The translations under genes and the position numbers were made by a program. This document shows, in pieces, positions 1-46,127 of a stretch of DNA of 46,127 nucleotides. Below the pieces are notes generated by a model that was not told where the DNA came from, searched no databases, and saw nothing but the letters and a program-made list of their open reading frames with translations. Numbering within the stretch: position 1 is the stretch's first letter; each line of letters starts with the position of its first letter. The stretch is from the sequence record SRR2962707_4349; one strand, 5' to 3'.

Positions 1-1614
1 GGCAATGGCGATGCGCTGGCGCTGGCCGCCAGATAGTTTAATACCGCGCTCGCCCACATAGGCTTTAAAGCCTTTGCGGCCTTTAGGGTCGCGCGCATCT
101 TGAATAAAATCATAGGCCTTGGCCTTGCGCGCCGCCTCTTCAATTTGTTCTTGCGTGGCATTGGTCGAACCATAGGCAATGTTATCGCCAATTGAGCGAT
201 GCAGCAGCGCCGGCTCTTGGCTGACCACACCAAATTGCGCCCTGAGCGAGGCCTGCGTGACTGTTTGAATATTTTGCCCATCAATCAGCATACGGCCAGA
301 CGTTGGTTCAAAAAGGCGCAAAATCAGCGCCACCATCGTGGATTTACCCGCGCCTGACGGGCCAACAATGCCAATTTTTTCGCCAGGCTTAATGTTCAAG
401 TTTAGCGCCTCAAAGAGCGCGACGTCTTCTTTGCCATAATTAAACGTCACATCTTCAAAAGTGATTTCGCCATCTGAATGGGTCAAAACGACCGCATCTG
501 GGCCGTCCTTAATCGCGGGATCAACTGAAATGGTTTCAACAGCATCCTGAACCGTAGAATAAGCCCGAATCAGGCCGTTGATGTTAAACATCATCCAAAC
601 CGACATCTGGTTGAGGCGGAACACCATGCCCATCGTCGCAGCAATAGAACCGGTCGTAATATTGCCGCTCATCCAACTTGAAATCGCGATAAAGCCAACG
701 GCGCTCATCATCGCACTATTGAGAACCGTGATCGCGACGCGAACAGTAGTAATCAGCCGCGTCAGATGGGTGACAGAACCCAGATATTTCGTAAAATTAT
801 CTTTGACATCGCCATATTCGCGATTGCCATTATCAAACAATTTCACGGTCAAAATATTAGTAAAAATATCGACCAGACGCCCGCTGATAACAGCGCGTTG
901 ATTGGCATTGTTTTTGCCCGCGGCGCGCAGCTTAGGCAGCAGAAAATGGATCAGCGCAAGATAAAGCACGCCCCAAATCGCGACCACTAAGCCCATGCGC
1001 CAATCAAGCGAAGACAGAACAGCGAAGGTCAAAAAGATAAACGTAATGAAGGACCACAGCCCCTGCAAAACCGTAACGATAAAATCGCCAACAGATTCGC
1101 CGGCTTGGCTAATTTTGGTCGCTATGCGGCCTGCAAAATCATCCTGATAAAAGGCATAGGGTTGGCGAATGATGCGCTGAAATGCTTGCCAACGCACCAT
1201 CGTGTAAAAACGCGGAACAATAATTTGTTGCTCAATGATCGCCGCAACACCAAGAATGATAGAGCGCCCGACGAGCAATAAAAGCAGCATGCCAACCAAC
1301 ACAGAGCCATGCTCTACCAGCAGCGTGGCCGGCGTTGCCTTGTCCAAAATATCAATCAGATAGCCGACCGACCAATAAAGCGCCGCATCAACACCGCCGA
1401 CAAATCCGCCAGCAATCAGAAGCGCGATGAATGGTATTTTCGCTTGTTGCGCAAAGTAGAGAATAAAACCCATCGCGGTTTTAGGCAGCACTTCGCGGTC
1501 CGTATCGGCAAACGGGTCGATAAAGCGCTCGAACCGGTTCCAAAAACGGTGATCCGTGTTGTGAAAGGTCGGATCTGGATCTGGCCTTAGCCCGCGTGGG
1601 TAAATAGAACTCAT
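1..1614 (-). CDS. ABC exporter, fused TMD-NBD (MsbA/multidrug type); 3' end runs off the window
   Basis: Not in the ORF track. Hand translation from ATG 1614 gives MSSIYPRGLRPDP...FWNRFERFIDPF, hydrophobic TM segments, Walker A GPSGAGKST and YVGERGIKLSGGQRQRIAIA at the window edge. GGAG SD lies in the tail of the upstream gene. Paralogous to the next gene. Confidence 0.93.
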   Translation of the reverse strand, partial: MSSIYPRGLRPDPDPTFHNTDHRFWNRFERFIDPFADTDREVLPKTAMGFILYFAQQAKIPFIALLIAGGFVGGVDAALYWSVGYLIDILDKATPATLLVEHGSVLVGMLLLLLVGRSIILGVAAIIEQQIIVPRFYTMVRWQAFQRIIRQPYAFYQDDFAGRIATKISQAGESVGDFIVTVLQGLWSFITFIFLTFAVLSSLDWRMGLVVAIWGVLYLALIHFLLPKLRAAGKNNANQRAVISGRLVDIFTNILTVKLFDNGNREYGDVKDNFTKYLGSVTHLTRLITTVRVAITVLNSAMMSAVGFIAISSWMSGNITTGSIAATMGMVFRLNQMSVWMMFNINGLIRAYSTVQDAVETISVDPAIKDGPDAVVLTHSDGEITFEDVTFNYGKEDVALFEALNLNIKPGEKIGIVGPSGAGKSTMVALILRLFEPTSGRMLIDGQNIQTVTQASLRAQFGVVSQEPALLHRSIGDNIAYGSTNATQEQIEEAARKAKAYDFIQDARDPKGRKGFKAYVGERGIKLSGGQRQRIAIA

Positions 1615-1621
1615 TTAATGC

Positions 1622-3484
1622 TTATTCTCCTGCGGCGTTCTGCATCATTTCGGCTTGCTCCAACCCAAGAAAACCACCGGATTGACGTGCCCATAATTGC
1701 GCGTAAAGGCCATTTGAATTGGACAATTCACCATGCGTCCCCTCTTCAATCACCTCACCGCGATCAAGCACGATCAGGCGATCAAGATTAGAGATGGTCG
1801 AAAGCCTGTGCGCAATTGCAATCACAGTTTTGCCTTCCATCAAAGCATCTAGGTTTTCCTGAATGGCGGACTCAACTTCCGAATCGAGCGCCGATGTTGC
1901 CTCATCTAAAACGAGAATTGGCGCATTTTTAAGGAACACGCGCGCAATCGCGATACGCTGGCGCTGACCACCAGATAATTTAACACCGCGTTCGCCCACA
2001 TGAGCATCATAGCCGGTGCGCCCTTGCAAGTCAGACAGACCCAAAATGTAGTCGTGGGCATTGGCACGTTTAGCGGCACGTATTACGTCTTCATCGGTCG
2101 CCGACGGATTACCATAGGCGATATTATCGCGCACAGAACGATGTAGCAAAGACGTATCCTGCGATACAACGCCAATTTGAGCACGCAGACTATCTTGCGT
2201 TACATCGCCAATGTCTTGTCCATCAATGCGCACCGCGCCGCCTTCAAGATCATAAAGGCGCAAAAGCACATTCATCAATGTGGATTTACCCGCGCCGGAG
2301 CGGCCAACAACACCCACTTTCTCGCCAGCTTTTACCGTCAGTGACAAATTATCGATCACGCCGGCATCTTTGCCATAGTGGAATTTGATCTTGTCAAAAA
2401 CGATTTCGCCATCAAAAACGACCAATTCTTTAGCGTTTGGCTTGTCGATAACAGTTTGATGTTTTGACAACATACGCATGCCATCTTCGGCCATACCGAT
2501 ATTTTCAAATAGACCGGCAAGCTCCCACATAACCCAATGGGCCATGCCTTCAAGGCGCATCACAAGACCCGCCGCAGCCGCAATCGCGCCCACAGAAGCC
2601 ATGCCCGTTTGCCAAGACCATATGCCAACACCGACAACACAAAACAGCAGCAGCGCATTGGAGACATCAAGACCAATGTTGAGCGAGCTGGCCAAACGCA
2701 TCTGCGGATGCACAGTACCCATAAATTCATCCATTGATTCGCGCGCATAGCCCTCTTCGCGCTGTGAATGCGCAAACAGCTTCACGGTCATAATGTTGGT
2801 ATAGCTATCGACAATGCGGCCTGTCATGCTCGACCGTGCGTTCGATTGACGCTCAGAGACTTCCCGCATTTTTGGCAAAAAATACCGCAGCAAAAATACA
2901 TAAAAGACCAACCAACCCAAAAAAGGCAGCATCAGCCAGATATCGAGCGAAGCAACCAGAATGAGCGTGCCAAGGAAGTAGACCAGCACATAAACCAACA
3001 CGTCGATAATTTTAGACACGGTTTCACGCACACCAAGCGCTGTCTGCATAACTTTTGTGGCAACACGGCCCGCAAATTCATCCTGATAAAAGCCAAAGCT
3101 TTGGCCCAGCATATAGCGGTGTGCTTTCCAGCGGATTTGCATCGGGAAATTGCCAAACAAAGTCTGGTGCATAATCAAAGTATGCAAAACGCCAAGCGCT
3201 GGAATGACCAGCAAAATGATCCCGCCCATCACAAAAAGCGACCAGAACTCATCTTGCAAAAATGTTGCGCGGTTAGCCGTTCCTAGCCAATCAACCAGAT
3301 TGCCTAAGAAGCCAAACAGCAAAACCTGCAGGCCCGCCACCAAGCCCGTAATTATCGACACAGCGGCAAACCAAGGCCAAATTGGCTTGGTATAAAACCA
3401 GCAGAACGCCCAAAGATTTTGCGGCGGCCGCTCCACAGCACTGGCTGGGAATGGATTAATGCGCTTTTCAAACCAACTAAACAT
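1622..3484 (-). CDS. ABC exporter, fused TMD-NBD (MsbA/multidrug type)
   Basis: Walker A GRSGAGKST, LSGGQ signature, Walker B ILVLDE, H-loop AHR, N-terminal TM helices. Start set to ATG 3484 (MFSWFEKR) after SD GAGGT. Confidence 0.95.
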   Translation of the reverse strand: MFSWFEKRINPFPASAVERPPQNLWAFCWFYTKPIWPWFAAVSIITGLVAGLQVLLFGFLGNLVDWLGTANRATFLQDEFWSLFVMGGIILLVIPALGVLHTLIMHQTLFGNFPMQIRWKAHRYMLGQSFGFYQDEFAGRVATKVMQTALGVRETVSKIIDVLVYVLVYFLGTLILVASLDIWLMLPFLGWLVFYVFLLRYFLPKMREVSERQSNARSSMTGRIVDSYTNIMTVKLFAHSQREEGYARESMDEFMGTVHPQMRLASSLNIGLDVSNALLLFCVVGVGIWSWQTGMASVGAIAAAAGLVMRLEGMAHWVMWELAGLFENIGMAEDGMRMLSKHQTVIDKPNAKELVVFDGEIVFDKIKFHYGKDAGVIDNLSLTVKAGEKVGVVGRSGAGKSTLMNVLLRLYDLEGGAVRIDGQDIGDVTQDSLRAQIGVVSQDTSLLHRSVRDNIAYGNPSATDEDVIRAAKRANAHDYILGLSDLQGRTGYDAHVGERGVKLSGGQRQRIAIARVFLKNAPILVLDEATSALDSEVESAIQENLDALMEGKTVIAIAHRLSTISNLDRLIVLDRGEVIEEGTHGELSNSNGLYAQLWARQSGGFLGLEQAEMMQNAAGE

Positions 3485-3758
3485 AACGTACCTCAATAAA
3501 CACAAAACTGGCGGAGGTCGGATAGACCCGTGCGCCAGATTTATGGCCTTCTATAGTTTGACAGGGATCGCTCACAAGATACGCGGGTGTTTCACCCTTC
3601 GCAGCAGGCGGACTTTCATTGCCAGAAATTAAATTAATTAGACCAACGAGCCGATAGATGAAAAAGCGAATAAACCTAGACCCAAGGTAATCGCCGAAAG
3701 ATGAATTAAACCGAATTATACTGAAATGCGCCAATAAGCGCAGAGAAATAATAGACAT
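3477..3758 (-). CDS. Putative upstream ORF (uORF2, 93 aa) overlapping the ABC exporter start
   Basis: ATG 3758, MSIISLRLLAHFSIIRFNSSFGDYLGSRF...GNESPPAAKGETPAYL...; TAG overlaps the exporter start by 8 nt; weak SD. Confidence 0.45.
   Translation of the reverse strand: MSIISLRLLAHFSIIRFNSSFGDYLGSRFIRFFIYRLVGLINLISGNESPPAAKGETPAYLVSDPCQTIEGHKSGARVYPTSASFVFIEVRYV
3498..3538 (-). terminator. Terminator/attenuator-like hairpin just before the ABC exporter RBS
   Basis: Minus strand CTGGCG-cac-GGGTC-tatcc-GACCT-c-CGCCAG followed by TTTTGTGTTT. Confidence 0.5.
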
Positions 3759-3823
3759 GACCGAAAATCCGTTTGGAAAACAAACTGGCGGTCAAAAGAA
3801 GAATATAAACTTGTAACCGCGTG

Positions 3824-3913
3824 CTAAGAAAGGGTCGCCACGGACCCAGGAATACCGACATCAGGCAGCATTCTGCCGAGTGGACGGATAATTACAAAAA
3901 ACAAATTGTGCAT
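3824..3913 (-). CDS. Putative leader peptide (uORF1, 29 aa) MHNLFFVIIRPLGRMLPDVGIPGSVATLS
   Basis: Strong SD (GGAGAGtaatATG), first ORF of the exporter leader region, carries two GC hairpins (3832-3847, 3864-3877). Confidence 0.6.
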   Translation of the reverse strand: MHNLFFVIIRPLGRMLPDVGIPGSVATLS

Positions 3914-3987
3914 ATTACTCTCCGTCGGTAAGCGTTGCGGTATGTTTCGAGTACGCCCGAAAAATTCTATTATCAAGTGACAACTCA

Positions 3988-4491
3988 ATGACAACAGAAG
4001 ACAAAACGGATTTGCGACAAATGGGCAACACTGGCCCCAACTGCCATATTGCGCTCTATCAGCCAGATATTGCGGGCAATACAGGCACGATTTTGCGCCT
4101 TGCCGCATGCATCGGTGCGCGGGTTCATATCATTGAACCGGCAGGCTTTGATCTCTCTGACCGCAATTTAAAACGCGCGGGCATGGACTATCTCGACATG
4201 GCCGCGCTGACGCGTCATTTGGATTGGGATGCCTTTTGTGAGTGGCGCATAGCCAACAACAAAAGGCTTGTGCTGCTGACGACCAAGACCGATCAGGTCT
4301 ACACAGACTTTAAATTTTCAAGCGATGATGTGCTGCTCTTTGGCCGCGAAAGCGCGGGCGTGCCGCAAAAGGTCCATGATCTATGCGACGAGCGCCTGAC
4401 GATCAAAATGCAGGAAGGTGCGCGTAGCTTAAACTTAGCGCTGTCGGTTGCGATGATTGCCGGTGAAGTTGTTCGCCAGCTGAGCGATTAA
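3988..4491 (+). CDS. trmL: tRNA (cytidine/uridine-2'-O)-methyltransferase TrmL
   Basis: SPOUT motifs LYQPDIAGNTG, RAGMDY, FGRESAG, RSLNL. Confidence 0.92.
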   Translation: MTTEDKTDLRQMGNTGPNCHIALYQPDIAGNTGTILRLAACIGARVHIIEPAGFDLSDRNLKRAGMDYLDMAALTRHLDWDAFCEWRIANNKRLVLLTTKTDQVYTDFKFSSDDVLLFGRESAGVPQKVHDLCDERLTIKMQEGARSLNLALSVAMIAGEVVRQLSD

Positions 4492-4494
4492 CAG

Positions 4495-4941
4495 CTAAAC
4501 CGCCATGCGCATGTCGCGGTGCTCAATACCCGCTTCAAAATAAGGCTCTGAGCAAACCATAAAACCAAGACGCTGGTAGAATCCAATGGCGCCCACTTGG
4601 CTGGAAAGGAAGAAGCTCTTGCCTACACTATCAGGCCGTTTGCGCAGGTCGTCCATCATGAAAGCCATGATTTTTGCGCCAATGCCCATGCCGCGGCCGG
4701 TTTGCAACACAGCAACGCGCTGGAATTTATATTTATCATCAATCAGTTGCACACGTGCAGTCGCGATCGGCACACCGTCCACTTCAGCCAGATAATGCAA
4801 ACAATCATCGTCTAGACCATCCAACTCAAGGTCAGTTGGCACGTTCTGTTCTTCAATAAACACGGTCTTTCGTATGGCAAGACACGCTTGTCTATCGTCC
4901 GCGCTACTTGCTTCGCGGCAGTGGATTTTATCGAACATCAT
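4495..4941 (-). CDS. GNAT acetyltransferase, ElaA/YjcF-like
   Basis: RKTVFIEEQNVP, RVAV..GRGMGIG acetyl-CoA motif, GFYQRLGF, EAGIEH. Confidence 0.88.
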   Translation of the reverse strand: MMFDKIHCREASSADDRQACLAIRKTVFIEEQNVPTDLELDGLDDDCLHYLAEVDGVPIATARVQLIDDKYKFQRVAVLQTGRGMGIGAKIMAFMMDDLRKRPDSVGKSFFLSSQVGAIGFYQRLGFMVCSEPYFEAGIEHRDMRMAV

Positions 4942-4945
4942 ATAT

Positions 4946-5380
4946 TTAGCCTAACGCAACCATCACCGCGCCTGTAGCAATTAGAGCCACGCCCGTCCAG
5001 CCGACGAGCGAAAGACTTTCGCCTAAGAAAAGCGCACCAAGTACGGCGACAAAAACGACACTTAATTTATCGACGGGCGCAACTTGCCCGACCTGACCCA
5101 TTTGTATGGCCTTAAAGTAACAAAGCCAAGAGGCACCCGTCGCCAATCCAGACAAAACGAGAAAAATCCATGTTTTTGTGCTGATGGAGCCAAGTGGTTC
5201 AAACTCATTGCGCGTCCATAAAATCGCGATCAAAGCGACAATAACGACGATCGTTCTAATAAAAGTCGCGTAATTGGAGCCAATGCCTTCAACGCCGATC
5301 TTAGCAAACAGGGCTGTAAATGCTGCAAAAACAGCCGCCAGCAATGCCCAAAATTGCCAATGTGAATAAAATGATGTCAA
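4946..5380 (-). CDS. EamA/DMT family small membrane protein
   Basis: About 5 TM helices, LSGLATGASWLCYF and VAPVDKLSV motifs; TTG start. Confidence 0.88.
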   Translation of the reverse strand: MTSFYSHWQFWALLAAVFAAFTALFAKIGVEGIGSNYATFIRTIVVIVALIAILWTRNEFEPLGSISTKTWIFLVLSGLATGASWLCYFKAIQMGQVGQVAPVDKLSVVFVAVLGALFLGESLSLVGWTGVALIATGAVMVALG

Positions 5381-5404
5381 AATCTATCAATCAGTGTTGG
5401 AATA

Positions 5405-5647
5405 TCAATCAGCTGTCGGCAATCGGCGCATTGTAAATTCAACGACATCGCCCTCGAGCAACCGCCAACTTTCGACCTGCGTCCAATAGGCAGCTTTAGG
5501 ATATTCAGTGAACCATTTCTTGGCAGTTTCGCGCGCTAAAACACGCTGCTGTCGATATGTTTCGCGGACAAAAGTATCTTCGTCAGCGATAAACCGGCCA
5601 CGCTCAAGCGAGGCAGAAAACCGGCTTCTGGGTACTCTAGGGGGCAT
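5405..5647 (-). CDS. Small hypothetical protein (80 aa)
   Basis: SD GGAGG before ATG; protein-like sequence ending FTMRRLPTAD. Confidence 0.8.
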   Translation of the reverse strand: MPPRVPRSRFSASLERGRFIADEDTFVRETYRQQRVLARETAKKWFTEYPKAAYWTQVESWRLLEGDVVEFTMRRLPTAD

Positions 5648-5837
5648 GGGAAACCTCCAACTAGGTGTTGCGCACGATTCTTAATGAATAGCCTAGACCC
5701 AAAAACAGAAAGATGACAATCGGTTTTTTGTGCACTAACCAATTCCCTTTGCGTGTAAGCTCTTAAAAAGGTTGGCAAGTGCGATACGCGGGTTTAGCAA
5801 TCATAGTTGAATTGAGCCAAAATAGGACACTTGAGTA

Positions 5838-6752
5838 ATGCGAGACAGAGCGAATCTTCCAAAAGGACTGCCTGCGGACATCGAAGAAAAAAAGGCAAAA
5901 GCAGAAGCTTGGTTCGCTGCAATTCGCGACCGCATCTGTTCCGAATTTGAAAAATTGGAAGATGAACTGGCAGGACCGTTTACTGAATATGCGCCAGGCC
6001 GATTCGAAAAAACACCTTGGCTGCGCGATGAAGGCAACGGCGGCGGTGGCACCATGTCTATGATGAGTGGCCGCGTTTTTGAAAAAGTCGGCGTGCACAC
6101 CTCAACGGTTCACGGCGAGTTTTCGCCAGAGTTTCGCAAACAAATGCCGGGCGCAGACGAAGACCCACGCTTTTGGGCATCTGGCCTTTCAATCATCGCT
6201 CACCCACAAAATCCAAATGTGCCTGCAGTGCACATGAATACGCGCATGGTTGTCACATCATCTTGCTGGTTTGGCGGCGGTGCGGATTTAACGCCAGTGC
6301 TCGATAGACGCCGCACGCAAGACGATCCTGACACAATCGCTTTCCACAAAAGCTTTGAACTGGCTTGCAATAAACATGATGTTGCAGACTACGCCGGTTT
6401 CAAAAACTGGTGCGACGAATATTTTTATCTCGCCCATCGCAATGAGCCACGCGGCACAGGCGGCATTTTCTACGACTGGCAACATTCTGAAGAAGAACAA
6501 GGCGGCTGGGATGCCGATTTTGCTTTTACGCAAGATGTTGGCCGCACATTTTCGATTGTTTATCCCTATCTCGTGCGCAAGAATTTCAACACAAATTGGA
6601 CCGATGCTGACCGCGAAGAGCAGTTAATCCGTCGTGGCCGCTATGTTGAATTCAACCTGCTCTATGATCGCGGGACGATTTTCGGTCTGAAAACCGGCGG
6701 AAACGTCAATTCAATACTATCGTCCATGCCGCCAGCTGTTAAATGGCCTTAG
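5838..6752 (+). CDS. hemF: Oxygen-dependent coproporphyrinogen III oxidase
   Basis: [39 protein letters not shown] motifs. Confidence 0.97.
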
Positions 6753-7225
6753 GCTATACATTAGCGCAATTACTTGCGCAGTTTCCACGCGCCGGGAGAG
6801 TTGAATGGATCGGCGTTAGGCCTGAGCGCAGGTCGAGCATGTTAGCGCTCGATAATGTGCTGATTAGCGACATTGGCCTTGCTGGCGACCACAGAACACG
6901 CGCTGGACCACGTGCGGTCACGCTCATCCAAGCAGAACATTTGCCTGCTATCGCATCATTGGCAGGGCTTAGCGTTGTCGCGCCAGATCAACTGCGCCGC
7001 AATTTTGTAGTGTCGGGCCTCAATCTATTAGCGCTCAAAGACAAGCAATTCCGCATCGGCACAGCAATTCTGCAAGGCACAGGCATTTGTGCGCCTTGTT
7101 CACGCATGGAAGAAGAGCTCGGACAAGGCGGATATAACGCGGTGCGCGGCCATGGCGGCATTACGGCGCAAGTGATCAGCGAAGGCGCTGTTTCGCTTGG
7201 CGATGAAATCAGTTTCATAAAATAA
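6743..7225 (+). CDS. MOSC domain protein (YiiM-like)
   Basis: [33 protein letters not shown] motifs; overlaps the hemF stop by 10 nt. Confidence 0.85.
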
Positions 7226-7297
7226 AACACGGGATCGCGCACAAAAAGCCCCACGTGGCGCAAATCACCTATAGAGTGAATGTCAAAGGAGCCCATC

Positions 7298-7453
7298 ATG
7301 GCCATTCGATTTGAAAAAAAATCTGACGACGATCACTCTGTCGTAAAAAAAGCAAAAAACGAAGAAAGCAAAAAATCTTCGACTACAATTGACACTGACA
7401 CCTATGCCAGCCTTCAAAAAGCTGAAAAGAAGCCGAAAAAAGAGCGCTTCTAG
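7298..7453 (+). CDS. Small Lys-rich protein, 51 aa (MAIRFEKKSDDDHSVVKKAKNEESKKSSTTIDTDTYASLQKAEKKPKKERF)
   Basis: SD AAGGAG at 7286-7291; open frame fills the gap and stops 7 nt before the convergent cca stop. Confidence 0.7.
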   Translation: MAIRFEKKSDDDHSVVKKAKNEESKKSSTTIDTDTYASLQKAEKKPKKERF

Positions 7454-7460
7454 AACCTAG

Positions 7461-8669
7461 TCATTTCAACTGCTTCAGCAGCGCGTCCCGCGTCATCTGA
7501 AAATCGCTTTCGACCCAAACCTTTTCCATTGATTTAAGGGCTGCGCCAAGCGCTGGCCCTTTTTCATAACCAAGGTCGAGCAAATCTGCGCCGCGCACAG
7601 GCAATTCAGGCATATCCCAAGCCGCTAAAATGGCCGCATGATCGGCAAGCTTGTCATCGCGCTGCAAGGCTGCTTGCACATGCAAAGCGTCCATAACCGC
7701 AGATTTAGAGTGGCGATAGGAAAGCGCACGCAGGGCGTTGTCGTCTTTGGGCAATTGCGCGGAAAGCGCCGACCATGCCCGTAGCCGATCTCGCTCTGCA
7801 TTCGACATTTTCCAGCGCTTGGCGATATCATTGACCGTGTCGACACGCGGCGGAATAATCGCCATTAAACGCACCATGCCATCGGCTTTCCAGCCGTGTT
7901 TGCGTTCGGCTTCCATCAATGGCGAAATCGCATCAATGCCCCATTTTTCACTTTCGGGGAGCAGCAGCGTTAACACACCGATCTGGCGCATCCAAAGCAA
8001 AGCGCGAGAAGGGTCAGGGGCGGCAAATATTTTCGCCATTTCATTCCAAATCCGCTCGGCAGAAAGCGCAGTCATGCCGTCTTTCAGCCGTGCGCAGGCT
8101 TTTAAACCTTCTGCATCCGGGCGATGCTGGCCATAATAGGCAAAGAAACGAAAGAAGCGCAAAATACGTAAATAATCTTCTTCAATGCGCGCGCCCGCAT
8201 CGCCAATGAAGCGAAGCAGCTTGGGCTCAATGTCTTTTAACCCATCAACATAGTCATAAACTGCGCCTTCACGGTCCACATAAAGCGCATTGACGGTAAA
8301 GTCGCGGCGATGGGCGTCAGCCTCAAAATCTGTGCCAAACGATACCACCGCATGACGACCATCGGTCTCAACATCAAGGCGAAGCGTTGTAATCTCAAAA
8401 TTTTGGCCATCAAGAAGCGCCGTCACCGTGCCATGATCAATGCCCGTTGGGATCGCTTTTATGCCAGCATCGTTCAATCTTTGAATTACGACTTCGGGCA
8501 CAAGCGTTGTCGCAAAATCAAGATCGCTGGCCCCTGCCTTCATCAAATAATTGCGCACAGCGCCGCCAACAATGCGTGCTTCGCCGCCATCGGCTTCCAG
8601 CACGTCAAAAAGACGTTGCACAGTTGCATTTGTGAGCCACTCCGGCGAAATCTTCAAATCTGTTTTCAC
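7461..8669 (-). CDS. cca: CCA tRNA nucleotidyltransferase
   Basis: VGGAVRN..DLDFAT, EITTLR, RRDFTVNAL, EDYLRILRFFRF; GTG start overlaps the upstream stop. Confidence 0.93.
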   Translation of the reverse strand: MKTDLKISPEWLTNATVQRLFDVLEADGGEARIVGGAVRNYLMKAGASDLDFATTLVPEVVIQRLNDAGIKAIPTGIDHGTVTALLDGQNFEITTLRLDVETDGRHAVVSFGTDFEADAHRRDFTVNALYVDREGAVYDYVDGLKDIEPKLLRFIGDAGARIEEDYLRILRFFRFFAYYGQHRPDAEGLKACARLKDGMTALSAERIWNEMAKIFAAPDPSRALLWMRQIGVLTLLLPESEKWGIDAISPLMEAERKHGWKADGMVRLMAIIPPRVDTVNDIAKRWKMSNAERDRLRAWSALSAQLPKDDNALRALSYRHSKSAVMDALHVQAALQRDDKLADHAAILAAWDMPELPVRGADLLDLGYEKGPALGAALKSMEKVWVESDFQMTRDALLKQLK

Positions 8670-9289
8670 CGATAAAGCCTCTCATACATCACGCGAATTA
8701 TTCCAGCCGTCATGCCCCAAATATACCAATCTTCATAGGGCATCTCATAGAAAAAACGCTGAGCGCCCATCAACTCACGGCTTGCTTTTTTATGGTTTAC
8801 CGGATCCATCAAGAATGCCAAAGGCACATCAAAAATCTCAGCCACCTCATCATGATTAGGTTTGATCTTATAGCCGGGCTTGATCAGACCAATCACCGGA
8901 TAGATGCGGTAACCGGTGCCCGAAAGATACATCGGCAAGGAGCCAAGAACCTCAATATGGTTCGGGCCAATACCGGTTTCTTCTTCACATTCACGCATGG
9001 CAGCAGCGACAACGCTTTCATCTTCTGGGTCAATCTTACCACCTGGAAAAGCGACCTGCCCTGAATGCGCGCGCATATTAGGATTGCGCTGCGTCAATAA
9101 AACACATGGGCCATCCGCGCTGCGAATCAAACCAATAAACACTGCCGCATCGGATTTAAGGTTTTCGCGTATCCGTTGCTCGTCCGGCGCATTAAACAAA
9201 TAGTCACCGGTCTCTTCGTTTAACGCGCTTTCAGCTTGTCGTTGGACGCGCAGGCGAAAATCTTCAATATCAATATCCAAATTAATCAA
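8666..9289 (-). CDS. Nudix CoA pyrophosphatase (NudL-like)
   Basis: LLTQR..HSGQVAFPGGK..AMRECEEETG, IWGMTA. Confidence 0.92.
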   Translation of the reverse strand: MINLDIDIEDFRLRVQRQAESALNEETGDYLFNAPDEQRIRENLKSDAAVFIGLIRSADGPCVLLTQRNPNMRAHSGQVAFPGGKIDPEDESVVAAAMRECEEETGIGPNHIEVLGSLPMYLSGTGYRIYPVIGLIKPGYKIKPNHDEVAEIFDVPLAFLMDPVNHKKASRELMGAQRFFYEMPYEDWYIWGMTAGIIRVMYERLYR

Positions 9290-9897
9290 ACGCTTGCCTT
9301 TTCCAATGCATCCGAACGCATGATCGGGAACACTTCGCCGTTTGAGCGCACAGAAAACATTGAAACACCATCCAACTCAATATGTTCGCCAAGCTCCACA
9401 AGCTGATACATAACAGGTCGTCCAATCAGCGCCTCAAGGCGTCCGCGCACATGAATATAGGGTTTTAAACCCAAATTTTCCGCTTCAATTTCAAAGCGCA
9501 ACGCATTCTCCGGTCCTGCCTCAATGATATCGCCGGTCAATGTGCGAAAAGTCAGCACCTGTTCGTCGCCCTGCCCCGTAACATCCATTTCAACGGCCAA
9601 AAACGGCGCATCGATAACGCGAATACCAACTTTTTCAACGGGCGTTACAAGATAGGTTTTCCCATCCTCATCTTTGCGCAAAACACTTGAAAACAAGCGC
9701 ACCAAAGCAGGCCGACCAATCGGTGTACCCATATAATACCACGAGCCATCGGCCCGAATTTCCATGTCGATATCGCCGCAAAATGGTGGATTCCATTTGT
9801 CCACGGGCGGCAAACCACGCCCTGATCCTTCGGCGCGCGCAATCACATCTTGCAAGCCATTGAGGCTTGTTGGTGCGTTTTGATTATTTTTCGTCAT
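9286..9897 (-). CDS. DUF1285 family protein
   Basis: PPVDKWNPPFCGDIDM, LVTPVEKVGIRV.DAPF; typical neighbour of MoxR clusters. Confidence 0.88.
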   Translation of the reverse strand: MTKNNQNAPTSLNGLQDVIARAEGSGRGLPPVDKWNPPFCGDIDMEIRADGSWYYMGTPIGRPALVRLFSSVLRKDEDGKTYLVTPVEKVGIRVIDAPFLAVEMDVTGQGDEQVLTFRTLTGDIIEAGPENALRFEIEAENLGLKPYIHVRGRLEALIGRPVMYQLVELGEHIELDGVSMFSVRSNGEVFPIMRSDALEKASV

Positions 9898-10030
9898 CAA
9901 ATCGTTTCCCTGACATCATTTGGCTAAAACATGCGCATAAGTCTCACATCACGAAATAGTCACCCATCGAAGGCTTGTCAGCCCTCAAAACTGATTTAGT
10001 CTATTTAAGAGCAACTTTGGAGAATGTCAC

Positions 10031-11038
10031 ATGACCGCACATACCGCCGATCAAACAGTCGATGAAAAGAATATCATCGCAGAGGCAGAAAATGCGCTCA
10101 AAGACATCGCAATCGTTAAAGCCGAAATCGCCAAAGTGATTTTCGGCCAAGAGCAAGTGATTGAAAGTGCAATTACCGCCATTTTGTCCGGTGGCCATGC
10201 TTTGCTTGTTGGCGTACCCGGCCTTGCAAAGACAAAACTGGTCGACACGCTCGGCACTGTTTTGGGCCTATCAGCTGGACGCGTTCAGTTCACCCCTGAT
10301 TTGATGCCTGCCGATATTTTGGGTTCTGAAGTGCTCGAAGAAGACGACAAAGGCAAACGCGCCTTTCGCTTTATCAAAGGCCCAATCTTCACGCAGCTTT
10401 TGATGGCCGATGAAATCAACCGCGCCAGCCCGCGCACCCAGTCTGCGCTTTTGCAAGCCATGCAGGAATATCATGTCACCGTCGCCGGTGCGCGTCATGA
10501 TTTGCCAGCCCCGTTCCATGTGCTTGCAACGCAGAACCCGCTTGAGCAAGAAGGCACCTATCCACTGCCGGAAGCCCAGCTCGACCGCTTTCTTATGCAG
10601 ATCGATATCGACTATCCAGAATTGCACGCTGAGCGCCAAATTCTTTTAGAAACAACCGGCACGAAAGCACAAACTGCCAGCGCTGTGCTCGACACTGCCA
10701 AATTGCAAAATCTGCAACAATTGGTGCGCCGCATGCCGGTGCCTGAAAGTGTGGTCGATGCAATTTTAACGCTTGTGCGCTCTGCGCGCCCTGGCCACGG
10801 CGTAGAAACTACTGACACCAACATTGCGTGGGGACCTGGCCCCCGCGCCAGCCAATCATTAATGCTCTGCGCCCGTGCCCGCGCACTTTATGATGGCCGC
10901 TTTGCACCATCGATTGATGATGTGCGCGCATTAGCAGAACCGGTTTTACAGCACCGCATGGCGCTGACTTTTGCTGCCCGCGCCGAAGGCATATCTGTTC
11001 AATCGGTGATCAAGGGTCTTGTCGCTGATTTGGACTAA
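10031..11038 (+). CDS. moxR: MoxR family AAA+ ATPase
   Basis: GVPGLAKT, QFTPDLMPAD, ADEINRASPRTQSALL, ATQNPLEQEGTYPLPEAQLDRF. Confidence 0.95.
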   Translation: MTAHTADQTVDEKNIIAEAENALKDIAIVKAEIAKVIFGQEQVIESAITAILSGGHALLVGVPGLAKTKLVDTLGTVLGLSAGRVQFTPDLMPADILGSEVLEEDDKGKRAFRFIKGPIFTQLLMADEINRASPRTQSALLQAMQEYHVTVAGARHDLPAPFHVLATQNPLEQEGTYPLPEAQLDRFLMQIDIDYPELHAERQILLETTGTKAQTASAVLDTAKLQNLQQLVRRMPVPESVVDAILTLVRSARPGHGVETTDTNIAWGPGPRASQSLMLCARARALYDGRFAPSIDDVRALAEPVLQHRMALTFAARAEGISVQSVIKGLVADLD

Positions 11039-11097
11039 CCGCAGTTTAGAAGCGCTTTTCTGCTGCAATTTTATTTAGAGAAAGAACGCCAAACCGC

Positions 11098-12036
11098 ATG
11101 GCAAATATTGGCCAATCCAGCAACCCGACTAGCAATGCAGACGCGCTTCAGCGCGCGCGGCAACGCGCTAGCCTTGTGCCGGAATTGCTCGTGGAAGCAC
11201 GGCGCATCGTAAACACGGTGATGGCCGGCTGGCATGGCCGCAAAAAGCGCGGCATTGGCGAAACATTCTGGCAATATCGCCCTTATGCACAAGGCGAAAC
11301 ACTCGCCCGCATCGATTGGCGGCGCTCGGCACGCGACGACCAAACCTATGTGCGTGACCTTGAATGGGAAGCAGCGCACACAATTTGGCTGTGGTGCGAT
11401 AAAAGCCCGTCGATGTTGTTCAAATCCAAAACAAGCGAAGTGTCAAAAGAATCGCGGGCGCTTGTCATCACTTTTGCGCTTGCCGAAATGTTTTCGCGCG
11501 GCGGCGAACGCATCGGTTATCCGGGTTTGTTAAAACCTGCCTCCAGCCGCAACGGTGCAGAACGCTTAGCTGCCGCCTTCGCAGCCGATAAAAGCGAGAA
11601 TTTTGAGATGCCCTCGCTTTCCATGGTGCGCCGCTTTAGCGATGTGGTCGTGATCAGTGACTTCCTAGGTCCAACCGATGAAACGCTCAGCTTCATTGAT
11701 CAACTAGCTGGCCAAGGCGCGCGTATGCACCTTGTCGAAATAGCGGACCCCGCCGAAGAAGATTTTCCCTATGGAGGGCGCACAGAATTTATTGATCCTG
11801 AAACGGGTACACGAATCACTGCAGGACGGGCAGAAGAATGGCGCGATACTTACCGCGCACTTTATCAAGCGCGGCGCGATATTTATCGCCGCCGCTGCCG
11901 TGCCCATGGTGGCAGCTACACCGTTAGCCGCACGGATCGATTGGCCTCTGAGACCCTTGTGACCTTGCACGGCAATTTTACCGGCAATCCTCAAGCCATT
12001 AGCAGCCCAAATGTCAGCGATAAGGGAGCCGCGTAA
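11098..12036 (+). CDS. DUF58 / vWA domain protein
   Basis: FWQYRPY.QG...IDWRRSAR, MIDAS-like DKSPS, ISDF; follows moxR. Confidence 0.9.
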   Translation: MANIGQSSNPTSNADALQRARQRASLVPELLVEARRIVNTVMAGWHGRKKRGIGETFWQYRPYAQGETLARIDWRRSARDDQTYVRDLEWEAAHTIWLWCDKSPSMLFKSKTSEVSKESRALVITFALAEMFSRGGERIGYPGLLKPASSRNGAERLAAAFAADKSENFEMPSLSMVRRFSDVVVISDFLGPTDETLSFIDQLAGQGARMHLVEIADPAEEDFPYGGRTEFIDPETGTRITAGRAEEWRDTYRALYQARRDIYRRRCRAHGGSYTVSRTDRLASETLVTLHGNFTGNPQAISSPNVSDKGAA

Positions 12037-14846
12037 TGTTCGGCTTGCCCATCGCATTTGCATTGCCCGCTATCTTGATCGGCTTGATTGTTTTGCCTTT
12101 AATCTGGTGGTTGTTGCGCTTAACGCCGCCCAAGCCCAGCAGCGAAATTTTCCCGCCGCTGCGCCTTTTGCAATCGGTCATCAAGCATGATGAAACACCG
12201 GCGCGAAGCCCGTGGTGGCTGACATTATTACGCTTAGTCTTAGCCGGTCTACTCATCCTCGCATTGGCAAAACCCCTGCTTAACCCGCAAGCAGACATGG
12301 CGCTAGATGATGGGCCATTGCTGATAATGGTTGATAATTCCTGGGGCGCTGCAAGCGATTGGGATGCGCGCCAACGCACCGTCGCAGCACTGATTACGCA
12401 AGCCCGCGAACAGGGTAAATCGGTTGCCATTAGCACCAGCGTCGCCGCGCCCACAACAAGTGTTACTTTAACCGATGCGCAAACTGCCGCCGCGCGTTTT
12501 GCAAGCCTGCAAATCATCGCAGCGCAGCCCAATCGCGCCGATGCCGTGCTGCGTTTGATCGAGGCATCGCGCGAAAGCCAAAATGCAACCTTAGCTATTT
12601 TATCGGATGGCTTGGCGCAAACCGGCGACGAACAAGCACTGCAAGCAATTGCCGGAACAAACATCACAAAAGTGCTTTTATTTAATGGCGAAATAGCAAA
12701 ACTTGTCGCGATTAGTGCCGCAAATAACCGCAGCGATGCGCTTGAGGTCTCGCTTATCCGGCCCAGCGGCAGCGATGAAAATAACGAAGTGACACTCAAC
12801 GCCGTTGATGAAAAAGGCCGTCTTTTAGCCAGCGCCAATGCGGTGTTTGAAGACGGCGCAGCAACATCACAAGCAGCCTTTGAAGTGCCGTTTGAACTGC
12901 GCAATGATATGGCCAATATCCGTATTGCCAATCAGAAAAACGCTGGCTCGACCTTCCTACTGGATGAGAACAATCGGCGCAGGCGCTTCGCACTTTTCTC
13001 AGGCCTTGCGGGCGATGAAGCACAGCCACTGTTGTCCCCGCTCTATTATATTCGCCGCGCCATCGCGCCCTATGCCGATATTGTTGAGCCGCGCACCGGT
13101 GATCTTGCCATAGACCTGCCAGAAATTATTGCGCAGGGTCCCGCCGTCATCGTGCTCGCTGATATTGGGGTGTTACCCAACAGCGCAGAAGAAGTGTTGG
13201 CCGACTGGATCGCATCAGGCGGTACATTGGTGCGTTTTGCCGGTCCGCGTCTTGCGGTCTCTGCCGAAGATGATCCGTTTTTGCCCGTGCGCCTTCGCGC
13301 CGGTGAACGCGCCCTTGGTGGTGCCCTGACATGGACAGAACCACAAGTCGTCGCCCCCTTCCCGCCAGACAGCCCTTTTGCGGAATTAAGCGCGCCAAAA
13401 GATGTGTTTGTAAATCGCCAAATATTGGCTGAACCAGACCCCGATTTGGGAAAAAACACTTGGGCAAGTCTTGCAGATGGCACACCGTTGGTAACGGGAA
13501 AACGGCTTGGCAAAGGCTCGATCGTGTTATTTCATGTGACAGCAGAAGCCACATGGTCAAACCTGCCAATCAGCGGTTCATTTGTTGATATGCTTCGGCG
13601 CATTGCAGACCTCTCATCGAATACCGGTGCAGCACAAGTTTCCGACGGCAAAATAACCGCCGAAACACTCACACCTTTGCGCATCGTAAGAGGCGATGGC
13701 GAATTGATCGCGCCGCCTTCATTCGTCAAGCCTATGAGCATCAATGCAGATACTCAAACCAGTTTTGAGAACCCTGCCGGCCTTTACGGTGTACCAGACG
13801 CTTTCAGAGCGCTTAATCTTCTAAATCCAGAAGACGCTTTAACACCATTTGCATTGCCGAATTTGACTATTCCGACACAAACCTTGCCCTATACGGCAGC
13901 ACGCCAAATCGATCTCAGCGGCTGGCTTTTTGCCCTAGCTCTGCTTTGCCTAATCATTGATACAATCGCCATGCTTTGGATCAATGGCCGCCTCAAGGGC
14001 CTGTTTAAAAACAAACGCCAATGGGCAGGCGCTGCGGCTATTGTGCTTTTCGCGCTTATCGCAATGCCACACAGCGCTTATGCGCAGGACACAAAACCTG
14101 GCGATGCCGCGATAATTGAGAGCCTTCAGGCAACCCGCATTGGCTATGTTTTAACCGGCGTTCGATCAACCGATGACATCAGCAAAGCGGGGCTCTTTGG
14201 CCTGAGCCAATACTTGGCTTCACGCACCGCCTTTGAACCTGCAGACCCCATTGGGCTTGATATTGAGCGTGATGAACTATCGCTCTATCCGCTTATTTAT
14301 TTCCCAATGGATGCATCAAGCCAAATGCCAAGCGATGCGGCCATAGCGCGCCTTGATGCCTATATGCAAAATGGCGGTACTATTTTGTTTGATACACGTG
14401 ATGAAATCGCCGGAAGTTTAAGCGCAGGCCAAGGCGCTGAAAACCAACGTCTGCGCGCCATCATGCGCAATTTGAATGTGCCAGCGTTAGAGCCAGTGCC
14501 AGAAGACCATGTGCTGACGAAATCCTTTTATATTTTGAATAGCTTCCCCGGTCTTTATGCGACTTCACCGCTTTGGGTTCAAAAATCGACGGAAGAAACA
14601 CAGGATTCACGGCCTATTAAACGCGGCGATGGCGTCTCGCCCATTCTCATTACCGGAAATGATTTTGCATCCGCTTGGGCACTAAGCGATGCTGGCAGAC
14701 CTATGATCCCTATCGCATCGGGCGATCCATCACAGCGCATTATGGCGTTCCGCGCGGGTGTTAATGTCATGATGTATATGTTGACCGGAAACTACAAAGC
14801 CGATCAGGTTCACATACCTGCCCTGCTCGAAAGATTGGGGCAATAA
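12036..14846 (+). CDS. Membrane protein with BatA N-terminal, vWA-like, GATase-like and DUF4159 domains
   Basis: BatA-like N-terminus (LIWWLLRLTPP..FP..LL..PWWLTLLR..LA.P), VDNS/SDG, internal TM, C-terminal AFRAGVNVMMYMLTGNYKADQVH; TAATG overlap. Confidence 0.88.
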   Translation: MFGLPIAFALPAILIGLIVLPLIWWLLRLTPPKPSSEIFPPLRLLQSVIKHDETPARSPWWLTLLRLVLAGLLILALAKPLLNPQADMALDDGPLLIMVDNSWGAASDWDARQRTVAALITQAREQGKSVAISTSVAAPTTSVTLTDAQTAAARFASLQIIAAQPNRADAVLRLIEASRESQNATLAILSDGLAQTGDEQALQAIAGTNITKVLLFNGEIAKLVAISAANNRSDALEVSLIRPSGSDENNEVTLNAVDEKGRLLASANAVFEDGAATSQAAFEVPFELRNDMANIRIANQKNAGSTFLLDENNRRRRFALFSGLAGDEAQPLLSPLYYIRRAIAPYADIVEPRTGDLAIDLPEIIAQGPAVIVLADIGVLPNSAEEVLADWIASGGTLVRFAGPRLAVSAEDDPFLPVRLRAGERALGGALTWTEPQVVAPFPPDSPFAELSAPKDVFVNRQILAEPDPDLGKNTWASLADGTPLVTGKRLGKGSIVLFHVTAEATWSNLPISGSFVDMLRRIADLSSNTGAAQVSDGKITAETLTPLRIVRGDGELIAPPSFVKPMSINADTQTSFENPAGLYGVPDAFRALNLLNPEDALTPFALPNLTIPTQTLPYTAARQIDLSGWLFALALLCLIIDTIAMLWINGRLKGLFKNKRQWAGAAAIVLFALIAMPHSAYAQDTKPGDAAIIESLQATRIGYVLTGVRSTDDISKAGLFGLSQYLASRTAFEPADPIGLDIERDELSLYPLIYFPMDASSQMPSDAAIARLDAYMQNGGTILFDTRDEIAGSLSAGQGAENQRLRAIMRNLNVPALEPVPEDHVLTKSFYILNSFPGLYATSPLWVQKSTEETQDSRPIKRGDGVSPILITGNDFASAWALSDAGRPMIPIASGDPSQRIMAFRAGVNVMMYMLTGNYKADQVHIPALLERLGQ

Positions 14847-14847
14847 T

Positions 14848-16935
14848 ATGGGAAATTACACACTCGCCTTTGACCCGATCTTGCCATTGTCCCTGCTATG
14901 GGTAGCCATTGGTATCGTCATTGTTTTATCAGCGCTTGTGCTTTGGCTGCGTGTACGCGGATCTGTGCTGCGTGCGCTCGCCTTGATCGCTCTCGTTATT
15001 GCCTTGGCCAATCCCATCATCGCACGCGAAGACCGCGTGCCGCTTCCAACAACTGTTGCGATTGTCGTCGATAAAAGCCAAAGCCAACTACTTGATAAGC
15101 GCCAAGATACAACGGCTGAAACGGTCCAAAAGCTGCAAGAAAACTTTGCCCGCTTTGGACAATTTGATGTCCGCGTGGTTGATGCGGGACAATCTGAAGA
15201 AGCAAGCACAGACATTCAGACCCGTCTATTCGAAGCACTGCGCTCTGCCCTGCGCGACGTACCACCTGCACGCATCGGCGGCGCAATAATGGTCACGGAC
15301 GGCCAAGTTCATGATGTGCCCAATCTTAGTTCTGCGCTGGGCTTTGATGCGCCGGTTCATGCCCTGATTACAGGGCGCAGCGACGAGTTTGATCGAAAGA
15401 TAAGCCTGATTGAAGCACCCCGATTTGCCATTGTCGATAAGCCAGTGACAATCAGCTATCGCGTTGATCACCAGGGCAAATTTCCGGCTGGAAACGAAAA
15501 TGTAGAAGTCTCGATCTACCGAAACGGTGACTTGATCTCGGTGGAACCGGCTACAGCAGGTCAGACCCTTGATGTTGATGTGGCGCTTGATCGCTCTGGC
15601 AAAAATATCATTGAATTTGCGGTCGAAACAGTTGATGGCGAGATCACGGAGAACAACAATCGCGCCGTCGCCCGTATCGACGGCATTCGCGAAAATCTGC
15701 GGGTTTTGCTCGTCTCTGGCGAGCCTCACGCCGGTGAGCGCACATGGCGCAATCTGCTAAAATCCGATGCCTCTGTTGATCTGGTGCATTTCACCATTTT
15801 GCGCCCACCTGAAAAACAAGACGGCACCCCCATCACAGAACTATCGCTCATTGCATTTCCAACCCGCGAACTCTTCGTGGACAAAATCGATGATTTCGAT
15901 TTAATCGTTTTTGACCGCTACCAAAACCGAAATGTTCTGCCGGTGCTCTACTATGATTTTATCGCCCAATATGTGCGCAATGGCGGCGCTTTGTTGATCG
16001 CAGCTGGCGAAGAATATGCAGAGGAACAATCTATCGCCCGCACCCCCTTGGTCAGCGCCCTACCCGCTCTGCCAACGGGCACCATTGAGATGGAAGGCTA
16101 TTATCCACGCCTAACTAATGATGGCAAACGCCATCCCGTCACCCGCTCATTGCCCGGCAGTGCGAGCGAACCGCCCAATTGGGGGCGCTGGTTCCGCACC
16201 GTTGATGTGGGCGTAACCGAAGGCACGACTATTATGCAGGCGGGCAATGACCGCCCGCTGCTCGTTTTAAATGAATATGGCGAAGGCCGTGTGGGCTTGA
16301 TGTTGTCCGACCATGGCTGGCTTTGGGCGCGCGGTTTTGAAGGCGGCGGTCCCCATGTCAATCTTTATCGCCGCTTAGCCCATTGGCTGATGAAAGAGCC
16401 GGACTTAGAGGCCGAAGCGCTCACCGCTGAACAGCAGGGACAAACCCTAAAGATCAAACGCCAGACAATGGCCGATAGCGCCGATGCGGTTGCCGTTCGC
16501 CAGCCCGATGGCAGCGAAATATTCGTTGAACTTCAAAAGACCGATGAAGGGCTGTTCGAAGCGGACCTTAAAACAGATCAGATCGGTCTCTATGAGATCT
16601 CAGATCCCAACCTATCAACGCTTGCTCATGTTGGACCTGTCGACGCGCCAGAGTTCCGCGATATGATTTCGACACCGCAAATTCTTGCGCCACTACTAAC
16701 CACAACCGGCGGCGACACTCGCCGCCTATTGTCAGAGTCCGGCGGGCTTAATGTGCCAAATATCCTGCCAATAAAGACAAGCACAGAAGCCTTTGGCCGC
16801 GATTGGATTGGTTTTAATGTAACCAGCGAAACCGAACTGCGCGGGATTGACCGTACGGGTCTACTTTCCGGTTTCCTTGGTCTTGCCATCCTTTTGATGG
16901 CGATATCATCTATGTGGTACCGCGAGGGACGTTAA
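14848..16935 (+). CDS. Membrane protein with vWA-like and class I glutamine amidotransferase-like domains
   Basis: N-terminal TMs, DKSQS/TDG MIDAS, LRVLLVSGEPHAGERTWRNLLKSD, C-terminal TM ending WYREGR. Confidence 0.88.
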   Translation: MGNYTLAFDPILPLSLLWVAIGIVIVLSALVLWLRVRGSVLRALALIALVIALANPIIAREDRVPLPTTVAIVVDKSQSQLLDKRQDTTAETVQKLQENFARFGQFDVRVVDAGQSEEASTDIQTRLFEALRSALRDVPPARIGGAIMVTDGQVHDVPNLSSALGFDAPVHALITGRSDEFDRKISLIEAPRFAIVDKPVTISYRVDHQGKFPAGNENVEVSIYRNGDLISVEPATAGQTLDVDVALDRSGKNIIEFAVETVDGEITENNNRAVARIDGIRENLRVLLVSGEPHAGERTWRNLLKSDASVDLVHFTILRPPEKQDGTPITELSLIAFPTRELFVDKIDDFDLIVFDRYQNRNVLPVLYYDFIAQYVRNGGALLIAAGEEYAEEQSIARTPLVSALPALPTGTIEMEGYYPRLTNDGKRHPVTRSLPGSASEPPNWGRWFRTVDVGVTEGTTIMQAGNDRPLLVLNEYGEGRVGLMLSDHGWLWARGFEGGGPHVNLYRRLAHWLMKEPDLEAEALTAEQQGQTLKIKRQTMADSADAVAVRQPDGSEIFVELQKTDEGLFEADLKTDQIGLYEISDPNLSTLAHVGPVDAPEFRDMISTPQILAPLLTTTGGDTRRLLSESGGLNVPNILPIKTSTEAFGRDWIGFNVTSETELRGIDRTGLLSGFLGLAILLMAISSMWYREGR

Positions 16936-17489
16936 AGCGAAACCAAATCTAAATGGCGCACTTCGCCTGCCAAATTGGACGCATTAAAACCGCGTAAGGG
17001 GCAAACCAAAAGCCGGTTTAAATCAACCGGTGCAGGCATGGAAACGTGGCCCTTGGGAGCCACTTCAAAGCCAAGTTTGCCATAATAGGGCTGATCACCA
17101 ACGAGCATGAGATAATCTGCATTGCTCGCTTTGGCCGCTTCAACACACAGCGCTACAAGCGCTTTGCCAATGCCCAGACCTTGAGCAGGAACCGTTACAG
17201 CAAGCGGCCCAAGCAGCAGTCCGACAGACTTGCTTTGTGTGGTCGCAATCCAAGTAAGGCGCACAGTACCTAATAGTGTGCCAACATTGTTTGTGGCAAC
17301 AAAGGACAGAGCATGATCATAGTCGCCTTGCTCACGCACACGAAATGCCGCGCGGGCAAAACGCCCCGGACCAAATACGCTTTCGTGTAATTGGTGAATA
17401 TCGTCTAGATGTTTGGTTTCTTCCAGCGCGATATTAAAATCAAGCGCAGGCGCAATGGCAGAGCCGTTTTGTGTAATGTGAGTGGTCAT
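16932..17489 (-). CDS. GNAT acetyltransferase (YhbS-like)
   Basis: FGPGRFARAAFRVRE, LLGPLAV..QGLGIG, LVGDQPYYGKLGF; start set to ATG 17489. Confidence 0.88.
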   Translation of the reverse strand: MTTHITQNGSAIAPALDFNIALEETKHLDDIHQLHESVFGPGRFARAAFRVREQGDYDHALSFVATNNVGTLLGTVRLTWIATTQSKSVGLLLGPLAVTVPAQGLGIGKALVALCVEAAKASNADYLMLVGDQPYYGKLGFEVAPKGHVSMPAPVDLNRLLVCPLRGFNASNLAGEVRHLDLVSL

Positions 17490-17547
17490 GGTTTGTCCGA
17501 GAAAAAGAGCGCATAGTGAGACGTCACCTTCAAAAAGAAGGAGCAAA

Positions 17548-17592
17548 CTATTGTCGTCGGAGCAACGGGTTATGTTTCGTTTTTAAAACCAT
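17548..17592 (-). CDS. Putative leader peptide MVLKTKHNPLLRRQ (14 aa) with tandem CGA CGA
   Basis: ATG GTT TTA AAA ACG AAA CAT AAC CCG TTG CTC CGA CGA CAA TAG, ending 58 nt upstream of the GNAT start. Confidence 0.55.
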   Translation of the reverse strand: MVLKTKHNPLLRRQ

Positions 17593-17750
17593 GATTTCCG
17601 GTATCACCAGATTAAACGGACGTAAAGCAAAAAAATGAATGCCTTTAATGGCCGGTGACGCAGTGTTCATCGTTCAAGACCTAACACTAAGCCTCATTTG
17701 GCCTATGTAGAGAGCACGAAGTAATAGTTATAAAAAGGGAGTACCAACCG

Positions 17751-18722
17751 ATGGGCTTACTCGTTGACGGTAAATGGCAAGACAAATGGTATGATACAAA
17801 ATCAACCGGCGGTCGATTTGAGCGCAAAGATGCCAGCTTTCGAAATTGGATTACTGCCGATGGCAGCGCCGGACCAAGCGGCGAAGGCGGCTATAAGGCT
17901 GAAGCGGACCGCTACCACCTCTATGTATCGCTCGCTTGTCCTTGGGCGCACCGTACGCTTATTTTCCGCAAGCTGAAAAAGCTTGAAGATTTAATCTCGG
18001 TTTCTGTCGTGCATCATTACATGCGCGATGAAGGCTGGACGTTTAAAACCGATGAATGGGCAAAAGGCGACGATCTTTTCGGCGCAGACTATCTGCGCGA
18101 TATTTACACCAAGGCTGTGCCTGATGTGACGACGCGGGTCACGGTTCCCGTTTTATGGGACAAGAAAACAAATACAATTGTGTCCAATGAATCCTCTGAA
18201 ATCATCCGCATGTTCAACTCCGCCTTTAACGAGCTAACGGGCGATGAGCAGGATTTCTATCCTGAAGAACTGCACGGTGAGATCGATGATATCAATGCGC
18301 GCGTCTATGACACCGTCAATAATGGCGTCTACAAATCAGGCTTTTCAACGACACAGGAAGCTTATGAAGAAGCAGTTGTGCCGCTGTTTGAAACATTGGA
18401 CCTTTTAGAAGATAAGCTCAGCAAGCAGCGCTATTTGGTTGGCGATAAACAGACTGAGGCCGATTGGCGTCTATTCACCACGCTTGTGCGGTTTGATCCG
18501 GTCTATGTTGGCCACTTTAAATGCAATCTACGCCGTATCGTTGATTACCCAAATCTGTGGAATTACACCAAGGAACTATATCAAACGGAAGGTGTCGCTG
18601 AGACCGTGAATATGCACCATATTAAATCGCATTATTACAGCAGCCACGATACGATCAACCCAACAGGCATTGTGCCGATGGGGCCAGAAATTGACTTCAT
18701 GGAACCCCATAATCGGGGTTAG
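17751..18722 (+). CDS. yqjG: Glutathionyl-hydroquinone reductase (GST omega-like)
   Basis: YVSLACPWAHR, VTVPVLWD, IVSNESSEIIRM, RFDPVY.GHFKCN; SD GGGAG. Confidence 0.93.
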   Translation: MGLLVDGKWQDKWYDTKSTGGRFERKDASFRNWITADGSAGPSGEGGYKAEADRYHLYVSLACPWAHRTLIFRKLKKLEDLISVSVVHHYMRDEGWTFKTDEWAKGDDLFGADYLRDIYTKAVPDVTTRVTVPVLWDKKTNTIVSNESSEIIRMFNSAFNELTGDEQDFYPEELHGEIDDINARVYDTVNNGVYKSGFSTTQEAYEEAVVPLFETLDLLEDKLSKQRYLVGDKQTEADWRLFTTLVRFDPVYVGHFKCNLRRIVDYPNLWNYTKELYQTEGVAETVNMHHIKSHYYSSHDTINPTGIVPMGPEIDFMEPHNRG

Positions 18723-19180
18723 CTCCACCACTCAGCGGCAATATCCGCACCGTGAAAAGCTTCGGCAATGCGTTTGCGCGTTGGCACTGTTGTGCCTTCG
18801 GGCAGCGCATCGGGAGCAAAAAAGCCAACTTCAGCGATTTCGCTGTCTGGCTTTTTCGTAATCTCTTGGGTGATGCCCGAAACCCTATAAATCGCGATAT
18901 AATCGCGTTTCACGCGGCGATTGAAATAAAAGCCAAAGATTTCCGGCTTAAGATCACCGGCAATGCCGGTTTCTTCCTTTAATTCACGCAGCGCTGCCGC
19001 AAGACCATTTTCGCCGCGATCAATGCCGCCGCCGGGCAAATGCCAGCCGTCAACATAGGTATGGCGCAGCAAAGCGACCTCGCCCTTTATGTTCACAGCG
19101 ATCACCCGCACACCAAGCGTCATCGGGCTTTTGATCATGTGCAAAAAGGGAAAAAAGAATATATTGAGTTTTCTGAGCAT
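18719..19180 (-). CDS. Nudix hydrolase
   Basis: Nudix box PGGGIDRGENGLAAALRELKEETG. Confidence 0.88.
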   Translation of the reverse strand: MLRKLNIFFFPFLHMIKSPMTLGVRVIAVNIKGEVALLRHTYVDGWHLPGGGIDRGENGLAAALRELKEETGIAGDLKPEIFGFYFNRRVKRDYIAIYRVSGITQEITKKPDSEIAEVGFFAPDALPEGTTVPTRKRIAEAFHGADIAAEWWS

Positions 19181-19287
19181 AAGCACCCTTAACGCCTGAC
19201 ATTTTCAACAGCCAGATGAAAATTGAAAAATTGGCAAATAATTGAACTTTTCATTGTCGCAAAGCGGTCAAACCGTTACGAAACAAC

Positions 19288-20190
19288 ATGCGCTTTAAAC
19301 TGATCCATATCTCAGACATTCATTTTGGCCCCCTGCCGAAGATCCGCAAACGCGAGCTCATTGGCAAACGCATCACCGGCTTTATCAATTGGCGTAAAAA
19401 CCGTTCGCATTTCATGGGTGACGAGGTTTTGCGCAGCCTCACGCAGGCAGTGCAAGATGAGAATGCAGACCACATTGCCATTACAGGCGATCTGATTAAT
19501 TTGGGCCTCAGCATCGAAATTGAAAATGCGGCCGACTGGATGGAGAACAGCTTTGATCCAAAAACGACAAGCGTGGTGCCAGGAAACCACGATGCCTATG
19601 TTGTCGGCAGCCTTGGCAAAGCGCTTGCGCGCTGGAAAGCCTATGTCGTCGGCGACAAAGCCGTGCACAAAAAAGGCAGTCACTTTCCCTATCTGCGCAT
19701 CCAAAATGGAGTCGCGATTATTGGCCTATCAAGCGCTATTGCGACGCCGCCTTTCGTAGCCGCTGGCCGTTTTGATAAACGCCAAGCCAAAAAGCTAGCC
19801 GAAATTTTGCGCGAAACCGGTAGGCAGGAACTGTTTCGGGTTGTCCTCATTCATCATCCACCGGTGCGCGGCGCAGCAAGGCCGCTCAAGCGGCTTTTCG
19901 GCATTGGAAGGTTTCAAAAGACCATCCGCAAAAATGGTGCAGAACTCGTTCTTCATGGTCACACACATTTGCCGCAACGCCATACGATAAAGGGGTTAGA
20001 TGGCGCGATGGTTCCCGTCATTGGCGTGCCATCAGCAAGTCAATCACCCGGCGCAAAGCGCCCGCCTTCGGCCTATAACCTTTTTGAAATTGAAAAGCAT
20101 TCGGGCAAATGGTCTTGCCGTTTGACTGAACACGCCCTGTCCGAAGAAAAGGACGCGTTCAAGGCGACCAGAAGCACCAAATTATTATAA
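19288..20190 (+). CDS. Calcineurin-like metallophosphoesterase
   Basis: HISDIH, TGDL, PGNHD, HHPP, HGHTH motifs. Confidence 0.92.
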   Translation: MRFKLIHISDIHFGPLPKIRKRELIGKRITGFINWRKNRSHFMGDEVLRSLTQAVQDENADHIAITGDLINLGLSIEIENAADWMENSFDPKTTSVVPGNHDAYVVGSLGKALARWKAYVVGDKAVHKKGSHFPYLRIQNGVAIIGLSSAIATPPFVAAGRFDKRQAKKLAEILRETGRQELFRVVLIHHPPVRGAARPLKRLFGIGRFQKTIRKNGAELVLHGHTHLPQRHTIKGLDGAMVPVIGVPSASQSPGAKRPPSAYNLFEIEKHSGKWSCRLTEHALSEEKDAFKATRSTKLL

Positions 20191-20201
20191 GCAGCAACGG
20201 C

Positions 20202-20843
20202 CTATTGGCCGAGCATTGTTAAAAAATCAGCGCGGTAGAAATAAAATAGAATACCGGCGCAGATTACCAATCCCGCCACTACCCAGCGAACGCTGCGAGC
20301 GCTTTTCTGCGACTGCTGCAATAGTTGCCCGGCCTCATATGCTTGGATCTCAGCTTCTGATGGTTCGTCGTCTTCAACCACCTGATTAACGCGCTGCGCG
20401 ATGCCAGGACGATAAGAAACATCATCGCCCGCAAAGGCCATTTCACGTTCATGAATGCGTTCAGCAATATATTTTGTCACGCTATCAACGATGGGTGCCG
20501 TTTGATTGCTTTCAGCCAAAACGATGCGGCCAAGACGCGTATCACGCACAAAACGATATTGGCGGCGATCTTTGCCCATAATGACATGCGCGGTAGCATC
20601 AATCCAAAGGCGCGGCTGCAAGCCTGATGAGAGTGCAAAATCAAAACGCTCATCGTCGAGCGGCACGGCTGAAAATATCGGGTCCAATTCTTGGGCCAAA
20701 ATCTCAAGGCGCGCACGATCAGCCTCTTTCATCTCCACAACAACATCGGTGCGTTCAGCCTCAGCGATTTTAATTTCGCGCACTGCGTCCACGAGACGAT
20801 TGCGGTTTTCAGCGTCTTTCTTGTCTATGTGATCTATGGCCAT
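20202..20843 (-). CDS. Hypothetical protein with C-terminal membrane anchor
   Basis: SD GGAG; PRLWIDATAHV motif; hydrophobic tail WVVAGLVICAGILFYFY. Confidence 0.82.
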   Translation of the reverse strand: MAIDHIDKKDAENRNRLVDAVREIKIAEAERTDVVVEMKEADRARLEILAQELDPIFSAVPLDDERFDFALSSGLQPRLWIDATAHVIMGKDRRQYRFVRDTRLGRIVLAESNQTAPIVDSVTKYIAERIHEREMAFAGDDVSYRPGIAQRVNQVVEDDEPSEAEIQAYEAGQLLQQSQKSARSVRWVVAGLVICAGILFYFYRADFLTMLGQ

Positions 20844-21009
20844 GAGAAAGCTCCAGCTGCATGTTTATGTTTTGTTTACCACATAGGACCAGCAATTGCA
20901 GCCATTCAAGCAAAATTGCCGTTTATAAACATGCTTAGGTCCGCACTGTGGTAAAAACACAAGAGCGGACCCAATTTTTGTATCAAAATGAAACAGATAA
21001 GGCGGATGC

Positions 21010-22716
21010 TTACTTCATAGCCATCGCGCGGTTTAAGCCAGCGACAATCGCTTCGAGTGAAGCAGACACAATATTATTGTTAATCGCTGCACCAAATACG
21101 CGTTTTCCATCCACATCCAGCTCCATATAGCAGATCGCGGCGGCGTTAGAGCCATGCTGCATCGAATGCTCGGAGTAGTCGACAACAGAAATCGCCATGC
21201 CATATTCTTTAGAAAGCGCAGCTACGAAACCATCGATTGGTCCGGTGCCGTGCCCTTCGATTTTCTTGGTCACATTGCCATCAAGAATGTCGGCGCGGAC
21301 TTTACGCATTTTGGTTTCACCGCTCTCAAGCTTGGTGGAATGACCTATAAATTGCAGACGCGGGCTTTCAAGATTGACATAAGAAGCCATGAACTCATCA
21401 TAAATACGCTTAGATGAAAGCTCTACGCCTTCCTTATCGGTGATTTCCTGAATGATTTGGCGGAACTCAATCTGCAGATTGCGCGGAATATTCAAGCCAT
21501 AATCGGCCTGAAGAATATAGGCCAATCCGCCCTTACCAGACTGCGAGTTGATACGAATAATCGCCTCGTAGTTGCGGCCAACATCTCGCGGATCAATCGG
21601 CAAATAAGGTACTTCCCACAAAGAACCATCGGTTTCTTTGATAGACTTCATGCCTTTGTTGATCGCGTCCTGGTGCGAACCAGAAAATGCCGTATAGACC
21701 AATTCACCCACATAAGGGTGGCGCTCTGGAATCGCTAATTGATTACAATGCTCATAAACATCGCGGATTTTATTGATATCAGACACATCAAGCTCAGGAT
21801 CAACGCCTTGCGTCATCATGTTAAGCGCTAAGGTCACAAGATCGACGTTGCCCGTGCGCTCGCCATTACCAAACAATGTGCCTTCTACACGGTCAGCGCC
21901 AGCCAAAAGGCCAAGCTCTGTCGCAGCAATTGCGGTACCACGGTCATTGTGCGGATGAAGCGAAATGATCAAACTTTCGCGGTTATCAAGATTGCGGCAA
22001 ATCCATTCGATTTGATCGGCATGAATATTGGGCGTCGACATTTCAACGGTCGCAGGCAAGTTGAAAATAAGCTTGTTTTCTGGGGATGGCTGAATGATTT
22101 CTGCCACCGCATTACAAATCTCAAGCGCGACTTCCATTTCCGTGCCAGTAAAACTTTCCGGCGAATATTCAAAGCGATAGCCACCGCCTGCTTTCGCAGC
22201 CATGTCAGAAATCATTTTCGCCGCATCGGTCGCGATCTGTTTAATGCCCTTAACATCTTTGTTAAACACCACGCGGCGCTGCAATTCAGATGTCGAATTA
22301 TAAAAATGGACAATCGGATTGTGTGAACCTTTAAGCGATTCAAATGTGCGGGTGATCAATTCTTCACGGCACTGCACCAAGACTTGAAGTGACACATCCT
22401 TGGGCACATTGCCCTCTTCAACGCACCAACGCGCAAAATCAAAATCGGTTTGCGATGCGGACGGGAAACCAATCTCGATTTCTTTAAAGCCCATTTGCAA
22501 AAGCAATGCGAACATGCGGGTTTTGCGTTCATGGCCCATAGGCTCCACAAGCGCCTGATTGCCATCGCGCAAATCAACTGAACACCAAATCGGTGCTTTT
22601 TCGATTGTTTTTGACGGCCATGTGCGGTCGCTCATGTCCATTGTTGGGTATGGTCGGTATTTCGATGCCGCTGCGGCCATCGATTTCATGCCAGTTACAG
22701 AATTTGTCGTGCTCAT
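21010..22716 (-). CDS. leuA: 2-isopropylmalate synthase (yeast-type)
   Basis: WCSVDLRDGNQAL, SLHPHNDRG, GNGERTGN, AFSGSHQDAI, IRINSQSGKGG; SD GAGGA. Confidence 0.96.
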   Translation of the reverse strand: MSTTNSVTGMKSMAAAASKYRPYPTMDMSDRTWPSKTIEKAPIWCSVDLRDGNQALVEPMGHERKTRMFALLLQMGFKEIEIGFPSASQTDFDFARWCVEEGNVPKDVSLQVLVQCREELITRTFESLKGSHNPIVHFYNSTSELQRRVVFNKDVKGIKQIATDAAKMISDMAAKAGGGYRFEYSPESFTGTEMEVALEICNAVAEIIQPSPENKLIFNLPATVEMSTPNIHADQIEWICRNLDNRESLIISLHPHNDRGTAIAATELGLLAGADRVEGTLFGNGERTGNVDLVTLALNMMTQGVDPELDVSDINKIRDVYEHCNQLAIPERHPYVGELVYTAFSGSHQDAINKGMKSIKETDGSLWEVPYLPIDPRDVGRNYEAIIRINSQSGKGGLAYILQADYGLNIPRNLQIEFRQIIQEITDKEGVELSSKRIYDEFMASYVNLESPRLQFIGHSTKLESGETKMRKVRADILDGNVTKKIEGHGTGPIDGFVAALSKEYGMAISVVDYSEHSMQHGSNAAAICYMELDVDGKRVFGAAINNNIVSASLEAIVAGLNRAMAMK

Positions 22717-22837
22717 AATATCCTCGTACAGCGCTTATCATGCGCTTTGCAGTGGGCTTAACGCCTTGCTCAATTTATTTCAATGGTTTGGGAAGGGGCT
22801 GGCTGAAAAGGCCGTACATACGACCACCCGACGCCCC

Positions 22838-22900
22838 TTATTTACGGGTCGAGCGATCGCTTCTAAGCAGCAGTAGAGCAGCGCGACGAGAATTCATCAT
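22838..22900 (-). CDS. leuL: Leucine attenuator leader peptide MMNSRRAALLLLRSDRSTRK
   Basis: Four consecutive Leu codons (CTA CTG CTG CTT) directly upstream of leuA, followed by a GGGGC...GCCCC stem. Confidence 0.82.
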   Translation of the reverse strand: MMNSRRAALLLLRSDRSTRK

Positions 22901-22989
22901 CGCTTTGTACGAGGCCAAAGCAGATGCTGATAAAAGGCATAACAATGTTACTGTTAATGCGGTCATGGATTGAGGCTATGAGATAAAAT

Positions 22990-23601
22990 TCATTTCTGCA
23001 ACCCAGAAAATCCAAACAAGACCGGATATAATGAAGCAATCAATAAAATCGCCATCGTCCAGTTGAATATACGCAGGCGGTTTTCATTGGTTAAAACACG
23101 GCGCATTTCTCGGCCAAGAATGGTCCACATACTGACGGACGGTAAATTGACCAATCCAAAAACAACCGCAACAAAGATCGCTCCGGCCACACTATGCGAC
23201 GGCGAATAGACCGTTACCGCGGTCAAAGCCATCGCCCACGCTTTGGGATTTACCCATTGAAATGCAGCCGCTTGCAAGAAGGTGAAAGGTTTGCCACCGA
23301 CTTCCCCTTCTTTGGGTGCAGATGAATTGGCAATTTTCCAAGCCAAATAGAGCATGTAAACAACGCTCACAACCTTCAGCACCGTATGAAGCTGCGGCAC
23401 AGTATCAAACAACTCACCAAGGCCGAGGCCGACCAAAAAGACCATCAGTGTAAAGCCAAGTCCAATACCAAGCATATGCGGAATTGTACGCTGAAACCCG
23501 AAATTTGCGCCCGATGCCATCAGCATAAGGTTGTTCGGGCCCGGTGTGATCGAGCTAACAAAGGCAAAAAGCACAAGGCCATAGATAAGTGTGTATGTCA
23601 T
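22990..23601 (-). CDS. LysE/RhtB family amino acid exporter
   Basis: TPGPNN, YLAWKIA, FQWVNPKAW motifs, multiple TMs. Confidence 0.92.
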   Translation of the reverse strand: MTYTLIYGLVLFAFVSSITPGPNNLMLMASGANFGFQRTIPHMLGIGLGFTLMVFLVGLGLGELFDTVPQLHTVLKVVSVVYMLYLAWKIANSSAPKEGEVGGKPFTFLQAAAFQWVNPKAWAMALTAVTVYSPSHSVAGAIFVAVVFGLVNLPSVSMWTILGREMRRVLTNENRLRIFNWTMAILLIASLYPVLFGFSGLQK

Positions 23602-23673
23602 TGCGCAATATTATAGTTGAATTGGCGCAATGAAATTGCTTTCTTAGTCGCCATAATCCGATGTGAGCAACAA

Positions 23674-24126
23674 ATGACCACTAATGATAAGATAAATGAG
23701 AAAATATTGCGCGAACTGTCTAATGATGGTCGTATCAGCAATCTTGAGCTGGCCAACCGCGTGAACTTGTCACCCTCAGCCTGCCTGCGGCGTGTACAAG
23801 AGCTTGAACGCACAGGCGTCATTAGCGGTTATCGCGCCGTCATTAATCGCGCCAAGAGCGGCATCAACTTTGTTGCCTATATTACGGTTGGTTTGAGCGT
23901 TCACACGAAAAAAGCACAGGAAGATTTTGAAAAGGCAATTGGGCGCGCAGAGGCCGTGCGCGAATGCCATAACATTACCGGTGAGCGGGAATATTTATTG
24001 CGTGTGGAAGTGGAAGATCTTGCCGCTTACAAAATCTTCCATACCGAGATTTTAGGCACGCTGCCGCAGGTCAATGCCATCACCTCATTTGTGGTGATGG
24101 AATCGCCAAAGGACGAACGCGCTTAG
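23674..24126 (+). CDS. Lrp/AsnC family transcriptional regulator
   Basis: ILRELSNDGRISNLELA.RVNLSPSACLRRV HTH; divergent from LysE; start set to ATG 23674. Confidence 0.92.
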   Translation: MTTNDKINEKILRELSNDGRISNLELANRVNLSPSACLRRVQELERTGVISGYRAVINRAKSGINFVAYITVGLSVHTKKAQEDFEKAIGRAEAVRECHNITGEREYLLRVEVEDLAAYKIFHTEILGTLPQVNAITSFVVMESPKDERA

Positions 24127-24148
24127 CGCAGGAGCCTTAACTTATTGG

Positions 24149-26317
24149 CTATTTCACCAAATGCGCGACGACATTTTCAATCATCCGCATACCGGCATTT
24201 TTGCCAAGGCTCATAATGCTTTCAGGGTGAAATTGCACAGCCGCAATCGGTTCGCTGCGATGTTCAATGCCCATCACAACGCCATCATCTGTTTCAGCCG
24301 TCACAATAAATTCTGCAGGCAATTGAACTGGATCGGCAAAGATCGAATGGTAACGACCAACGGTAATTTCGCGATCAAGACCCGAAAACACAATGCCCGG
24401 CTCCTCAACACGGATGCGCGAAGGCTTGCCGTGCATCGGATAATTAAGCTGCCGCAATGTGCCGCCATAGGCTTCTGTTAGCGCTTGAAGACCAAGACAG
24501 ACGCCAAAGATTGGCAAATCCAGCGCCCGCGCCTGCTTAATCGTTGCCTTACAATCAAAGTCTGAAGGCTTGCCAGGCCCCGGAGAAAGCACCACTAAAT
24601 CCGGCTTATAATCCGCATAAACATCAGCGGTCACCGGCGTGCGCACAGTGCGCACATCAGCGCCCGTCTGGCGGAAATAATTCGCCAATGTGTGCACGAA
24701 GCTATCCTCATGATCGACAAGCAAGATGCGCTTACCAACGCCAACTTTTGCCGTCGCAATCTCGCTTTTCGGCGCATTAGATTTCGCGCTATCGCGAATA
24801 GCGGCAAGCAGTGCTGAGGCTTTGAGTTCTGTTTCTGCTTCTTCAGCCGCAGGATCAGAATCAAACAGCAATGTTGCCCCTGCCCGCACCGCAGCAATGC
24901 CTTCACGAATTTGGATCGTGCGCAGCGTGAGGCCAGTGTTCATGTCGCCGTTAAATTTCACCATGCCAATCGCGCCGCCATACCAAGCGCGCGGGCTTTT
25001 TTCGTGATTTTCAATAAAGCGCATGGCCCATAGCTTCGGTGCGCCCGTTACCGTCACCGCCCATGCGTGAGACAAGAACCCGTCAAACGCATCCATATCG
25101 GCGCGAAGGCGGCCTTCCACATGGTCAACCGTATGAATGAGGCGCGAATACATCTCAATCTGGCGGCGCCCAATAACACGCACTGTGCCTGGCTCACAGA
25201 CACGGCTTTTATCGTTGCGGTCCACATCGGAGCACATCGTCAGCTCTGATTCATCTTTTGCTGAATTGAGCAATTTCAATATCTGTTCAGAATCCGCAAT
25301 TGCATCTGCGCCGCGCTCAATCGTGCCAGAGATCGGGCAAGTTTCAATGCGCTTGCCGGTCACACGCACAAACATTTCAGGCGATGCACCGATCAAAAAT
25401 TCATTATTGCCCAAATTCATATAGAAAGAATAAGGCGCCGGATTAGTCAGCTTTAAGCGCCGCGCAATCGCGGAGGGCTTTGTCTTCACCTGCTCATAAA
25501 ACATCTGTCCGGGTACGACTTCGAACAGATCCCCGCGCACAAAACTTTCTTTAGCCTCGACAACGAGCTTGGCATATTCACCCGGCTTATGATCGCCTTT
25601 AGGCGGCACAACATCTGTGGGCTTGAAAGGATCAAGCACAGGCGTTGCATCTTTGCCTTTTGTCGTTTCGCCATCGGCAGAAAATTCATAGGCATCAATC
25701 CATGCTTTGCCCGCATGATTATCGACGACCAAAATACGATCCGGCAAAAACAGAACAAGGTCGCGCTGCTTTTCATCGCGCTCCAGTTTTTCCTCAATAG
25801 GGTCAAATTGAAACGCTATGTCATAGCCAAATGAACCGAAGAAACCCAAACTATCGTCTTGCGACGAGTGGAAATGGTCTACAATTTTGCGGACAACAGA
25901 AAAGACCGATGGCGAGCGCGAGCGCATTTCTTCAGACACAACACGTGCTGGCTTAGCAACCACAATCGCAAGACCATCTTCAACGCGTTCCATTGACTCA
26001 ATATGAGGTTCATCGCTGAGCGCCTTTTCGATCATATTGACCAGCACAGTGCCGCGCTCATTCATTGCTTTAATGTGCATCTGGCGCTTGCGCGCACTGA
26101 TCATAACCGGCGGGTCCACAATCGCTGTATCCCAGCGTGTATAACGGCCCGGATATTCATAATTTGACGACAAAACCGCGCCAACGCGTTCGTCGAGCGC
26201 GTCAAGATAATGATCAATTGCTGTTGCGTAGTCAGCGCCTTCACGCAGCCGTTCAATCGTAACGCCGCCCTTGGTCACAAAGGTTTCTGATTGTTGATGT
26301 TGCCCGTCATTAGTCAT
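24149..26317 (-). CDS. trpE: Fused anthranilate synthase TrpE(G)
   Basis: [30 protein letters not shown]-terminal GATase (DHEDSF, GVCLG, QFHPES). Confidence 0.96.
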
Positions 26318-26374
26318 TTTCAATCTACCAAATAGCCCCTAAGGGCGTTGAAAGAACCTTCAATGAGCGGACAT

Positions 26375-26403
26375 AAAAAAACCGCCCAGATCGAAGGCGG
26401 TTT
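26375..26403 (-). terminator. trp attenuator terminator
   Basis: Minus strand AAACCGCC-ttcgatctg-GGCGGTTTTTTT; upstream AGGCGG (26430-26435) can pair with CCGCCT as antiterminator. Confidence 0.85.
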
Positions 26404-26433
26404 GTACATATCTCAAAACAAGTTCAAGCCCGC

Positions 26434-26484
26434 CTATGAAAGCGCGCGCCACCAACCTGTTGTCATGTTCATTGTTGTGTTCAT
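26434..26484 (-). CDS. trpL: Tryptophan attenuator leader peptide MNTTMNMTTGWWRALS
   Basis: Tandem TGG TGG upstream of the terminator and trpE(G). Confidence 0.88.
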   Translation of the reverse strand: MNTTMNMTTGWWRALS

Positions 26485-26490
26485 AGAAGA

Positions 26491-26519
26491 CTCATAACCT
26501 TGCTTACACGATAGCGCAA
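26491..26519 (-). promoter_or_regulatory. Putative sigma70 promoter for leaderless trpL
   Basis: TTGCGC-N17-TATGAG, then 6 nt to the trpL ATG. Confidence 0.5.
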
Positions 26520-26539
26520 CGAATTTTATTGATTGATAT

Positions 26540-26660
26540 GGGAGACTGTACCGGGCGGAGTGGTTCAGCCTCCCTTTCCACCCAAAGGGCGGATTATCAG
26601 CCTGGAGTAAGCAGGAAATCCAGACCAATTCATAAAGGGAAAAATAACGAAGCACCCTTA
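26540..26660 (-). ncRNA. Candidate structured RNA of four tandem hairpins (family not recognised)
   Basis: Stems at 26540-26574, 26572-26589, 26598-26627 and 26633-26660; G-U pairs extend stems on the minus strand. Confidence 0.3.
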
Positions 26661-26746
26661 CAAGTTGCATCCAGTTAATACTCTCGAAAACAGATGTAAA
26701 GTGATATTTATTATTAATATTGCCTGTATTTAATAAATATATGAAC

Positions 26747-26777
26747 AAGGCGCACCTGTTTTTAATAGACGCGCCTT
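26747..26777 (-). terminator. Hairpin terminator after the five-gene operon
   Basis: AAGGCGC...GCGCCTT inverted repeat with extended inner pairing, 22 nt after the stop of the 369-aa gene. Confidence 0.6.
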
Positions 26778-26799
26778 ATATTAAAAAACCAATTATAGC

Positions 26800-27909
26800 T
26801 TAACGATCAAGAATATCGCGCATTTCCGTAATATTGGCGCGAACTCGAAGCAAGTAGAAGCCCATCGTTGCCAAGTGCGAAGGCATAAGGAACGATGATT
26901 CACCACCATTGGAAATAATCCACGGGCGCATGTTCAGAGCATTGCGCAACTGAACGGTCATTTCATCCCAAGTTTTCGTCACATTACGCTCAAGAACGAC
27001 ATCTCTAAAGTCACTGCGGGCAGCTTCCATAATGCCGTTAAGCGCATAAAGCTGGCCGTAAGTGAACCAGAAGCGATCATCGGCGCGGAAATCGAACCAA
27101 CCGGCGTTGCTTGCATTAATACGGTCATTCAAAATATCTGATGTAGAGCCAATTGCGTTAGACATCTGATCGAGAAAGCGCAGCAAATTATCCGCGCGTG
27201 GGTCGAACGTCGCTTTGCAGTTGCCCAGACGATCATTAAATGCATTCAGCGCTTTAACCGCAGAACGATAAGAGGTTGGTGTCGGTGATTTTGGACCGAA
27301 CGGATCAAGCGAGAAATACCAGAAATCTTCGTTATAATAAATGCTCTGGCGCGCATCCTGCAAATCCTGATCGATCTGTGATGTGCCGCGTAGGCGCCCT
27401 AGCCGGTCAACACTTTCCTGCGCAACACGGCGATTAATCTCGTTAATACCAAGCTCGAATGCCGCCTTATTATCAAGGAACGGCGTGTTCTTCCAAGGAA
27501 TGCCGAACAAGCCCATTTTATAAGCCAGCGTTGCCGGTATCCAGTTATTTACATTGACTGTGTAGTTGGTCAAATCCGCTGCAGTATGGATGATGGCAGA
27601 CTGACCACACGTGCCAGGCTTGGCAGGATCTGGTGAACCAGGTGGCACCGCATAAACACTAAAATCATATTTTGCTGCATAGTCCGGATCAAAATCATTC
27701 CAGCGCACCGCATTATAAATAAAATAGCCGTAGAACGCGATCAGCGCCAAAAGGAATATACCGATTGGCCCTTTCAGCAGCCAACTACGCTCTTTGTACC
27801 AACGGCCAAAAGCAAGGAATGGCCACATTATCGCAGCGATAACAGTCCCGATGCCGCGTCCGATCCACTCGAACACACTCACGAAAAACGCGATAATTGG
27901 GTCTAACAT
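26800..27909 (-). CDS. DUF2333-like membrane-anchored periplasmic protein
   Basis: Amphipathic N-terminus then TM (PIGIFLLALIAFYGYFIY); FLDNKAAFELG, RLRGTSQIDQDL, ADDRFW, PSHLATMGFYLLR resemble DUF2333. Confidence 0.75.
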   Translation of the reverse strand: MLDPIIAFFVSVFEWIGRGIGTVIAAIMWPFLAFGRWYKERSWLLKGPIGIFLLALIAFYGYFIYNAVRWNDFDPDYAAKYDFSVYAVPPGSPDPAKPGTCGQSAIIHTAADLTNYTVNVNNWIPATLAYKMGLFGIPWKNTPFLDNKAAFELGINEINRRVAQESVDRLGRLRGTSQIDQDLQDARQSIYYNEDFWYFSLDPFGPKSPTPTSYRSAVKALNAFNDRLGNCKATFDPRADNLLRFLDQMSNAIGSTSDILNDRINASNAGWFDFRADDRFWFTYGQLYALNGIMEAARSDFRDVVLERNVTKTWDEMTVQLRNALNMRPWIISNGGESSFLMPSHLATMGFYLLRVRANITEMRDILDR

Positions 27910-27919
27910 TTAATCCCTT

Positions 27920-29212
27920 TCAGCCGGTTGACGACAAGCCATAGAGCCGGTCACGCAATGCTTGCTTATCTTTCAGATAGGTGTCTTTCAATGTTTCTAC
28001 AACATAATGACGAAACGCGTCAGAGTAACCTTCATAATCATCATAGAACGCTTGTTTGTTAAACACATAACGCGAAACAAAGTCCGGTGCATTATATTCA
28101 CAGATCAGGCGATTTGTGAGCCAGGCATCGGGATGATCGGGCTTTGCACGTACCAATAAGAAGCGATATTCTTCCGGCACTTCATTAATATCAATCCGGC
28201 CATAGCGCGCCATTTCGCGCTTTATTTGATTGATAAAGGGGTAGCGGCCATCATCGGCCACAATAGAAGCATTTTGGTGCAGCCATGTTTGCAGCCAAAC
28301 CGGATCCATGAGGTTCAATTCAGCGTCGGGCTGCTGTTTATAAATCAGAGAACCCAAAATCATTTTGGCGCGGTGATCTAAAAATCCAGATTCAATCATC
28401 CAGTCAGCGCGCGGCAAATCTATGCGCTTGGTTTCGGCCAAAAAGCGAAACACGCGGTCATGATCATCAACCGGCAAATAGCTGACCTGCCAAGGCCGCG
28501 AACGCCGGTAGCCCGGCGCATTTGGATCGCTAATAACGGTCGTCATTTTATCGTCGATGAAAATATACGTGCCATCAAAATGGGTCGTCCAAAAAGCCTT
28601 ATGGCGAAACACAACTTGGTCCGGCACCATCTGATTTTCGCGAATATCGCCGACTTTTTTCGACAGTGTCACCATGCGCTCCAGCAGCACATCATCGCGC
28701 CAAGCATCCGGTTCATTCTTGAGCCGATCAACCAGCGTGCGCAATTCATTGGCTTGGCCGATCACATCATCGGCAGACAGGACCCGAAATTCGACCTGCT
28801 GGATAGACAGTAAATCTTCGATATCATTGACCTTAGAAACATTTTCCTCGATCTCGCCAAAGATCACATCTTTGATCGTTAGCGCATTAATCACCCGCAT
28901 ATTGGCGGTGAAAAAATCATACATCAGTTCACTGGTGTTCGAAAACTGCGTATGCACCACCGGCAGCGACACCTGTGCCGGCGTTAAAACAATAAAGCGA
29001 CGATTAACGCCATTGGGATCAAGATATTCATAATTGCCAAGCTCTTCAGCCACTTGCGGTGAAAAGCCCGTCTTATCGATATCAAACTGGGTGAGCTTGG
29101 TTTGACCAACGCCAAAGGCTTTCAGCGCCTTATTATAGCGCTCAATCAAATGCGGCTGATCAACACTCAGCAACCGCCCATAGATAAGCTCATTTTCATA
29201 AAGGCGTTTCAT
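27920..29212 (-). CDS. Uncharacterised soluble protein (DUF6638-like)
   Basis: 430-aa ORF; ATG directly follows the ATPase stop (TAAATG); IDKTGFSPQVA..YLDPNGVNRRFI motif. Family label from recognition only. Confidence 0.8.
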   Translation of the reverse strand: MKRLYENELIYGRLLSVDQPHLIERYNKALKAFGVGQTKLTQFDIDKTGFSPQVAEELGNYEYLDPNGVNRRFIVLTPAQVSLPVVHTQFSNTSELMYDFFTANMRVINALTIKDVIFGEIEENVSKVNDIEDLLSIQQVEFRVLSADDVIGQANELRTLVDRLKNEPDAWRDDVLLERMVTLSKKVGDIRENQMVPDQVVFRHKAFWTTHFDGTYIFIDDKMTTVISDPNAPGYRRSRPWQVSYLPVDDHDRVFRFLAETKRIDLPRADWMIESGFLDHRAKMILGSLIYKQQPDAELNLMDPVWLQTWLHQNASIVADDGRYPFINQIKREMARYGRIDINEVPEEYRFLLVRAKPDHPDAWLTNRLICEYNAPDFVSRYVFNKQAFYDDYEGYSDAFRHYVVETLKDTYLKDKQALRDRLYGLSSTG

Positions 29213-31123
29213 TTACGCGTCCCAAGCCCCGCGCTTTTTCATATTCTCAATTTCGCCAATCGCCTTTTCGCGTTGGCGTTCGCGGCGGATGATCTCTTCT
29301 ACCGCTGCATTGTCGCTCTTATCTGTGTAGCGGAACTCTGAATCCGCATAGCGGTTAATCTCCTGCATCACCATCTCCATCGTAAAAGGATGGCGCAGAT
29401 CAGCAATCATATCGCGCTTGGTATCATAGTCCTTGTGCATAAAGATTTCAGGTGTCTCAAACCATTCATCGGGCAAATCAACATCCATCGCCCGCATTTT
29501 AATTGCGTCCGTCACGTTTTTAATCGCGCGGCCAGTAAAGCGTGGCTCCACCTGCTTAATCATATAAAGATAGGTGCCAATATCGGCGATGGTTTTAGGC
29601 GCGCCGTTTTCTGAAACAAAGCGATCATAGACATTCATCAAGCCTTGTTCGGATGGCTTTGCATAATCAGCATAGGCTTCTTGAACGGCTTTTTTGATGG
29701 ACTGCGCCGCCAGAAGATCATGCTTGCCCAGTTCAATCTTATGGTTTTTACCGGCGAGCAGCGCGAAAATATCGATATAATCATCACGCGTTTGCGGCCC
29801 ATCCACCAGCCAGCGTGCACCGGCGCGTTGGCGCAGCGCATCGTCCACATTTTCAGGATAGTTGGAGAACATGCCAAAAGAACAATTGCCGCGCACAACG
29901 GTCGATGCACCGGCAAAACTCTCCATCAGAACCGCCGTCACCTCTTGCTGACCGGCAGAGGCGCGATCATCCGACCGCTTTGCCGCCACTTGGTCAATGT
30001 CATCAATCGTGCCGAAGCCAATCGCTTTGGGCGAAATCACACCATCAATAAAGGTTTTGCAGTTTTGGCCAGATTTGCCCTGATAGGATGAAATCTGGTC
30101 AACCCCGAAGTTTTCATAATGGAAGGGATAACCCGCCACTTCGCAGTAATCATTCACCAATCCGGCGATCATTTGAATGAGGATCGTTTTGCCTGTACCG
30201 GGTGCTCCGTCACCAATGAATGTGAAGAGAAAACCGCCAAGCTCAACAAATGGATTGAGCTGGCGATCAAAATCATAGGAAACCAGCATTTTGGCCAGCT
30301 TCATCGCCTGATATTTGGCAATGTGGTTGCCGACGATTTCATCCGGTTTTTTAAACTGCATCACCAGCGGCTTGCGCTTTGCGCCCGGTGCCACATCAAA
30401 TCCATTGAGCGTAAAATCATCCTGCTCAAGGGCAATATGATTATCTTCAAACGCGCCAAGCCCTGCAAAACGCCCCTTGCGCTGAATGAGCCCTTCAAGC
30501 GTCACCCGCGCAAAGGCCTTGGCCCGTTGCAACATCGCCATATCGTCTGGCGCGCCTTCAATTGCTCGAACCAAACCGGCGATGATGGCTTTAACGCTAT
30601 CCTGCGGTGTATCGAACAAATAATCCGGCTCGGCTAAATCTTCACCAGGCTCCGTTTCAGTTTCCAGCATTTGCGCCAAATAAGCGCAAAGCGAAAACGC
30701 AGCAATATAGGCAGAAGCGGCTAGCAGGCTTTTAAATTTCTCCGCCGCATCACCGCTGAGCGGCGAAGACGCATTGCGCGCCATCAGCGTTTCTAGCTCG
30801 CTTTGGCGGCCAAACACATCACCAATCGCAAAAGCAACGGCGATGCCGCGCCGCGCACGAAACAACAAACTATGTTGCTGCGGCGATAACATCGCATCAT
30901 CAGGCCTCACCGCGCTAATAGTGCGTGCGAGTTCCATTTCGCGCGTTTTACGCACGCCTGACGTTGAAACTGTCGAGACAAAGCGGCGGTTCGTGCCCGC
31001 AAGCACCGTATCAGACTTGCCGGTTGATTGCTCCAGAACAACGAATTTCGTGATTAATGATTGCGCGACAGAGCGGTGCTTCACGATGTCTTTTTCGTCA
31101 ATGCGTGTCAGACCTACATCCAT
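29213..31123 (-). CDS. AAA+ ATPase, classical AAA clade, with uncharacterised N-terminal region
   Basis: Walker A GAPGTGKT, pore loop SSYQG, Walker B GTIDDID, SRH SNYPENVDDALRQR, FTGRAIKN; SD AGGAG. Confidence 0.9.
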   Translation of the reverse strand: MDVGLTRIDEKDIVKHRSVAQSLITKFVVLEQSTGKSDTVLAGTNRRFVSTVSTSGVRKTREMELARTISAVRPDDAMLSPQQHSLLFRARRGIAVAFAIGDVFGRQSELETLMARNASSPLSGDAAEKFKSLLAASAYIAAFSLCAYLAQMLETETEPGEDLAEPDYLFDTPQDSVKAIIAGLVRAIEGAPDDMAMLQRAKAFARVTLEGLIQRKGRFAGLGAFEDNHIALEQDDFTLNGFDVAPGAKRKPLVMQFKKPDEIVGNHIAKYQAMKLAKMLVSYDFDRQLNPFVELGGFLFTFIGDGAPGTGKTILIQMIAGLVNDYCEVAGYPFHYENFGVDQISSYQGKSGQNCKTFIDGVISPKAIGFGTIDDIDQVAAKRSDDRASAGQQEVTAVLMESFAGASTVVRGNCSFGMFSNYPENVDDALRQRAGARWLVDGPQTRDDYIDIFALLAGKNHKIELGKHDLLAAQSIKKAVQEAYADYAKPSEQGLMNVYDRFVSENGAPKTIADIGTYLYMIKQVEPRFTGRAIKNVTDAIKMRAMDVDLPDEWFETPEIFMHKDYDTKRDMIADLRHPFTMEMVMQEINRYADSEFRYTDKSDNAAVEEIIRRERQREKAIGEIENMKKRGAWDA

Positions 31124-31135
31124 TTTAAACTCCTA

Positions 31136-32302
31136 TCAGACATCGCTAATCACTTGCCCATTGGAAATAATATGGGTCTTGTAGCCGGCAAAAACCTTGT
31201 CAATTTCGCCTGCCGCATAAAGCGCTTGATAGGCCTCGTGCGGCACCAGCGCGTGGTTTTCATAGGCCGAAACGCCCATGCGCGCGGCGTCCAAATCATC
31301 GGTGTTGATGTAATATTCATCGCGCGCAGGATCAGACGACCAAAGCCCGCGCCGCGCCGGTTTTTCAGACTTTGAATAAACATCCTGAATAGTCCAAGTG
31401 AGCAACCACGCATTTGCGGAGTTTTTAACCTTGGAAAGTACTTCGCTCACGGTCGCATTATTGTCAGTGATGCCCGCTGAATAAAATGGCCCAAGCACAA
31501 TGCGCCGCAATTGCTTGGGGTGCAGCGCGTCAAACTCTTGGTCCATATTCATCGCAATCGTCGTTGGCGATAAAGAATAGGACGAATTAGCCTCAGCAAA
31601 TTTGTCAAACTGATCAGCAAATTTAGGGTTTAGAAGTCCGCCCACCGGCAGCGGAATTTTCACTCTTTCATTCAGCTTACCATCACGGTCAACAAGCTTA
31701 GAAATCATATCAGGCGTTGAATCTTCAATCAGCGCCGAATAGATCATCGGCAGATTGGCCGCTCCATCAAACACGCCCCAATGGGTCAGATAATAAGGCC
31801 TGCCATTTTTAGGATTCACCGACACCTTGGTGGTTTCCGGCAGAATAAACGGCGAGAACACCTCGCCCTCTTCCACTGTTTCCAGATAAAGCCGCTCGGC
31901 CATCAGCTTTTGCAAGTCGGCAGGAAACGCCTTGTTGCGTAAAATAAAGTCAGCCATTTGCGCCCGAATATCATCCGGCGCGGCAATAGAGGCAAGGCGC
32001 ATTTGCGCAGTGCTGCGATCTTTCTCCAATTCCAACACATTTTGAAACGTTGGAAAGCCGCTATCAGCGCGCGATATTTTAAAACTCGCCTCATAGTCGA
32101 GACGGTTCTCCCAACAGGCAAATGAATTGGCAAGCAGGCCGATATATTGCGTGACCGATTGCGCCACCAAGCCGTGGCTATAAAGCGGCGAATTCGTATC
32201 ACGTAGATAGATATCAAGGCCATTGAGCGCCGCTCGAATAGACGTAAAATAGCGAGAGGCGGAATTACCCTCACCCACGCTATTTTTATTTGATGCACTC
32301 AT
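31136..32302 (-). CDS. Uncharacterised protein (388 aa)
   Basis: Long ORF inside a co-oriented operon with 12- and 33-nt gaps; no motif recognised. Confidence 0.82.
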   Translation of the reverse strand: MSASNKNSVGEGNSASRYFTSIRAALNGLDIYLRDTNSPLYSHGLVAQSVTQYIGLLANSFACWENRLDYEASFKISRADSGFPTFQNVLELEKDRSTAQMRLASIAAPDDIRAQMADFILRNKAFPADLQKLMAERLYLETVEEGEVFSPFILPETTKVSVNPKNGRPYYLTHWGVFDGAANLPMIYSALIEDSTPDMISKLVDRDGKLNERVKIPLPVGGLLNPKFADQFDKFAEANSSYSLSPTTIAMNMDQEFDALHPKQLRRIVLGPFYSAGITDNNATVSEVLSKVKNSANAWLLTWTIQDVYSKSEKPARRGLWSSDPARDEYYINTDDLDAARMGVSAYENHALVPHEAYQALYAAGEIDKVFAGYKTHIISNGQVISDV

Positions 32303-32335
32303 TATTGGCTCAATCGACGCTGATCGCGCATCACC

Positions 32336-33424
32336 TTAGTTTTTGACGTAATTGGCTGCATTATGCTTTTTCATCACATCGTCAAACCGGCGTAAAAACG
32401 CATCATCGGCAAGCTTTTTGCGGCGCTGAATATCAGCCGTTGCCACCATATTGCCTTCGTGCATTTCAAGAAGATCACCAATATGCTTTTGAGCTGCCGC
32501 ACCAATGCCAGCCATCGTGGTTTCAGCCGCCGTATCCACCTTGCTGCCAAGCGTATTGATTTTATGGGCGACATCTTGTTGCGCCGCTGTTTTCAATGAA
32601 TCTTCCAGCGCTTTATAAAGAACGATGCGCTGCTCGGTATCAATCGTCAGCTTGTTGATCAGTGTATTTTGCGCAGCAATCTGATTGTTCAATGAATCCA
32701 CAAAAGTCTGGAACATAGATGTGTAACGCTCCAGCGTTTGGCTTTCGGCCAAAAGCTCCTGCTCTTTTGCCTGCGCTTCATTATATTCTGTTGCCAGTTT
32801 AGAGCGCTCACCTTCAAGCTGTGTCCGGTCTTTTTGGGTTGTCGAAGACGCGATCTGGTTTTCCAAATCCATCAAAAGCGGATTGAGTTCTTCAATACGC
32901 GCCTGCGTTGCCTCAAGGCGGTTCATCGCGTCCTTGCGCCGCTCAATAACCGTGCGCAGCGATGTCTCGGACGTCGAATAACGTTCATCGAGAATGTTTT
33001 TCTGGCTTTTCAAAATCCCAACAATCGTATCCGACTTATTGAGCAGTTCCTGAAGGTTTCCAGCAAGCGACATGTTGCGAACGCGCTCAGAACGCATGCG
33101 CTGCATACGCTGCTTTGAAAAAAGACCGATGAATTTTTCCATACCTGAATAGGATTTCATGGATTCAAATTCAGAACCGAAAACATTGGTTGCATCTTCC
33201 AGCCCGATGATCAGGTCGGCCATATTGCCTTCCATCACTTTTTGCTGTTTCAGCACATCTTGGATACGGGCATTTTCAATATCAAATTCCGCATCGCCGA
33301 TTTTTGCATCTGACTGCGCGATTTTATCCAGAACAACGCTTGATTGCTCTATTTTGCCGCGCATATCGTCAACAATTTTGCGTGTATTTTCAATTTCCGT
33401 GTCGAAATTCTGCAAACTAGCCAT
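32336..33424 (-). CDS. Long coiled-coil helical protein (possibly distant TelA-like)
   Basis: SD GAGGA; E/K/Q/L-rich heptads throughout; amphipathic segment GMEKFIGLFSKQ; no TM. Confidence 0.85.
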   Translation of the reverse strand: MASLQNFDTEIENTRKIVDDMRGKIEQSSVVLDKIAQSDAKIGDAEFDIENARIQDVLKQQKVMEGNMADLIIGLEDATNVFGSEFESMKSYSGMEKFIGLFSKQRMQRMRSERVRNMSLAGNLQELLNKSDTIVGILKSQKNILDERYSTSETSLRTVIERRKDAMNRLEATQARIEELNPLLMDLENQIASSTTQKDRTQLEGERSKLATEYNEAQAKEQELLAESQTLERYTSMFQTFVDSLNNQIAAQNTLINKLTIDTEQRIVLYKALEDSLKTAAQQDVAHKINTLGSKVDTAAETTMAGIGAAAQKHIGDLLEMHEGNMVATADIQRRKKLADDAFLRRFDDVMKKHNAANYVKN

Positions 33425-33522
33425 CAAGGTTCCTCATCAATGTCGATCTATTTAAATGAACATAAGTATTTTTAATTACAAATAGAAGACCTGCCCAACC
33501 CAACGTCAAGCAATTGTTCTGA

Positions 33523-34134
33523 CTACTTGGTATAACCGATCATATCTTCGGGATCGATGCGACCCATTTCCTCTTCCCAGTGGCGGCGGCACAGCGAAAC
33601 ATATTTATCATTGCCGCCAATTTCCACTTGATCGCCTTCGCGCACCACGCGGCCATCGGGTCCAAGACGCACCACCATAGAGGCTTTGCGTCCGCATTTG
33701 CAGATTGTGCGCACTTCGCGCAGATCATCGGCAATGGCCAAAAGCGCTTTAGAGCCTGGAAACAATCGTCCTTGAAAATCGGTGCGCAACCCGTAGCACA
33801 TCACCGGCACACCCAAACGGTCCGCAACGCGGCCAAGCTGCCAAACCTGATCTTCGGTTAAAAACTGTGCTTCATCCACAAAAACACAATGGATAGGTTC
33901 ACGCGCGACACGATCGCCAATCATCGCATAAAGATCATCGCTGTCTTCAAATGTATGCGCCATTTGCGCCAAGCCGATGCGCGATGCAATATTGCGCTCA
34001 CCGGCGCGGTTATCCAGCGCTGCGGTAAACAACATCGTGTTCATGCCGCGCTCGTGATAATTATAAGAGGCTTGCAGTAGCATTGTGCTCTTGCCCGCAT
34101 TCATCGACGCATAATTAAAGTAAAGCTTGGCCAT
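33523..34134 (-). CDS. tdk: Thymidine kinase
   Basis: MAKLYFNYASMNAGKST, VDEAQFL, YGLRTDF, C.CGRKA, YVSLCR.H. Confidence 0.96.
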   Translation of the reverse strand: MAKLYFNYASMNAGKSTMLLQASYNYHERGMNTMLFTAALDNRAGERNIASRIGLAQMAHTFEDSDDLYAMIGDRVAREPIHCVFVDEAQFLTEDQVWQLGRVADRLGVPVMCYGLRTDFQGRLFPGSKALLAIADDLREVRTICKCGRKASMVVRLGPDGRVVREGDQVEIGGNDKYVSLCRRHWEEEMGRIDPEDMIGYTK

Positions 34135-34236
34135 GATCAGTTCGCGATTTAACTCTATGAACAAAGTTGATACGGATTCGTTTGTGAACTGTCACGCCGC
34201 TTGACCGTTCATCAACAGTTGAAAGCAAAATATCAG

Positions 34237-34743
34237 ATGGCCGAGACACCAAAACAAAATCCAATTCGTCCAACGGACGCAGAGGCAATCGAATTTGCAC
34301 GTAAGTTGATCGATAATGCTGGATTCGGCGCAATTGCCATTAACAGTGCAGCGCAGGATCATCCCCATATCAGCCGCATTCAGCTTTCAACCGATAGCGA
34401 CGGCAGCTTTGTAACGCTGGTTTCGGAACTATCTGGCCATACAGCACCGATGCGCCAAAACCCCAACTGTTCATTGCTCATTGGCGAACCAGGCAAAGGC
34501 GATCCGCTGGCCCATCCTCGCATGTCCATTGCGGTGATCGCAGAAGAAATAGAGCGCGGCGGCGAAGATCATCTGCGTCTTCGTGAAAGCCACCTCGCCC
34601 ACCATCCAAAATCGGCGCTTTATATTGATTTTGGCGATTTTTGCTTTTTCAAACTGAATCTCGTCAGCGCCAATTTGAATGGCGGCTTCGGCCGTGCCTA
34701 TCAACTGACAAAAGAAGATCTAGCCAAAATTGGAGCCCGCTAA
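34237..34743 (+). CDS. Pyridoxamine 5'-phosphate oxidase-like split barrel (HugZ family)
   Basis: SELSGHT, CSLLIGEPGKGDPLAHPR, YIDFGDF, LNGGFGRAY. Confidence 0.87.
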   Translation: MAETPKQNPIRPTDAEAIEFARKLIDNAGFGAIAINSAAQDHPHISRIQLSTDSDGSFVTLVSELSGHTAPMRQNPNCSLLIGEPGKGDPLAHPRMSIAVIAEEIERGGEDHLRLRESHLAHHPKSALYIDFGDFCFFKLNLVSANLNGGFGRAYQLTKEDLAKIGAR

Positions 34744-35576
34744 TGTCGCTTGCTGATCGTCACCCCAAATTTGAAGCGCTTCACCAATCGGGATGTTTTG
34801 TCATTCCAAACCCTTGGGATATCGGTTCTGCTCGCCTCATGGCGGCCAATGGGGCACAAGCGTTAGCGACAACCAGCGCCGGTTTTGCTTTCACGCTCGG
34901 CAGGCCGGATATGGGCCAAGTAACGCGCGATGAAGCATTGGATCATGCACAGCAATTAATTGCAGCAACAGCCCTGCCGGTTTCCGGCGATTTTGAAAAT
35001 GGCTTTGGCGATAGTCCCGATGATGTGGCAGAAACCGTGCGCTTTGCAGGCGAAATCGGTCTCTCCGGCGTTTCCATCGAAGACACATCAATGGTCAAAG
35101 GCAACGCACCCTATGCCTTCGATCTTTCCGTTGAGCGTATAAAAGCAGGCGCAGCGGCAGCCCGCGCCCTCGGGCGTCCATTTGTCTTTTGCGCACGCGC
35201 TGATGGCATTATGAACGGCCACTATGACACCAATGAAGCGATTAAACGCATACAAGCCTATGAACAAGCAGGCGTAGATTTGCTCTACGTGCCTTTGCCG
35301 CCAAGCATGGCTGACTTAGAAAAAATCGTAAAAAGCGTTTCAAAACCCATCAACGCTTTGGCCGCTGGTCCATTTCGCCAATATAGTAAAATGGATTTTG
35401 AAAAGATTGGCGTTCGGCGCATTTCCGTTGGCTCTGCGCTGGCGCGTGTCACCCATCATCACATTGTGAACGCCACAAAACTCATGTGCCTAGAAGGATC
35501 GTTTGCTGGTTTAAATGATGCAGCTTCAGGCGATGAGATCGACGCGATGCTGCAACACGGCGCAATTGAGAATTAG
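34743..35576 (+). CDS. Isocitrate lyase/PEP mutase family protein
   Basis: PNPWDIGSAR, ATTSAG, DFENGFG, SIED; TAATG overlap sets the start at 34743. Confidence 0.9.
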   Translation: MSLADRHPKFEALHQSGCFVIPNPWDIGSARLMAANGAQALATTSAGFAFTLGRPDMGQVTRDEALDHAQQLIAATALPVSGDFENGFGDSPDDVAETVRFAGEIGLSGVSIEDTSMVKGNAPYAFDLSVERIKAGAAAARALGRPFVFCARADGIMNGHYDTNEAIKRIQAYEQAGVDLLYVPLPPSMADLEKIVKSVSKPINALAAGPFRQYSKMDFEKIGVRRISVGSALARVTHHHIVNATKLMCLEGSFAGLNDAASGDEIDAMLQHGAIEN

Positions 35577-35579
35577 ATT

Positions 35580-36386
35580 TTGATAATTCCTATAGACCAT
35601 GCCAATGATCCGCGCCTCGCGCCCTATCGCGACATTAAAGAGCGCGATCTTGTCCGCAATCAGCGCCAATTCATTGCGGAAGGCAAAACGGTCCTGCAGG
35701 CGCTGCAAAACCAGCAACGCTTTTCGCTATCGTCGCTGCTTGTCCTCGAAAACCGTCTGGCGGGCATCGACGACATCATCGCAAAACTGCCAACGGATAC
35801 GCCGGTCTATGTCGCGGCCAAAGACATCATGGATCAAGTTGCCGGTTTTCCAATGCACCGCGGCGTTCTAGGCATTGCCAATGCACCCGCAAGCATAAGC
35901 GATAAGCCCAGGGAAACGGAAGCGGCCAACTGGCAACGTGTCCTCGTCATGGTCGGTCTCTCTAATCATGATAATGTGGGCTCGATCTTCCGAAACGCTG
36001 CCGCTTTTAATGTTGATGCAATTCTGCTCGATAAACAGACCTGCGATCCACTTTACCGCAAAGCCATCCGCGTCTCAGTAGGCGGCGTGTTCAGCGTTCC
36101 TTATTTTGAGTTTGAGAGCGCCACAGAAATTGTGAGCTGGCTCAACGAGCAGAAATTTGAAACAATCGCGCTTTCGCCCCAAGGACAAACCAATTTGATG
36201 GATTGGCAGCCCGCCCACAAATCAGCATTGTTGCTTGGCACCGAAGGCGAAGGCCTGCCAAGTGCGCTGCTTCAATCGCTAACGAGTGTTCGCGTGGAAA
36301 TGTCTGAAGATTTTGACAGCCTGAATGTCGCAACAACCAGCGGCATTGTTTTGCATCATTTGGCTATTCGGCAAAAAACGAATTAA
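35580..36386 (+). CDS. TrmH/SpoU family RNA methyltransferase
   Basis: FIAEG, HRG, NHDNVGSIFRNAAAF, LGTEGEGL, DSLNVA; TTG start. Confidence 0.9.
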   Translation: MIIPIDHANDPRLAPYRDIKERDLVRNQRQFIAEGKTVLQALQNQQRFSLSSLLVLENRLAGIDDIIAKLPTDTPVYVAAKDIMDQVAGFPMHRGVLGIANAPASISDKPRETEAANWQRVLVMVGLSNHDNVGSIFRNAAAFNVDAILLDKQTCDPLYRKAIRVSVGGVFSVPYFEFESATEIVSWLNEQKFETIALSPQGQTNLMDWQPAHKSALLLGTEGEGLPSALLQSLTSVRVEMSEDFDSLNVATTSGIVLHHLAIRQKTN

Positions 36387-37609
36387 ATCTTGGCTGCGTC
36401 AGCCGCTTTTTGAAGTGCTTGAATGCGTGCTGCCAGGCTTTTCTCATCGCTCACTTGGCCATTCAAAAGTTCATTGATGCGCGAATCTTTGCCCTCGACC
36501 AACGCTGTCATATGAACGACTTGTGCCGCCAATTGTTTAAGCTGCTCACGCAACAAAGCATCACTGTCGCCGCCATTAAGCTTCGCGGGGTTCCGCCCAC
36601 TGGGCGCAGATGCCAATTGCTTTTTCAGCTCCGCGCGTTCTTCCTTCAGGGCTTTTTCACTCGCGGTTAGCTTCTCAAGTTTTAAGTTGAGTTTCTCAAC
36701 TGCCGCTTCAGGCTTATTGCTGCCAACAGCACTTGCAATCAAATTATAGCGCAGCGTTAACTCGCTCAGCTCTTTGTCTAGCTCATCGCGCTCAGCTTCC
36801 GCATCGACAAGCCTATTTTCCAGATCGCGCAGACCAGCCTCTTCTTCAAGATTATGTTCACGCACACGCTCCATTTCTTTTTCGCGGCGCATCAATTTGT
36901 CTTCAATATCTGCGTGACTGGAGGCCAGCTTTTCATACTTCTTTTCAAGCGCTTGAAACCGGCTGCGCTCTGTCTTTAACAATGAGGCAGTTTCCTTGCC
37001 TTCGTTTCGGGCAGCCTTCAATTTTTCATCCGTAGCATTGCGCTTGGACTGTAAATCCGCTTGGCTGGCGATCAACTTTGCATTTTGCTCTTCAAGTTCT
37101 TCAAGCTGCTTCTGCGCACTCAAAAGCCTGTTTTCTAAGTCTTTTTGAATGCGCGCCATGGTGTCCAGCTCGCCTGTGCGAACCATCAACTCCGAAGCCA
37201 TTGTCGATTTCTCAAATTCTAAAGCGCTAAGCTCGTCTTCCCGCGCCGTGACTTGCTTTTGAATATTTTCAATTTCCGCAAGACGTTCAACTTCGCTTTC
37301 CCGCAGCGCGTCAGTTCTGTCTCTAAGCTCTTTAAGTTCAGCTTCTTTGACAGACAATTCATTGGCCAAGTTTGTTGCTTTTTCACGCTGCTTTTCAAAC
37401 TGAAAGTTAAGCTTATGCAGCGCCATGGCATGTTCAGCGCGCAGCTTGTCCTTATCGGCAAGAAGTTCATTCGCCGTCAAAGGAATGGCGCTCTCAATGC
37501 GTTTGCGCGTCAGAAATACAGCGCGGCGCCAAATCGATGGCGCGACCAGCAGGGCTAAAAAACCGGCGACCAAAAAACCAAGCGCAAAATATAGACTAAA
37601 TTGGATCAA
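36383..37609 (-). CDS. Membrane-anchored long coiled-coil protein
   Basis: Probable TTG start after GAGGG; N-terminal TM (FSLYFALGFLVAGFLALLVAP), then RRAVFLTRKRIE..PLT..E..ADKD.LRAEHAM and long heptads. Confidence 0.85.
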   Translation of the reverse strand: MIQFSLYFALGFLVAGFLALLVAPSIWRRAVFLTRKRIESAIPLTANELLADKDKLRAEHAMALHKLNFQFEKQREKATNLANELSVKEAELKELRDRTDALRESEVERLAEIENIQKQVTAREDELSALEFEKSTMASELMVRTGELDTMARIQKDLENRLLSAQKQLEELEEQNAKLIASQADLQSKRNATDEKLKAARNEGKETASLLKTERSRFQALEKKYEKLASSHADIEDKLMRREKEMERVREHNLEEEAGLRDLENRLVDAEAERDELDKELSELTLRYNLIASAVGSNKPEAAVEKLNLKLEKLTASEKALKEERAELKKQLASAPSGRNPAKLNGGDSDALLREQLKQLAAQVVHMTALVEGKDSRINELLNGQVSDEKSLAARIQALQKAADAAKI

Positions 37610-37679
37610 AGCGTTTAAACCCTCAATTGCAGAACATGTGCCACAAAGGGAAAGATTTATCCAGACTCGATCCACGCAT

Positions 37680-37703
37680 AAAAAGAGCCGCAAATGCGGC
37701 TCT
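37680..37703 (-). terminator. Intrinsic terminator after eipA
   Basis: AGAGCCGCA-tt-TGCGGCTCT followed by a T run on the minus strand. Confidence 0.75.
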
Positions 37704-37732
37704 CAAATTCTCAGCAAAGTTCAATGTTTAGA

Positions 37733-38326
37733 TCAAAATGGGTTCCAAGTCGGCATTGGCGTCACTTTAAGATAGCCAATTGAAACACCCAAACGTGCAC
37801 CAACACCGGTGCGAATAGGAACAAGCAACACATTGTTGCGCTTCATGACATTCATGCCAACGCCTGCCACCAAATAGGCCGAACCCGAAACACCGCCATA
37901 ACGACCATACATCGTATCAACGCTTTCAAGATTATAGATAAGCATCATGGTGCGAGCACCCTCGCCGCCATAGTCAAATCCAATCGATGGGCCTTGCCAA
38001 AAAACATTGTGCTCACCAACATTTTTCGTGTGAAGCACGCCTTCGCCATAAGTCAGGCCACCGATGAAAGCCCCGCTGCCTTCTTCACCTGTAATATAGC
38101 CATTTGGCAAACCATAGGAGCTAAAAACCTTTTCAATTGTCTGCGCAATAGCGCCAGATGTGCTACCAAAGAAAGTGTGGCCCGCATCAACCATTTCTTG
38201 GAGCGCATAAGTGTCCGGCTGCTGTTGAGCACTCGCTTGATTAGCCATCGACAACGTTATCATGCCAACCATTACGGCTGTCACGAGCGTTAGAAACCGG
38301 GATTTAAATTCTTTGTAAATTCTCAT
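37733..38326 (-). CDS. eipA: DUF1134 envelope integrity protein EipA
   Basis: Signal peptide, PNGYI.GEEGSGAF.GGL.YGEG, WQGPS.G, C-terminal TWNPF; conserved position beside chpT/ctrA; SD AGGAG. Confidence 0.88.
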   Translation of the reverse strand: MRIYKEFKSRFLTLVTAVMVGMITLSMANQASAQQQPDTYALQEMVDAGHTFFGSTSGAIAQTIEKVFSSYGLPNGYITGEEGSGAFIGGLTYGEGVLHTKNVGEHNVFWQGPSIGFDYGGEGARTMMLIYNLESVDTMYGRYGGVSGSAYLVAGVGMNVMKRNNVLLVPIRTGVGARLGVSIGYLKVTPMPTWNPF

Positions 38327-38573
38327 ATGTCTGCTCCTAAAAAGCACGATTGAGCTAAATTTTGAACACGGCCAAATTTTAGCGACGCCTTACTTCCGCG
38401 CTGTATCAATGAACGTCAATTACGGTCAAAATACAGCGTCGAGGTTTCCACTTCATTAAGGAAAAAATGCACATATTGATTAACTATAATGATTTATCAT
38501 GAATCATTGATTCTGTAGCCGATGAACGCTGTTCATCACCTTAAATGAAAATGAATTGGAAACTGGATTTCTC

Positions 38574-39200
38574 ATGGCCTTAGTTGAACTATCCCCCTCC
38601 GATCTCGCTGCGTTATTGTGCAGCCGTGTTTGTCACGATGTGATTTCGCCCGTCGGTGCTATCAACAATGGGCTTGAATTGCTCGATGATGGTGGAGCAG
38701 ACGAAGACGCGATGGACCTTATTCGCACAAGCGCGATTAATGCTTCAGCAAGACTGCAATATGCGCGTATTGCCTTTGGCGCGGCAGGATCCGCCGGCGT
38801 TCAAATTGATACTGGTGATGCGCAGTCTGTCGCAGAAAATTATATGAAGAACGAAAAGCCAGAATTTACCTGGTCGGGTCCGCGCGCCTATTTGCCAAAA
38901 GCGCAGGTTAAGCTTCTTCTAAACCTCATTTTGATCGCTAATGGTTCTATTCCACGTGGCGGCTCTTTAGACTTGGAAATTGAAGTTGAAGGTGAGAAAT
39001 CAAAGCTAAAGCTCACTTCAAAAGGCAAAATGTTGCGCATACCGCAAAAATTCCAAGATTTCATTGATGGCCGCATGGGCGAAGATCCAATTGATGCCCA
39101 TTCTGTGCAGTATTATTATACGCTGCTACTGGCAAAAGAAGCCGGAATGGAAATCGGTGTTCATATGGACGACGAGAAAATAGTCTACACGGCAGCCTGA
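38574..39200 (+). CDS. chpT: Histidine phosphotransferase ChpT
   Basis: LAALLCSRVCHDVISPVGAINNGLELL, RIAFGAAGSAG. Confidence 0.95.
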   Translation: MALVELSPSDLAALLCSRVCHDVISPVGAINNGLELLDDGGADEDAMDLIRTSAINASARLQYARIAFGAAGSAGVQIDTGDAQSVAENYMKNEKPEFTWSGPRAYLPKAQVKLLLNLILIANGSIPRGGSLDLEIEVEGEKSKLKLTSKGKMLRIPQKFQDFIDGRMGEDPIDAHSVQYYYTLLLAKEAGMEIGVHMDDEKIVYTAA

Positions 39201-39215
39201 TCAATTTGAAACATC

Positions 39216-39264
39216 AGAAAACGCGCATTTTATTATTCATTAACGATGCCAATGCGCGTTTTCT
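39216..39264. terminator. 14-bp perfect inverted repeat after chpT
   Basis: AGAAAACGCGCATT-N21-AATGCGCGTTTTCT. Confidence 0.55.
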
Positions 39265-39327
39265 TAATTCTCCCATGACAAAGTAGCCCTAAGCACCTCA
39301 ATTGGAGCGCATAAAGGGTTAAGTGAA

Positions 39328-39756
39328 ATGGAAACATGTATTGTTTTCGACACATCGAGCGTCGTTAGAAAAGTAGCAAATCGAATTCTCAGCTCTGAAA
39401 TGATCGAGGTCACAGAGGCAAAGTCTGGCGCGGAAACACTTGCGTTGGCGAAAGTCGATATGCCTGACTACATCATTGTCGATTCAAACATTACCGATAT
39501 GGACCGCGACCAATTGATCCGCAGCTTACGCGCGCTTGAAAATGGAAGCAGCCTCAAAATCATCACCCTATTAATGCAGGTCGATTTAGCGTCGATGACA
39601 CGCGCCAAGCGCGCTGGGTCAGATGAATTCGTCATTAAACCGTTTAACCGTGCACAACTGCTTCAACAATTTTCGATCATACGAAAACAAGCGCCTCATA
39701 TGGCAGTTGAAACAATGGAAAAAGCCCGCGTCAACTCTGGTGAGGCGGGCTTTTAA
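39328..39756 (+). CDS. Single-domain CheY-like response regulator
   Basis: REC fold: PDYIIVD phosphoacceptor, AG.DEFVIKPF; conserved position between chpT and ctrA. Confidence 0.85.
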   Translation: METCIVFDTSSVVRKVANRILSSEMIEVTEAKSGAETLALAKVDMPDYIIVDSNITDMDRDQLIRSLRALENGSSLKIITLLMQVDLASMTRAKRAGSDEFVIKPFNRAQLLQQFSIIRKQAPHMAVETMEKARVNSGEAGF

Positions 39757-39781
39757 AGGCTTAATTTATCGAAATCTAGAA

Positions 39782-40483
39782 TTAGGCGATTTCTTGCATT
39801 TCCATCGGCTCTGGATCGCGCAAAACATAACCGCGGCCCCAAACTGTTTCGATGAAATTGATCCCACCAGAGGCTGAATCAAGCTTCTTACGAAGTTTAC
39901 AGATAAATACGTCGATAATTTTCAGTTCCGGCTCATCCATGCCACCGTAAAGATGGTTTAGGAACATTTCCTTGGTGAGCGTTGTGCCTTTGCGCAATGA
40001 AAGCAGCTCAAGCATCTGATATTCTTTGCCAGTCAAGTGAACACGCTGGCCACCGACTTCGACTGTTTTTGCATCCAGATTCACAACCAGATCGCCGGTC
40101 GTAATCACTGACTGAGCATGTCCTTTCGAACGGCGCACAATCGCATGAATGCGAGCGACCAGTTCATCTTTATGGAATGGCTTCGTCATATAATCATCTG
40201 CGCCAAAGCCCAGACCGCGAACTTTGTCTTCAATACCAGCCATGCCGGAAAGAATTAGGATCGGCGTTTTGACTTTCGACAAACGCAAAGTGCGAAGCAC
40301 TTCATAACCGGACATATCCGGCAAATTCAAATCAAGTAAGATGATGTCGTAGTCGTAAAGCTTGCCTAGATCGACGCCTTCTTCACCAAGGTCAGTCGTA
40401 TAAACATTAAAGCTCTCCGACTTGAGCATTAGCTCGATGCTTTGAGCAATCGCACTATCATCCTCAATCAGCAAAACACGCAT
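39782..40483 (-). CDS. ctrA: Cell-cycle master regulator CtrA
   Basis: [60 protein letters not shown]. Confidence 0.98.
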
Positions 40484-40505
40484 TGTATTCCCCTTGTCCA
40501 GCACA

Positions 40506-40843
40506 GAATCGGGTTAGAATTTCCCGATATGTCTCTCGCAAATCACCCTGCCACTGAATGGTTAACAAATTATAATTCAGTTAGGCAAGTCTTGAAACTT
40601 TATTAATTTAATTTTCGAAGTTATTGATTTGTTTACCATAATTTAGAGTCGTTTAATGAATCTTTTTATGAGAAAACGCCGATAACCGATTCAGATGAAT
40701 CAACAAAAACCAATTAAATTCCTAAATTCACAACATTTAAGAGAAAGAGCCAAATCGGTTTACCACCCCTTAAAGGTTGAGACATATAATTAACGCAGGA
40801 TGTAAACGAATGGTTACCGTCGCCGCGTATTTGGTGCGGAATC
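40506..40843. promoter_or_regulatory. ctrA/fliJ-like divergent promoter region with CtrA boxes and CcrM GANTC cluster
   Basis: TTAACCAT (minus, 40558-40565), TTTA-N7-TTAA (40759-40773), TAAA-N7-TTAC (40803-40817); GANTC at 40506, 40646, 40658, 40688, 40697, 40839. Confidence 0.75.
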
Positions 40844-40917
40844 TATCATTTTGTTAATAAATACGTCTGGTGTTTGTGTATCGGGCCTCAAAACCCGTGG
40901 TTTTTGGAGTATTGCGT

Positions 40918-41307
40918 ATGAAACCAAGAGATAACATTATCCGTCTCAAGCAATTTCAGGTTACTGAAAAGCATCGACAAGTGATGCAGCTAGAAACGAT
41001 GATCAACGAATTCGATCGCATGGCGAACGAACTCGACCTTCAAATCCAAAATGAGGAAAAGAAAAGCGGAATCACAGATGTGAACAATTTCGCCTATTCT
41101 ACCTTCGCTAAGGCCGCACGTGTTCGCCGCGATAATTTGTTCGCATCGATCGAAGACCTCAAAGTGCAAAAAGATGCTGCCGAAGCTTTATTGATGGAAG
41201 CTGAGGCAGAACTTCAAAAAGCTGAAAAGCTTGAAGTGCGCGAAGCCCGCCAAGCCGCCGAAACAGTTGCGGAAAGAAGCTACGACAAACACGCAATGAT
41301 TGGCTAA
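40918..41307 (+). CDS. FliJ-like coiled-coil protein of the ctrA locus
   Basis: MKPRD.IIRLKQFQV, FAYSTFAKAAR.RRDNL; SD GGAG; conserved divergent position next to ctrA. Confidence 0.85.
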   Translation: MKPRDNIIRLKQFQVTEKHRQVMQLETMINEFDRMANELDLQIQNEEKKSGITDVNNFAYSTFAKAARVRRDNLFASIEDLKVQKDAAEALLMEAEAELQKAEKLEVREARQAAETVAERSYDKHAMIG

Positions 41308-41355
41308 TCAGCTTTATCACCTGTCGCTATCTTAGCCGCAGGACGCACAGACACT

Positions 41356-41393
41356 AAACAGCTCGCCCAATCTTTGGATTGAACGGGCTGTTT
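41356..41393 (+). terminator. Intrinsic terminator after the FliJ-like gene
   Basis: AAACAGCTCG...CGGGCTGTTT followed by CTCT. Confidence 0.6.
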
Positions 41394-41465
41394 CTCTGCA
41401 TTTAGCCGCCTAAAACTTGTGACATTTTACTTGCCCAGCCCCGCGCGGGTCGCTATCGCGATGTC

Positions 41466-41957
41466 ATGAGAATATTAGCCGGTACATTAATCACCATTGC
41501 TGCTTTTTCTTTTGCCCTTGGCATCACCTTGCCATTGCTAGAATTGGCGCGGCTTTTTTTCCTCACCGACAGGCCGTCACTGCTAACAATTGTTACCCAA
41601 CTTTTTGCCGAAGGCGACTTAGCGCTTGGTTTTCTGATTGGTACCGTGTCTCTGGTTTTGCCAGGTTTAAAATTGCTGGCTCTATCGGCAATGATTTCGG
41701 CCAAAAACTTGAACGCAAAATGGGGCCACCGCGCAAGCACTGCCCTGAGCGTGATTTCTAAATGGTCAATGTTGGATGTGATGCTGGTCGCACTGGCTGT
41801 CTTTGCAGCCAAAACATCTGGCCTTGCAACAGCGATCTCTCAACCTGGCTTATGGTTCTTTGCACTATCAACACTTGCAAGCGCGATTGCGGCGAGCATT
41901 GTGAAGCGAGAACTAGATGAAAATAATCGCCGCCTGATCAAATCAAGCGGCGACTAA
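41466..41957 (+). CDS. Single-domain PqiA-like membrane protein
   Basis: About 4 TM helices, P..KL and KWSMLDV motifs. Confidence 0.8.
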   Translation: MRILAGTLITIAAFSFALGITLPLLELARLFFLTDRPSLLTIVTQLFAEGDLALGFLIGTVSLVLPGLKLLALSAMISAKNLNAKWGHRASTALSVISKWSMLDVMLVALAVFAAKTSGLATAISQPGLWFFALSTLASAIAASIVKRELDENNRRLIKSSGD

Positions 41958-41966
41958 TAATTCTAT

Positions 41967-42242
41967 TTAATGGCGATATTGCTGAATGCGCGTCGTGCGC
42001 AGGCCAGCAAGACCGTGATCCTCGATAGACGCCTGCCATGAAAGATATTCTTCCACAGTCAACGTATATCGCCCACAAGCCTCATCAAGGCTCAAGAGAC
42101 CACCGCGTACAGCGGCAACCACTTCGGCCTTGCGGCGAATGACCCAGCGTCTTGTCGATGCTGGAGGAAGATCATTGATGGTAAGCGGACTTCCGTCCGG
42201 TCCAATGACATATTTTACGCGTGGTCTAATTTGCTCGGTCAT
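41967..42242 (-). CDS. sciP: CtrA inhibitor SciP (DUF1153)
   Basis: YVIGPDGSPLT..DLPP..TRRWVIRRKAEVVAAVRGGLLS; GLRTTRIQQYR. Confidence 0.95.
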   Translation of the reverse strand: MTEQIRPRVKYVIGPDGSPLTINDLPPASTRRWVIRRKAEVVAAVRGGLLSLDEACGRYTLTVEEYLSWQASIEDHGLAGLRTTRIQQYRH

Positions 42243-42294
42243 ATTACTCTCTACACTCACGACCTAATCTTGCTGCCACATTACAGACACATAT

Positions 42295-42331
42295 TTAAAA
42301 AACGACTAAGACGGTCTAAAGGGTTTGGTAA
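42295..42331. promoter_or_regulatory. Putative CtrA sites upstream of sciP
   Basis: TTAA-N7-CTAA (42295-42309) and TAAA-N7-GTAA (42317-42331). Confidence 0.55.
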
Positions 42332-42470
42332 CCAAGGTGAACGAAATCCCGACCAAAACCACAGGCTCTAAGCCCTTCAATCTGCATACAGCAATGCAAT
42401 TCAAATCACGCACAACACTAGTAATTGCAGGCATTGTGGCCTATATCGCGGCCATAAGAATGGACACAAA

Positions 42471-43661
42471 ATGCTAAACTCACTTGGATTTAATCGTAAA
42501 CCTGAAGACACGCGCGTGGTTGTTGCCATGTCGGGCGGAGTCGATTCTTCTGTTGTTGCAGGACTTTTGCACAAGCAAGGTTACGAGGTGATCGGCATTA
42601 CTTTGCAGCTTTATGATCATGGCGAAGCCACACGCCGAACCGGTTCATGCTGTGCAGGTCAAGATATCGACGATGCGCGCCGCGTTTGCGAAACGCTCGG
42701 TATTCCCCATTATGTGCTGGATTATGAAAGCCGTTTCCGCGATGCGGTGATCGATGTGTTTGCCGATAGCTATATTGCAGGCGAAACACCGGTGCCATGT
42801 ATCTCGTGTAACCAGACCGTCAAATTCGCCGATCTTTTAAAAACAGCAAAAGAATTGGGCGCGGACTGTCTTGCGACCGGCCACTACATAAATTCTGAAG
42901 AAAAAGGCAATCGCCGCATTTTAACGCGGCCAGCCGATGCTGACCGCGACCAGAGCTATTTTCTTTTTGCGACTACGCAAGATCAGGTGGACTATGTGCG
43001 CTTTCCCCTTGGCAATATGACCAAGGATGAAACTCGCCGCCATGCCACGGAAATGGGCCTTGTCGTTGCGGACAAACCAGATAGCCAAGATATTTGCTTC
43101 GTGCCCAATGGCAAATATGCCGATGTCATCACAAAGCTGCGCCCCAATGCGGCGCTCGCCGGCGACATCGTTCACATTGATGGCACGGTGCTTGGTCAGC
43201 ATGAAGGCATTTTGCATTATACAATCGGTCAGCGCCGTGGTTTGGGCGTGGCTGTTGGCGATCCGCTTTACGTGGTCAAAATTGATGCGCGCTCGCGCCG
43301 CGTCATTGTTGGCCCGCAAGAAGCCTTGGAAACACGCGAACTCGAATTGCGTGATGTGAACTGGCTTGGCGACCTCGCCCTTGAAGAAATGCCTGCTGAG
43401 GGATTGGAAATTTTAGCACGCGTGCGTTCTACGCGGCCGCCCCGCCCTGCGCGTCTGCGCTTGGAAGATGGTGTGGTGATTGCTGAACTTATTGGTGGTG
43501 AAGCAGGCGTATCGCCTGGTCAGGCCTGCGTGTTCTACGAAGGCAATGAGGCAGGCTCACGTGTTCTTGGCGGCGGCTTTATCAACAAGACCCGTCGCGC
43601 TGAAGCCATTGAAGTAAAACTCAATGCCCTTATGACGCCACAAGCTGCCGCCGCTGAATAA
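42471..43661 (+). CDS. mnmA: tRNA 2-thiouridylase MnmA
   Basis: [47 protein letters not shown]. Confidence 0.97.
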
Positions 43662-43670
43662 AGCGGCAGC
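43644..43670. terminator. Hairpin between convergent mnmA and the aminotransferase
   Basis: GCTGCCGC-N11-GCGGCAGC. Confidence 0.45.
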
Positions 43671-43690
43671 AATTAATTCGCTAATTTTTC

Positions 43691-44815
43691 TTAGCTGTTT
43701 TTGCCAACATAGTTGCGGATTTCAGAAATAACCAAATCCTGATCTTCAACCGACAAATATGGATGCATCGGCAAGCACAAAATACGCGAAGGCTTGCTAT
43801 CCGTCACAGGTAGACCGCCCGGTGCAACCGGAAATTTGTCATAAGCAACCTGCTGATGCAGCGGTTTGACATAATAAATCACAGACGGAATTTTCTTTTC
43901 GCCCAAATGCGCCCGCAAACCATCGCGGTCGTCGGCTTCAATCGCATATTGCGCCCAAGCAGAGCGCTGCCCAGTTGAATTATGTGCTGCCTGCACCACA
44001 TCACCAAGCTCGTTATGGTAACGCGCTGCAATGCGGTTACGCGCATCCATTTCGTCTTCCAAAATATCAAGCTTTTTGAGCAGCACAGCGGCCTGTATCG
44101 TATCAAGGCGTGACGTAAGGCCAAGACGCACATTGTCATATTGGCTTTCGCCCTTGCCGTGGAATGCCACTGAACGCATAATTTCGGCGTCTGCGGCATC
44201 ATTGGTCATGATCGCGCCGCCATCACCATAGCAACCAAGCGGCTTGGCTGGATAAAAGCTCGTTGAAGCCACATCGCCAAATGCGCCGCTATACGTGCCG
44301 TTTAATGTGCCGCCAATGCCCTGTGCCGCATCAGAGATAATGCGCAAGCCATGTTTCGTAGCAATCGCGCCAATCGCGCTATAGTCAGCAACAGCGCCAA
44401 AAAGATCGACAGGAATAATCGCTTTTGGTTTTAAGCGACCTTCCGCTTCGATCATATCAATCGCCGCTTGCAGCGAATTTGGATCCATCAAATAGGTGAT
44501 CGGGTCAATATCAATAAACACCGGCTCTGCGCCGGTTAGCGCAACAACTTCCGCCGTTGCAGCAAAAGTAAAACTTGGCACAAACACCGCATCGCCGCGG
44601 CCAATTTTCCACGCCATCAGCGGGATAAGCAGCGCATCGGTGCCGCTGGCGCAGCCAACCACATGATTGACACCCAAATAATCAGCAAAGCGCTTTTCAA
44701 ACTCAGCCACTTGCGGGCCTAAAATATAAGCCCCGCTGCGCACAACATCCATAATTGCATTTTCTAGGTCATCGCCAAGGCGAGACCGCTGCGCAGCCAA
44801 ATCAATAAATTGCAT
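43691..44815 (-). CDS. DegT/DnrJ/EryC1/StrS PLP aminotransferase (GnnB/WbpE-like)
   Basis: MQFIDL, SGTDAL, DAAQ, SFYPAKPLGCYGDGG, SRLDTIQAA, LCLPMHP; SD GAGGG. Confidence 0.92.
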   Translation of the reverse strand: MQFIDLAAQRSRLGDDLENAIMDVVRSGAYILGPQVAEFEKRFADYLGVNHVVGCASGTDALLIPLMAWKIGRGDAVFVPSFTFAATAEVVALTGAEPVFIDIDPITYLMDPNSLQAAIDMIEAEGRLKPKAIIPVDLFGAVADYSAIGAIATKHGLRIISDAAQGIGGTLNGTYSGAFGDVASTSFYPAKPLGCYGDGGAIMTNDAADAEIMRSVAFHGKGESQYDNVRLGLTSRLDTIQAAVLLKKLDILEDEMDARNRIAARYHNELGDVVQAAHNSTGQRSAWAQYAIEADDRDGLRAHLGEKKIPSVIYYVKPLHQQVAYDKFPVAPGGLPVTDSKPSRILCLPMHPYLSVEDQDLVISEIRNYVGKNS

Positions 44816-44954
44816 GAAACCCTCTAAAACGCAGCACCATCGCGCCGCGAGACTCAAATCGAAAACTCTTTTATCGCCAATATATTGGCGAAACGTAAAA
44901 ATCCAGATTACCGCTTATCACTCCTTTAATAAATCTGTAACGGGCGGTGAACGG

Positions 44955-45905
44955 TCAATTAAGTTGATTAAGGATTTTTACCACGTCAAAACCTTGGACA
45001 CCATCGGTCAGTGGCTTTGAGCCAGACCCAATACAATCAATGAAATGGCTTAGCTCATCTGTCAAAGCCATGCCCTGTGCACAGGCAATATATTCCGGCT
45101 CCTGCTTTGCAAACTTCCAAGCATCGCCGTCCATATCTACATTGTAATGGTGCAGCGAGACCTTGCGACTCCAATCTTGCTCCATATCATCCCATACGAC
45201 CATCGCCTTTGTGCCGAAAACCGTAAAACGGCGCTCCATATAAGGACTGTGCCGCGAAACATAGACATGACCCTTTTGCTCATTGCCAAAATCCAGATCA
45301 ATATGAGCAAAATCGGTTTGACCATTGGTCAGCGAAATCGGCCGCCCCTGCACTTTTTCTGGCCCACGTCCATAAACCGACAAGAGCAGTGAAAGATCAT
45401 GCGGTGCCAAATCCCAAACCGCATCAAATTTTGTATGAAACTTGCCAAAGCCCAGACGGTGGCTCTGCACATATTGAATGTCGCCGAGCGTACCCGCTTC
45501 AACCAGCGCCATGATCGCGCGGAACGCATTATGATAGCGCAAAATATGCCCTGCCATTAACACACGGTCTGCAGCCTTCGCCGCATCCACCATGGCCTTA
45601 GCGTCTTCAACAGACAGCGCGATTGGCTTTTCTGCAAACACATGCTTACCCGCGGCAAAAGCCTGACGCGCGGTCTCCGCATGAAACTGCGCTGGTAACG
45701 CCATAACAATCGCATCGATTGATGTATCGGCAAAAACATCGGCAGCGCTCAACGCTTTAACACCATGTTTTTCAGCAACGTCGCTTGCGCGCGCCATGTC
45801 TACATCGACAACGCCAGCCAGCGCACCCAGTTCAGAAAGGGTGCGAATATGGTTGCTGCCCCAGTATCCACAGCCAAAGACAGCCAGTTTCGGCATTAAA
45901 CTCAT
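44955..45905 (-). CDS. Gfo/Idh/MocA NAD-dependent oxidoreductase (GnnA/WlbA-like)
   Basis: GCGYWG, HVFAEKP, GHILRYH, DLAPHD. Confidence 0.92.
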   Translation of the reverse strand: MSLMPKLAVFGCGYWGSNHIRTLSELGALAGVVDVDMARASDVAEKHGVKALSAADVFADTSIDAIVMALPAQFHAETARQAFAAGKHVFAEKPIALSVEDAKAMVDAAKAADRVLMAGHILRYHNAFRAIMALVEAGTLGDIQYVQSHRLGFGKFHTKFDAVWDLAPHDLSLLLSVYGRGPEKVQGRPISLTNGQTDFAHIDLDFGNEQKGHVYVSRHSPYMERRFTVFGTKAMVVWDDMEQDWSRKVSLHHYNVDMDGDAWKFAKQEPEYIACAQGMALTDELSHFIDCIGSGSKPLTDGVQGFDVVKILNQLN

Positions 45906-46017
45906 CAGATTATTCCCGTCATTTCCGTCAAACTAGGCCTAGAACTGCAAGCGGGACAAAACAAGCCACCAAAATGGAGACAAATGTAAATTCATCAAGA
46001 AAACCGCGTTTGTTTGC

Positions 46018-46047
46018 TTGACAGGTGACGACCTGCCCCCTTATATC
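46018..46047 (+). promoter_or_regulatory. sigma70 promoter for the tRNA gene
   Basis: TTGACA at 46018-46023, then TTATAT/TATATC at 17-18 nt spacing, upstream of the tRNA. Confidence 0.7.
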
Positions 46048-46080
46048 CGCCTCGCTTCATATGTTGGTTATGCCAACTTT

Positions 46081-46127
46081 GGCGGGGTAGCTCAGCCGGT
46101 TAGAGCAGCGGAATCATAATCCGCGTG
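46081..46127 (+). tRNA. tRNA-Met (CAT), elongator type, truncated by the window edge
   Basis: GGCGGGGTAGCTCAGCCGGTTAGAGC D-arm; anticodon stem GCGGA/TCCGC around CAT at 46115-46117. Confidence 0.92.

Follow-up and report, generated by a model that had tools for sequence, protein, structure and literature searches.

The 430-nt leader of a tandem ABC exporter operon, on the minus strand of the 46,127-nt stretch of DNA analysed here (record SRR2962707_4349; hereafter the window), is probably a ribosome-sensing switch, since a short ORF of fixed length and a set of conserved RNA pairing segments are common to related marine bacteria. The original prediction had described an uncharacterised ribosome-sensing switch with two leader peptides. 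The leader is indeed conserved and its first upstream ORF (uORF1) resembles a leader-peptide ORF, but the peptide encoded by the second (uORF2) is not kept. We tentatively favour a ribosome-dependent attenuator of the exporter operon in which the two ORFs have different jobs, uORF1 as sensor and uORF2 as relay. Judged from sequence comparison, this reading has slightly less than an even chance of being right.

The exporter operon and its leader

The comparison covered 80 related loci, referred to by L numbers. The full leader set consists of 12 leaders, that of the window and those of 11 loci from Ahrensia marina, Oricola, Oceaniradius, Roseitalea and MAGs. The anatomy of this leader is conserved, and its features in the window are collected in Table 1.

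Table 1. Features of the exporter operon and its leader (positions in the window)
Feature	Position	Strand	Remarks
ABC exporter B	1..1614	-	truncated at the window end; 7 nt downstream of exporter A
ABC exporter A	1622..3484	-	620 aa, transmembrane + ATPase half-transporter; Pfam, NCBIfam (all below cut-off), PDB
uORF2, proposed relay ORF	3477..3758	-	93 codons; ends over the exporter start
Exporter A Shine-Dalgarno (SD), GAGG	3491..3494	-	similar AGAGG/GAGG at the same place in relatives
Terminator-like hairpin	3496..3545	-	core 3538-3508, U-rich tail 3507-3496; inside the last uORF2 codons
Two-tier c:d hairpin	3756..3794	-	3' arm d (3763-3756) holds the uORF2 ATG; inner stem-loop 3788-3769
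Segment c, invariant GACCGCC	3787..3793	-	complementary to both b and d
Segment b	3815..3826	-	uORF1 stop codon + invariant GCGGT(T) block 3 nt after the stop
uORF1, proposed sensor (leader-peptide) ORF	3824..3913	-	29 codons + stop; no Pfam family
uORF1 SD-like GGAGAG	3918..3923	-	4/6 vs AGGAGG; 4 nt before the ATG
Segment a, ACCGC-type block	3931..3941	-	18-28 nt upstream of the uORF1 ATG; may pair with b (helix P1 enclosing uORF1)
SpoU/TrmL-like methyltransferase gene	3988..4491	+	divergent; bounds the 503-nt intergenic region; outside the element

Both exporters carry ABC_membrane and ABC_tran domains (Pfam), as expected for the tandem ABC exporters of the original prediction, and exporter A resembles ABCB/Sav1866-type exporters in PDB comparison. 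Their designation as multidrug-type, however, describes a fold and a predicted function only. No NCBIfam model reaches its cut-off for these proteins (best, 347.6 bits against a cut-off of 733), and all the models listed, those of named drug-resistance families (SmdAB, Tet(46), MsbA and others) among them, fall short. ATG 3484, rather than the upstream TTG 3505, is supported as the start of exporter A, because the relatives align from residue 1.

The methyltransferase gene is the upstream neighbour in 18 of the 80 loci. It is absent from that place in L066, where the leader is still found; the leader thus stays with the exporter despite a changed neighbour. These comparisons support the view that the leader is a conserved, unannotated element travelling with the exporter operon. 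We found no Rfam family and no paper that describes it. Positions 3300-4200 of the window give two Rfam matches, one of 15.9 bits (cut-off 126) and one of 9.6 bits (cut-off 90), and five relatives give none at E up to 1. A covariance model, R1, trained on the 12 leader sites and run over 615 kb, recovered only its training sites; four weak matches (E 0.12-0.73) inside or after coding regions were ignored.

The first upstream ORF

The predicted 29-codon uORF1 is present at its place on the minus strand. Its frame stays open as far as an upstream ATG within the divergent gene, at 4108, and the start at 3913 is preferred because it is preceded by a GGAG-type SD and because the relatives share it. 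This SD had been called strong, which is generous for the window (Table 1); the 11 relatives score 5-6/6 against AGGAGG.

In 12 of 12 leaders uORF1 is a short ORF of 28-29 codons that has an ATG and, to bind ribosomes, an SD of its own. Among the window, L066 and L001, 56-59 of 87 nucleotides differ and the length is nonetheless constant; a length of 28-29 codons would arise by chance at about 0.026 per lineage. The stop lies 3-7 nt before the GCGGT block, again in all 12, so placed that the footprint of a ribosome there would reach the switch segment. Because of this fixed length, the SD and the position of the stop relative to the conserved switch segment, the view that uORF1 looks like a leader-peptide ORF is supported.

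A wider scan of 67 loci detected a uORF1-like ORF in 14, every one alphaproteobacterial, and none before the gammaproteobacterial orthologues; four other loci gave unrelated matches of 8-16 codons. Shorter versions with a strong SD (17-27 codons) occur in L006, L013 and L019, and versions of 20-21 codons in L018, L020, L022 and L023. The L018-L023 group combines a related uORF1 with different hairpins downstream.

Conservation at the peptide level, the check proposed with the original prediction (tblastn, dN/dS), is detectable weakly for uORF1, in the first 12 codons of some lineages, and is absent between genera for uORF2. Full-length uORF1 comparisons give dN/dS of 0.4-1.4 with no third-position excess, the variable sites being distributed over the codon positions as 19/18/18 and 11/11/13, and a coding-type substitution pattern was not found over this length. 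Over the first 12 codons, comparison of the Oricola group with the L018-L023 group yields dN of 0.3-0.75 and dS of at least 0.9, and Arg-Val-Ala codons near the N-terminus vary synonymously. This points weakly to an amino-acid constraint confined to these codons in some lineages. Met1 is the sole invariant residue across 19 uORF1 peptides, which contain no shared residue run and no regulatory codon run of the kind expected of an amino-acid attenuator. By eye, a proline is seen at codon 20 or 22 in 10 of the 12 leaders.

The second upstream ORF

The 93-codon uORF2 was also correctly placed; its end overlaps codons 2-3 of exporter A. All 12 leaders keep the uORF2 frame open as far as the exporter start, against 3 and 2 of them for the other two frames. 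The uORF2 frame remains open in 104 of 5000 dinucleotide shuffles of the window (2.1%) and in 31 of 5000 of L066 (0.6%). Relative to the exporter ATG, the ORF ends at +7, at +16 or at -9 to -12. Its own SD is limited to a weak SD-like GGA.

The uORF2 peptide sequence is unrelated between genera, where openness and an end at the exporter start alone are kept. No homologue of the window uORF2 was found in 5.8 billion clusters (E up to 1), in the 80 loci or among other upstream ORFs. When both uORF peptides and a third, overlapping ORF of 51 aa were compared by tblastn with the 80 loci, nothing was significant; the best match (E 0.018) merely reflects a nucleotide block. The Ser-Pro-Pro motif noticed earlier is present in the window but is not common to the relatives. 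The proposal of a second leader peptide is thus not supported, the sequence not being kept between genera and the length ranging from 44 to 103 codons. uORF2 looks like a relay or coupling ORF instead. For the suggested role of the peptides as pump substrates or partners, too, the window gives no support; uORF1 peptides fall short of the hydrophobicity of a membrane span, and uORF2 is without relatives.

Pairing segments in the leader

In the 216-229-nt alignment, invariant columns are concentrated in three blocks, GCGGT, G.CCGCC.GTTT and CG..CATG, and the RNAalifold consensus is the b:c helix with 9 pairs. The extended segment c motif is unique in the window and among the loci is restricted to the same leader position, with one exception. 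This match, in L010, lies inside a coding region and was discarded as a chance occurrence. A second stretch resembling GACC..GCC, found in the window and in L002/L009 immediately ahead of the exporter SD, was also set aside; it is not kept in L001/L004.

The c:d hairpin has a predicted stability of -14.1 kcal/mol (z = -3.7), which none of 200 shuffles attains, and 89.6% of its cells are paired against 30-47% when slid. When the segment from the uORF1 stop to the uORF2 ATG is folded alone, b:c is the MFE structure in 7 of the 12 leaders; if the first 16 nt from the stop are blocked, c:d forms in all 12. The two states are near-isoenergetic in the window (b:c, -14.2 kcal/mol). In free-RNA folds of L002, L005 and L009 the uORF2 start is still partly paired. 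The c:d hairpin lacks a U-tract in GC-rich relatives, and a U-rich run follows the b:c stem in Oricola-type leaders.

In L001 a double change has replaced an A-U pair of the outer c:d stem by G-C. Compensatory change is confined to 1 of 16 pairs, which does not exceed the shuffle controls (220-250 of 500), and none occurs in b:c. The support for b, c and d is their invariance and predicted stability, which a DNA-level site would also give.

The pairing of a with b is only suggestive, on the basis of pair-probability mass. Oricola, L006 and L066 have a block similar to segment a in the corresponding position, and helix P1 is part of the MFE structure in the window, L002 and L014. At least 7 P1 pairs are expected in 8 of 12 leaders, yet 4-9 of 60 flank shuffles do equally well, and the duplex energy is not significantly better than that of shuffles (fraction 0.01-0.87).

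A clean switch was not reproduced by equilibrium folding of the 12 leaders. With a ribosome-sized block at uORF1 codons 5, 10, 15 or 21 and 30 nt of flanking sequence on the 5' side, the uORF2 start never gained more than 0.06 in openness in any of them, and in the window its openness was 0.29-0.30 in all states. Blocking the uORF1 stop lowered openness by at least 0.1 in five leaders (L066, L001, L003, L005 and L009) and by less in two (L002 and L017), and left it unchanged in the other five. In the MFE structures of longer context, c:d is closed in every state in the window, L002 and L014, with b held by a.

The terminator-like hairpin

A terminator-like hairpin with a U-rich tail had been predicted just before the exporter RBS. 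Folding bears this out, with -22.1 kcal/mol, z = -5.4 and none of 200 shuffles as stable; it lies 12-50 nt before the exporter ATG. No unusually stable fold precedes the RBS in 7 relatives (z -0.30 to +1.14). A second, small hairpin, located where uORF1 ends (3847-3832), does not stand out from chance (-8.1 kcal/mol, z = -1.4; equalled by 17 of 200 shuffles). A terminator scan returned 2 terminator-like sites, compared with 1.7 in shuffles, and the 491-nt leader taken as a whole has no unusual stability (z = -0.89). A sequence scan between 3913 and 3987 found no promoter-like site.

A proposed mechanism

In the attenuator that we favour, uORF1 would be the sensor ORF, strongly initiated, of fixed length, with its stop just ahead of b. 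We infer the direction of the switch, its coupling to the exporter and its signal as follows. In the OFF state, a ribosome reaching the uORF1 stop would cover b, allowing c:d to close over the uORF2 start. In the ON state, a ribosome held inside uORF1 would leave b free to capture c, and the uORF2 start would open. uORF2 would then ferry ribosomes over the 160-320 nt that remain, a stretch which in the window includes the hairpin core at 3538-3508. Since uORF2 ends atop the exporter start, both transcription and translation of the exporter may depend on uORF2 translation, by anti-termination and translational coupling. As signal, a ribosome-targeting compound is conceivable, and so is a pump substrate that acts on the uORF1 peptide during its synthesis; none of the present results points towards antibiotics.

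A more specific form of this proposal is a two-stage relay attenuator common to a group of marine Hyphomicrobiales, which we consider doubtful in its full detail. Here uORF1 would sense a small molecule (the substrate of the pump itself or a compound that targets ribosomes) through nascent-chain-dependent pausing, and the pause would flip a four-segment RNA switch and uncover the uORF2 start. The uORF2 sequence would be free to drift, as its sole job would be to bring ribosomes through leader and terminator to the point where the exporter begins.

What is known of leader-peptide control of ABC exporters comes mainly from bmrBCD, a Firmicute system. If the present leader is a conserved alphaproteobacterial counterpart, the same logic would have arisen in another lineage and with another layout, in which sensing has an ORF of its own and the relay ORF is free of sequence demands. 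Such a leader would also provide a handle on what these uncharacterised exporters respond to, and would be one more leader family missed by annotation pipelines and Rfam. The leader is directly testable because several of its carriers are cultured, namely Ahrensia marina, three Oricola species, Oceaniradius stylonematis and Roseitalea.

Alternative explanations

The stable hairpin and U-rich tail inside the 3' end of uORF2 could be decisive by themselves, in a pure transcription attenuator of the bmrB type. uORF2 would then be the leader ORF, ribosomes translating it or stalling in it would decide read-through, and uORF1 with b, c and d would tune uORF2 initiation or form a separate layer. The bmrBCD terminator likewise lies inside the small ORF adjoining the exporter (PMC4191407), and the U-rich run behind the b:c stem of Oricola-type leaders fits as well. 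We nevertheless regard this reading as unlikely: the 7 relatives have no such hairpin, c:d has no U-tract in GC-rich relatives, and the parts of the leader that are conserved are uORF1 and b/c/d, not uORF2. Still less probable is that uORF2 encodes a real, fast-evolving small protein, perhaps a membrane partner coupled to the exporter, with uORF1 as the leader of a three-gene operon. Four Roseibium loci (L011, L012, L078 and L079) do have an ORF of 143-155 aa that overlaps the exporter start at +7 or +16. It contains hydrophobic stretches (Kyte-Doolittle 19-residue maximum 2.4-2.9), appears to be two-span and translationally coupled, and shows 27-73% identity among the four (E 2.5e-68 to 6e-10). 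Hydrophobic stretches also occur in the L017 uORF2 (2.57) and in the corresponding ORF of L006 (2.41), and within groups uORF2 dN/dS is 0.3-0.76. In the window, however, the hydrophobic maximum of 1.22 is below that of a membrane span; the Oricola and Oceaniradius versions have no membrane-like stretch, and the lack of relatives of the window uORF2 and the wide range of lengths also speak against a protein.

We assign a similarly low probability to the possibility that the invariant blocks are DNA sites, a promoter and a transcription-factor operator of an exporter promoter inside the leader, with uORF translation incidental or nil. In its favour, the blocks show invariance instead of covariation, the arms c and d make up a DNA palindrome, one that the double change in L001 also keeps, and the scan recognised no promoter upstream of uORF1. 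Yet an operator does not typically consist of three to four segments that are complementary to one another and lie 25-120 nt apart, and pairing is kept while the inner-stem length and loop sequence vary. Nor does a DNA-level function explain the fixed length of uORF1, its strong SD, the fixed distance from its stop to b, or the openness of uORF2. That uORF1 encodes a small functional peptide (a signal, a bacteriocin-like substrate or a pump subunit) rather than a regulatory ORF seems very improbable. Its presence and length are conserved beside the exporter and there is some N-terminal amino-acid constraint, but a single invariant residue and a full-length dN/dS near 1 are hardly those of such a peptide. 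By eye, it has no hydrophobic span, double-glycine leader or cysteine pattern, and the exporters have no peptidase domain (Pfam).

Comparison with known systems

In translational attenuation of the erm/cat/cmlA type, a short leader ORF with a strong SD precedes a hairpin over the next start, and ribosome position sets the pairing. The present leader resembles this arrangement in its short leader ORF with an SD and in its predicted occluding hairpin and alternative pairing. It differs in that the occluded start would be that of the relay ORF, not that of the regulated gene, and no known arrest motif was identified in the leader. In trp-type four-segment attenuators, the leader stop stands directly before segment 2, which the terminating ribosome masks, and pairings 1:2 and 3:4 alternate with 2:3. 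Similarly, the uORF1 stop stands directly before b, and a:b with c:d is the predicted alternative to b:c. Unlike in the trp type, uORF1 has no regulatory codon run, segment a is upstream of the leader SD and not inside the ORF, and the equivalent of 3:4 has no following U-tract in most relatives.

The closest parallel, by analogy, is bmrBCD of Bacillus subtilis. There, according to Reilman et al. (2014; PMC4191407), a small ORF directly precedes a heterodimeric ABC exporter, alternative stem-loops form with an intrinsic terminator inside the small ORF, and induction requires small-ORF translation. In the window, too, an ORF directly upstream of an ABC exporter has a terminator-like hairpin inside it; the hairpin is not conserved in 7 relatives. 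Against the one leader ORF of bmrBCD, there are two here, and the conserved, sensor-like one is set apart from the exporter by the non-conserved second. Moreover, the conserved hairpin holds a start codon and forms no terminator, and the host is an alphaproteobacterium.

Two further cases invite comparison. The toiL uORF of the E. coli topAI-yjhQ operon is regulatory and senses stalled ribosomes (PMC12121999), much as proposed for uORF1; it belongs to a different gene set. In Sinorhizobium meliloti, a uORF that overlaps the start of the main ORF affects its translation, and one such uORF precedes an ABC transporter ATP-binding gene (PMC13285730). Like the leader studied here, it offers an alphaproteobacterial uORF overlapping a main ORF start. 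That leader, as described there, measures 57 nt and contains a single uORF that starts 5 nt from the main ATG, whereas the present one has in addition a long relay ORF and a conserved hairpin set.

Gene setting and relatives of the exporters

The leader lies within an intergenic region of 503 nt that separates a divergent SpoU/TrmL-like gene from two ABC half-transporter genes on the minus strand, exporters A and B. Both exporter genes encode a transmembrane and an ATPase domain as found in type IV exporters, and both products resemble ABCB1, Sav1866 and MsbA in the PDB, while no curated NCBIfam model reaches its cut-off with either of them. For the SpoU-family neighbour TrmL is the best likeness, at 131.6 bits, which is below the curated cut-off of 190.6 bits. 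G+C content is 40-45% in the leader versus about 50% in its surroundings. The region 4495-8669 carries ordinary, chromosomal-looking genes (a GNAT acetyltransferase-like ORF and ORFs of 144, 304, 160 and 402 aa), and a search of the whole window finds no tRNA genes.

Features of the leader and its flanking genes
Feature	Position	Strand	Remark
SpoU/TrmL-like methyltransferase gene	3988-4491	plus	divergent neighbour
Segment a	3941-3931	minus	fourth conserved block, 5' of the uORF1 SD
uORF1	3913-3824	minus	first small ORF of the leader
Segment b		minus	GCGGT, 3-7 nt 3' of the uORF1 stop in 12/12 leaders
Segment c		minus	GACCGCC, then GTTT; invariant block
Segment d		minus	CG..CATG; its ATG is the uORF2 start
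uORF2	3758-3477	minus	second small ORF; stop overlaps exporter A codons 2-3
Exporter A	3484-1622	minus	ABC half-transporter
Exporter B	1614-1	minus	ABC half-transporter, consecutive to exporter A; truncated by the window end

Related exporters were compared at 80 loci from a genome scan, a set from which the window's own species is absent. The nearest, 70-77% identical, belong to Ahrensia marina, Oricola, Oceaniradius, Roseitalea and several MAGs. In DNA, the window shares a block of 50 nt (3796-3747) with A. marina at 92% identity, and the first half of the leader gives an nhmmer alignment with E 8.6e-11. Since the upstream neighbour of the A. marina exporter is a gene other than the methyltransferase, the leader goes with the exporter; in 18 of the 80 loci the exporter has the TrmL-like gene as its divergent neighbour on the upstream side. 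Leader and exporter genes are presumably co-transcribed. Neither the window leader nor the five relatives searched match any Rfam family. Two exporters from Ahrensia MAGs (L010 and L024) have other upstream genes and lack a leader of this type.

The first small ORF

Both small ORFs are found where the original prediction placed them, and the uORF2 stop overlaps the exporter start as described there. The uORF1 frame stays open upstream as far as 4108, but 3913 is taken as the start: a GGAG-type SD precedes it, and the relatives begin at the same place. At this position the window and 11 other loci (L066, L001-L005, L009, L014-L017) have an ORF that begins with ATG and is 28 or 29 codons long, with an SD score of 4/6 in the window and 5-6/6 in the relatives. 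Its length is 29 codons in the window, L066 and L001 despite pairwise differences at 56-59 of 87 positions. By shuffling, a length of 28-29 codons arises with a chance of 0.024-0.029 per leader; as the lineages are related, the values may not just be multiplied together. An equally strong SD precedes shorter ORFs in L006 (27 codons), L013 and L019 (17 codons each), and in four further loci (L018, L020, L022, L023) the ORF has 20-21 codons and an AGGGAG-type SD. When 67 loci are scanned for ATG-started short ORFs with an SD match of at least 5/6, the uORF1 type is recovered in 14, every one alphaproteobacterial, and unrelated matches of 8-16 codons in 4 others; by the same scan it is absent from about 40 gammaproteobacterial orthologues. 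Judged by these comparisons, uORF1 is conserved as an ORF.

The 17-codon ORFs of L013 and L019 are mutually similar, have a perfect SD and lie 93-153 nt 5' of the exporter start; the leader stop codon of L019 is, by eye, spanned by a hairpin of 9 bp. In the four loci with 20-21 codons the ORF lies 110-180 nt 5' of the exporter start and carries an Arg-Val-Ala motif. These leaders are without uORF2 and their downstream hairpins differ, one of them standing directly before the exporter RBS. Judging from them, the sensor ORF seems to predate the expression platform.

Amino acid constraint on uORF1 is weak. The original prediction proposed a test for peptide-level conservation; tblastn with the uORF1 and uORF2 peptides finds nothing for either among the 80 loci. 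Across 19 uORF1 peptides Met1 is the sole invariant residue, followed by a loose N-terminal consensus of aliphatic residues and then Arg-Val-Ala. Full-length dN/dS is 0.4-1.4, and variable sites are spread evenly over the codon positions (19/18/18 and 11/11/13). Over the first 12 codons, comparison of the Oricola group with the L018-L023 group gives dN of 0.3-0.75 and dS from 0.9 to saturation, with synonymous differences in the Arg, Val and Ala codons. The window's own peptide has the general pattern alone in common with its relatives, so conservation at the peptide level is marginal for uORF1, and it shows in the first 12 codons of some lineages only. By eye, 10 of the 12 leaders have a proline at codon 20 or 22, preceded in 6 of the 10 by Gly and an aliphatic residue; it is a possible pause site, some 7-9 codons ahead of the stop.

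Conserved segments and their predicted pairing

In an alignment of the 12 leaders the invariant columns fall into three blocks, b, c and d, and segment c is complementary to b and to d alike. The RNAalifold consensus is a b:c stem of 9 pairs with zero compensatory changes. Alternatively, c pairs with d, and this outer stem encloses an inner stem-loop to give a two-tier hairpin (-14.1 kcal/mol, z = -3.7 in the window). Pairing of the inner stem is kept across genera while its length and loop sequence vary; the outer stem shows a double change from A-U to G-C in L001 and is displaced in the Oceaniradius group, where it is a perfect 7-bp helix. In this two-tier hairpin 89.6% of cells are paired, versus 30-47% with slid partners. 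Because there is a single compensatory pair and no excess over column shuffles, the case for the pairing structure comes from invariance and stability instead of covariation. The c-block motif occurs once in the 46-kb window and, among the loci, at this position only, save for one match in L010 (27-40, minus strand) that is dismissed as chance since it lies inside a coding region, by eye resembling a sugar-binding transcription regulator.

The second small ORF and the hairpin at its end

In 12/12 leaders the uORF2 frame, read from the invariant ATG, runs without a stop to a point no more than 20 nt from the exporter start, while the remaining two frames are open in 3/12 and 2/12. Such openness would rarely arise by chance in the two AT-richer genomes (104/5000 shuffles open for the window, 31/5000 for L066) and is uninformative in the GC-rich relatives, where 34-86% of shuffles are open. 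Counted from the exporter ATG, the ORF terminates at +7 in the window, at +16 in 8 loci and at -9 to -12 in L005, L066 and L017, and its length ranges from 44 to 103 codons. The peptides match each other within genus-level groups only; that of the window matches none of them, has no relatives in a large protein database, and its hydrophobic maximum is under that of a membrane span. The pattern fits selection for translation through to the exporter start and not for the product. Of the two leader peptides originally proposed to form a ribosome switch, uORF1 is conserved as an ORF and uORF2 as an open frame only.

Possibly, uORF2 is in origin a degenerate protein. At its position four Roseibium loci (L011, L012, L078, L079) encode a conserved protein of 143-155 aa, likewise overlapping the exporter start. 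This protein has two hydrophobic stretches, and its gene is placed about 430-530 nt 5' of the exporter start (locus position ~3001), which its stop overlaps with the frame relation seen for uORF2. Either an accessory subunit or the uORF2 ancestor is a possible reading of it. A short leader ORF of the present type is absent from these four loci.

The terminator-like hairpin predicted before the exporter RBS is borne out in the window. Its core (3538-3508; -22.1 kcal/mol, z = -5.4, 0/200 shuffles as stable) lies within the final codons of uORF2, between an A-rich stretch on the 5' side and a U-rich tail (3507-3496). A terminator scan returns two terminator-like matches, the number expected from shuffles, and a small hairpin at the uORF1 end is no more stable than chance.

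A putative ribosome-controlled switch

We propose that uORF1 would act as the sensor and segments b, c and d as the transducer, with uORF2 relaying ribosomes into the exporter start; in the window, translation of uORF2 would also keep the terminator-like hairpin from folding. The comparisons show the layout of the leader and its conservation; the direction of switching, the coupling and the signal are inferred. In free RNA from the uORF1 stop to the uORF2 start, b:c is preferred in 7/12 leaders, leaving the uORF2 ATG unpaired or in a loop in the window, L066, L001 and L004, and partly paired with the stop-codon region in L002, L005 and L009. When the first 16 nt are masked, mimicking a terminating ribosome, c:d forms in 12/12; in the window 0.1 kcal/mol separates the two states.

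With 30 nt of 5' flank, segment a can capture b, and the minimum free energy structures of the window, L002 and L014 keep c:d closed at every simulated ribosome position. Occupation of the stop then lowers the probability that the uORF2 start is unpaired by at least 0.1 in 5/12 leaders and by less in 2 (L002, L017), leaving it unchanged in 5, the window included; a ribosome at codons 5-21 never raises it by more than 0.06. The a:b helix has at least 7 expected pairs in 8/12 leaders, yet 4-9 of 60 flank shuffles equal that, and the a:b duplex test is non-significant. Because the picture is less clean with flank, equilibrium folding neither confirms nor excludes the switch, which would require a kinetic, co-transcriptional mechanism.

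Relation to known attenuators

In the trp attenuator, a ribosome at the leader stop masks segment 2. The present leader is alike in geometry, in that a terminating ribosome would cover a switch segment. Comparison of the loci argues well for a real leader, probably a variant of the leader-peptide attenuator kind, whereas any particular mechanism or signal is put forward tentatively; the original interpretation is to that extent partly upheld. Full-text literature searches turned up no account of this leader.

The nearest known counterpart is bmrBCD of B. subtilis. As reported (PMC4191407), a small ORF lies there immediately 5' of a heterodimeric ABC exporter and contains alternative stem-loops and a terminator, and induction by ribosome-targeting antibiotics needs the small ORF to be translated. 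Compared with bmrBCD, the present leader has a separate first ORF of fixed length, its hairpin holds a start codon and does not form a terminator, and its second ORF is without conserved sequence. Work from 2026 on predicted upstream RBSs in S. meliloti (PMC13285730) reports a leader of 57 nt in front of an ABC ATP-binding gene, which is different from the one described here.
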